A stretch of 64,000 nt of DNA from Podarcis bocagei. Lineage: Eukaryota. Positions 1 through 64,000 of the stretch are shown in pieces; positions within the stretch are counted from its first letter, which is position 1; each line of letters opens with the position of its first letter. Both the position numbers and the translations under genes were made by a program. Below the pieces are notes generated by a model, which was not told where the DNA came from, did not search any database, and saw only the letters and a program-made list of their open reading frames with translations. The DNA is taken from assembly GCA_964188305.1 (NCBI GenBank), contig OZ076890.1; one strand, written 5' to 3'.

Positions 1-869
1 CATGGGCTGCAGTGTGGTGTACTGCATATTGAAATTTGGGCATAATCTCTAGAGATGTGAGGAACAGATCAGAGGAGAAAGGAAGTGAGACCTTTAAAAA
101 AAATCGCTCTCTGCACTTAATCCAGGAGTGTCTGGAAAAGTGGAAAAATAGAAATCCCCTTGTCCCAAATATTTGGCCCTGCTGGCTGGAGCAGATGGGA
201 ACTGGAGTTAAACAATCCGAACGGGGGCAAGTTTCCCCATCCTGGTAAACAACTGTGCGATAGGCAAATATTCATCAGGCGACCCTTTGCCCAGAACTTT
301 GCATTTTGTGGGTGCTCACATGCTGAATCGGGGCAAAATAATACTACTTGGAAGGGGAGGCGGCAGCTCTTACTGAAGGCGATATATCTCGCTTTATTTC
401 CACAAGAAGCGAAAACCGCCCATCCCCTTTCCCTCAGCCGCGCGTTACTAGCCCAGTCACTGCGTGGGACCTGGCCTAGGCTTCGTGAGGGTTGGTGACT
501 GTTAAAAAAGCCCGGCTGGGGTGGGGGGCGGGCGGCTGCTCGGGGTCCGTGCGGGGTGAGCTTCCTTCTCGAAGCCAGTCAGGCGACTGAGAGTCTCGGG
601 GGCTACTTTCGCGCCCTTTTCGTTGTCCCGCGGGGACCCACCCACGCACGAGGGAAACGTTTGGCGCGTGAGCGGGCCGCGCGACTCTTGTCCCCGCATC
701 TCCCTCAGCCCGCCTTTCTGAGGCTTCGCACAAGACGCCGCAGCCGCCGCCGCCGCCCAGAGGTCTGCCGCTTGCTCGCTTGTTCTTTCTCGCGCGCGCG
801 CTGCGGTAATCGCCGCGTCCCACTGACACGCGGGCCTCCCTTTGGCTTTTTACAGTAGCTTCCAGCGGC

Positions 870-1037
870 GGTGCGCAGGCCAATTCCAGGAGCCCGCGGG
901 TTGGAGCCGCGCCCTGCTGAATACCGGAAAGGGCTCTGATTGGCCGGCGCCCTCCCCTATGCAAAAGAGCTGAGGGAATGGCATTCCTCCGGACTCTCTT
1001 ACTGTAAAAGCAAATTCATTTCCAGTCAATCTCCATT

Positions 1038-1048
<11 letters not shown>
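870..1048 (+). promoter_or_regulatory. RUNX1: RUNX1 P2 core promoter and probable TSS region
   Basis: CCAAT 880-884, inverted CCAAT (ATTGG) 939-943, ETS-like ACCGGAAA 923-930, no TATA box. CATAGAGCCAG at 1038-1048 matches the 5' end of the human P2 transcript as I recall it. Confidence 0.6.
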
Positions 1049-3298
<2,250 letters not shown>

Positions 3299-6200
3299 TA
3301 GGGGGCTTGCAGGGGGGGAAAGTTTCGGCTTGCAGCCGGGCAGCCCGAGCCTGTGCGGGTTTACTCGGAAGTAAGATCCACAGAAAGCAGCGAGGCTGGA
3401 CTTTTCCAGCGATGTGTGCATTGAGGAAAGGGTGGCAGCCTCGAAACGGAAACCGCAAAGTTCGGCCCCCGGCCATGTGGACTGCATCCTTAGACGCGGT
3501 TTCGTGGCGCGCGGAAAAGGCTCCCCAAATGTCTAACCGGGTCCGATCCTCGTTAGGAAATCTGACTAAATTGGAAGAGGGCTTAATTCGGAGTAAGTGG
3601 GCGTCGGATTGCAGCCATGCCGACGGCCCCTCGTGCAGGTTGACCTGGAAGCAAGACCCCTTTACAATAATTGAAGTTTACTTCGGAGGAAGTGTGCGCC
3701 CCGGCGCTGCCGTGTAGCGCGACCCTAAGCAGCTTTAAGTGAGGAATAAAGCCTACCGAGTTAAGGGAGACTTAGCCTTAGCACGTTGTCCTGTGCATTT
3801 TCCACCAAAAGCAAGCCACGTTCTGCTCAGTTGAGCTTATTTTCTTCTATCGAGTAGCAGCTACCGACATTTGCCTGGGAATACACCTCACTAAATTCAA
3901 TAGGACTTACTTCTGCATGGTTAGGATTGCCCTGAAAGTGCCACCCTGAACACTTAGGGTGCCATGGAGATATCTTTCCCATCCGTAATACACGGGTAGG
4001 CTGGCTTGTTTTATTTTCAAACAAACCCAAAACAAAAGTGGAATCTCCGTAAACTGCTCCATGTCTCTAAAACTTTAGTAAACAGGAGTGAATTCTCATA
4101 ATCACTTCACAGAGAAGGCATAATCAGCCTGTAGTAATAAGTTATCCTAAGTGTGCAAGCCTCGCTTAAGACCAAAGGCCACCTAGTATTATGTGCAAGA
4201 ACCGCAGAAACCAGCAGGCCTCAACTGGCCAGGGGTAGATAGACTTTCCACCCACCCTTCCCCTAATAGAGATTTCCCCATGAGAGAGAAGGCTACTTAC
4301 TGTACTTCCTACAATCACCCAGAACTTAACGCCTTCCTCCCGAAAGCACTGACTGACCTCCGAGCCTTAAACTCGACCTTCCTAAACCACTAAGAGTATT
4401 TGGAAGGAAATGCTCAATTGAATTCCGTGGGGCTTTCTCCCGAATAAACGCCTTCGGGGATGCCAGGCACAAACAGGCAAAGTAGAAAGGATCAAAGGAC
4501 TTCACGCCAGGAGGACAAGGAGTAACACGTGTAAGTAAATATCATGGAGGAGGAAATATTTCACGGGAAGATTGAGCTTAGACCTGCTTCCAGTCGCTCA
4601 GGATTCCTCCTCCCTCTAGGGAGTCAAAAGCAGTTACTGAATTAATACCCCAATTCCCAAAGCCCTTTAGCAGAAACACAGCGAGCCAAACCATTTTATT
4701 TTTTTTAAATCTACACACGCTTTCTCTTACCCACACTCTTTCATACGGCGTCCCTCCGAGCGTAGCCAGCTGGTGGATGGAGCAGGAAAAACCTAAGAAG
4801 GTATTTACGGGAGCAGAATTGTCCACGGTGCCAAGTAAGGAATTCACACACTAACACACACTACTTGATATCTATTACAATCTTAGACATGCTTCCATCA
4901 CAGCCAGCGGTATCTACGCGCAGATCTGACCTCAACAAGTGGTTATTTTAGAAATCCCGCTTGCTTCGTTTAGAAGTAAACACTGTTCGGTACCCTTAGG
5001 ATTACTTCTGCGTAAAGGCAGTTTGACTTAAAGCCGAGTGAAGCAAGCCTCGCAAGTGTAGTCTCGCAAGCATAAAGGCACACGCGAGATGAGGACCGGG
5101 CCTCTAGGGCTATTGAAGCCTCCTCATTCACATTTACGGTCTTTCGCTGAACGCAGAAAGGCCCTCTCCTTTCATGGCTGAGCTCTCACCATCTCTGCAT
5201 AGCTCAGGCTGGAGTACGAAAGGGAGGAGAGTTTTCTCCTTTCGGCCCCTGAAGTTCATTCACAAATCGCTACGACAGGCTGCGGCGGCCTCGCTGAATT
5301 CTGCGGGGACTGACTTGCGAGGAAACATTAATAGGATCGGTCTGCACGAAGAGTGCTGTAAAAGGAGGGAAAGGTTCTGGTGGGTTTTGTGCTTACATGT
5401 TGCGCGGGGGGGGGATACACACACACCCCTACATGCTGCGGAAGGAAGCAGACCCTTCAGCCGCTGAAGCTGCGCACCTGATTTGCGCCGGGGTCAGGGA
5501 GATCGCCCCTATAAAATAACTTAGGACTGGAAGGCGGGCTCAGCGCGAAGCACCTGCGAGCACCGCTTTGTAACTGAAGCCGCTCAAGCCGCTCCCACCC
5601 CCTCCGGGTGTCCCCAAAGGGATTAACATATAACTCAAGGTTGGCGTGGATTTCTTTTGTGTTTGGATCCCATATGTTGAGAGCACCCGCTGCAGCCGGC
5701 AGCTTAGTCCACGTGCATATAGTAGCAAATAGAAAACAGATACACGCAGATTTCCAGGCGTTTGAAATCGACCCCCTCTATTGGGTTATAATGCACGTGT
5801 GATAGTGACAAAAGCGTCCGCGTGCTTAAAAAAAATAAAATAAAAAATCCAAGTCCTTCAGGCCTAACTTTAAGAAACGCCAGAGCTGGAAGTATCCCTG
5901 CATATAAACAGATATTTCCCTTTGGATGTAAAACTCGCATTTGTTCGCACGGAACAAGTCAGCCCCCAGCAGAGTTTTAAAACGAAGCAGGACGGCTGAG
6001 TTTGCGTGTGTGTGGATGCAATCGCCTGGCATTCATCCATGAACAAATAAATAAATAAAGTAACAGAACACTCACTTTGCAAAAAAACAGCAAGGTTTCA
6101 TGACGGCCCCCACCCCCATTGCTCCAGAATAAGTTCTTTGACCTCTGCAGTAGCTCAGCGTTTGTGTTTTGAAGGTTTGCTCTTTCGGGAGGCGGGGAGA

Positions 6201-7781
6201 TGGTTGCTGCTTTCGGGCCTTGTGCTTCAAAACAGGAGACGGAACCCTCCCGTGGGCAAAACTTTGTGCCCAGCTCCTCTCGCTGCTTCCCAGGGAGTAA
6301 GACCCCCGATCCTGCATTCAGGAGGACTTCCTTCCCAGGGGACACGTGTAGGATCGATTTCAGTAGCCCGCTCAACCTAACAAATCTCCTTTCCCCCTTT
6401 AGAACCGGCTTAGCAAGTTTTAAAGGGGTGTTAAGATTTACCCTCGCCAACTCGGAGTCGAGGAAGACCCCGGGGTCTCCCCCCGCCCTCCATGACATCA
6501 GTGGTTCCCTTATATAGAGTAGGGGATTGCCCAAACCCAAGCCCTGCTCCTCGGCCCGTTCACACTTGTTCAGTCTGCCTGGCCCCTTCGCCCAAACATC
6601 CCAGGCGGAGCCATCCTAGCGCTCCCTGGAAGCACCTCTCTTCTCGCCCGCCCGGCCACTGTCTAGCCTGTTTTCAGCCTCTGGGAGCCCAGTGAAGGCG
6701 CCCCTCCTAGCCCAGGGCAAGCAGAGAGCCTGGGGCGAGTAGTTTCCTCTCTGGAAAGGCTTCCTTGGGTACGAGAGGCCTGCAGGTGGTTTTCCCTCTT
6801 GGCAGAAGCCACCCAAACGCGCTCACTGGAAGGCAGGCGTCTCCCTCCCTCCCTCACACTTTATTTCACCCCAAGGCTTCACATTTACTTGCAAGTAAAT
6901 CTAATCGAACCAAATGCGCGCAATACTTGGATCGGGTTGGCGGCCGCCTCTCTCAGCAACGCTTCCTCGGAGGACAGACCTTCGAAAGTGTGCTGGGCAC
7001 TTCTGAATCGACCCCAAAAAAACCTTTCATCTCTATGATCAGGACCCGATCCATTGGTTCTTGGCGGCGGATCGCCTTCACTGATGAAGGCGCAGAGGAA
7101 TCCGGAGTGAATCCGGAGCGAATGCCACGCTTGTCAATTTTATGCCTCCTTCCTCAAATTTGCTTGACCCGTCTGAATTTGCTTGGCCTCGAATCGCTGC
7201 CCACAGCCCTCCATAACCCATTCTCGTTTAAGTTTGGTCTGGAATAATTGTTGCACCCCCGACCTTAATAAATGGCCCTTGCCCCCAGTCCCTCATTTTT
7301 TGTGCCATTGGTTTTCATTGAGTGTACTTCCAAGAGATCTTGCTTATTTCGATTAATTCTTTTCCTAATTTAGCTACACTACTAAATTTACGTGGCCGTG
7401 GTAGCCAAATAGTGAGGAAAGTAGTCTGCCTTGTATTCCCCCATCCTAATGTCCCGCAAGCTGTTCCTGTTCAAGGGGAACTCAGAAAAAGCAAAGTTCT
7501 GCTTCAGGCTGGCTTCCGCAGCCTCCCGCCCTCCTTTTTTCTGGCTAAGCTTCACTTTTCTCACTTCCCTGCAGGCTGACAGCAGCCAGTACGTGCTTTT
7601 CTCTCCCTTCGAATTCCAGCAGAGCTTTTAAATAGCCACGATATTAAATCCGATTACCTGCCCGGGTCTCTTAAGTAGCAGCCAAGGAGGATGAGAAAGA
7701 TCTGTTCACACTGGTTCAGTTTCTTCCTTATTAGTTCCCAAAGGTGTTATTCTCCAACCAGCTTCAGTTTTAAGAACTTTT

Positions 7782-7940
7782 NNNNNNNNNNNNNNNNNNN
7801 NNNNNNNNNNNNNNNNNNNNNNNNNNNNNNNNNNNNNNNNNNNNNNNNNNNNNNNNNNNNNNNNNNNNNNNNNNNNNNNNNNNNNNNNNNNNNNNNNNNN
7901 NNNNNNNNNNNNNNNNNNNNNNNNNNNNNNNNNNNNNNNN
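7782..7940. other. Assembly gap (N run)
   Basis: 159 consecutive N. Confidence 1.
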
Positions 7941-10339
7941 AACAATGTCATATTACAGAAAGGATTCCATCACGCAATGCAAATGTGTGTGATTTAAGAA
8001 GAGAGAGTAAAAAAATGTTTATTGTTCAGGATTTTCCCTGCCCCAGAACACACACACCTTTGCAAGCAAGGGAACTTTGTCTTATATTATCAATAAATAT
8101 GTAACCCTTTGTAACAAACTGTTGCGGTCCTATGCATATTTGCCTATTCAGAAGTAAATCCCACTGTATTCAAGTCCTTCAACATATGCACACATAGAGC
8201 TTTGCAACCTAAAACAACCAAAATCAGTGTTTTTTAAAAAACCAGAAAATACTTGGGATGTGATGGGTGAAGAGGGATTAAACCAGACTCCTGCATATAA
8301 AACTGCTGAGATAGGCAGACTGTTAACAGTTCCCTTTTCCAGCTTCCCATCCTGCATACACTACTATTGGTGGGGTTTTTTTTATTATTCTGTCCCTCAA
8401 AAGAAAAGAAAAACCACCAATCCATAACTGAATAAATTCTCGGGAAGAACACCACAGACTGGATTTTTCTAGATTTTGCTTATATAATCTCCTCCTTGTA
8501 GGTATAACTATTTCCCACAACCAAGGAGTGTTGTTATTTAAATAATTTTGGGAATAATTATTATTTCTTTACATGTTCCCACAAGAGCTTGCCTTTCAGC
8601 ATTCTGACGCAGCAGATCAACAGTCCACTTCTTGTAGAAGAGTCCTAGTAAAGTTAAGGACTTAACTAGTTCTGCTATTTAAAACAAACCATCCATGGAC
8701 TTTCTGTTATTTACTACAGCAGATGGTAACTGCATACTTGCACACCACAAAGGCCAAAATCTACCAAATGAGAATACCTGGAATTACATCCCAGTCTTAA
8801 CTGTGCTTACATGGAAGTAAACACTATTGTTTCCAGTGACACTTACATCCAAGCAAGTATGGGAATATTGCCACATGGGAGACTGTGATCCTAAGTATGT
8901 TTGTATGGAAATAAGCCTCAGCTGGGTTCAGTATGACTTTCATGTAACTAAAGCTGTTGAAATAAATCACTGTGAACTCTGTGGGACTTACTCCTGAGTA
9001 AAAATATTTAGGATAGCAGTTTAATCTCTGTTCACTGGTTTGTCCTTAAGTCTTAACTCTTGCATTGCACCTTTACAACACTTAAAAAAAAGAGAAAAGA
9101 CAGAGCATTGAACTTCATCAGGGCTAATCTAAATAGTCGGATTTAATTGATCCATAGATTAGGTTGCTTTGCCCTAATCCCTTTGGAAACCTAGGATTTT
9201 CTGTCAAATTTAAGATGATGGCTGATATCTGACAAATGATAGAGAAGACTCATTTGATGGGTCAGCTCGGGGTATGGCTAATGTTGGCTTTTGCCTGTAT
9301 AAATTAAGTGAAAAAGAAAGATGATAAACTATCTGTTCCTAATGTTTGATAAATTGTAATAGAAAAGTACAATGGAGGATAAGATAATAATCTCATTCTT
9401 ACTTAAAATATCCCCTCCCCCCCAATTAGTGGGATACAGCAGTAAGATTTAGTTGTGCTGCAACTTTGAATTGTCTGTATTCCTTCTAGCTCATGTAGAA
9501 CATATTTTTATAAGCTGAACCGTCAAGCAGAAACACACGCACAGCCAGCTATCTCCAGTCAACAAGTTCTTACTTATCTGTTTAGTCTGTTTTATAATGT
9601 AAATGTTTGTGTTCTGTGCCTCTTTTACAGCTTTACTTGCCAGTCCCTTTCTCCTGGGCCCAGATATTTTTCTTTAGCGTCTTCCCAGAGTTTCCGGCAT
9701 TATGTTGTAAACACAGAGAGTTGAAAATATACTTTTTCTGTGGAGTTTTTTATTATTATTTTAAAAATGACCAAAGTTATTTTAAAAAAAACAACCAAAA
9801 GAAACACACCCACTAGTATGCATATCTAGAAAGACATGCATAGGATTAAATAATATTTTCAAATTGTGTTCCAATACACACTATAGTTTATTGACTTAGT
9901 AAAGCTATAATTCAGTTTGTCGGTGGGGAAAAAATAAGGTATTGCACCTGAAGTAATATTGCTAGAATGTCTAATTGTTGTTAACATCTTACAGTATTTT
10001 GACTAGGAAAAAATAATAATCAGTGTATAAGGGTACAATCCTAGCATTATTATTCTTATTCTTATTATGGGAAAAAATCTCACTGGGGGGAAATTGATCT
10101 TATTCTGAGGGATGTCTCACTGTGTTCAGTATCTGTTCCTAGGAATACAGCTTTATATCACAATTACAACCATGTTTATTCAGAAATAGGTTCAAATTGT
10201 TTCAGTAGCATTAGCCCTAATAAGTAATAATTCCTCACAAGACTGCAACCTTAAGCTAAAACATTTTTTCTTGGGGAGCCCAATTCATAGTTTGTCATTT
10301 GTCATTTGTCCTTGTCCTTCCTGCTAGAAGTTTCTAGAA

Positions 10340-10478
10340 CAAGGGTGGGGAACTTGTGGCCCTCCAGATGTTGCTGGACTCTCTGTTCCCATTATCACTG
10401 ACCTTTGGTGGTGATGGCTGAAGCTGATGGAAGTTTGGATCCAGCAACACCTGGACAGCCATAAGTTTCCCCACCCTC
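10340..10478. mobile_element. Short palindromic hAT-type MITE
   Basis: Imperfect fold-back; 8-bp direct repeats TTCTAGAA at 10332-10339 and 10479-10486. Confidence 0.7.
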
Positions 10479-10571
10479 TTCTAGAAGCTTCAGAAGAAAA
10501 GGCTAACAACTTCTCACATAGGTCCCCAGCAAAGTCTGAGGGGCAGTTGTCCTATTCTGGGACAATTAACT

Positions 10572-10573
<2 letters not shown>

Positions 10574-10611
<38 letters not shown>
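10574..10611. repeat. (GA)n microsatellite
   Basis: Direct read. Confidence 0.95.
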
Positions 10612-10614
<3 letters not shown>

Positions 10615-11732
10615 CCTATGAGACCAAAGAGATGAGGAAGAAACAGGGCCTTATAGAGAGAGAAGCAGGAAAAAGGATGCTATTTTTGAGTTCAGGAGTT
10701 GCACTATTTGCACTAAAATCATAAAAGGTCACCATGCCCCAGTTTGCTGCCTGCCTTATTTCTCACTCAAACTTTTTGCCTGGTTCCTGCTTACCCTCAG
10801 ATGATTAGAAAAGAAAAACAGGAGCAGGTGAATGTAAAAAAAAGTGAATTGACTTGCATTTCATTGAAAGGACTAGGGCTGCTGAGGAAGGGTGGGTAGA
10901 GGGAAGTAGAATGCCCACTCTAAGCAGAAATTTCAACACCGGGCAGTTTCAGCAGAAGTGAAAAGAATGGTTTTTTTAAAGAAGTTGCCGCTTACTTGGA
11001 AGACAGGGGCCAAAACTCAAGTGGGGAGTGCAAAAGGAGACTTTGGCTCTGGGTCAGGTAGAGGGCTTCCGGCCTCCTGATTCTAAGCATGTTGTGTGGA
11101 AGGAAGTGCTGCTGGTTCACACTAGATTGCCATGGAGTACGCAAATAGATCAAGCTTCATCTACAATCACCAGCCTGAATTTAGAGGTTGTTGCTAGCTT
11201 ACATTTAGTCACTGCTTCAGCACAGCACTCCAAAATGCCACACTGCACTAATGCAACCACCCTTTTTTCAGTTTTATTGAAACCAATGGCATTTACTTCC
11301 AAAAAAATGTGTTTGAGATTCAGGTTTTGATTTCTTTATTGTGCCCGGTTAAATAGGGTGCTGTGTTTTAGCACCCTATTTACCAAAGAAATGTTATATA
11401 TATTCAGCTGCTTGGATATGAACTAAGCTAGCCACTATTAGGTCCCACTGAAATCTATGGGAAAAGCTAATCATGGCTAACTTAATTCCGATTGATTTTC
11501 AGTTGGACTTTAGTGCAACTAACTTAGGTTTCAATCCTAACCTTATGAACCTGAGTGTAAGTTTCATACTTCTAAGTGCTTAAGATTGTTAAACTTGCAA
11601 GTCTGTGTTCACCTGTATCCCGTCCCTCACCGCCCTATTAAAAAAATAATAATCCTATTTGACTTTTGCTTATAGTTTGCACCTTCAAATTATCAATAAG
11701 AAACTAATGGTGCTTCCATTTTATTCTTTTAG

Positions 11733-12002
<270 letters not shown>

Positions 12003-13593
12003 TAATCCCTTTTGCTTTCAATATAATTATATCGGAGTAAGCAGTTTCAGGATTACCGCAATTGAGGCCAACCAAAGTCCATATTGGTGGTATTGTAGTA
12101 AATGATTGCAGGATGTAGATCACTACCTTGTTTTTATGATGCATTTGTGCAACAAACATTACAGGCTGAATTGTGTATTGTTATCAGATGGTTTAGATCT
12201 GCCTTCAGAGCTATGGTACCATGATTTGTATCTGCTCGGTATTTAGCCAATAGTGTCGATGTAGAGCTCTGTATATCTCAGAAGTAGTGTTAGAAATCCC
12301 ATGTGAGCAGTTTTCTCATTCATTTCAGTAGAAAAGGGGACTGCAACAAACAGATCCTCAGTGAATGGGTGAAGCCAGTGTATAATGAAATTTTAATTAC
12401 TGAAATTAAAACATTGCTAATTATAAAGTTTGGTGACTGCAGAGTAGAGCCAGCTTGTTGTAGTTTGCTATTGTTATATATATTGGCAGTGGTGGTTTTC
12501 TGCAGAGAGGATTTTTCCTTCCTCCCCCTCCCCCTTCTTTAATGGTTCCATTTAATGGGTCTCTACAAGAAATAAGTATGCATTTGGTTTGTTACTTTAG
12601 CTTTAGCAACGCAGTTCATGATAGTGAGGTTAGGAATACAAAGAATGATAAATAGGCACCCACATATGTTGACATGGAAGTAAGATATGTTGATGTCAAT
12701 GAGACATGTTTCTAACTAATTATCCAATTTGTGAGACTTCTAAAAATGCACCATCTATATCATGGTTTAAACACACACACGCGCGCACACACACATATCT
12801 GTGTGACTAGGTTCAACTATTTCTTTTTATGCATTTGCATGGATATTGATACAGCCAGAAGAAACTCCCACAACTCTGGCAGATGGAAAAATGTTATTGC
12901 TATCATTGGAGGCGCTGCCAGCAATATCTGTGATTGCAAGAACTAAGCATTGTAGTGCTTTTCACATACTCACCTTACAGAGGATTCTCTCCATGTGGTG
13001 GAGAAGCTGACGGACATTGCATCCAATGTGTATATATGGTAACATGTTATTTGAGTGCTCCATGCATAGACCAATGTGTATATCAATTTGACTTATACGA
13101 CCTCTCCTTTTCTGAGAAGTAAAGATCTCATAAAATCAGACAGTTGGATCACATATTCCTTTATATGCAGGATGATAATGGTACACCCTTGCTCCCCCCT
13201 CTGCGAAGAGGATTCTAAGCTTGTTGAATACATGAATTGGTCTTATCTCTATATGAGCACATACCTGAGGAAGGCTGGGGCTGCTCACATAGCCTTTGCT
13301 ATGAATTGGCTCCTAGTCACAAATATAATTCATGAAAATTGCCTAGCTGGGTTGATTCTTGCTCCTTACTAATGTGCTGATTTTATCAGGACTGGGATTG
13401 GTCCTTTGATTTGTGCATCTAGCAGACTTGATTTCATTTTCTATGGAAACTAGCTTTTGATTTTTGATTATTAAATTTCTATACGGCTTAATATGTTAAA
13501 AATATCTCTAAGCCATGTACAAACAAACTTAAAGCGACAGCAGGCAAATGAAACAAAACATTACAAAAATACAGAGTTACATATGAAAATGTT

Positions 13594-13975
13594 CTAGTTA
13601 CAGGTAGGTAGCCATGTTGGTCTGCCATAGTCGAAACAAAATAAAAAAAATCCTTCCAGTAGCAGACTAAAACAGTACTATTACTTCTCTTGATCTAGAC
13701 ACTATACTTCTGTTGAGACAGCTTAGAATAACATTAGCTCTTTTGCTGCTGCATCACACTGTTGACTCATGTTAAGCTTGTGGTCCACTAAGACACCTGG
13801 ATCCTTTTCACATGTACTGCTAGTAAGCCAGGTGTCCATCTTATATTGGTGCAGCTGGTTTTTCTGGTGACTTCTGTTTCAGTGTATCTGAAGAAGTGTG
13901 CATGCACACGAAAGCTCATACCAATAACAAACTTAGTCGGTCTCTAAGGTGCTACTGGAAGGAATTTTTTTTATT
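13594..13975 (+). mobile_element. Penelope-like element insertion (inverted pseudo-LTR pieces) carrying a captured CR1 fragment
   Basis: 13-bp direct repeats ATATGAAAATGTT at 13581-13593 and 13976-13988. Inverted arms AAAAAAAATCCTTCCAGTAGCA / TGCTACTGGAAGGAATTTTTTTT. Contains a hammerhead motif; the middle (13661-13865) is antisense CR1. Confidence 0.75.
13884..13921 (+). ncRNA. Minimal type I hammerhead ribozyme motif (Penelope-like element type)
   Basis: GTAT-CTGAAGA-A-GTGTGC/AT/GCACAC-GAA-AGCT-C-ATAC: helix I GTAT/ATAC, CUGANGA core, helix II, GAAA, palindromic AGCU helix III, predicted cut after C13917. Confidence 0.75.
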
Positions 13976-16900
13976 ATATGAAAATGTTACATTGATACAA
14001 AGTTACTAATATACATTAATCAGTATCAATTAGTTTTCCTTCTGACACACTCTCCTCCTCAGCCTTCTGGTTCTCACCCAGGGTCCAAACAAACTCTCAG
14101 CTCACGCACAAAAATCTCACAACAAGAAAAGTTCCTGCAAACATTGGACATCACCCTAGTCTCTCACACTAGACATGCCTTCTATGGGCAGGCCCAAAGT
14201 GTATGGCACTTCCTCAGGTTGCCCACAGTCATTCAGCTGCACTCTGCACCCTCAATTCCAGGTACAGCAGGTTTGCTGAGTTTCCCAGGGGTCCAGAGGA
14301 TGTGAAAAGGGGCCCCCTCCACTCGCAGCTCTTTCTTCACCCACTATCCTCTTCTTCTTCAGCTGCTTTTTTTAAAAAGACCTCTGCCACTCACACACAT
14401 ACATGCTTCAGTTTTCTTTTCTGAAATGTGGTTGCTGCTTTTTAGCCTAATATGCAAAACTAGATGGTTTCTAAACCTGCCTGAGTTGCTTCTGTGAAGG
14501 AGATAATTGCTGGGGGAGAAATACCTGCAGTTGGAATTGTAGCTTGGTGATGCTAACGAATGATAATAATAGGGTAAAGCAGAGAAAATTATATCCATTT
14601 ACTGAAAACATGAGTGATGCTGTAATGTATAAAAGGATCAGTCATTAAACATGTTCAGTTGTTATATGGAAGGCTGCACCTTTTCAGTAAATGGAATTCT
14701 CATTATGATTCAGAGTGTTTAGAAAACATTTTGAAGATTTAAATGTAAAGCTGGTGAAGTGTTTGAGAAGCTAATAAAAACAGGCCTGCACTTTGGTAGT
14801 TGGCACCGTGCATAGAGCCAGAAATCAGAGTCTATGCAGTTCCTAAGGCCGCAATGAGAAAGTGAAGGAAGGAGCAGGAGCTGATCAGAAGAAAATTATA
14901 CGCCATTTATTTTACTAATTCTACTCAGTCACTTGTAACACCGATCACTTATGTATAGGAGTTGATATGCAAATAAAGATTGACTGTCAGAATAAGTTTA
15001 AGGAAGTGATAATCTTTGGCAGGTTGCATGCTAACTATTCAGGTCTGAAGTTTTGGTTCCTATGGGCAATACCAATTTTGAATGAGTGACTAATATATGC
15101 TTTTGTTTATTCATACAACCCTGAACTGTTTCCTAAAGGTGTGGCTGTTTGCACTGGTTTCTGGCATTCTTTTATTGCATTGGCTTAAAGTGTGAGGACT
15201 AAGGCAGTTTGCGTCAAAGGTCATGAAATGCAGACAGGGAAATGAACTTCTGTTAGAGCTGTGTGATGTTTCTCTGTGCATGAAGCTAGCTGCTCGAAAG
15301 CAGTACTGTAATGTGAATAAACAATATGCAAAACAGGATGCAAAGGATGACTGAAAATTAGATATGTGCATATGATTTGTAACTGAAATTAACTAAAATA
15401 ACTGGTGTAGAACTAGGGCTGCACCATATATTCTCTGCTTTTGATTTGAGGCAAGAACAAGTGGAAATTTCATCTGTAAAATACTTAGGCAGTGTGACTA
15501 TTCCCTATTGTTCAGTCGTGGTCAGCAGTTTTATTTCTCTTGGCTGTTGCTTCTTTCTCCTCCAGGATTACATTGGTGATTCCACTCAGTCAGGGATTCT
15601 GAATAGTGAATGTGATAATGTCACAATGCTAGGTACCCAATCAGATTTTGCTGCATGGTGATGCCATTGAGACAACTGAGGGCAATTTACAAGAATAAGC
15701 AACCATCCCTCCCCACTTACAAGGAGTGCTGAAAAATCATCAGCAAAAGAGGAATTTTTTTACTGCCAAAAATGTTAATGGGAAACAGTAAGTTGCATTG
15801 GCTCAGCTGTACGTGTAGCTGTCCAGAACAGTTTTAAGCAATGAAATGACAATGCAAGTTCATACCTATTTTTCACTGTTGTGCAGAATTATTGGTAGTC
15901 TAATATTCCGCACGAGAGGGTAAATCACAATACCCAACCACCATAACAATTAGACCTGCAGCCACCTGATCTGAATAAGTCTGTAGACTTCAGTGACACT
16001 TGAATAATACCAGGAAAATGGGAAATAGACGAATTGCTGGGTCAGTCTTTTTACTCATTACTATATTTCACATTGGCAGTTTGAAGAACTTCTTTATATA
16101 CATACACATTTCATTTACTTGAGAGACTTACGAGACAGAGGGAATTTTAACTGATTTCATGCTGTATCCCTAATGCACACCTCTTAGAAACTGCTTATAA
16201 ATTATAAAAACAAAGAACGCAATATCTATTGCAAGTATTCAGTCATATCTAACACTACACTTTAATCACTTCAGTTGCAGTTTTGAAGCAGTTGGTTTTT
16301 ACTGCTACAGTATTGCTAAACATAGTAAAATCCCCATTATTTCAATCAACTCAACCTCATTATTTCAATCAATCAACTCATAGTGGGTGGGGAAACCCAA
16401 CCAGATGGGTGGGGTATAAATAATAACAAAAATAATAAAACCTCTTGTTATTTCTTGTCCAATGTGCTTCATTGTCTACAGAACTCTACTTCACTACATT
16501 TGCCTGAATTTTAACATACTGCGTACAGGATTGCCCCCTAATGTTATGGAAGCTTAGACTCACTAAAGTCAAAACTGGATACAGGATTATAGGTGTAATG
16601 TTCTGGATCTGGATGCCCACCACATGTTTTGGAAATATTAGCTGTTGTTGTGCAGTATTCCATTCATCATTCTGTATTTTAAAAGTGACTTTATTCTCCT
16701 CATACTAAGCTCAAAAGATGAGAATAGATCCTTATAAACAAATAGAATTGTATTTGACAGTTTTGGCTTGACTTCCAATACCAAACACTGCTTAGGAATT
16801 AGCAATTTTTGCCTTGTGCCAGCCCATTGCTGATAAAACCTGCCTTTCTAGCCTGTACTACTGGCACCAGAGTCCCAGAACACCTGGAAGGAGGTGCCAC

Positions 16901-18191
16901 TGATTTAAAGGTTTGCACATATTTCCATATCATTTGCAAATTAATTTTTTTTCTGAAAGTGAGTAACACGGAAATGAGCAGTAAACTTGCACTATATTCC
17001 AGTATAGTGCTGGAAATAGCTCAGGAGAGCCTTGGGGGGCATGGAGAGGGGTGCACTAGGTAGAGGAATTACTGAAAATATAGTGTCCTGCCTTGTGCAA
17101 GCAGAAGCACACCTGCTAACACAAAGCCACCACTGGATACAACTCTTTGCATATGTGTGTGTTTTATATGTCTTCACATAAGGGCCGGCTCAAACCATTT
17201 CACTGCTTGAGGCAAAAAGCAAGATCCTGCCCTGCCCCCACCTCACTCATTCCATGTACTGAAGTTTACTTGACTTCAGCACTGGCAATGGGATAGCATC
17301 CTCCTTTGCACCTGAGGGCAGCAGGCTCTGATTCTCCAACAGAGGGGAATTGCCAAGGGTGATGCCAGTGCTACCCGCAGTATCTGCCATCTGAGGCAAT
17401 TGCTGTTGGCTATTTCTCTTAATTTCACCGGGAGCAAATGAGGCCATGACCAATCTTTAGTCCTTTATTTTGTTTCTCCCTGAAAACATAGTGGGAAAGG
17501 AAGTGGATAGATGCCGTTTTGGTGTTAATGAGAGAAAGGCATGTAATAAATAAGCACTTTGTAGAAACACATCTGTATCCATTTATATTAAAAATAGATT
17601 TGCAAATTACAGAACCCTGCCAATTATTTTGCAAGAAAAAAGGTTGCTGTGTAGGGTTTCCCATTCTGTCAAATGGAGTGGAGGAAAAGTCTGTACCACT
17701 AGTTCCATGGAACTACTTTATACAAGTGTGCTTGAGTAAAACATGCATAACCATGGTTCTAGATGGGCACATCACCAGAGCTTGTTGGCTGTTGCTTAAG
17801 ATTTGGCTGAAGTGGGAATTTAAAATTTCCACAATCTGTTTATTGCCAAAACATCTTGGTCTGTTTCCAGAATCTGGCTGCTTTTCCTGTGTCATGCTGG
17901 CAAAAATTTGCTTAGGCTTTTCATCTTAGTTTTTATCTTTCTGCATTCCAGTACGTTCAAAACCAAATATATCACTTTTAAAAAATGTTGTAGCACCATG
18001 AAAGAAACTAGCTTGATTGATGTTGGATTGCCACTATTGTTTTTACAGCACTAGCAAAGTATACGATACTTTATACAACCTAAGAAGATTGATAATAAGG
18101 TCCCACCTCAGAAATTAGTTACATGGATTGGATTGGATGCACTGGATACATATCTACTACCCACAGAATAAAGGACAAATCCGTTTCCATA

Positions 18192-18630
18192 TGTGACTGT
18201 TTCTGCGTTGAGGTTGTGGTCCCCACCTCAACTGTGCTCTTTGCCAGACAGTAGTCTGGGGTTTGTTGGACCAGGTGCAGTGAAACCGTGGGCAGCGTGG
18301 CCAAGGCATGGTGAAGTTGCAATGAACACAGTACAATTTTGGGGGTTAAACAGGCCACAGCTTTATTGATTACAGGTGCCAGCGGCTTTTGGCACACAGG
18401 CATTAGGCATGTATCCTGTGTCAACTAACCTCCCTGCTGGTTGATAATTTGGCAGGGTTAACCCAGGTTAAGGATCATCCTATGGTATACAGCAAATTGG
18501 GATGACCCCTCCAAGATTACCATTTAGGGAGGGCTATGGCACATCAGCCCCCTCCCCCCCCCCCATCTGGGCATCCGGACAGAAGCACCTCATCCTGAAG
18601 ATTTGAAGGAGCCTCAAAGGATAGCCCTGT
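18192..18630 (-). mobile_element. Possible degraded LTR fragment
   Basis: Compositionally distinct block with AATAAA on the minus strand (TTTATT 18362-18367); termini and TSD not resolved. Confidence 0.3.
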
Positions 18631-19094
18631 ATCAATGCTGTTGTGAGTTTTCTGGTTGTGTTTCTGGCATGTTCAGATTAAAATGACCTTGGGGTTCATG
18701 TCAGGAAACGCATTCCAGCTACAACATGGGTTTCCCCACCAATCCTTTTCTGTTTTACATGAAGAACATTGTAACATGCTGATTTTTTTCTAGTGGGTGA
18801 ATTGGACTTAAAAAGAAGGGACATGCTACGTTCCATTTCCCAATTTAAGCTAAATTTTAAAAATAATTTTAAAAATATCTGTTTATTTATATGGGCATAA
18901 ATTGACTTTGTAAACATAGAAACATTAACAGAGTGAGTTTTAATGGTCACAAAAATCATTAGCACTTTCATGGGACAATGAAAAGACATCTGATTTTAAA
19001 ATCCCTCAAGAAAAAAATTTATTTCAAAAGACAGCTATAATAAAAGGCTGCAGCACTGGGATACATTAGCAAACTATGAAAGCAGCTAGTGATG

Positions 19095-19390
19095 TTTATT
19101 ATTGTTATTTATTTAATTTCTATACCGCCCTATACCCAAAGGTCTCAGGGCGGTTAACATAAAATATAAAATACACAAAATCAAAACAAAGCCAGCAACC
19201 CCAAAAGAGCCAGCATTTTTAAACAGGGTCTAGGACGTAGATCAAATCAGGCAAAGGCCTGGTTGAAAAGGAACATTTTTGCCTGGTGCCTAAAGGTGTA
19301 TAATGAAGGTGCCTGACAAACTTCCCTGGGGAGAGTATTCCACAGATGGGGAGCCACTGCAGAGAAGGCCCGTTCTCGTGTTTTATTTTA
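19095..19390 (-). mobile_element. LINE (L2-like) 3' fragment
   Basis: AT-rich tail followed by TATACCGCCCTATACCC...CTCAGGGCGG and degenerate ORF2-like sequence, resembling squamate L2 3' ends. Confidence 0.5.
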
Positions 19391-19632
19391 TATCCCACCT
19401 CAGAGCCTTTTAAAATAAGTGGGCCAGTATAGTGTAGTGGTTAGAGTAACAGACTAGGACCTGAGAGACCAATAAACCTCTTAAAATGTTCCCAAAACAT
19501 GCCCTGTCTCAAGTTTAGGATGATTTGCCCTTCCCTTCTCACATTTTGCAGAGTGGGATGCTTTTTAGGGGGCTTCAGGGCCAGGGGGGATGTGGAACTT
19601 TTTTCACTTCAAGGTAACTCATCTTAAGATAA

Positions 19633-20002
19633 AGGGTGGCACTGTGGTCTAAACCACTGAGTGTCTTGGGCTTGCTGATCAGAAGGTTGGCAGTTCGAAT
19701 CCGTGCAATGGAGTGACCTCCTGTTGCTCTGTTCCAGCTTCTGCCCACCTAGCAGTTCGAAAGCATACCAGTGCAAGCAGATAAATACGTACTGCTGCGA
19801 TGGTAAACAGTGTTTCCATGTGCTCTGACACTTGCCATGATCCTCCATGCGTCAGTAGTGATTTAGTCATGCTGGTCACATGACCCGGAAAGCTGTCTGT
19901 GGACAAACACTGGTTTTCTCGGCCTGAAACGTGAGATGAGTGCCACAACCCCATAGTCGCCTTTGACTGGACTTAACCATTCAGGGGTCCTTTACATTTA
20001 CC
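19633..20002 (+). mobile_element. Sauria SINE (older copy)
   Basis: tRNA-like head GGGTGGCACTGTGG...CAGTTCGAATCC, core CTAGCAGTTCGAAAGCA, tail CAGGGGTCCTTTACATTTACC. Confidence 0.9.
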
Positions 20003-23000
20003 ATTCGAAATCACCTAGAGTTGCATTTTTACAGCTAACTGGCCTTTGCTTTTCTTGAGATTTTGAAGGGAGGGAGTTCCTCAAATGTTGATTTATTCAT
20101 TTTGCAAAACTTTTGTACCACTAAACATCAAAAAACCCAAGCTGGGGGAAGAGGATAAAAACAACGCAACCCTTTCAGGATTCAGCAGAGCGGGAAGACC
20201 TATAGAAAAAGACCTTCTCCATAGTGAGTCCTTGAAATCTGGAATGATCTCCCTAGAAGTACATTTATCCACCCTCATTGTTGGTCTTCATATGTCAGTT
20301 GAAGACATTTTTATTTATCCAGACTTCTACAGTTTTATAATGGGGGATTTACTAGCAGCTGTATGTGAATCAGTGCTTTTTTTAATTAGTTAATATATCG
20401 TTTTACTGTTGTTGTCTTTTACCACGCTTATATATATATATATATATTGCTCTGAGATCCTTTGAAGGATGACTGATTTCTAAATATAATAAATAAATAA
20501 TACAAACAATAGAAAAGTCATAAAAGCACAACAAAACAGATTTCAGACATAGTCAAAATGCTGGTTGTGGACAAATTAACAACAGTGCTAAGCTAGAGAA
20601 GCCCGAGTAAAGGAGAAGGTTTTCAGCAGTAGCCAAAAGTCTGCAATAGTAGGAGCCTGACATATTTCAAAAGGGAAGGCATTCAAAACAAAAAACAAAG
20701 GAAAACCCAATGCTGTAATTTTATTGTCACTGAAGGGAAGCAATTGCACCTGAACTTTCCCTTATCTATTTCCGGAGACTAGCTATGTTAGTCTCCTGCA
20801 GCAAAATGAACAAAACATCCTGAGTTGCTAACCAGTTTTTATCATGGCATGAACTTTAGGGGATTAGAGTATCTAAGGTGGTCTTAAATACTAAGCAGTT
20901 CGGACCAGGATGGCAATGGGCAACTTGAATTAACTCTGTAGTGTTGCATTCAGATCGTCTGCTAATTTGTGGTAGGAATTCCTTTAGGGATGCCTCAAGT
21001 AACCAGCTCGTCACAGTATTACTTTGATTCTCAAATTGTTTTCATTTGCAAATCTAGAAACAGGAAAGTATGATAAAACTTGTCTAGGTGTATCGGCAAC
21101 AACTTTTTGCTGCAAAGTAAGAGAAGAGCTGGTCAGATTTGTCAGTGCCTTTAAAGGGTAAAATGGGAGGCAAAACACTGGCAGACAAGCAGCCAACACC
21201 AAGAGACATTGAACATCTAAAAGCAATGAGACTAACTATCTGCTTTCTGGCACGGTTCCTTTGCCTTTAGTAACTGCATAAGATTTGTGAAACAAAAAAG
21301 AGCTCAAAATTACTTTTTTTGCCACTTCTTCTAACTTGCCACCCTGTTGTTCAGTTCAGCCGCCTACTGTGACAGCATACTCCTGTATGTGTCTATTGGG
21401 ACGTAAATCCACTGGGCTCAATGGCACTTGCTGCCACGTATGTGGGTAGTAGAGGATTGCAGCTTTGGAGAATGACCAGATTAAAAAACAATTAATGGCA
21501 CAGTCAGACTAGAGGATGGTCTGTTTCTCTGTGCTAACTCTTGTAGATTCTTAGACTGTGGGGAAAGATATATTTATAAAACAGTACAAACATAGCTGGC
21601 ATAAAAAGACAACTTGAATGTAATGCCAACATTTTTTGGTATGAATTGCTGATTGTCTAAGGGGCTATATGATACATTCCAATTAGAATATTTGAATTGA
21701 AAACATGATGTGGTTTGTGTGCCTCTTGCCAGCTCACAAGCATTCTGTTATTTAAATCTGATCCACAAAGATGAACCTTCAACTAAAAAGCATCAGCAAG
21801 GAGAAAAATAATAGGAGACGATTAGATTTCTTTATGGCATTTTACAAAAATGATCTGTGTTATGTCTCAAATGCAATAATATAAGCAGTGTCTCTTACCG
21901 TAACTCCTTATTTTGAATACATTTGAACCTCTTTAAACAGGTATTTTTTTATTTTTTGTGTATGTGATTGTATGATATTATTTAAAAGGCTGTACAGCGT
22001 TCAAGTGTCAGCATCTATATAATTATTTTTTCCTTTGACAGTCCAGTATGTCAGAGCTATTGTGGGTGCGTACAACCATTTTCCTCTAAAATGTAAATAC
22101 AAGGGTTATAGCTACAAGTCAAGATTTATTTCAGTATTCCTACCACATGAATTCTCTTAATAAGGCACATTTTGTGACCTTAGTCTTCAGAACTGCTGGC
22201 TGCAACTGTGTGAATCTTAATCATGAAATGGTTTTGGGAAAGTTATTTTTTCTTCTTTGGAGCTTCCTGTCTCTGGGCATATGAGAGTGGTAAACAAATA
22301 TTGCGCCAAATGTTGAGCCACTGCCCTAATTCTAATAACAATAAATCTCCTTGTTTTTGGTTGTGCTGAGCGGTGCTTGCACATTTTGTTTTCACTGAGG
22401 CTTATGAGGATGAGTCGGTGCGCTATCTTGCAGCTGTTTTTGTATTTTACGTTATCACAGAAGCGTAGCTCAGCTTAGCAGGCTCTGTTTATGGCAGCCC
22501 AGGTTACCTCACTGACTCAGTAGCTGACATATTCAGCTTGAGCAATGCTGGCTGCCAGCTCCTTTTGATTTGAGTTTTGATCCACATTTTGGTAAAGTCA
22601 TCTTTTAGCACCAATCTGCCTAGGAAAAACAACTGCTGACCTGCAGTTAAAAATAGGGCCATTATGATTTTTTAAAAAGAAGAATTAGTATTTTGATAGG
22701 GTAGGTAGGATAACATGCAACCTTTTAGTTAAGCATCTTGTACTTCTTTGCAAAGACCTGGGTTCATTTGCAATCAGTTGAACAGTTTTTGTTTTAAGGA
22801 AAAGAAGGAAAACCATGTAATTCAGCAACAGCAACTATCTGCTGAAGTACTTTAAAAATATATATATAGCAAGGTATCATTAACATTTTGCTCATTTTAA
22901 GGAAAATAAAATTGTGCTTGAGAATGTTATGTTCAAGCAGGAGAGTTATTTCAGACTTTTAATGTGAAACAAAGCTATATTTTTCTTTGGGTTTTTATGT

Positions 23001-24165
23001 ATTGTCTTCATCGTTTGCTCCGTGACTATGAAACCCATAGTGATAAGTGCCTCTAACCTTGTTGTGTGACAGAGTTTGAAAGCCAGTCTCAGTAGCTGGC
23101 CATGGAATCCACAGTCTGAGCAGGCCACAAGATTCCAAAGGTCCAGAGGCAGAAAGGGCTTGCAAAGCACACATTTAGACTTGTACAATTAAAGGAGATT
23201 TATCACCATCAGTGGCAATCTTTGGGGTCTCAAATTTCAGCAGGGTGCAACACCAAAATTCAGCGCCCCCAGCCTCTCACACTCTATTCTAAATAACAAT
23301 TGTGCCCCCCAGGCTCTGTGCCCAGTGCAGCCAGACCACTCACATTCTCCTAAATCCACCTCTGTTACCATCACCCTAGCACAACAAATCCACTTTTTTA
23401 AAAATGGACCTTTTGTAGTTAGAAAAGATACACCTTCTCAGAGTATCTTCTTCTTCATAGATGCTTCAAAACAATGAAAACAGGTATTCAAAGTTCACTT
23501 TCTGGAGAATATATTTTGCATGAAAACTATTAACTGTTGAGCTAGTTCTCGTCTGAAAGGATAAACACAGTATAAATGGCTGGAGACTTGAAGATCACTT
23601 TAAGTTCTGGAGGAGCGAACAGGCCTCTTGATGCGAAATCCAGTGTCCGGCTGGAAATAAGGAAGTTAAACTGGTACTAGCACTCTCTGCATGGAAATAG
23701 TAACTCCTCTGCAAGTTAATCTTTCCATCTTCTTGTCAGACATTAATATCATGCAAATATGTCTGAATCATTCTCATGCCTTCCACCCTTCAATAATATT
23801 TTCACAGTAGGCATTACACAGTAACAATAAAGCTGCATAATCCTTTTGTATGGCTATTGTGCTCTTGAGGTGTAGCAGGGCACCCAACAGCATTACATTC
23901 CTCCTGTGCTGTAATTAGTGTCTCCACCCATGCTTATAAGAATTTTATTATCACTGTCTTATAGAAGCAGCTCCGCTTGTAGTCAGAGGCTGCTCTGCTT
24001 CTCCATTAAGAGCTGGTTTTATTTAAAAGCATCAACTAATCCTTAAAAGCATGAGGCTTTTAGCCAAAGACGCTATTCCTAAAATAATTGTTTTATATGG
24101 GATGTTGTTTATTAAAGTTGGCAGTCTTTCCCCCCTCTCTTCTGGTTTTCACCATCCTTCTTAAC

Positions 24166-24648
24166 TGTGATGGGATGATGAGCTGCTTGTGCGTAAAATC
24201 GTAGTCCCTCAGAGTTTGTGCAACTCCACAAACCTCTGTCTGTGACAGAGCTCCTCAGACATGTCTGCTCTAGTCGCTTGCAGATTCCGACAGTGGTTGT
24301 TTTCGGAAGCGCTTCCAGCATAAAAGCTCCTTAACGGAAACACGTCTTCGGGACTCGCGGCGTGACAGCTTCCGGCGAGGAATGGGTCTCCCTATGGGAG
24401 CTTCAGACACTTCCCCACTGTTCTTGCTGGACGTGTCCCTGAGCCCTCCCTCTTGCTCGCTTTCCCTCAGAGATCCACCCCTCTCCCTGCTAGTTCCTGC
24501 TTTAGCTGCTGAGTCTCTCTCAGCCTCCGTGAGACTTTCCTCCAGAGACCCGCCTCTCCCCCTGCTGGTCCCTGCTTCAGCTGTTGAGTCCCTCCCAGCC
24601 TCCGTGAGCCCTTTCCCCACCTGTTCCTCCGATGGCAGTTCCCTGACA
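24166..24648 (-). mobile_element. Solo LTR-like element (probably Gypsy type) with internal ORF
   Basis: TGT...ACA termini; perfect 5-bp TSD TTAAC at 24161-24165 and 24649-24653; ~66-bp internal tandem duplication; minus-strand frame open from 24647 to the stop at 24270. Confidence 0.8.
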
Positions 24649-25691
24649 TTAACCCTCTCTCATATTTGCCATACACATGCCTTTGCACAGCACACAGGGG
24701 TCTCTGCAGGTGAAAGGTCCATTTATTTATTTATTTATTTATTTATTTTTGTTTATGCCTTTCATCAACCCTAGATATCTAAAGTTAGGTAAAAGTAGCC
24801 TTATATCTTATCATGTTTAGTATTGCATTTTAAGCAGTGGTGCCATCTACTAGAGTGATAGTTAATGCTTCAATGCAGCCTTTATGAATTCCACCTCTCC
24901 ACCATGATTCTGGACTACAGACCTTGGTCATATTAATTGTGGATGTACAAGAGAACAAACAGAAGCTCTTAAAAAAACCCCACAGCTACATTGAGCTTCC
25001 TTTCATGTAAGGAAAGCTGAGAAGACGTTCAATGATGGAAGGCTTCTTTTTCTCTAAGGGCCAGAGTTAGGAAGAAATGGAGACATGCTCATAATATTCT
25101 TCTCTGTGGAAAGCAGAAATCCTACAAAGAAAAGAGGGCCGCAGTTTATCATGATGTGGAAAACCCCACATAGTCCTTTCACTTGCAACCAAGAAGCAGA
25201 GTCTCACTTGCACTGTGCTTCCTGACGCGTTTCTAGCATGCAAATCTAGGAAGAGTCACTTTCCTACTTTGCAGGACCTGTCCTACTCTTGAAAGCAGGA
25301 GTTGAGACTACCCTAGGTTTTGGCCTGAAGTTTCAGGCTTTTAGCCTTCAGGGGAATAAGTACATCTCCATGTTGGGTGAGAGTATCAAATAGATAAGCT
25401 TCCCCTTGCCACTGTCCTGCCCCTGTTTGACTTTTGCTCTGCTCAGCCACCCCTTTTCCATAAAGCTCCATCAGGAGGTACCCAGGCATTGTCAAGATCT
25501 TCCCAAGCCAGTTTCCAGCTTCTGTTCCCCTTCCTACAACATCACTCACCTAAAACACCTGTTCTACCAGGTCCCTCTCTGCCAGGCACTACTCTAGTTC
25601 CCAGACTTTGCCCCCCAGTATTTTCAGGATTTGAGTCTCGGGGGATGAGTGGCATTAACAATAATTGTGAGGAAGTATGGTCAGATGAAAA

Positions 25692-26040
25692 GGGACGCGG
25701 GTGGCGCTATGGGTTAAACCACAGAGCCTAGGACTTGCTGATCAGAAGGTCGGTGGTTCAAATCCCCGCAACAGGGTGAGCTCCCATTGCTCGGTCCCAG
25801 CTCCTGCCAACCTAGCAGTTCGAAAGAACGTCAAAGTGCAAGTAGATAAATAGGTATTGTTCCGGCAGGAAGGTAAACGGCGTTTCCGTGTGCTGCTCTG
25901 GTTCGCCAGAAGCAGCTTAGTCATGCTGGCCACATGACCCGGAAGCTGTACGCCGGCTCTCTCAGCCAATAAGGGAGATGAGCACCGCAACCCCAGAGTC
26001 AGTCACGACTGGACCTAATGGTCAGGGGTCCCTTTACCTT
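25692..26040 (+). mobile_element. Sauria SINE, full length
   Basis: GGGACGCGGGTGGCGC...GGTCAGGGGTCCCTTTACCTT; 14-bp TSD TATGGTCAGATGAA at 25676-25689 and 26041-26054. Confidence 0.95.
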
Positions 26041-26958
26041 TATGGTCAGATGAATAAGACTTCAGTAAAAGAATGGGAAGGTGTTGATCTTGAAAGTCAC
26101 TTTAAATTGACAGTTCACGCAGATCTTACATTTTCTGTTGTCACAGTTTAGTACACCAGCTTGCTCGCCACTCACAGGATATACCAAACTGTGTTTTTAC
26201 TGTGCTACCTATTTGTTTTTTATGCATGAATAGCATGAAATAAAGAACTACATATATGTTGACAGAGCAGTATTTTAAAAGTTCATGACTTACCAAGTTC
26301 CTTAAATGATTAGGGAAGCTTCCCTATAGAAGTTGCTGCTGCCTACATTCTGTGAATGACTGGCAAGAGAGAGAGAGAGAGAGAGCAGCTTTTGGGTCTT
26401 TTGGAGCAGTGATCAAGGAGGATAGTATCACCCAGCTGGTATGGTGATTCTGAGAAATGAAACAACCCTGGTACAGAAACGAAACTGTACCCGAAACACA
26501 CACTAATGAGAAAGTAACCAAATGAAAAATGTGTGTTTTTTAATTTAAAACATGCACTTTAATCATCAAAAAGTCACATCCTGGGTCTATAGACTGAGTG
26601 CACATTACACACTGGTCACAGAATAACTGCAAAGCAGACAAAACTGTCATCGATTTTTAGCATCAATAATTGCATACTTCCTCAGATTATTACCTAACAA
26701 TGGTTTAAATAGGTCACACTAAATGAGGTAAGGGCTATTGTGATAACCACAATATGAAAGAAACACATAAACTTTAATATTGTAGATATGATACATTTTC
26801 AGGCACATGGAAGGGTTTTCTTCTTTCCAACAAAATTGCTCACATAAGCAAGAATTAGTCTTGCCATTGCTTCTTCCAATTTCTTTTAAAAAAACATTCA
26901 AAATTAAATTTTGGGGACTGTTTTGTAGTGATACTCTAATTGCTTCAACTACGTAGAG

Positions 26959-27097
26959 CAGAGGTGGAGAACCTGTGGCCCTCCATATGTTGCTGGACTA
27001 CAATTCCCATCATCCCTGACCATTGGCCAAGTTGGCTAGGGCTTGATGGGAGTTAGAGCTAGGGAACACTTGAAGGGTCAGAGGTTTCCCATCTCTA
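26959..27097. mobile_element. Short palindromic hAT-type MITE
   Basis: Same family as 10340-10478 (GGCCCTCCA.ATGTTGCTGGACT...CCCATCATCCCTGACC). Confidence 0.7.
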
Positions 27098-27804
27098 GTC
27101 TAGACATTTCATTCTTGAAGCAACAGTCTACCTAAATTATCAAGTCTTGCTTTTTTAAAAAAAATCATTTTCCAATACAGAGGATTAATATAGATAAGAC
27201 AGATGTCTTATGAAGCTATAAAACCGAGCATGCAAAACAGAGGAATTACACAATCAGCAAAGACTTTTACTTCATAGCTGGAGAACTGGTGGGTGTATGG
27301 CTAGAGAAATGTGGAAGTACAGACTGCAAATATGTAATGCTGCAGGGAACAAAAAGTACATGGAAGGATGGGAGCCTGCAGTAAAGTTGCAGACTAACTA
27401 ATGATGATTGCAGAGACTGAGTCAGATGAGGCACAGATCATTCATAATTTTACCAGACAATGGAGCCTTCATAAAGGCCTGACTAAAGAGGACAAGGGTT
27501 TGGCCCTGTGTGCATTAAGGCTGAGTGTTTTGGTGTTGGTAAAAACCAGCAACGTACTATTTGAACACTGGATTCAAAGTCTGAAAAGTGTATCTAAAGA
27601 CTTGTATTGCAAGGGGGTCGGAGAAAACGAGGATATGAAAACGAGGATATGAAAACAAATATGAAGGGAAGTGGATTGCCTGTTTTTCTTTTCTCTCTCC
27701 CTGCTGGTCTATAAATTCTGCAACCTTGTGGGTGTTCCTCGCTACAGTTTACCAAAGGATGCAATGTTATATTGTAGTACACTTCCCCATTCTTTTTCTA
27801 AGTA

Positions 27805-29064
27805 CAGTGGTACCCCGCAAGACGAATGCCTCGCAAGACGGAAAACCCGCAAGACGAAAGGGTTTTCTGTTTTGGAGGCGCTTCGCAAGACGAATTTCCC
27901 TATGGGCTTGCATCGCAAGACGAAAGCCCATAGGGAAATGCTGGCGGTCGGGAGCAAAGACTTTCGCCCACAGCCGGCCTTCAGAAGAGGACCTCTTCTG
28001 AAGGCCGGCGGGGGGCAAAAGTCTTTGCTCCCCCCCGCCTGCCTTCCCCCCCGCCTGCCCCGGGCGATCTTAAAATGCTGGCGGGCGGGAGCGAAGCGTT
28101 CGCTGCCGACCCCCAGCATTTTAAAATCTCCCCGGGACAGCAGAGAAGTCGGGAGCATTTTAAAATCTCCCCGTGTCCCGGGGAGATTTTAAAATGCTGG
28201 GGGGCTGCCGACCCCCAGCATTTTAAAATCTCCCCGGGACAGCAGAGACTTCTCTGTCCCGGGGAGATTTTAAAATGCTGGGGGTCGGGAGCGAAGCGTT
28301 CGCTGCCGACCCCCAGCATTTTAAAACGCTGTTCCGAAGCGGGGAGGGGGGGCGGGAACATCTGCCCCAGCCGCCCCACTTCGGAACGCTGTTCCGAAGC
28401 GGGGAGGGGGGCGGGAACATCTGCCCCAGCCGCCCCACTTCGGAACGCTGTTCCGAAGCGGGGAGGGGGGGCGGGAACAGCTGCCCCAGCCGCCCCACTT
28501 CGGAACGCTGTTCCGAAGCGGGGAGGGGGGGCGGGAACAGCTGCCCCAGCCGCCCCACTTCGGAACGCTGTTCCGAAGCGGGGAGGGGGGCGGGAACACC
28601 TGCCCCAGCCGCCCCACTTCGGAATGCTGTTCCGAAGCGGGGCTGGGGGCGGGAACACCTTCTGAAGCGGGCAGGGGGCGAAAGTCTTTGTCCCCCCTGC
28701 CTGCCTTCCCAGGGGCTTTTAAATCGCCCCGGACAGCGGAGAAGTCCTCCGCTGTCCGGGGCGATTTTAAAATGCCGCCCGCCAGCATTTTAAGATCGCC
28801 TGGACAGCGGAGAAGTCCTCCGCTGTCCCGGGGTTTTTTAAAATGCTGTGGGTGGGAAGAAAAGCCCTTGTCCCCCCCCCCCCAGCCTTCAGAAGAGGTC
28901 CGGGGACAGACTGTCCCCGGACCTGGTCTGAAGGCGGTTTCCCTAGGAACGCATTAATTGATTTTCAATGCATTCCTATGGGAAACCGTGCATCGCAAGA
29001 CGAAAAACTCGCAAGACGAAGAGACTTGCGGAACGAATTAATTTCGTCTTGCGAGGCACCACTG
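27805..29064. mobile_element. Non-autonomous Tc1/mariner (Tigger-like) DNA transposon with GC-rich repetitive interior
   Basis: 22-bp TIRs CAGTGGTACCCCGCAAGACGAA / TTCGTCTTGCGAGGCACCACTG (two mismatches); TA duplication at 27803-04 and 29065-66; repeated subterminal CGCAAGACG motifs. Confidence 0.9.
28325..28660. repeat. Minisatellite, ~59-60 bp unit x ~5.5, inside the transposon
   Basis: Unit ACGCTGTTCCGAAGCGGGGAG(G)nCGGGAACA.CTGCCCCAGCCGCCCCACTTCGGA. Confidence 0.95.
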
Positions 29065-29759
29065 TAGCTGTTCTTTCGTATCATTAATAAGTTGGCAGTC
29101 ACAGTGAAGGCTGAAACACCAAGTTAAAGGAATTTTCTATCTCTCCTGTTCTGCTTCCAGATATCTCTTATCTTTCCTTAATGTAATGGGGAAAACTTGG
29201 GCCAGAATGAGATATTACCGAGGATACTCAAAACACCAACCCTGATTATCTTCCTCCTCTCTCTTGTTCCTGGCTGGCAACATCTGTTAATACAAAAGCA
29301 TGGTGTGACACCATCACCATAAACTGAGTTTCCTTCTTCCCACCATCACAAACCAATGAAATGGAGGCAGGGAGTAGAAGCCCCTGCTCCATGTCATTCA
29401 TTATACGTGGCATCAGAGAAGAGAGTGGAGGAGGGAGGTGCAAAGTTTCTGCTTGCTCATTACATAAAGAGAGAAAATGCATTCCCCCACCCCACCCAAA
29501 AAGAAGACCACGGAGGACACAGGTTTGCATAAAATTTGTGTGCACTATTTTTTATCTTTATCTATGAATATTGAAATAATTACTAGGTGAGCTCTGTGCC
29601 TGCTTAGCCTGCTGTCCTGGCACTGTTGATGAGCAGTTCTTGCTCCCTTTTAATTGTTCTTTAATCAATGGCACCATCACTGGTATTTTTATTCTCCCGG
29701 GTATTTGGGTCCTGGTTCATCTTGTGGTTGAATGAAAATGTGTTTTTTGTGTGTGAATG

Positions 29760-29992
29760 GTATAGTGAGTTTTTGCATGGTGTAGTAGGCTGGCATATGG
29801 GACTAGGACCTGGGTCCAGGGAGGTCAGGGTACCATTCCCCACTCAGCTGTAGGGAGTTCACTGGACCAGTCACAGCTTCTCCCTGTAGCCTGTTTTGCA
29901 GGGTTGCTGTGAGGATAACATGGGGAGGTGGAAAACAATGTACACCCCCTTTAGCTCATGGGAGAAAAGGTAGAATATAAATGGAATAATAA
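29760..29992 (+). mobile_element. Ancient MIR-like SINE remnant
   Basis: Degenerate tRNA-like head, CAGGGTTGCTGTGAGGATAA core and AATAA tail; an antisense relative lies at ~53390-53610. Confidence 0.45.
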
Positions 29993-31988
29993 ATGATTTT
30001 TTAAAATATATTTTTATTAAGTTTTCTATATTTCATTACATATCGAAAATCAAAGAAGGAATAATAAATGATTTTTAATGCATTGCTTCCAAAATTGATT
30101 TTTTAAAAATGTATCATTCTTCTTTTTGCATTATTGCAATTAGTTGCTTTGAGACATTTGTGGGACTCAACACACATCTATGTAAATAATTTTTAAAACA
30201 AAACAAAAATATTTGGACGGGATTCCTTCCAACTCTACAACTGCATGATTCTATGTTTTTATGTAGCTCAAGGATTTGTCCCACCTGCATTCCAGACTGC
30301 CAGTGCTCAGAATGCAGATTTCAGGAAGAGGGTGAATGGATTGGACTCTGTTCAGTGGTAACCAAGAGAGTTTGCAAAGAGTCGTTCCTCCTTGCTCCAG
30401 AAATTAACCTGGAGGCCCGGAGGTCTTCACTCATCTCAGACTCATCTCAGACTCAAGTAATGGCAACATCCAGCGAAAAAGTCAAGGAGACACTTTCCAG
30501 CATGATTCCACATTGCAGATGAAACAGGTTCCAGCACAGGGAGTTTACATACTCTAACTGCCACCAACAATGTCGCCATGAGGTTGCATCATAGTCTAGA
30601 CACAGGACAGTGTAGGCTAGCATCTGATGTGGTCAAGTGAGAGAATGTCTTTCCTGCACCAGCTGGAGATGATGTTGCAACATTTAAATTGGTAGACGTA
30701 TAAAAGTGGCAATGTGCACTGCTAGAAGCAGGGAAGATTCCTGAGTGATCATTAAAACATACAACTGATTTCTACCTGCATGCTTACTTGGGGATAAGCT
30801 ACACTGAATGGTGGCACTTCCTTCTGAGTAAACATCTATGGATTAGGACTGCTGCACATGCCTTAAACGTGGATTAGTGAAATTAATAAACATTTGACAA
30901 ATAATATCATCATGCAGCATATCTGAATTTCAGGAAATAAAAAATCTGTGGCATCTCGGGGGGGGGGTTAATAGCCAGTTTATGTGGTAGATCTGAATCC
31001 TCCATCCTTAAATTCACAATAGGAGGAAAGCTTTGATTGGTGCCATTGGGAGATTTTGAAAATTGCAGCCACAGAGAGGCAATTCTGATCACAACTGTAA
31101 TGGGTCCAAAAAGTTAAAGCTGCTTCCTTGATTTAAAAATCAAGCATATCAGGACAAACATCACATCTAATCTGGCTCTCAGAAGGGGAACAGACATCTG
31201 GCTACATTTTGTAACAGAAATGTTGCAAATGCCTCACTCCAGGAAGCTATTCTGCTTGTTTACATTAATGTTCATTCACCTCACAGCTCTGTGTGAGGTC
31301 TAATGCTCCCCTGTCCCTTTTCTGTTTTGCACAGTATTTTGTGCAAGGGTGCCAGTTTGGCATAATCTCTATTTTAAGGCACTCAATTCCTGGGAACTTG
31401 GTTAAGAGGGTGCTTGGAATTGTAGCTCCGTGAGGGTAAAGTATATGTCACAGAATTTTTCAGGGGAATCCATGTAGCTGGTGGGCAGCTGAAGAAACCT
31501 TGTTGAGAAAATGGCTAAGCCTGTTACCAAAGCTCATGCGCACACACTCTCTCTCTCTATCTATCTATCTATCTAGCATTTGTATGCCACTTATATGTTT
31601 TGGTAATAAGCAGTCTATAAAGATATGAAATAAATGTACATACTGTAATTCACAGGTGGGTAGCCTGTTGGCCCAGAGGCCGCACTCTGCTTCCCCTGAT
31701 GCCTCCTGAAGCTGCTTCACTCTTCCAGCCCCTCAAACTTCCTTCCGTTCTATTTGTTCCTTCCATATTTCTCATGGCTTTTAAAAGTGTTCACTTCCCC
31801 ACTCCCGGAACAGGTGGCATTTTATTTAATTAATTTTTTTAAAATAAATAAATAAATGCAAATACCCCACTTCTATGATTTGAGGAAAATAACTCTCCCT
31901 CCCTTCACAAGGTGTCCAATAACAAATTGGTAGGCTCCTGCTCCAATAAATTACGGTACTTTCACTTGCTTACTTTCAGTAGCTATTC

Positions 31989-31990
<2 letters not shown>

Positions 31991-32034
<44 letters not shown>
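31991..32034. repeat. (GA)n microsatellite
   Basis: Direct read. Confidence 0.95.
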
Positions 32035-32037
<3 letters not shown>

Positions 32038-32974
32038 GATTATCAAGCCATATGGGATTGCTAGATGCACGAGAACTGCATAGGGACTGGGAATTCTGAT
32101 CTGAGGTAGCCATGTTGAAGACCAAAGCAGGATGGTCTTTATCCAGAATTAGTTAATCCAGAATATTTCAGCTATTGCTGGCATGTGCCCCCTTGACAAA
32201 TTTGCCCTGGGGGAATGCAGCCCTCATCAGCCCCACCCGCAGCTGCAATTTGCCACAGTGAATTGTTTTTCATAAGCACAAAGGTGACTACTACTTGCTA
32301 CCATTTGTAAAAGGGAAATGACATTGCAGACCTATGTCACATTATTGCCACAAGGAGAAATGAGCTAAATCTCATAAAGCACTTTTGTTCACAGTGCAGT
32401 GTGCACTTATCATTTTGATGGAAATTCTGGGCACGCTGCTGTGGCCTGGGCCTTTGGCTTTACAAATGTTACATAAATGGTAACTTATGCGGTGAGACAA
32501 TGAGAATAGACTTGCCAGACTTGCCAGGTACAGGATTAAATATACTAACATAGAACCTTATTCAGTTTGCCCCAGGCATCAAGCCAAAGGAAGTTTTTAG
32601 TAAATTGGTCTTAAATTAGGTCTTTATCTCTTAAAAACTGAAATGAACAAAGAGCAAACTATTCCCACTATTTCAACAGCAGTGGTGGAGATACTTTCCT
32701 TCCCTCACCACCCCCTTCCTCAACTGATGGAGCAGAGGTTGATCTTAGACACTTTCTAGCCTTCCATTGACTCCAGAGACTCCCATCTGAATTTTAGGCT
32801 TGAAGGAGTTATTATTATTACTACTGCTACTTCTTCATAGGGTAGACCCACTGAAATGATTGAGACTTGAGTTAGGCGTGACAGACCTCCATTGAGTTCA
32901 ACTCTTCACATGACTATATCTGGATTCAGTGCATACTGTGCTAGGACTCCATTCATACGCAATGTGTGAATAAA

Positions 32975-33330
32975 AAGGTAAAGGTAAAGGTACCCCTGAC
33001 CATTAGGTCCAGTCGTGGCTGACTCTGGGGTTGAGGCGCTCATCTCGCTTTATTGGCCGAGGGAGCCAGCGTACAGCTTCCGGGTCCTGTGGCCAGCATG
33101 ACTAAGCCACTTCTGGTGAACCAGAGCAGCGCACGGAAACACCGTTTACCTTCCCACCAGAGCGGTACCTATTTATCTACTTGCACTTCAACGTGCTTTC
33201 GAACTGCTAGGTTGGCAGGAGCTGGGACCGAGCAACGGGAGCTCACTCTGTCGCAGGGATTCGAACCACCAACCTTCTGATCGACAAGTCCTAGGCTCTG
33301 TGGTTTAACCCACAGCGCCACCCACATCCC
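32975..33330 (-). mobile_element. Sauria SINE, full length
   Basis: Reverse complement of the 25692 copy, with (AAAGGT)n tail. Confidence 0.95.
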
Positions 33331-33460
33331 AGCTGTCATCAAATCTACACACCAGCTAACAATGTGGTAGTATATAAGCAGTGAATTAAAAAAACTTCAA
33401 AAAAGTCCATCAAACAGAATTATCAGTAAGCAACAAGTGACACATATAGGTGTGTGCCTT

Positions 33461-33571
33461 TGTGGTCTTGTGGTTTATTTAGTTTGTGGTTAAAAGGTAG
33501 TCTTCTGTAAACATGAAATAGGGTCTTCCTTGGTTTGCTCTGCCATATTGTAACCACAAATCGTAACCACA
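33461..33571. promoter_or_regulatory. Cluster of five RUNX consensus sites (candidate autoregulatory element)
   Basis: TGTGGT at 33461, 33469 and 33485; ACCACA at 33553 and 33566. Confidence 0.5.
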
Positions 33572-34195
33572 GATCAGTTTTCTGTGGATGGAATCTCACT
33601 GCTGTCCTGGTTGTCATGGAAGAGCTTTTGATCCCGCAGGACCCAAAATCCTAGAAAATTGTCTGCATGGAACAGGGTGGAAGACAGTGTGGGGAAAAGC
33701 AAGTTGGCAAACATTGCCTCCCCTGCTTTCTTCTTAATGGAGGTATTTGCTGGATCAAAAGGCCTTCTTACCATAAATACAAGGGCAGCAATTGGATTCC
33801 ACCCTGTATTATTTTAAATAAAACTTTTTACCTAGGTTTTTTTTAATGGAACATTTTCTTTCAACATTGCAATTCATAGGAAACTGACTTTCTGGAGTAA
33901 ACCACAAAAAAGCACAAAACAGATTTGGTGTAAGAAACTGAGGCATCTGCTGTTTGATAGCATTTTATTTTATTTTTGATCTTGCTGAACCGTTTTTAAT
34001 GAAATACATTATTTACTGTATTTTATTTATTTATTTTTTAAAAATCAATCAGTCATACCCCCACCTGCTAATATGAATGTTCTTTCAAGCTTTCGTGTCA
34101 GTTAAGTTAAATTGAATATGTTCACCGATACATCAAATAGTTTTCAATGTTTTTATAGCTCAAGGGTGACTAATATGAATCAGGTGTAAAAGTAA

Positions 34196-34345
<150 letters not shown>

Positions 34346-34375
34346 TAACCTAAAGACACAGAAATAGAATGAATG

Positions 34376-34383
<8 letters not shown>

Positions 34384-34422
<39 letters not shown>

Positions 34423-34426
34423 ACAC
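34384..34426. repeat. (CA)n microsatellite ~65 nt downstream of the 105-nt exon donor
   Basis: Direct read. Confidence 0.95.
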
Positions 34427-36193
34427 GCCATTCTATTTAATAAACTTTGAATCTGATCTTACAATAAAATTTACTAAGGCTGTACTCCTGTGTACCTGGG
34501 TGGGGGCCTTGGGCCAACTGCAGTCCTTCAAGCCTTTATCTCAGGCTCTTGGGACTAAATCCCCTCCCCAGCCCGAGCTCCTCACCCCAGGCCATTCCTT
34601 TCACTGGCCTTACTTCACACTCCCCTTGAGTGTTTCTGCCTGGCTAGAATGTGCCTTCTAACACTGAAAATGCCTTTTGTTTCCTGGAGGTGCAGCCAAA
34701 AATTTTCATTTGTTGCCCCGCCCACTTTTTCCTCTGGCCCTGCCTTCCCTCACTGGCATGTAACCTCCAGAAGATTCCCCAAAGGAAATGTGCCCCTCAG
34801 ACTGGAAAAAGTTCCCTGCCCCTGCTAGATGAAGTTATTTGGGAGATGGAACTCAATGGAGTCTTATTTCCAAGCGAACATGTTTTAAAACTGCACTGTT
34901 AAATCTGACTGGCTGCATTTTAGATCTCTAGCTATATGGTTTGGGGAAATCAGTTAGCTAGGAAGTTACACTATTTTAAACCAGAATTTCACTGCGGGGG
35001 AGGGGGGCTCCCCTAGGGATCTGTTTTGCATGGCTATTGATTTGGAAAGAGACAGTTGAAATGCCTTTTTGAAGAGAATGAACAGGGATAGTAGATGCAG
35101 AAATTGACAAAGGATGTGGGATTTCAAACACACCATGCATATTCTTCAGCACTTTGGAATTTTAATTTTAGAAACAAAATAGCCCTGTTCAGACTCCCCC
35201 CCCCATTCCCCTCAAAGCTGGCAGATGGAACAGAGGTGAAAGGGGTGGGGGAGGCAGAAAAACGGCAACCAGTTGCTCTTGTGTGCAGCTTATTGTATCT
35301 CATGCCGGTTTGCAGCTTAAGAAAAGAGTAATTCTTGAAGGCAACACTTCAAGCAGGCAGTTGGAATTTATTCCGCTGAGGCGCAGATCTTCAGTCAAGT
35401 GACTGCCATATTTTTTTTTTCATTTTTAACAATTAAGAATGAGCAAACAATATAGGGTATCTCCAGGGATAAATTCAAAATACTCGCATGAGCACAGTGT
35501 GTTCAGGAGGGGAAATTCCCCACCCCAAAGCCACCTTGTTGCTGAACTAATGCAATACGTTCCCTTCTCATTGCCCAAGGCAATAATTAACTTTACTGTA
35601 GAATACTCATATTTGTATTGAAATATCCTCTTGTATGCTGAGGTTTGTGGTTTCTTCTTATTCCCCACCCCGCCACATGCACACACACATTTGGCAGAGG
35701 CAGTGTGGCTGTAGCAGAAGTCAAAACGGGAAGAGCATAGAAACAAGCGCCCGTGGGAGGGAGAGCATTACAAGTTAGGATTGAGTTCCAAATCAATTCT
35801 GTACATTAAAAAAAACAACCCTTTGTGTGAAATCGTGGCAATCACTAATACTGAAAGAGCACTGGCACCAACTTTAACAGACCTGTGAAGACCTGATATA
35901 TAATGTTCTTCATCGGTTTCGTTTTTACTAGTTCATCTTGCTAGCTTCAGACTGATGAATATTTCCTCTTTCTTTTCATGCAGTTTCCATCTAAGTGTTT
36001 GTCTGCATTTGGACTACGCAACTGTATATGTAATCTAGAGGATGTTTTTAAAATTAAGTCTCATAGTGCAACATTGTATTTTCCAAGCAAAATGCAATGA
36101 TATTTATTTGCCTTAAACATGCAGTACCCTGCCCCAACCCTGCTAGATACTTATGTGTGTGTTTTTGACGGCAGTAGTGTCATGGATTCATGC

Positions 36194-36340
36194 TTATTAT
36201 TATTCACTTATTATCACTTATTACTTTTATATTATTACTTTTATATTATTATATTATTATTATTATATTATTATTACTTTTATTATTATTACTTTTATTA
36301 TTACTTTTATATTATATTATCACTTATTATTTTTATATTT
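36194..36340. repeat. Imperfect (TTA)n low-complexity tract
   Basis: Direct read. Confidence 0.9.
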
Positions 36341-36444
36341 CTTTAGAGCATTTGTACACTGCTCCACACCCAAAACAACCTCCCAGAGTTGCTTGCATAC
36401 AGTCAATTAAAACCAGACAGTCCCTGTCCATAGGATTACAATCT

Positions 36445-36445
<1 letters not shown>

Positions 36446-36482
<37 letters not shown>
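36446..36482. repeat. (CA)n microsatellite
   Basis: Direct read. Confidence 0.95.
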
Positions 36483-36484
<2 letters not shown>

Positions 36485-37452
36485 AAAGAGGCAGGGAAGG
36501 AAGGGGGGGGGAATAAAACTTAGGTACTAATTCTTAAACAGCTTTTATAATGACCAACTGGCACAGTTCAGGAGGTACCTGATCGAGCTGGTCTTTAGAC
36601 AAAGCGGATGGAATGATTATGAATGGCTTACAAATACTGAGCTATATATCTGTCCCCCAATCAGTAATATTACCCCACCTTTAAAAACAATTTCCTATCA
36701 CCTTTCCAGTCCTGGAGCATATATGCAAGCCCTTGTGGAGACACCTACCCCCATCCAACTCAAGTTGCAGCAACAGTATAATTACTGGGCAAGGGGTGGG
36801 TGACCCGTCATCTGCACAGGTTGTGCTACAGGCACATCCGGTGCATCATTGGGTACCTGTTGTGAGCTCCTTGATGAAGGGAAGAGGGTTAGGAGTAGCA
36901 GCATCCCTTCTCTTTTCCAGAGCTGGTCTGCTCCAGTCTGACCAGCATGCTTGTACCACCTCTCAGAGTTTCCTCAGCAATAGCTATCCTGCTTACAGAA
37001 GACTATCCATAACATTGGATCCTAGGTTCAGCTAGTGATGAATTAGGCCTAGCAGTGCTTATACAGCATTGACAAAACAAACACCTGCTTTTCTTGTTGT
37101 TGCCTGGAAATCCACACTTCCTCATAGCTTTCATGTGCACACCCCTTCTTCTGTGATAAACCCATTAGTACTACCACTTGAAGACATTACCTAAAAAATA
37201 CAGGAATGCCATAGGAGTGAAATTAATAACTGGTCTAAAAATGAGGGTCTCCAAATGAGCAGGGGGGTCTCAAAGAGTGGCTCTACATCCTCCAAGTACC
37301 TTGTAATTATTGGATTGGATCCAGACAGTGTTATTCACACTTCAGTTCCATTAAAATCATGACAACTTGCTCTATTGATTTGAATTGGAATAAAGCATGA
37401 TTAACTTAGTATGGATCCATCCTGTTAATACTGGTGCTGCTGCTGCTACAAC

Positions 37453-37519
<67 letters not shown>
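37453..37519. repeat. Compound (TG)n(GA)n microsatellite
   Basis: Direct read. Confidence 0.95.
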
Positions 37520-37522
<3 letters not shown>

Positions 37523-38742
37523 GGCACGTTTCTACCTATATATTCTAGGAGCTCTTATACATTCTATACCAGGTATAGATTTATTAGGAGAGATGATCCA
37601 AGAAATACAGTAAAATTATATCCCTTCTGGGCCCATCGTGCTAGCTGTCTTCTTGGCAAACCAAGCTTTGCGCTACCAAGAATGTCAACTTATAAGATTT
37701 CATATTTTTAAAAGCAGCATGGGGCTTCTTACAAAGCAATGAACACACTTTGTACTTTGACTCCCAAGTGGTTTTTCACACAAGGATATGAAATCTTGTC
37801 ATGTGATGGACAGGTGGGTTGCACCCACCCAACTGTCAAAATTGTTCTGCAGTAATGGAAGATTGATAAAGACCAGAACCAAAAAAGTTACCTACCAATT
37901 CTTATATAAAAGATATTAAATGTAGTAAGTATATAGTCTTATGAAATAAATATTACTCCCCCAAAAAAACAACAACACCCAACTGCGTAGTTTTTAGGAA
38001 GCACTTGAGCTTTAAAATATTTGGGGAAGAAAGACTGAAGGGACACTGAGATTACTAATATTTTGAAATCAGTAATAGTTATCCATTAGCAGCCTATTTT
38101 CTTTCCTCAGTGAAACACATCTAAATATAGAACTACACAGAAAATAAGGATGGCAATGATAGAGATCTTACTTTATGGTTTCTAAAACGAACATTCAATT
38201 TATGATATCTTTTATTTTCCATTGTAGAGGCACCTGAAACTTGCATTCATTAAATAAATTCTGGTGGAGCGTTTGCCAAAAAGACTTAAAAGGTTATTTT
38301 CCATGGTGGTGAGCTTATGAATCACAAACCAAAGTTGCTTTTCTATGAGCCAGTTCTTTGAAGAAAATCATTACCTAGATCAAGAAATGTAGTAGACGTA
38401 CAAGGATTCTTAAATTAGCTACTTTCCCCAAAGCTATTTCAGTTATTGTATTTTTCAATGAACAAATAATGTATTTTCCCTCTTTTGAGTGTGTCTTTAA
38501 ATGCTTCTCTGCCATTTGAGGATAAGGCTATCAATAGCTGCTAGTGCTAGCCAAGTATCAGAGGCAGATTATCTCAGAATACAGTTTGCTGAGGATCATG
38601 AGTGGGAGAGAACTTCTGATCTCATGTAGTGCTTGTGAGGCTTCCATAGATTTCTAGTTGGTGACTGTGGGAACAGAATGTTGAACTAGAATAAGCCTTT
38701 GGTTTGCTCCAGGAGGACTCTCATGTTCTTATTGTTTTAAAC

Positions 38743-38866
38743 CAGGCTTCCTCAAAATCGGCCCTCCAGATGTTTTTGGCCTACAACTCCAATGATCCCT
38801 AGCTGGTCAGGGATGATGGGAATTGTAGTCTCGAAACATCTGGAGAGCTGAGTTTGAGGAAGCCTG
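38743..38866. mobile_element. Short palindromic hAT-type MITE
   Basis: TIR CAGGCTTCCTCAAA / TTTGAGGAAGCCTG; 8-bp TSD TTTTAAAC at 38735-38742 and 38867-38874. Confidence 0.85.
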
Positions 38867-39056
38867 TTTTAAACACTACAATTATAAACCTATGATCCAT
38901 TAATTTTTTCCTTATGGAAATCAAGCCATGACCAAATTTCTACTCAGAGATGTGTCCTACTGAGGGTGCCCAAGAGAGGTGTGGGGAAAGAACTATGTAC
39001 CCGCCATCTGCAGGTTGTGGTGGTATGTGCATTGAATTGATTATCAGTTCTGCAGG

Positions 39057-39057
<1 letters not shown>

Positions 39058-39106
<49 letters not shown>
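39058..39106. repeat. (TG)n microsatellite
   Basis: Direct read. Confidence 0.95.
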
Positions 39107-39108
<2 letters not shown>

Positions 39109-39839
39109 GTACAAAGTGCCACTATGTGAAAACCCCACCAACAGTGATCTGAACTGACAGCACTGTTCATTGGGCAAGGAGAAGAGGGGATCCTCTCTCA
39201 ACCACTGATACTGATACACACACACACACACACACCCTTCCTATCAAAAGGGCAGGACTCGGTAAAATAAAAAGCAGCCAGCCTCTGTGCACTGAGATCT
39301 GAACTCCTTGAATAATGTCCCCTCCAGTGTGTGCTCGGCATTAAGAAGATTCATAAGCCCTTTCCCGAAATGGCTCCTCCCATTTTGAGTAGGTAGCTGT
39401 AGCACCGCAGAATGGAAAGAGTGTTTCTCTGTCCTCAGTGCTTCCCTCACTGGCAGCCAGTGAGTAAACAGCCTGGCTCAAATACAGGAACTGCAGACAA
39501 AGAAACTTTGTGGTAGCAAATGGGTAAGGGTTGTAGCAGGTGGGGGTGGGGAAGAGAAGGTGTAAGATTACACAGCTTGGATTGCTACCAGAGGGGACCT
39601 ATTTTCGCCACCTTATTGTTAGTTTTTGCCTCTCAATTTGCATTTCTCTTTCTTTTGCCTTCATGGTGGAACATGGGAATGCAGGTAGACAGGCCACTGG
39701 GGGCTTTATAGAGCAGCTGCAGCAGCACTCTGAAATAAGTTTGGAAGGGGTAGATCTGCACCACACATTTAAAGTGCATGTCTTCCCCCAAAGAATACTA
39801 GGAACTGTAATTTGTTAAGGATGTCAGGGATTGTAGCGC

Positions 39840-40505
39840 TGTGAGGTGGGGTGCCCTGAGCCCCTGACCTGCCTGGTGGCAAGTCAGTATGTCAAGTCCA
39901 AAACTCAACAGTCAGGAAACAGGGTCCAGGGTCAATCCACATCAGCAAAGTCCAGAAAATGCAGTCCAGGGTCAACAGTAATCAGGAAACCCAGTCCAAA
40001 GTCAGCGCCAAAGCACAGTCCCATGGTTGTCCAGGAGCATTCAAGTCAAGGTCCATCAACCTGAGCAGTTGAGCAGACACAGCCCCTCAGCTCTGCTTCC
40101 CTTTTATACGATGCATGCTGATTACAGCATCTGGGCTTGACGAGGTATGCGGCCCTCACCTGTTCTGAGTCTACTCCAACTGAGGAGTCACACACCGCCT
40201 CCCAGAGCTAACTAGCCCCACTTGGCCAGTTAGGGAGCTGTGAGTCCTTGCCTCCTAGAGCACCCCTTCCGCTGCTCCCTATGACTCAGAACCTGCCATG
40301 TTTATGGAGACAGGGGCCCTTCTGGCTCTGGTGATGGCTTCTGCTGCTCTGGTTCCTGTACGCTGACTGCCATCCCCTCACTATCCTCCATCACCGTGTG
40401 AGTACTTCGTTCTCCATCCCCAGTTTGCCCCGGTGTCTCCCAGTCCCAAATCACCCCTCGATTGGATCCTCTTCCTCCTTCCAGTAATCCTGCCAGTTCA
40501 TGACA
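39840..40505 (-). mobile_element. Older solo LTR-like element inserted into a palindromic repeat
   Basis: Minus strand begins TGTCATG at 40505; TATAAAAG near 40101-40108; decayed acidic/basic reading frame; flanks (~39760-39840, ~40506-40560) look like two halves of one fold-back repeat. Left end and TSD uncertain. Confidence 0.5.
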
Positions 40506-42842
40506 CGGTTTCCATAATTCAATTTTTTTTTTGGGGGGGGAGTCACGTGCTTTGAATGTGCATTGCGTGTTCTTCAGATGTATGACATGGATCTTCCAAA
40601 AGACTAATCTCATAGGCCTCTAAGACAGATGGGTCAGAAATTGTAAGATGTTTATGTATTGACAAAATGAAAATTAGTAATGCCAGCTAAATATAAAAGT
40701 TATGGCTTTTGAACCTACTACTGCTACTACTACACATACATGTATGTGGCATTCTGGGCTGGTTTTTGTTACCTGCTGGCTGTATCTTTTCGATCGAGCC
40801 GCTGACAGTTTTGGTTGACCACACCACTTCACTGTTGAAAGTTAATACTGTTTGACTCATTCTGTGCTGTTCGCATCAAGCCAAAGAAAACAAGGGGAAG
40901 AATAATCTGCCTGTGTGCAGTTTGGAAACTTCTCAGACACTCTGCATGCAAAGCACTATATAGTAGCTTACTATATCTCTTTGCAAGCTGCAGAGGAAAA
41001 GGAGGAAGCAAACAGCATAGCATGCGTAAGACTATGCAGCACCATGGACGACATGAGAGGGTGCAGGGAACTGCAAGAATACTTGTATGTAACAAACAGT
41101 TAGTACAATGGAGAGACTGTTAAGGAAATTAAAGGGGGGGAAATACTAAGCCATTCCAGTTTCGACATGCAGAGATGTTTATTTCAGAGACAGGGGGAGT
41201 TGCTCATTTTATCACAAGTGGGTTATTTTGGTTCACGTTGTAAGAGTAAACATTCAAGCAAGGGAAAATCCACTTTTCCTTCCACCACCCCATTTGTTAA
41301 GCAAAGTTTTGATGACTCAGGGCATGAGCAATGGCATAGAGGGCCTTTTCATTGGTAGAGTGAGTCGCTTTAGTTACTAGTGCCTGTTTTTAACTCTCGA
41401 AAGACAGTTTGGAAATGAAATGGGTTCATTATATTTCTGGGAACACCCCGTTACAAATTTACTATAGTGACTGATTTCAGTGGCCATGATCCAGAGATTC
41501 TGTTTTGGGTGTAAAGACAGACTTCCATAGGTGGGGCAGCTGTTTGCCAGCAGTTTGTGAAGAAAATCAAGCAGTAGACACAGAAGCCATTCTGCAGGCA
41601 GAATGCTGCTAGCTGTACACATAGATTGAGAAGGGCTGTAAAAATTTTAAAACTTTCTTAAAGCCAAGTTAAATTCTTGCGTGGAATTCTTGCTCATGAA
41701 TGTTGTCAATATTCTATTGCTACTATTGCTGTTTAACATTTACTTTGTGTCCACTAGGGTGGACAAATCAGATTTTTAATTTCATGTGTTCATAAATCAA
41801 TTTCATCCTGTTTCTGCATTAATCTACAGGGTTCCCCCCCCCAAAAAATGTACCAAGATATACATTATTTTTGTATGCAGTATCTTAACATTATCTTTGA
41901 ACACTTTTAAATTTAAAATAAACATTTTGTATGCATTTCGGTACATTTTTAAAGCTGAAAATCCGTCTCAAAATTCAGAGAAGTGCAAGAACTGCAAGAT
42001 TCCTGTGTTCTGTTCCACATATTAGTCTGAGAAGTGTAAATCAGGTCAGCTTGCTTAAAAATGGGGTTCAAGCAATATCTTCAAGTATCTCTAATGTCAA
42101 TGCAACACTAGGCACAATATGACAAAATGAATACAGTTTCTGCCCAGGAGACTTAAACAGTCCCCATTTATCTCAGTAGATAGAGGTGGAACGAGAGATC
42201 CAGAAATGCCAAATATACCTAGTTAGGTAAGCCCCGCCCTGCATAATCGATCACATGATGCTGTGCACTATTTGAATGGCAATGCCTCTCGGATATTTTA
42301 TTGGGGGGGGGGGCAAAGAGACTTCAGCCCCTAGGGGTTGGCTCCTATGAGGCACGCTTTTTCTAATGCTCTGGTAAAAGGAATACATTTATTACAAAAA
42401 TAACCCCTCAAGTGATGCTAGCAAGCATGCTTCACACCAAAGGCGATTGAAAAGGCACCCCAGAATCACCAGTCAATCAGAGCTGAGGGGAGAAATTCTC
42501 AATGCTTTTTGCCAGATTAATTTTTCCCCCCATGGCAGTAATGGTCCCCTTTGCAAACTCTGAAGCACAAGTTTAATATATTAGGAGCAAGGAAAGCAGC
42601 ACCCTTCCCTTGAGACATCTGGCTCTCCTCATTTAAGTGTTTTCTTAACAGACTGCTTCTTCCACACTTACTTTGCTTTTGCATGTCCTCAAACAAACTT
42701 GTTTTTGGTGAGTGCTGGAAGATAGAACATGTAAATAAGGAAAGGTTTTTTCCTAAACCCTTCACATTCTGGCTGGCATTAGTCTTCGCTTTAAAAGTTA
42801 TTTTAAAAAGAATTCCTATGTGCCTGTTTTACATTACTTTTA

Positions 42843-43119
42843 CCGTATTGGCCCGAATATAAGCCGCACCAGCAAATAAGCCTCATCTTTAAAACTGGGG
42901 GGGGGGGGCGGAGAAAAAAAATACAATACCCTAATATAAGCCGCTCCCTTAAAATTGTGTTGTGCTGGTGGTCCTAGGAGCTATGCACTGCCCACCATCT
43001 TTCCTCACCAGAAGTCCCGTAAAAGCCAATTTTTGTAAGGTCACAAATTTGAGCCGCACTTTAACTTTTCACGGTCGGAATTTGTGGGGAAAGTGTGGCT
43101 TATATTCAGGCCAATATGG
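42843..43119. mobile_element. Tc/mariner-type MITE
   Basis: TIRs CCGTATTGGCCCGAATATAAGCCGCAC / GTGTGGCTTATATTCAGGCCAATATGG; TA duplication on both sides. Confidence 0.85.
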
Positions 43120-43265
43120 TACTTCAGTGGGCAGGCTTATCTCCAAACAAGAACTTATGAAGTAAGCCACTATTACTAAACAAGAAAGTTACACGTTTCT
43201 GTATACAGAAACGTGTGTATCCACAACTTAGGTGTACACCTCCAGGACCCTTCAAACATAACAAT

Positions 43266-43692
43266 CAGTGCCGGATTTATGTATAAGCTAAACAAGCTAT
43301 AACTTAAGGCCCCACTCTCTTGGGTCCCCCAAAAAATTTAAAGGGAAAAAACAACTGGATGTACATTTCCAAAAAAATAAGATAAAAAACCAATAGAATA
43401 AAACCTACATACAGATAGAGCTTAATAATTATTTCACTATTAATATACTTCTTCCTAATTGTATTCCAGTATTAATATACTTTTTACTTGTATTTCAGTT
43501 CAACAATTATTTTGATAAAATAAATATTTTGTTATGTGCAAATGTCTTTAGATATCTATTAGATCCATAATTTAGCATATATTCAACACAAAAAACAGCG
43601 ACAATTTGTTGTTGACAAAGGACAGTGGGACATATAAAAGGCCCCATTACCTTCAGTAGTGTAGGGCCTCATCAGACCTAAATCCGGCCCTG
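43266..43692. mobile_element. hAT-type MITE with AT-rich interior
   Basis: TIR CAGTGCCGGATTTA / TAAATCCGGCCCTG; degenerate 8-bp TSD ATAACAAT / ATAGCAGT. Confidence 0.75.
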
Positions 43693-46600
43693 ATAGCAGT
43701 GATCAGTTTTAGGGGTTGGCATGTGCATTCCACATGACACCTGGTATCCTGTGCCTCATCAGAGAACCTGCCTTTTTAAGGATTCCCAATTCCGTGTTAT
43801 AAATAAGACTCTTGTTTTTGCTGGACTAGACTGACATGTCTACCCCTCTGGAAGTTCTGCACACCTAGTTTGTTTGTGTGGAGGCTTTTCCAGAAGTGAT
43901 GCTGAATGAGTAAAGGAGCTGAGAGTAAGGATGATGGTGCAATATTTCTCCCTCATCTATGCATGCTGTTCATTGTCATGGGTCAAGACTCCTGTTGTTC
44001 AATGGAGAAGCCTGCAATTCCCAAATGCTGCTCATTTGCCTGATGGACTTGGGGACAGCAAAATAAAGGCAGCTGTGGAAAATATTGATTTGATAATCTT
44101 GGAAGCATAGGTTTGCATAAAAAGCAAGATATGACATTTTGTACTAAAATTCTAAAAAATTCTTATCATGATCATCATCATCATCTCCTCCTCAGCAGTA
44201 ATTAGATTATAGTGCATTTGGATTAAAAAGAATACCAAGGAATATATTTCCAGCCCCATCCACCCTAAGGCTTTTTTCATTAATGTGAAACATTTTGTTT
44301 AGGCTGTGATCCATTACACACTTGCTTGGGAGTAAGTTCCATTAAACAGTATGGGTTATTTCTGAGGAAACATGTACAGGATTACATTGCATGTTGATAA
44401 AATATAGGATGACATGAGAAATATTACTTAACCTACTGACACTTTACTTGTTTCAGTTTTAATTTCACATTCTGTTTTTGTGAGGATGAATTAATTAAAA
44501 TGATGCATTGCTTCATACATGGAAAACACTGTACTGTACGTAGATTCAGTAGAAACATAGAACTGTAGAGTTAGAAGGGACCACAAAGGTCATCTGGCCC
44601 AACCCTAATTTAAGCTTGTGACAATCCTTTGCTGTAGGTCAGGCTGAAAATGTGTCACTGGGCAAAAACCAGGCCCCCATATTCATGGATTCGTGACGGT
44701 TTGAAACTGGGGCTCCTAAGTTTGGGCTCTTAAGTAATACTTGGAATGTAGTTGCTAATATCTTTCATTTTGTAGGTGTTAACTATTCACATACATACAG
44801 CCACTTCATTCGTTATAATTTTGCAAATCCATATGAATGAATGGGTGTGTTTTTTTCACTCACTAAGTTAGATGTTACCCCTTAATTGCTATCAAAAAGG
44901 GAACTGCTTTAACTCTTGGAAGCACTGGTAACTGCAGGAAAATTAGGATCTACTGGACTGCATCATGTGTATACAGCATCCTATGCAGAAATATGATGTG
45001 TGATGAAAATGATGTGCAGATGTCACATGTGAGGATGACCATGTGGATTTATTTCTTTATTTCATTTGCAGGCTAATAACCTGCAGCCAATCTCTTGTTC
45101 ATGTGCAAAAAACCCAAAAGAACCAGCATGAGTGATCCTGTGTAGAGGACCTAGACTCTTCATTGATCACAACATTCACACACAAGTGCTTTTCTGTAGC
45201 AAGAAGTGGTTCTAATCTAACATGAAGAGAATTGGCAACAATCGGTGCTGTAAAAAGACAACAATCACCTCTACTGACCATTTAATTAATTACATGTATT
45301 ATTCTAATAGATTTCAGTAGATTTTTTATTATTATTAAACATCTTGCCAGAAAAATAACACTCCTCAAAGTCATGTTGAAAACCACACAGAATAACAACT
45401 GATGAAAATATGAAAGGAAGGCATCTCGCAGACGTGTTAAATTGGATGCATAAATAGTTCTGAACTGAACTTCTAATGACAACTGTATCTTATATGTATT
45501 GTTAGATCTGCCAGGCGTTACTCTGGAATCAAGATTCTGACCTCAAGGCGTTCAAGCCACGAGGCTGAAAATAATCACCACGTCGATGACATTTTACATA
45601 TGTACACAGCTTGCACAACTCCAAGTGTTTGCATTTGAGCTGAGTGTCGTGAATCCAAGTTTGAATTTGCATTACTGACAAATGAAAGAAAGGCTTTTGC
45701 ATTTGAACTATAAAAAAGTATTAGATAAAAGTATTTTTCTTTTTATCTTTTTAACAAGAGCAGGAGGGAAGTGGAGTGGAGTGGGTGTAAAAGATACAAT
45801 CACTTCTCAAGTCCTATGCTCCCCTCCCCTTTCCATTCCTGTGATAATTTATAACTCAGTGTGGAATCCGAGACACAGTGAGCTGTGCCAAAGGATCTGG
45901 CAGGAGGAAGAAGAGACGAGTTGCTCAGATTTGGAACATCAGCACACGTTATAAAATTTAATTTTAGCTACTAGGCACTACTTTTAAGTGTGTGTTTTCC
46001 TCTTAGAACTCTCCTTAAAAAAAAAAAGTCCAGTGTCCTCATGAAAATGCTTTCAGGGCTGTGTGGAATAGTGTTCTGTAGAGCAGGAGACACGTTTGAC
46101 TTTTTCAGGCAGGGCTAGATATTCATTTGATGACCCACCTCAGGTGAAAATAAATGGCAATGTCAGATTTTATTTAATACCCCAAGGAACAAAAGAATGA
46201 GATGCAAGAGGCTTTTGTTGTGGATTTTGTTGCCCACAGCACACACACCAGTCTGTGGGAAGTCTTTGGAGAGGTTCCTTTCTGTAAGAGTTTCCATCAC
46301 TAAAACTGCAGGGGCTATCTCCTAAAGAAGAAGAATTCCTTCAAAAGGAAGACTTACTCATTGCAGTTTAGGGAAAGGAGTGGAGTGGAAAAAATTTTAA
46401 GGGTTAGCAGGATCAGAGATGCAGCAGTTTTCACTCTTTTCAGACAAAATAAAAAGGAATTGGTTGAAAGAAATAGAGCAAGGGGGAAAGAATTCCATAT
46501 ATGGGTATAAGATTTGCTAATGTCCTACCTATTGTGAGTCTCTTGATGTCAGCTGATATGTTCACCTCATCCCAAGTGTGACGGTGTGCGTGCATCATTC

Positions 46601-46730
46601 CAGCACCAGCTCCTTTTCCTGAGTGTTGCTAGGATATTGTCTGACTGCACTGGTACAGAGATGAATCACTCACCAATAAGGAAAGTGGAAATGTTGTTCA
46701 ACAAATATGTTTTTTACATTGCAATAAGTA

Positions 46731-47073
46731 AAGGTAAAGGGACCCCTGACCATTATGTCCAGTTGCGGACGACTCTGGGGTTGTGGTGCTCATCTAGCTT
46801 TATTGGCCGAGGGAGCCGGCGTACAGCTTCCGGGTCATGTGGCCAGCATAACTAAGCCGCTTCTGGCAAACCAGAACAGCGCACGGGAACGCCGTTTACC
46901 TTCCCGCCAGAGCGGTACCTATTTATCTACTTGCACTTCGTGCTTTCGAACTACTAGGTGGGCAGGAGCAGGGACCGAACAACGGGAGCTCACCCCGTCG
47001 TGGGGATTCAAACTGCCGACCTTCTGATCGGCAAGCCCTAGGCTCTGTGGTTTAACCCACAGCGCCACCTGCG
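46731..47073 (-). mobile_element. Sauria SINE, full length
   Basis: Reverse complement of the 25692 copy; TSD TGCAATAAGTA at 46720-46730 and 47074-47084. Confidence 0.95.
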
Positions 47074-47605
47074 TGCAATAAGTACATATTTCCAAGTTGA
47101 ATATCCCACAAGCACATTTTCCCATGGCATAGAGCAGCTTCTGCCAAGAGGCAGCCCCTGGCCCCTCTGATGTTCCTCAGGATCCATGAAGGAAGTTAAC
47201 AGAGGGCTGAACTGTACTGTAATCTTTCTGAGCTCAGGAAGACAAGACAGGATGCCTTTCCTCATTAGTCTTCAGTCATTGCTCTGCAGAGAGAAGGTCT
47301 CAGTTTCAGTCCTTGCCATCTCTGGTTTAAAAAAATATCAGGCAGCACGTGATGACTAAGACTGCATTGACTAGTTGGATGAGTTATCTGACCAGGCATA
47401 TGGCATCTTCCCATGCTCTCTGAGTCTGCATTCCCTGACAGTGTAATAATTATGTAGAACATGAGCAAACTGCAGTTGTGTGTACATAAACAACACTGTG
47501 GTGTGTGTTGAAGATCTCAGTTCCAATCCACGTAAATATTCAGATCCTATTGAAATCAATGGGGTTTTAGTTGGGTTGAGCCCTTCATGTTTGTAGTAAA
47601 TATTA

Positions 47606-47747
47606 CAGGGGTAGCTGATGTTGTGCCCTCTAGATGTTGTGGGACTACAACTCCCAGCATCCCTGACCATTGGCCATATTGCCTGGGGCCAATAGGAGTT
47701 TGAATCCAACAATATCTGAAGGCCTCGACGTTGGCTAGACTACCCTG
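47606..47747. mobile_element. Short palindromic hAT-type MITE, ~115 bp upstream of the 192-nt exon
   Basis: CAGGGGTAG...CTACCCTG ends; same GGACTACAACTCCCAGCATCCCTGACC core as the other copies. Confidence 0.7.
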
Positions 47748-47765
47748 CAATATAGATCCTGTTGA

Positions 47766-48095
<330 letters not shown>

Positions 48096-49661
48096 TGAGG
48101 AGAAGGTCACCCATTGGCCATTGGAATCATGGTTGGCTTGATCTGTTGTATAGGATGGCACTTTGGGACAGTTCCCCCACCCCCCAGTGGGTTTCATCTG
48201 GCACATCTAGCACTGATGGTGAAAGAGGGCAGCAACTGCAAGCAGACAATGTGGAAAAGGTTAAGTTTGACGTAAGGTTCAAAACAACTGTGGAAAAGCT
48301 TTGGTGAAGAACAGTGTAGAAGAAACCAGGCAGAGTCTGTCTCCCAAAACAAATGCTCATTCATTTCTCTGATTGCACACTACTGTGGGATTCCTCCAGC
48401 CAATTAACAGCATTATAATCAACTCGACAATGATTCTACAAACAGAGCCGGCTCAAAATATTTTGGCACTTGAGGAGAACCACAAAATGGCATTTCCCTC
48501 CCCACCAGGGATGAGTGAAGATCTTGCCTCATGGGTCAGCCGATCCTGGCTTCAATATATGCATAGCTGTGAGGCACATGCTTTGCAGCTTAGAATGGGT
48601 GTCCATGTTTCATGCAATGAAAGTTTGATGCTGCTTTTCCCTAGGAAAAGGAGCTATTAGTGCAGAGAAGGAGTGGAAACCACTTCCCAGTCCACTGCTT
48701 CTCCATTGCAAATTTCCTTCCTGGCGGCTTCTTCTCTCTGAGAAAAACAAGCAGCCATCAGGCTTTTATTACAAGTTCATACACAGTATAAACTTATCAG
48801 AGTATGAACTTCCAACTCTAAATTCTGTGATTCTATGATTCATTATGTGATATATATTTGTCTCCTTTGATCATAGGAGTTTAGTTGTTCTACTTTTGAG
48901 TAAAGGGTATGAGTGGTGTTGCCATGAATTTCAAGGCACTAACAGCAGTCGTCAGTACCAGCTCAAAGGGATATTCAGATACCATTTCCACATATCATAC
49001 TGAACTTGTTTCCTGGGTGATCCCACTTTCCTCTCCATGTAGGGATGGGGTAGAATTTTGGTTCTGAATCCACAGTTCCTGATGCAGTATGCAAACCACA
49101 ATGCAGCTGCCCTTTGACATTTGCACTTCTGGTTCTCCAACCAAAGAATATGTACGAAAATGTATATATCAGTATAATGATTTCATCCCTTAACTATTCT
49201 GACCACTAAAAAAATAATTAAAGTGATATGCGGAGGCACTAATCTGTATGTCGTCAACTGTATTGCAGGAACAGCAGAACACCCTAAGACTGCCCTGTGA
49301 TAAACCAGGAACTAATTTATTTAATCACAAAATTCTCCAGACTGACCTTGTGTTATTAAGCAACACTCACTCCTTGTTGCATGTTTGCAAGTTATCTTTT
49401 AGCCTAGTTCAGACTCCTGCTTTCATAAGATGATGTTGGAGTGGCTGGTTACGTATACAGACTCCAAGTGCTGTAGAACTATAGAAAAATGCTAGAAAAG
49501 GCAGTCAGGCACAGCATTAGGTGAAAGCCCTAAGTTACTCTAAAAACTGAATCTACTGTTTATTCCAGTATATACGAGAGTAGTAAAATTTCAGCCATAT
49601 ATATTTTTAAACAGAAGATATTCTCTTATAATGGCAATGGCGCCCACCTGAGAGGTGCCAG

Positions 49662-49664
<3 letters not shown>

Positions 49665-49700
<36 letters not shown>
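49665..49700. repeat. (TA)n microsatellite
   Basis: Direct read. Confidence 0.95.
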
Positions 49701-49703
<3 letters not shown>

Positions 49704-50003
49704 GCTCTTTTCACAGAGTGATCCAAAGTGACTTACAATAAAACCAATTTAGAACATTTAATAACAATAACTAGATAAAGGGCAGGATTTACGCATTCCA
49801 TTCCAGAAAAAGAGGCTGCAATGCCACCCTTCAAGTTAATGGCCAAAAGGAAAGGGCAGAAAGAAAAGTCTTTGCCTGGCGACTAAAGACAGATAAAGCT
49901 ACCACACAGCTATCACACATATACAGTCTAATTCTGTATATGTTTACTCAGATGTGAATCACATGGGATCCAGCAGAGCTTCTTCCTAAGTATTGCCTTA
50001 AAG

Positions 50004-50138
50004 CAGTCTTCCCCAGCCTGGTGCTTTCCAGATGTTTTGGACTACCGCTTTCACCAGTCCCAGACAGCATAGCCCAATGGTCAGGGATGATGGGAGCTGC
50101 AGTTCAAAACATCTATGGGATGCCATGTTGGGGAACAG
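50004..50138. mobile_element. Short palindromic hAT-type MITE (diverged)
   Basis: TCCAGATGTTTTGGACTAC...GGTCAGGGATGATGGGAGCTGCAGT core. Confidence 0.55.
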
Positions 50139-52329
50139 TACCTGAAACTGTAACACTTAAGCCATTTGTTACAGAGCAAACACAAGCTGTTTCTAATAGG
50201 ACCTCTTCAGCCCTTAGCATGTTTAATAAGTCTTGCCGATGGCAATGAAATTTACTTCTGTGTACCTTGATTGGGATCAGGGCATGCTTTAAAGATAGCA
50301 AAGTGCATTTTTAGCTTATATTTTGCTGGGAGCTATCTCTGAAGCTTGGCTCCAGCTATAATTCCAGACCACATAGTGTAAACAAATTAAAACAATCCTG
50401 TCTTGGGTTTTTGGTTTTGTTTTGTTTTTTGCTTTTTAAATATATTGCTTTGCAACTATCTATCATCATGAAAGTAGCTGGAATTAAGTGCTTGAAGGAC
50501 TTGATTAAATACCCTCTAATGTATATTTTACAAAGGTATTTTACAAAAGTATATTTTACGCGCATAATTAAGCATGTCTGAAATTAGGATGAATGACATA
50601 TGACCCTTTCTTAGAAAGCTAATGTTTATTTTCCAGTTTAGTAATAAATACTTTGAACAGTTTTTGAACAGAACAATTCACTTGTTTTAAATCAAGTGTG
50701 TTCTTGCATTTTAACAGGGTTCAGTGGTGTGGTCTATTTATTATCATTATTAGTACCCGTTGTAGTAGTACTCATAGTAATGTATTCAGAACTAAAACAA
50801 AAAGATGTTTTAAAAATAAAAGAAGTAAAATTCATTCCTGCAGACTTACAGTCTACTGGACATGATGCAAAATTGTTTGTATCTCCACAGGTGAAAATCA
50901 ATTTTTTTATATATATTGTCATTTTAATTCTTAGTAATGCTCTCAGTATGTTGTGTTCATTTCACTGGGTTCAGATTTAACATGAAACCATGTTATGCAA
51001 ACAGTAGACATGAAGCAGGCAAACCATGATTTAGAGTTGTTTTTGTTTCCCATATTCTCAGCACTGAATTCAGATGGATTCACAGTGACTCAGATGTAAA
51101 TTCTGGTTTGCAAACAAGCTTCAAATTTTGGTTTCAGACACTGGTTTGCTGAACTTAAACAAACCATGTTTTGTCAGTGGGCTTTGGTTCAGACATTATT
51201 AAAGGAAACAAGATTTAGTTTAACCTACCATGGTTTTGTATTTTGTTGGTCTGTGTTGGAATTTAGGATTTGCTTGTCATAAGGCACATTTCTTTCCCAT
51301 TTTTGTTGTGGACAAAACATTTGAAAACCTATTACTAAGAGACTTAAAAGCCCTAAGACAAATACTGTGAACTCAAATTAGAGTGTACTTAAAGCAAATA
51401 AAATATAGGCAAGATCCCCTGTACTGGAGAATAGCAATTACTGCCTGAGCTTACTACAACAGTAGTAAATATGCCAGAGACTTACTGAACTAAAATGCTT
51501 AGATTGGACTGTACCAACAATAATACTAGTGTGATGCCAAAATATATGACATTAGGGTAGTTTTCTACTGTGTATGTACGAGTTGTTCTTTGTTTTTATA
51601 AATTTTTAATTTGTTTATGTATACTATTTAATAGAATTTTTAATACAAAGGAGTTAAAAGCATTACTAGGGCTAGTTTCTAAATATCACAAGTACAGGTC
51701 ATAAATAAGCACCTGAGAGATATTTGTGTATGTTTAAAAGGGCTGAAATATTTTCATACCACTAAGCTACTGTTTACTTCACCCATGAACGGGGGAAAGG
51801 AATTAACTTCCTATTTTTATCAGGTTTCCTATTTCAAACAAAAAGCAGTTTCTATGATGAAAGCAAGTCCAGGCAGGCTAGTGCCCATAAATTGCTTTAA
51901 TAGACTCCTTGATTTCTTTCATATATATATAAGAAGGAAAATACACCTGTCCATTTAGAAGTTCAAAACCTATGCCTTCACAGGGGTGAAGGGGAATAAC
52001 TATGCTTTCAAGTTCAAAAAGAAAACTATTCCACGTATAAGCACTGATGCAATTCTGCAAGCAGATATTTATATAGAGGAAAATAATTGTCATAGATGGA
52101 AGCTTTTATGGAGGTACTGGCACAGAAGTTGAATAAAGCCAATCAACCCAAGGGTAATCCCTACAATCTCACGAAGTACACGTTCTATTCTTTGTGAGAG
52201 AGTCAGCAAGCCCTAACTGAAAGGCAGTAGCATAAAATCCAGCCCAAACGGAATGGAAACGAGGTATAGCCTCACCATGGGAAGGAGGGTATATACACAG
52301 GCAGAAGAACTGTCTGATAGTAAGAGCTA

Positions 52330-52471
52330 TTCGACAGTAGAACAAAGTGGAGAGTTGTGGACTCTTCATCCTTGGAGGTTTTTAAGCCATGTGTCTTGGG
52401 TGCTTTAGCTGAGATTCCTGCATTGCATGGGGTTGGACTAAATGGCCCTTGGGATCTCTTCCAACTCTATG
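52330..52471 (+). mobile_element. CR1 3' end fragment
   Basis: GAGATTCCTGCATTGCATGGGGTTGGACTA...TCTCTTCCAACTCTATGA, homologous to 57740-57890. Confidence 0.75.
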
Positions 52472-55400
52472 ACACATTAGCAACTGAAGTGTTATAGGGT
52501 TAACCTGTACCCGGTTTGCTCTTTTTCTCAATTCAGGTTGAAGTTGCGGGGGGCGGGAATGCATTGCAGTGCAGCATTTCATAAGAAATGATAGATATGG
52601 ATTGTGGCTATTGTTGTGTGTGCACTGTTTCCTAAACCAGTGGTGGGAATGCTCTAGATGAAGAGCACATTGGATGCAGTATGCACAGTCTCAGTTCAAT
52701 AAAGCTAGTGTGCTATCCAGTAGTAGCCAAGTAAAGAAAGGATTTGTATGCGTTGCCGTCTTCCAGTTGCAATCTTATTGTTATATACGTATGGCTTCAC
52801 TGATAGTGCTCAAAAGGTCTTCTCTTATGAGGTTCCTCTAGGCAAGCCCTCCATCTACTCCTATGCTTCCTCTTCCAATTTTGTTTGCTGCATTACTTCT
52901 GGCAATGGGTAACTATTTCTAGGATGAGAGTGCCAGTCCCTGCTCCTGTACCGTTATTAATGTCCTGGAAGAGCTGGTAATGCTTGAGCAGTGGTCATAG
53001 CGGTCATGATCTTGCATTGCCATGTGCTCCATCTTCTTAAGTATTTATTTGACAGCATAAGAGCCCATAAGATTAATCATAACATTTCTTGTTTATACCA
53101 CCCTCTTGAACTGGAAGAAATAATATATTTCTGAAAAGGGGGCACTAGAACAAATTCGCTATGTTTACGATGGGTTATTGCAATATAATCTTTTGTTTTA
53201 TGGTTCAAGCATATGGGAATTTGTAAAAGATAATAAAGCGCATAATGGCATGATGCTCTTGGGTGTATGAGGAATCAAGATGACAATCATTCTACCTCCT
53301 TACTATCTAGCCTCTGCTTTCCATGCTGCTATCTTTCCTAGAAAGTAGTCTAGGTCTTTGTAACAAAATGTGCTTGGGATGGTGATTATTTGTTACATTT
53401 TTATTCCACCTTTCCTCCAAGGAGTTTAGGGTGACATACACAGTTCCTGTTGAACTTCTGCCTGTCATTTGGTCCAGCAGTTCCTGCCCTCCCCATTTTA
53501 AGGTAGCTTGAGAATGAGTAACTGGCCTGAGGTCATTCATTGAGCCTCATGACTGAGTAGGGATTTGAAACCTGGTCTCCCAGGTCTAACCATTGCAGCA
53601 CACTGGCTTCCAGTCTGTGGAGAGTTCAATGTGTTATCTATTTGATTTCATGAAGTTTTAAATATCTTGAGCGTGTGAACATTGCATTTCTTTTTGCTAT
53701 TATTTGACTGACGTGGGAGTCTTCCAAACAGCCTGTTTACTGAGCATCCATCCTGATTTGCTCACACAAAACCTACGCTGAGGATAGACAGCATCCAGTA
53801 TTTATTGAGCACTTGTGCAGAGGTTATATGACAATAAGTATTGATCCTGATTTGCTTACACAGTTCTTATATGTCTTTCCATTAGTCATTTGTTCATCCC
53901 ATACTTTTCAGTGCATTTCCCTATTGGTTTCCTAACTTCAAAAAGTACAGGGTTGACAGAGTGCTTTAATCTACTTTAATTGTACAAACCTAAATTTCCA
54001 GTATGCAGTTGAATCTCTCCACAAAATACTGGCAGGTCCTGTAAAATGGAAGCCAGGACGCAAATCATTTACCTGAAGTATGTGTCAATTGTTTTATTTC
54101 TCCATGACCCATTTAGAATCTCTATGCCACATCTTAAACTCTTCTTGAGATTTCCTGTCAGTTTCAAATTGGTTTGCCATACACCATGAAGACTGCTGTT
54201 CAGGAAACATAAGTCCAAAATTCCTCTGTTCTTGCAGCATTAGTTATGCAATTATTTGGATCCTGGCTGCATTATGTAAAAGATTTTATGTACTGCTAAA
54301 AAATTGAGAAAATGAGTTTCCCCCCATCCCCTAAAAACAACAACAATACTTAAGTTAAAAGAAATGTCTCTGGATATTTTTACACCTAAAGTAAGCCTTT
54401 TAAAAGGCTTGTGACCAATTATATTGACCAAAACATGCTTACAAGGACAAAAGTAAACAAAACTGCTTTTTGTAACACAAGAAGGCAGATTATTTGATCA
54501 TTTCTTTGGAAAAGGCAGGAATGTTTAAACTTTGCAGTAATATTTTTTTCATTGCTTCCCAGGTGAAAAAAGCTTTGTTTAAAGAGATATCTTCAAGGTC
54601 TCCTATGCTGTCATAATCATTTCATGAAAACATCCATCTTTATCATAGTTCCCATGAGCTGAAGAAACACACTGGTGTGGTTGACCACAAGGAATTGTAG
54701 ATAGCATTGTTTCCATAGCTTGATCTATTTCGCTAGGTTTTTAGTATTTTTGTGGGTTTTAATGAAGTGCTCAAAAACAGAATGTGTGAAAAATTCAGAC
54801 ACAATTACAGTATCATAATATTTTTAGGGCACTGAAATTTGTATTTTCAGTGTGGAATCTTTCTTAAAAACACACAGTTTAAAAAACCTGTTATGCTCAC
54901 TTTCTGTTCTAGATGAATAGTTATGTTACAGTATTCCAGAGGAACCTATACAACTGTTATTAGACCTCCTGCTCCTTTCAGCTCTAGCCAGCATGGCCAG
55001 TGGTCAGAGATTATGGGAGTTGTAGCCAAACAACATCTGGATGACTACAGATTTCCCTTTTTTTTTTCTCTTCTCCTTGGAATAACCACAACACCATTTT
55101 TTATTTTTGCATTTTGAAGATGAGACTGTATTCTTCTGTCTGCTTTACAGGTGATGGAAGCACCTTTTAGAGGAGTGGGAGGCTGACCCTGGAAAACTTC
55201 TTCCCCTTTCCTGCCTCATTCCACTGAAACAAATGATTGTTGCTGTTAGTGACTCGGCATAACAACAGGCCCATAGGTTGTTGGGTTGTTGGTTTTTGTT
55301 TTTTTACTGGAATACATTCTTCCTGGATCAGGGTACTTATGTGAAATGCTGATCTAGTAAAAACCAGTCACTTCCATGTTAGGGTCTGAATGTTGATAAT

Positions 55401-55561
55401 ATTAATTACAGGCCACTTTTGATCAATATAATACACAAAGAAGCTATTCCTTCCTATTCATCAGAAACACTTCACATAATTTTTACAATAAATTAACAGT
55501 TGTCTCTTTCAGTTTATTCCTACTAGGACAGTAAATAACTTATTTCTGTCTGTGTTTAAAA

Positions 55562-56475
55562 CAGTGGCGTAGCGTGGGGGGTGCCAGGGGTGCCAGCCGC
55601 ACCGGGCGCAACATTTTGGGGGGCGCGTTTGGCCGGCCCCCCTCAAGGAAGCGGGAACCTCTCCAAGGCACAGCGTGCCGTCGGTAGAGGAAAAAAGCCG
55701 AGCAGCAGCAGCAGCAGCAAAGTCGGGAGGAGGAGGAGGTGGAGCGAGCCTGCTAAGAATTCCTCGCAGCTGGCCATCCAACCTCCAGCGAAGGAGGGCC
55801 CCGCTCCACCTTCCGAGGGAGCCTGCTAGGACCCCCGGCTCCCTGCAGGTGGCTCACAACCCCCGCTAGCCCGGCCGGGGCTCGGGGAGGATGGGAGCCG
55901 CCTGCTGGGCTGGCACAGCTGCGTGTGAAGGCGCGGAGGGAGGCGCTCCCAGGGCTGACGGCGGCCTTTCCCCGCACGCGAAGGAGCAAGGGCGGCGGCG
56001 GCGGCGAGGCTGCGCAACAGCCGCTGCGTGAGAACGAGCCCTTGCCCAGCCCGGGGGACGATCCGGAGGCCCTCTCCGAGCGCGTCGCGTGTAGCCAGCC
56101 TGCCAGCCTGCCTGCCAGGGTGGAGCAAAGCGGCGGAGTGGGGAGAGGTTGCCCTTCTTCGCACGCACCCCCCCCCGTCACGCCTTAAATCCACCCTCCC
56201 ACAAACTAGGAGCGAGCAGCTGAGAGGGAACAGCTGAGAGCCACGAGCAGCTTTTTCTGAAAATGCCCTTTTAAAAAAAAAATCCTAAAATTTATAAACC
56301 GCTTGACAGCTACAAAAGCGGTTTGCCAAGAGAATAAAACTGCCAGGAAACAGTGGTGTAGCGTGGGGGGTGCAGGGGGGGCCGGGGGTTAGGGTTAGGG
56401 GGCGCAAATCCACGGGTTAGGGGGCGCAAATTACTTGCCTTGCCCCGGGTGCTGACAAGCCACGCTACGCCACTG
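55562..56475. mobile_element. Non-autonomous hAT transposon, GC/CpG-rich
   Basis: Perfect 16-bp TIR CAGTGGCGTAGCGTGG / CCACGCTACGCCACTG; perfect 8-bp TSD GTTTAAAA at 55554-55561 and 56476-56483. Confidence 0.92.
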
Positions 56476-57090
56476 GTTTAAAAGGTAGTAAACATTACTA
56501 GATCAGTGAATGCTTCTTCACTTCAGATTCTTAGCAGAACATATTTACTATATGGACACAGAAGTAAGAGTTAGAAAATGTTTTGCCATGCTTTTTCTTC
56601 TTTGAGCCATTCTGGTATATTCATGTGCGCTCATCTGACAGATCTTTGGCAAGGTACAATAACGCTGTTTCCTGCCTAGACTATTACACTTAATCAGCTG
56701 CAGAAAACTAAATTAATTGTTTGGCAATAAGGTGAGAAGATAATTCTCCAACACAAGGGATTATCTTTTCACAGGTCAGAGAGATAATATCCTGTTTTGA
56801 GAGTCTAGCAAATTATCATAGGATTGTTTGCCTACTAATTGGTTGATTTGCAGAATGCTGATGACAGAAAAGCCAATTGCTGCAGGAAACTAATAAGTTG
56901 TAATCTGCAGTTAGGAAGGCAACCTGCATCCAAAGCAGTTTGCATCACAAAGCCATTGTCCTGTAGATAAATGAGCACTGAGAAAATCTCAAAGAGTCTC
57001 ATTTGAATATTGGCTTACGCCTCCTACATTCTATCTTAAAGGCTCAACAGATGCAGATACTGGATGGTTTGAACACCAACCATTTCTTTC

Positions 57091-57215
57091 TCGAAATAAA
57101 TTAAAAAATTAAAAAATTGTCTGGTAGCACCTTAGAGACCAACTAAGTTTGTTCTGGGTATAAGCTTTCATGTGCATGCACACTTCTTCAGATACACTGA
57201 AACAGAAGTCACCAG
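57091..57215 (-). mobile_element. Penelope-like element terminal fragment
   Basis: Same sequence family as 13866-13972, with a hammerhead motif; abuts the 5' end of a truncated CR1. Confidence 0.7.
57158..57195 (-). ncRNA. Minimal hammerhead ribozyme motif, second copy (antisense to RUNX1)
   Basis: Reverse complement reads GTAT-CTGAAGA-A-GTGTGCATGCACAT-GAA-AGCT-T-ATAC. Confidence 0.7.
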
Positions 57216-57892
57216 AAAAACCAGCTGCACCAATATAAGATGGACACCTGGCTTACTAGCAGTACATGTGAAAAGGATCCAGGTGTCTTAGTGGACCACA
57301 AGCTTAACATGAGTCAACAGTGTGATGCAGCAGCAAAAAAGCTAATGCTATTCTAAGCTGCCTCAACAGAAGTATAGTGTCTAGATCAAGAGAAGTAATA
57401 GTACTGTTTTAGTCTGCTCTAGACACCTGAAATCCTGTGTCTAGTTCTGGGCATCACAATTTAAGGAGGATACTGACAAGCTGGAATGTGTGCAGAGGAG
57501 GGCAACCTAGAAGAACAAGGTTTGGAAACCAAGCCTTATGAGGAATGGTTGAGGGAGTTGGGTATGTTTAGATTGGAAAATAGGAGATATAGTACCCATC
57601 TTCAAAAATCTCAAGGGCTGCCACATGGAAGGTGGAGCGAGTTTGTTTTCTCCTGCTCTGGAGGGTAGAGCCCAAACTGATGGATTCAAGTTACAAAAAA
57701 GGAGATTGTGACTGAACATCAGGAAGAACTTTTTGACAGTAAGAGCTGCTTGACAGTGGTGGTCTCGAGGTTTTTAAGCAGAGGTTGGATGTCCATCTTT
57801 CATGGATGCTTTAGTTGAGATTCCTGCATTGCTGAGGGGTGGACTAGATGACCCCTTGGGGGTCCCTTCCAATTCTACAGTTCTATGATTCT
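57216..57892 (+). mobile_element. 5'-truncated CR1 LINE
   Basis: Degenerate ORF2 C-terminal sequence (AAGCTTAACATGAGTCAACAGTGTGATGCAGCAGC..., CTGGAATGTGTGCAGAGGAGGGCAAC...) and CR1 3' end GGTCCCTTCCAATTCTACAGTTCTATGATTCT. Confidence 0.9.
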
Positions 57893-59364
57893 TAACCACT
57901 GTAGTATCCTACCTGTCTAAATAAAGTGCCACTTAACAACCACTGTAGATTATAATAGCCCCTAACAACAGAAATGTTTAAAAATTAAGTGATATTCATC
58001 ACCACTGCCTTTAACAGGGTTACCTGCTCAATGGGAACATTCCTCCTTTTAAGAATTCTTAAAATTGCAGCTTAAAGATATCAAGAGATTAGGTTGCATA
58101 GTGCTATACCATCCAGGCTCCCTTCTAAACTGAAAGTTGAATTTTAGTTTGGCCTGACTTGACCAAGAGGGAAAGTGTCTGCTGCTTTGTTTTGCTCCCT
58201 CACTTCAGTTGCACCATGAAATAGGAGGTTGTATTTCACCTGCCTGCCACTTATCACTTTGACAGTTCTGAGCACTTAATTAATTCAGAGGAGTGGGTGT
58301 AGCCCTGGCTCATGAAGTCCTTGTAATACACTGCAGAAAGTGCAATGCTCCTTCCTTTCCGGAATTCAAACATTGGACTTAGACCAAGGAGGTAGTTTGT
58401 GAAGCTCACTGGGAAACTTTGGGCCAATGAGATCTATGGTCTGACTACTCTTACATGGTAGTTGTAAAGATGAAATGGTGAGGATTAGGGGTGAGCCTGT
58501 ACCCTTCCCTGAACTCCTGGGGGTGGGGGGATTAAAGGAGTTGTGGGTTGGATTAGAACTAAGGCTAATTGAACTTGGATCACACTGAAATCAATAGGAT
58601 GCGGAAGTCATGACGTGCATGCCATTGATTTCAGTGGGAACTAAGTTTAGCTAAGTTTGTCTGGATCCAGCCCAGAATATATTACTTGGGCTCTTTAGTG
58701 TAGAATAAGAAAGCCAGGTGAGTTTTATTTAGTGTGTAAAATACAAGCAGAAGCAGGTATGCTTCTTATACAAGACTTTAGATGCACTCCGAACTGTGGA
58801 CACATCATAGTCGAGACCTTATGCTTGTGATATTGATGTTCTTTTTTATTGGCTTTTGAAGCATAGTATGGGCCCATGAATAACCCAGTTGTTACGAAGA
58901 TTAAAGGTGTGTGTTGCAAAACTCTGGTAAATAAAATCTCTCTTAGTCTTTCACTGACAAATCCAGTTTTACTCTCCATTGAATTCTTTTTTTAAAAGAC
59001 TGTAATCTCCACGTTGGCAGAACACTTCATAGCTTGTTAGCAGAGCTTGAATTACCTCCCATGGTAAATACAACAAAAATTAATAAATAAGAACACCTTA
59101 AAGGCAAATGCTCACTGAATCAAATTCGTGCACACTGTGGCATGTGTGCTCTTAAGTGGTGCAGGACACACTCCAAAGAGCCATATTTTGAGCTCCACAG
59201 CCCTTGAATTCTTTGATTTCCGAAAGCAGCCAACAGTACCCACACGGTGATCCTCTTTGAAAACCAGGAGGCTTTCAAAACATATGTTTGTGAGATGAGG
59301 AAGGGGCTGTTCAAAGGCATTTCTCAAAAATCAAAATCCCTTCTTGGTTTATACAAGACAATTA

Positions 59365-59754
59365 CCGTATTTTTCGCCCTATAGGACGCACTTTTTCCCC
59401 TCCAAAAATGAAGGGGAAATGTGTGTGCGTCCTATGGGGCAAATGCAGGCTTTCGCTGAAGCCTGGAGAGCCCCACCGCCAGACCCACAAGCTTGGGGGA
59501 CAGCGGTGAGGCACAGCGCGCCTTTCCCGTTGTCCCCCACTTGGTTAGAAGGCTGGCGGAGGGCTTCCCCCTCCTCCAGCCCCGCAAGCTCCCAGAGCCA
59601 TGCCAAAGCTGCACGCAGCTTCGGCATCGCTCTGGGTCCTGTTCTGGGGGCCCTGCGCCTGGGGGAGGGGGAAATAATTTTTTTCCCTTTATTCCCCCCC
59701 CCAAATCTAGGTGCGTCCTATGGGCCGGTGCGTCCTATAGGGCGAAAAATACGG
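59365..59754. mobile_element. Young Tc/mariner-type MITE
   Basis: Perfect 27-bp TIR CCGTATTTTTCGCCCTATAGGACGCAC; TA duplication at 59363-64 and 59755-56. Confidence 0.92.
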
Positions 59755-62139
59755 TAGGTGCTTCCAAATCAGGGTTTGACAAACTTTGGGTAGCCTGTGG
59801 GAGCATTTGTCAACGAAAGAAACTATCATGGACACCATACACACTCACTAAGCACACACCCCAACCTATTCCATTGGCTACAATAGACTGCTTCTTCTAA
59901 CCTTAATTGTGGTGGAAGGACAGAACTGTGCAGGGAAGGCCTCTGCTGACGCATGTTGGCTTGTGAGAACTGCACAGGCAACACCTGCAGGCTTGCAGCC
60001 ACAGAATGACTTTGCTCTAGAAGTGGAGAAAGCACCTAAAGAGGTTGTCTTCATATTTAGCCCCAACTTGCAGTAAGTTGGTAGGCAATCCACTTGTCAG
60101 TGGCCTAAGGCTGGGGTCTCCAATTCAGTGCCTATGAGCACCATGGCACCTTCATACCTCCCTCATGGTGTACAACAAGGCCCTCTGCCCCTTCCTTTTT
60201 GGAAGGTTGCCTGCTTTTTTGTCTGTTTGTACTTGTTTTGGGATGTGTGTAAGCATTTTGAATGTTTGGAGGATGGGGAGAGGGTTCTGAGCATTACTGG
60301 TCCCCACAACAGTTTCTTAGCTTTCCAAATGTGCTCCTCGGCTGAAAAATATTGGGGATCCTGATGTAAGGGATACCATTAAGAGATTGCCTTCAACGAG
60401 TTATGATTTTAGCCTTCTGCAAAGTTACGCTTTTCGTTTTCACTTAAATTTACTTTAGGTTTCCTACCTGTCTTATCCTTCGGCGTCAGTCCATATGTGA
60501 ACAAAAATACAATGTGACCATCAGCCATGCCAAAATACATTGTGTATTGTGTTAGAGCACCCAGTCAAATATGTGTTCACATGCAGGAGCATGCAGTTTT
60601 GCAGGCAGGAAAAATGCTGGAATGATTGTTTGGCCTGTCTTTGAGAGGGTGGCGGTGTACATACATTCATATCTGCACTTATAAACTCTCTGTGTGAGGT
60701 TAGGGCATAGTAACCTAGGAAGCTACCGACTCAGATCATTGGTTAATCTCGCTCAGTATCATCTACACAGCTCTCCTGTGTCTTTGGCAAAGATTTCCCC
60801 AGATCTATCTGCAGGTGCCAGGGTCTGGCAAAGCATGAGTTATGTCCCTTTCTCCAAAAAGTCAATATAGAGAAGATCGCTTTTTTAAAAAAAGCAAAAT
60901 TAGATGTATATTTGTACCAGACAGTTTTTTATTGCTATGATTGACAAGACAATTTTCCCATGTTGTAAATTCCTCCCTCCCTGTGTACAATGAGTAATCA
61001 GGTGTGTCAAGGACTTGACCAGTGCTTGATCCTGCTGAAATCAGTCCACCCTTCTCTTGCACAGTAAGCTTCAGACGCATGCCCACACATGATTATTTTG
61101 ATTACCACCCACTGATAGCCTAACTTCTTTCTGTGTTAGAACTGTCAGTTCATGATCCAAGTGCCAAGTGGTGAGCTTTGGGGCTGTTAGGGAAAGTATG
61201 GCGTTTCTCTCCACATTTCAGTTTAGCAAATTCGAGCTTGCAACTCCATTCTACTTATAAGCGTAAAGAGAAGCATCCCTTGGTTTGTTTATTTTAGGTG
61301 TGGTTTTGTGGACTTCAAGTGGTTTCTTTCAGTCTGCATCTCGGAAATTTGCTCGTCTTAATCCAGAGGTCTAAAATAGTTGGATATTTGGAAGGCTTTG
61401 GCAGATTTCTGTGTACATCCTAAAATAGAGTCGACACACGTTGTTTATTGCTTTTGAAAATCTTAGCCATGAATGTAGATATGTTAATTTTTAAAGAGAT
61501 ATTTTTAATATCTCTTTGGCATTCTGGAATAGTCTGTACCCCCTCCAAAAAGTGTGGTGCGCACATTTTGGCTACACATAAAATATTCTTTTATTGGCCG
61601 TTAACTGAAAATGCTATATAAGAGTCTGTTGCAAAGCACTTATGCTGCTGCTGTAATGATGGCATACAGAGAAAGTTCTATCAACCCCCGTGGTCCTGAT
61701 CCAGATTGATTTTTCTAAGCAAGGAGAGTAGCCAGTCACAAGCACATTTTTAATAGAACATGAACATGAAATATACTACATTATTTAACCATTCAAATAT
61801 TTTATCTTCAAACCTTGGACAACTAGAGAAAACTGAATCAAGCCATAGCTACAGCCAGTGAGGGCTTCTAGGTATAGTGTCATTGCTTTCTTCTCATGGA
61901 GGGCTAGAGAGGCAGGGGTGTGGTTTTTTTGTAATGGAAGAAGATCAGAGTCTGAGCCCCCTTCTTCCTTTGGGCCTAGTACAGCACTACCCACTATATC
62001 CCCCACTTTGTTGGTCTCTGTGAGTTACTAGAGAGTCTTACAGTATACAGAGAAAGTAGAATGTTGAGTAGATGGTGAGAAAGACCTGGTCTCCCAAATG
62101 CAAACAGATGCAGTGAGGCACAGAAATTTATCTAGACCT

Positions 62140-62320
62140 GGGGTACAGAGGAGGCTGCCTTTACATCGTGTCAGACTATGGTTCTTCTAGCTCAGTGTTG
62201 TCTACACGGATGGGCAGTAGCTCTCCAGTGTTTCAGAGAGGGGACATTCCCAGCCATACCTGGAGATGCCAGAGATCATACCTGTTATTTCCTGCATTCA
62301 AAGCAGATGCTCTACCACCC
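62140..62320 (-). mobile_element. Degraded tRNA-derived squamate SINE (Squam3-like)
   Basis: TCTAGCTCAGTGTTGTCTACAC...CCTGGAGATGCCAG...AAAGCAGATGCTCTACCAC; a more decayed relative lies at ~60705-60850. Family name from memory. Confidence 0.5.
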
Positions 62321-62869
62321 TTACCTGAGAGATGGATCAGAAAAGGGAAATTCTCCTATACTTGCTTTTTCCCATGGAAGAAGTAGAATGAGACTTGCCG
62401 TAATGGAGTCTCCATACCAGAGCTGTACCACGTATCACAAGCTATTCTGTGATTCTCCCACCTGGCATGAAAAAGTGGTCAGAGGAGCAGCCATTATCAA
62501 TAATGGGTGATGTTGGAATGGAAGCTCTCCATGTTCACTGAAAGCATCATCTGGCAACTGGTATTGTGCACTGCACTCCTTCACAGAGGCTGTTTCCAAA
62601 TTTATTCAAAACTATTAAGGTAATTTGAACAGCATGCATAATAAGTGGTTGGGAAGCCAACGTCTAAGGACTTGTTGGGTCATGTTTTTATCCAGGTGGT
62701 TCCCCAGACTACAGTAATGGATAAAAATGCCATGATTCTACTGGTAGCTCCCCATGATAGGTTGATGCTAGGCAGCATAAAACCTTTTGTGTTGTTCTTA
62801 TGGCAAAACTAGAAGTAACAGCAGCAGGCCCCTTGCATCAACATTTCCTATAGACAAGTTTTAAGATAC

Positions 62870-63625
62870 TGTCAGGGGTTCAGGAGCAGAGGAGAGGGCA
62901 AGGGAGGAAACAGAGAGCGAGGGGGAGGAGGCAGAGGAAAAGATGAGTGATGACGACGACCCAAGATCTCCGAGTCTTTCCAGTGAATCAGAAGATTCAC
63001 AGAAAGGAGCACCAGTGGCCAGAACAAGGGGGGAACCTAGGGGGACACCTCAGGAAGAAGGGTCCAGAGGGGGCTCAGAGGGGAGCAGTTGGAAATCGGG
63101 ACCAGCGTCACCAACAGAGAGCAGGGGAGAAGAAGGGTGCCTGGTATCAAGCGCTGGCAGCTCGCAACAGGAGGGAGGGCACGAGTCAGGAGTGGCCACA
63201 CCTCCATCGGGGAGCGAAGAAACGGTCAGGCGGAAAGTGGAAGGTTGGGCGCGCGCGCCAAGTTCAAATGCACAGGAAGGTGGCGCAGTAAGCAGCCCGG
63301 AAAGGGAGCCAGGTCCTAAAGCCCGGCGCAAGGAGACAGGAGGGTCCGGGGGGTCCGCGTCAGAAGAATCCCGGAAGGAAGAGACCACGGGGGGCAGAGG
63401 GACCCAGAGAAGAACGGTCAGGCGGAAAAGGTGGAGTAAGGCTAGATTAGTAAGCTGGTGCTCAGGGGGCGGAGACTCAGACGGAGCTTCGCCGGTCTAA
63501 CCTGTAAGACGTAGAGCTGCGCGCAGGAGCGTGAGAATGGAAACTGTAACTCAATAAAGACTTTTACAAGTGACCGCTGGCTAGCGTGATCCTCTGTGAG
63601 CTAGGATCTGGAAGCAGCTCTGACA
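62870..63625 (+). mobile_element. Solo LTR (probably Gypsy type) with internal ORF
   Basis: TGTCAG...CTGACA termini; flanks GATAC/GTTAC (5 bp, one mismatch); AATAAA at ~63553; CpG retained; frame open 62871-63500. Confidence 0.85.
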
Positions 63626-64000
63626 GTTACGTTCTAAAATATTTATAGGTGTGCTAGCACACACATGATGCAGTCAGATGTTGGTTCAGTATATCTTTCT
63701 TTCCCTTCTTTTATTGCTGCTGCAGCTGCTGCTGCTGTTGTGTGGTGCTTTCAGACAAAATTGTAGTGGTTCCCACAGTCTTAATGAACACAACTCATTA
63801 ATGAACATGATTCTGTTAGGTCCATTAATTTCAGCAGGTCTGCTCTGCATAAAACTTAGTTGAATACCACCATTTGCCTGAATATCAGTTGCTTAAACAT
63901 CTGTAAAAAGGCATCAGTCATGGCATGGTGGCCTTATGTGTTCTTTTTCTTTAAGAAAGAAAAAAACTTGTCTCCAAATACTTTAACTCACTTTTATCTC

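Follow-up and report, generated by a model that had tools for sequence, protein, structure and literature searches.

A Penelope-like insertion in a RUNX intron of Podarcis bocagei with an apparent templated patch from beside a resident copy 43.5 kb away

The DNA analyzed here, hereafter called the window, is a 64-kb stretch from Podarcis bocagei. The window was confirmed to contain a RUNX gene on the + strand, with the Runt-domain coding exons listed in Table 1; we take the gene to be RUNX1. From the positions of these exons, an insert at 13.6 kb and a related site at 57 kb sit in two successive RUNX1 introns, in accordance with an earlier, sequence-only reading of this DNA that had assigned them to two separate introns of the same gene. 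The DNA that hosts the insert (13449-13570 and 13998-14363) is a low-copy repeat, present at ~5-30x the unique baseline at an identity of at least 90%. A run of N (7782-7940) was left out of the analysis. For comparison with related lizards, raw reads at ~1-2x from two organisms (X24 and X23) and contigs of two further relatives (X13 and X14) were aligned to positions 12900-14700. The read depth over the unique flanks was about 0.9 for X24 and 1.9 for X23.

The insert comprises 382 bp (13594-13975) bracketed exactly by a perfect 13-bp direct repeat, the target-site duplication (TSD). Its layout is that of a head-to-head mini-insertion of a Penelope-like element (PLE), in which the left arm is an antisense 3′ end with the optional tail and the right arm is in sense orientation and without the tail. 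Between the arms lie ~200 nt of antisense CR1 and ~20 nt of PLE, and the joint between them is precisely the one present at 57.2 kb. The optional tail would begin at the point where the right arm stops, and one other locus among the X14 contigs (record 14) also stops at 13975. The inverted arms are 95% complementary over 22 nt (13643-13664 and 13950-13971) and can be extended to 22-26 nt (13640-13664 and 13950-13975). When the insert was folded as single-stranded DNA or RNA, the arms paired over 25-26 nt (z = -3.7 versus shuffles). In the sense RUNX1 pre-mRNA, the insert would form a loop of ~285 nt closed by a short A/U-rich stem, to which no function is attached here.

Table 1. Coordinates of the features at the insert, at the donor locus and in the host gene. 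Positions are those of the window.
Feature	Position	Strand	Remarks
Runt-domain coding exons	about 2855-3301, 11740-11900, 34210-34320	+	MRIPVD… corresponds to a P2-type first exon; VALGDVPDG…
Left TSD copy	13581-13593		ATATGAAAATGTT; AT-rich target; 100% identical to the right copy
Left arm, last 71 nt of the PLE 3′ end, antisense	13594-13664	-	optional 'tail' of ~44 nt at 13594-13637; canonical terminus of the family at 13596
AGCA microhomology between the left arm and the donor-derived tract	13661-13664		common to PLE (reverse complement TGCT of …aaggTGCTactgg) and donor CR1 (ctagAGCAgacta)
CR1-derived patch, antisense CR1	13665-13862	-	apparent copy of window 57217-57414
PLE sense segment identical to donor 57171-57216	13863-13908	+	no mismatch; its joint with CR1 is that of the donor (2-nt overlap TC)
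Minimal hammerhead-like motif	13884-13921	+	helix I GUAU/AUAC, CUGAAGA, 5-bp stem II, then GAAAGCUC; direct reading
Outer right arm, probably a non-donor PLE tail	13909-13975	+	47 nt with 5 mismatches, divergence beyond; 25 of the final 26 nt agree with the left arm
Right TSD copy	13976-13988		second copy of the 13-bp duplication ATATGAAAATGTT
Resident donor PLE 3′ fragment	57100-57216, possibly to about 57049	-	5′-truncated at the same PLE position as the insert
Resident 5′-truncated CR1, sense	57215-57893	+	679 bp to the natural 3′ end …ttctacagttctatgattct (57874-57893); head-to-head with the PLE fragment

Concerning the repeat families to which the parts of the insert belong, the PLE core (13876-13936) was covered to depths of ~8,900 and ~11,600 in the two read samples, equivalent to roughly 6,000-10,000 copies at an identity of at least 90%. 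The tail arm (13571-13631) was represented by about 1,900-3,100 copies and the CR1 piece by a few hundred to about 1,500, so both the PLE tail and the CR1 subfamily are abundant repeats. Just before 13863, 1890 and 2161 reads were clipped, and they shared one upstream consensus (agreement 0.86) unlike the CR1 found here, while contigs of the CR1 family reached the 13862-13864 point and then followed a different consensus of their own. Since the canonical PLE diverges upstream of 13863 and the CR1 consensus ends there, 13862-13864 is a specific PLE/CR1 joint that occurs in neither family. The sequence-only reading had described the same Penelope/CR1 junction at both loci; the sameness was upheld, and the position was corrected with the family reads to 13862-13864, with a 2-nt overlap TC.

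The family reads also defined the ends of the element. Before the PLE family terminus at 13596, 956 and 1432 reads were clipped, with unrelated flanks. Reads leaving the right arm at 13967-13975 resumed on the opposite strand at 13637-13651 (e.g., 13637 joined to 13972), which means that canonical copies pass from the right-arm sequence directly into the reverse complement of the left arm. This run-on from 13972, together with the terminus at 13596, indicates that the extra ~44-nt tail is present only on the left arm. On the 5′ side, 914 and 1232 reads started exactly at 13884 next to unrelated A/T-rich flanks, which marks a sharp family-wide hot spot of 5′ ends, and in X14 contigs from other loci an inverted tail arm ending at 13611-13666 was joined to 13882-13901 via 2-31 nt of filler. 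From these read starts and joints it can be concluded that head-to-head mini-insertions, with the sense arm starting from 13884, are the common form of this PLE family. The insert at 13.6 kb reads as one such ordinary mini-insertion, the filler of which (13665-13883, 219 nt) would be a templated copy of the donor, i.e., ~20 nt of PLE and its CR1 flank.

PLEs of the Penelope/Poseidon type encode a telomerase-like RT and a GIY-YIG endonuclease in a single ORF. Only about 115-160 nt of the PLE 3′/pLTR region are present in the window, where neither an RT/EN ORF nor a longer copy of the family was found. The assignment to PLEs is proposed on structural hallmarks: the left arm extends ~44 nt past the stop of the right arm, and family reads continue from 13972 and end at 13596; the arms are inverted and 5′-truncated, and in many contigs of the family 13882-13901 is connected with an inverted tail arm; and the 13-bp TSD (ATATGAAAATGTT) lies in an AT-rich context. 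The PLE protein of the anole (PAc) cuts and extends both target strands, and its reverse transcription starts at two internal sites (PMC11167929). The optional 30-40-bp 'tail' of PLEs is the sequence between these two start sites, and the targets are AT-rich (PMC11167929). Adjacent inverted and 5′-truncated PLE copies are common, and the tail is often found at one end only (PMC8557442). Both arm ends of the insert match this published pattern, in which the two strands both prime and one end carries a tail, a correspondence that the sequence-only reading had missed.

A hammerhead ribozyme motif is typical of the pLTR/ORF-start region of such elements. The hammerhead-like motif of the right arm, with CUGAAGA, stem II and GAAAGCUC, parallels the CUGAGGA…GAAACGUC of Poseidon_Ac. 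An Rfam scan of 13300-14300 at E ≤ 1 returned neither a hammerhead nor any other family, so the ribozyme label is based on the reading of the motif. The fold of the motif was no better than those of shuffles (z -0.46). The 5′ edge of the minimal motif is at 13884, and a hammerhead cut was considered as the cause of the stop of the right-arm cDNA at that position. The cut of Poseidon_Ac follows GAAACGUC; by analogy, the cut would be expected here after 13917 and not at the 13884 hot spot.

The relationship between the insert and the 57-kb site was studied by realignment. Positions 13661-13955 are the ungapped reverse complement of 57124-57418, with 8 mismatches in 295 nt (13718, 13731, 13740, 13909, 13917, 13923, 13925 and 13938). 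Three of them fall in the first 248 nt, and the other five are clustered in the final 47 nt (Fisher p = 0.0032, binomial p = 0.0038). Past both ends of the match the ungapped identity is lost, and gapped BLAST extends it only to 13970/57111. All this agrees with the sequence-only reading, which had reported the match with its eight mismatches, the excess of these in the distal ~47 nt compared to the other ~248 nt, and the difference between the two PLE ends beyond it; the 13-bp TSD, which proved to be perfect, and the AGCA at 13661-13664, which the inverted arm and the matching donor sequence have in common, were equally found where it had described them. BLAST of the insert and of the donor against the window detected no third copy of either part.

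Within the CR1 part, the insert differs from the donor at 3 private positions, and both window copies carry G13717, T13723 and G13799 versus 85-97% of the CR1-family reads. The sharing of these variants makes the 13.6-kb and the 57-kb copies each other's closest relatives. The CR1 at 57 kb is continuous over 679 bp, whereas ~200 nt of it are found at 13.6 kb inside a TSD-flanked insert, which argues that the copying ran from 57 kb to 13.6 kb. These alignments support a copying of the patch, ~220-250 nt, from beside a resident PLE 43.5 kb away, a distance that the sequence-only reading had rounded to 43 kb. The possibility that two PLEs had inserted separately at one and the same position of CR1 was also considered; it was rejected on account of the presence of only ~200 nt of CR1 inside one TSD-flanked insert and of the shared private variants.

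CR1 LINEs contain the coding region for the C-terminus of ORF2, have an octamer-like (ATTCTRTG) microsatellite at the 3′ end behind it, and undergo 5′ truncation. At the donor locus, the ORF pieces …EKDPGVLVDHKLNMSQQC… and …WLRELGMFRLENRR… look like the C-terminus of CR1 ORF2, and we take the 57-kb ORF pieces and the 3′ end …ttctacagttctatgattct to be CR1. A Pfam scan of the three donor ORF pieces gave no match, so this label is based on the resemblance of the ORF pieces and on the 3′ end motif. The template of the patch corresponds to 57217-57418 within this resident CR1. The tail of the donor PLE is of a second common type (…gacaattttttaatttttt…), and family reads (n = 1275 and 1340) run on after 13959 with CAATTTTTTAATTTTT…. 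Regarding the formation of the donor, the canonical PLE upstream 30-mer, taken from the reads, was absent from the window, which indicates that the CR1 did not split a longer PLE there. The donor PLE (-) and CR1 (+) stand head-to-head with a 2-nt overlap. A search for a TSD around the composite yielded nothing convincing, only a motif like the CR1 3′ end on the left flank; this flank (57028-57040, ATTCTATCTTAA) resembles the CR1 3′ end at 57880-57895. The donor composite could be the product of a hybrid event primed on both strands or of CR1 priming at a look-alike target.

The right arm of the insert is a mosaic. After 13955 it reads …ctggaaggaattttttttatt, which matches the left arm at 25 of 26 positions and is unlike the donor tail …ccagacaattttttaatt…. 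From this match to the left arm in the place of a match to the donor, it is concluded that the outer right arm and the left arm go back to PLE RNA of one kind. By this comparison, the non-donor outer part would span at least 13956-13975 and probably 13909-13975, and the donor-derived inner part would be 13661-13908. The switch point would fall within 13741-13955, most likely in the segment 13863-13908 that is identical in both. At 13938, the insert has a C that forms a CpG, versus a T in the donor and in 99% of ~11,000-14,000 family reads per sample; this C is a private variant of the insert copy or of the source RNA.

In organisms F and G, whose flanks diverge from the window by 2.3-2.5%, contigs cross the left flank and the TSD into the left arm (X13 record 2 up to 13619; X14 record 9 up to 13617). 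The insertion is therefore genuine, not a product of the assembly, and older than the separation of these species. The sequence-only reading had proposed to look in related species for an empty site at 13581-13593; neither such a site nor an intermediate state was found in the contigs of the relatives, two of which carry the left junction. Two X14 joints that skip the insert (13584 to 13976 and 13569 to 13981) were considered as orthologous empty alleles and rejected, as their extra letters and 1.4-2.2x depth point to paralogues of the host low-copy repeat. The contigs of X14 record 10 begin to match exactly at 13661 and look like the donor locus in relatives.

With moderate confidence, we favor the interpretation that the structure arose from one PLE insertion, in which the nascent cDNA paired with a resident PLE, copied its flank and was sealed at AGCA. 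Both nicked target strands would prime reverse transcription, and nicks 13 bp apart would generate the 13-bp TSD. The top-strand 3′ OH at 13593 would copy the last 71 nt of the PLE RNA from the 'tail' start site, thus producing the left arm, and the bottom-strand 3′ OH would copy the same kind of RNA from the tail-less upstream start at 13975, inward to a point between 13909 and ~13884. There, near 13884-13908, this second cDNA would have run off or come off its RNA, and its free 3′ end could pair with the resident PLE located 43.5 kb downstream in the next RUNX1 intron. Extension on the resident DNA would add ~20 nt from the end of that PLE and about 200 nt of CR1 flank (~220-250 nt), after which the extended cDNA would be joined to the left-arm cDNA at the 4-nt microhomology AGCA. 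The net product would be a patch templated as in synthesis-dependent strand annealing (SDSA-like) and sealed by microhomology-mediated end joining.

Several observations bear on this proposal. The patch lies within a TSD-flanked insert and duplicates a segment in cis (13665-13862 and the PLE 13863-13908 are the reverse complement of 57171-57414). It is contiguous with a resident PLE identical over 13863-13908, and AGCA is at the resolving joint. A switch of a new Penelope cDNA onto the resident copy by homology, followed by copying of its CR1 flank, is what the sequence-only reading had put forward. It stands as the most economical reading, supported by the anatomy of the insert, the direction of copying, the mosaic right arm and the microhomology, although an event during integration and a later repair would look the same in the sequence. 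We infer that the end which invaded was that of a nascent cDNA and not one from a subsequent break, that DNA served as the template, and that the switch took place at the favored site. The required polarity of the template, the window minus strand at 57 kb, is that of DNA or of RNA antisense to RUNX1. The sequence-only reading had taken the event to imply that the two introns were physically close; they may have been, and 43 kb in cis is close anyway.

The same final structure and donor polarity would also result if a plain PLE mini-insertion had come first and a double-strand break between its arms had later been repaired by invasion of the right-arm end into the homologous 57-kb PLE, with DNA synthesis running on into the adjacent CR1 and joining at AGCA. 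This course of events seems to us rather unlikely. The inverted arms can pair and may be fragile, but they overlap by just 26 nt, which makes a weak palindrome. The divergence between copy and donor in the donor-derived tract (3/248 = 1.2%) is below that of the flanks compared to the relatives in which the left junction is present (2.3-2.5%), a weak hint of a younger patch, but the difference is not significant (Poisson P ~0.16). Moreover, a later repair requires a second rare event at one spot of ~100 bp, whereas the integration itself makes two free 3′ ends for the host to join, and the short fillers at the same joint in other copies show that patchwork is routine there.

Improbable, in our estimation, is a dispersed chimeric family or a third source, in which a CR1 fragment fused to a PLE tail, at the 57-kb locus or elsewhere, would be transcribed and retrotransposed by the PLE machinery, with the window copies as two of its members. 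It is true that the donor fragment retains the PLE 3′ region used by the PLE protein, but a retrocopy of it would bear the donor-type tail, while the outer end of the right arm is of the other type, like the left arm. The reads with G at 13717 were 2/59 in X24 (~0.9x), as two loci predict, and at most 15/102 in X23 (~1.9x), where two loci would give ~4 and the 15 non-T reads speak in favor of the family; they amount to about 2-8 copies' worth, a number that bounds the carriers of this one shared private variant. A donor taken at random among the ~6,000-10,000 PLE tails of a 1-2 Gb genome would lie within 43.5 kb with a probability of ~6e-5, and even over 712 windows of this genome such proximity is expected only about 0.02 times; for a small family, two members so close to each other are likewise very unlikely (~6e-5 per copy). 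Besides, the donor CR1 reaches its own natural 3′ end and is head-to-head with the PLE, which argues that the composite formed in place. Still less credit is given to a jump onto RUNX1 pre-mRNA, by which the left-arm cDNA would have switched at AGCA to sense intron RNA at 57418, copied it as far as the antisense PLE tail and then, by the PLE homology, found the cDNA of the right arm. The polarity fits: the gene is transcribed from the + strand, and a cDNA of that strand has to be made on + sense RNA, starting at 57418 and going down. In L1, reverse transcriptases are well known to jump at microhomologies of a few nt (PMC11702581). However, for a landing guided by 4 nt to fall ~250 nt from an antisense PLE tail would be a chance of ~1e-3 at the observed PLE density, whereas if pairing by homology came first, the PLE tail itself would account for the choice of donor. 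If it were true, a retroelement reverse transcriptase would have used the unspliced transcript of the host gene at the integration site. As to a chimeric join of repeat reads inside the insert made by the assembly, inverted and tandem PLE structures are known to trouble assemblies (PMC8557442). Even so, an artefact is barely credible: the 382-bp insert is framed in its entirety by the perfect 13-bp TSD, two other species provide independent contigs that span the left TSD into the arm, and the 3 private differences between insert and donor in the CR1 part show that the insert is not a pasted duplicate.

Returning to the patch copied during integration, it would suggest that free cDNA ends of PLEs can search for homology, pick a nearby resident copy in cis and duplicate ~200 bp of its unrelated flank. 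It represents a known kind of event, that of the L1 templated insertions, in a new element class, and offers a clean natural example fixed in several lizard species. A side reaction of the L1 type would thereby be extended to a third class of retroelement, the integration chemistry of which is still poorly known, and the patch agrees with recent biochemistry, in which priming by PLE proteins was found on both strands. Were patches of this sort common, their donors would constitute a natural record of the sites that were close at the time of insertion, and the patches would be a minor source of local duplication in PLE-rich genomes; a single case changes little.

Compared to canonical complex PLE insertions (PMC8557442, PMC11167929), the insert shares the head-to-head arms, the tail on one arm, the AT-rich target with TSD, the strong 5′ truncation and, tentatively, the hammerhead-like motif adjoining the 3′ region. 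It differs in the long inter-arm patch templated from another locus, which is unmentioned in those published descriptions; a search of the PLE literature brought up no case in which a resident copy at a distance had served as the template of a long patch. The nearest parallel is found in L1. 'Templated insertions' of L1 that duplicate a nearby genomic segment are credited to SDSA-like pairing of the growing cDNA with homologous DNA (cited in bioRxiv 10.1101/2024.08.27.596794). The likeness includes a TSD-flanked insertion with a non-element patch at the 5′-side joint, a nearby donor in cis, resolution at a microhomology and the proposed cause, i.e., a growing cDNA that leaves its RNA and pairs with homologous genomic DNA. 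The differences are that the element is here a PLE with element 3′ ends at both insert ends, that the donor is 43.5 kb off and was evidently chosen through ~25-90 nt of homology to a resident copy, and that the event is an ancient one of the germ line, fixed in more than one species, while those of L1 are somatic or were obtained in cell culture.

Other descriptions for L1 concern twin priming, template switches and resolution by microhomology (PMC11702581). As in L1 twin priming, two cDNAs would here come from the two strands of one staggered break, with the TSD kept and a microhomology at the inner joint. However, the second primer in L1 anneals by microhomology anywhere in the RNA, and the arms are adjacent RNA segments (PMC11702581), whereas both arms here begin at the defined start sites of the element and overlap by 26 nt. 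With the chimeric retrocopies formed by template switching, such as U6/L1 and L1-mRNA (PMC6789731, PMC13174262), the insert has in common the foreign sequence at the 5′ side. Those chimeras combine two RNAs in the same orientation from dispersed sources, while the partner here is a genomic junction nearby that includes a copy of the element itself, and the polarity of the template points to DNA.
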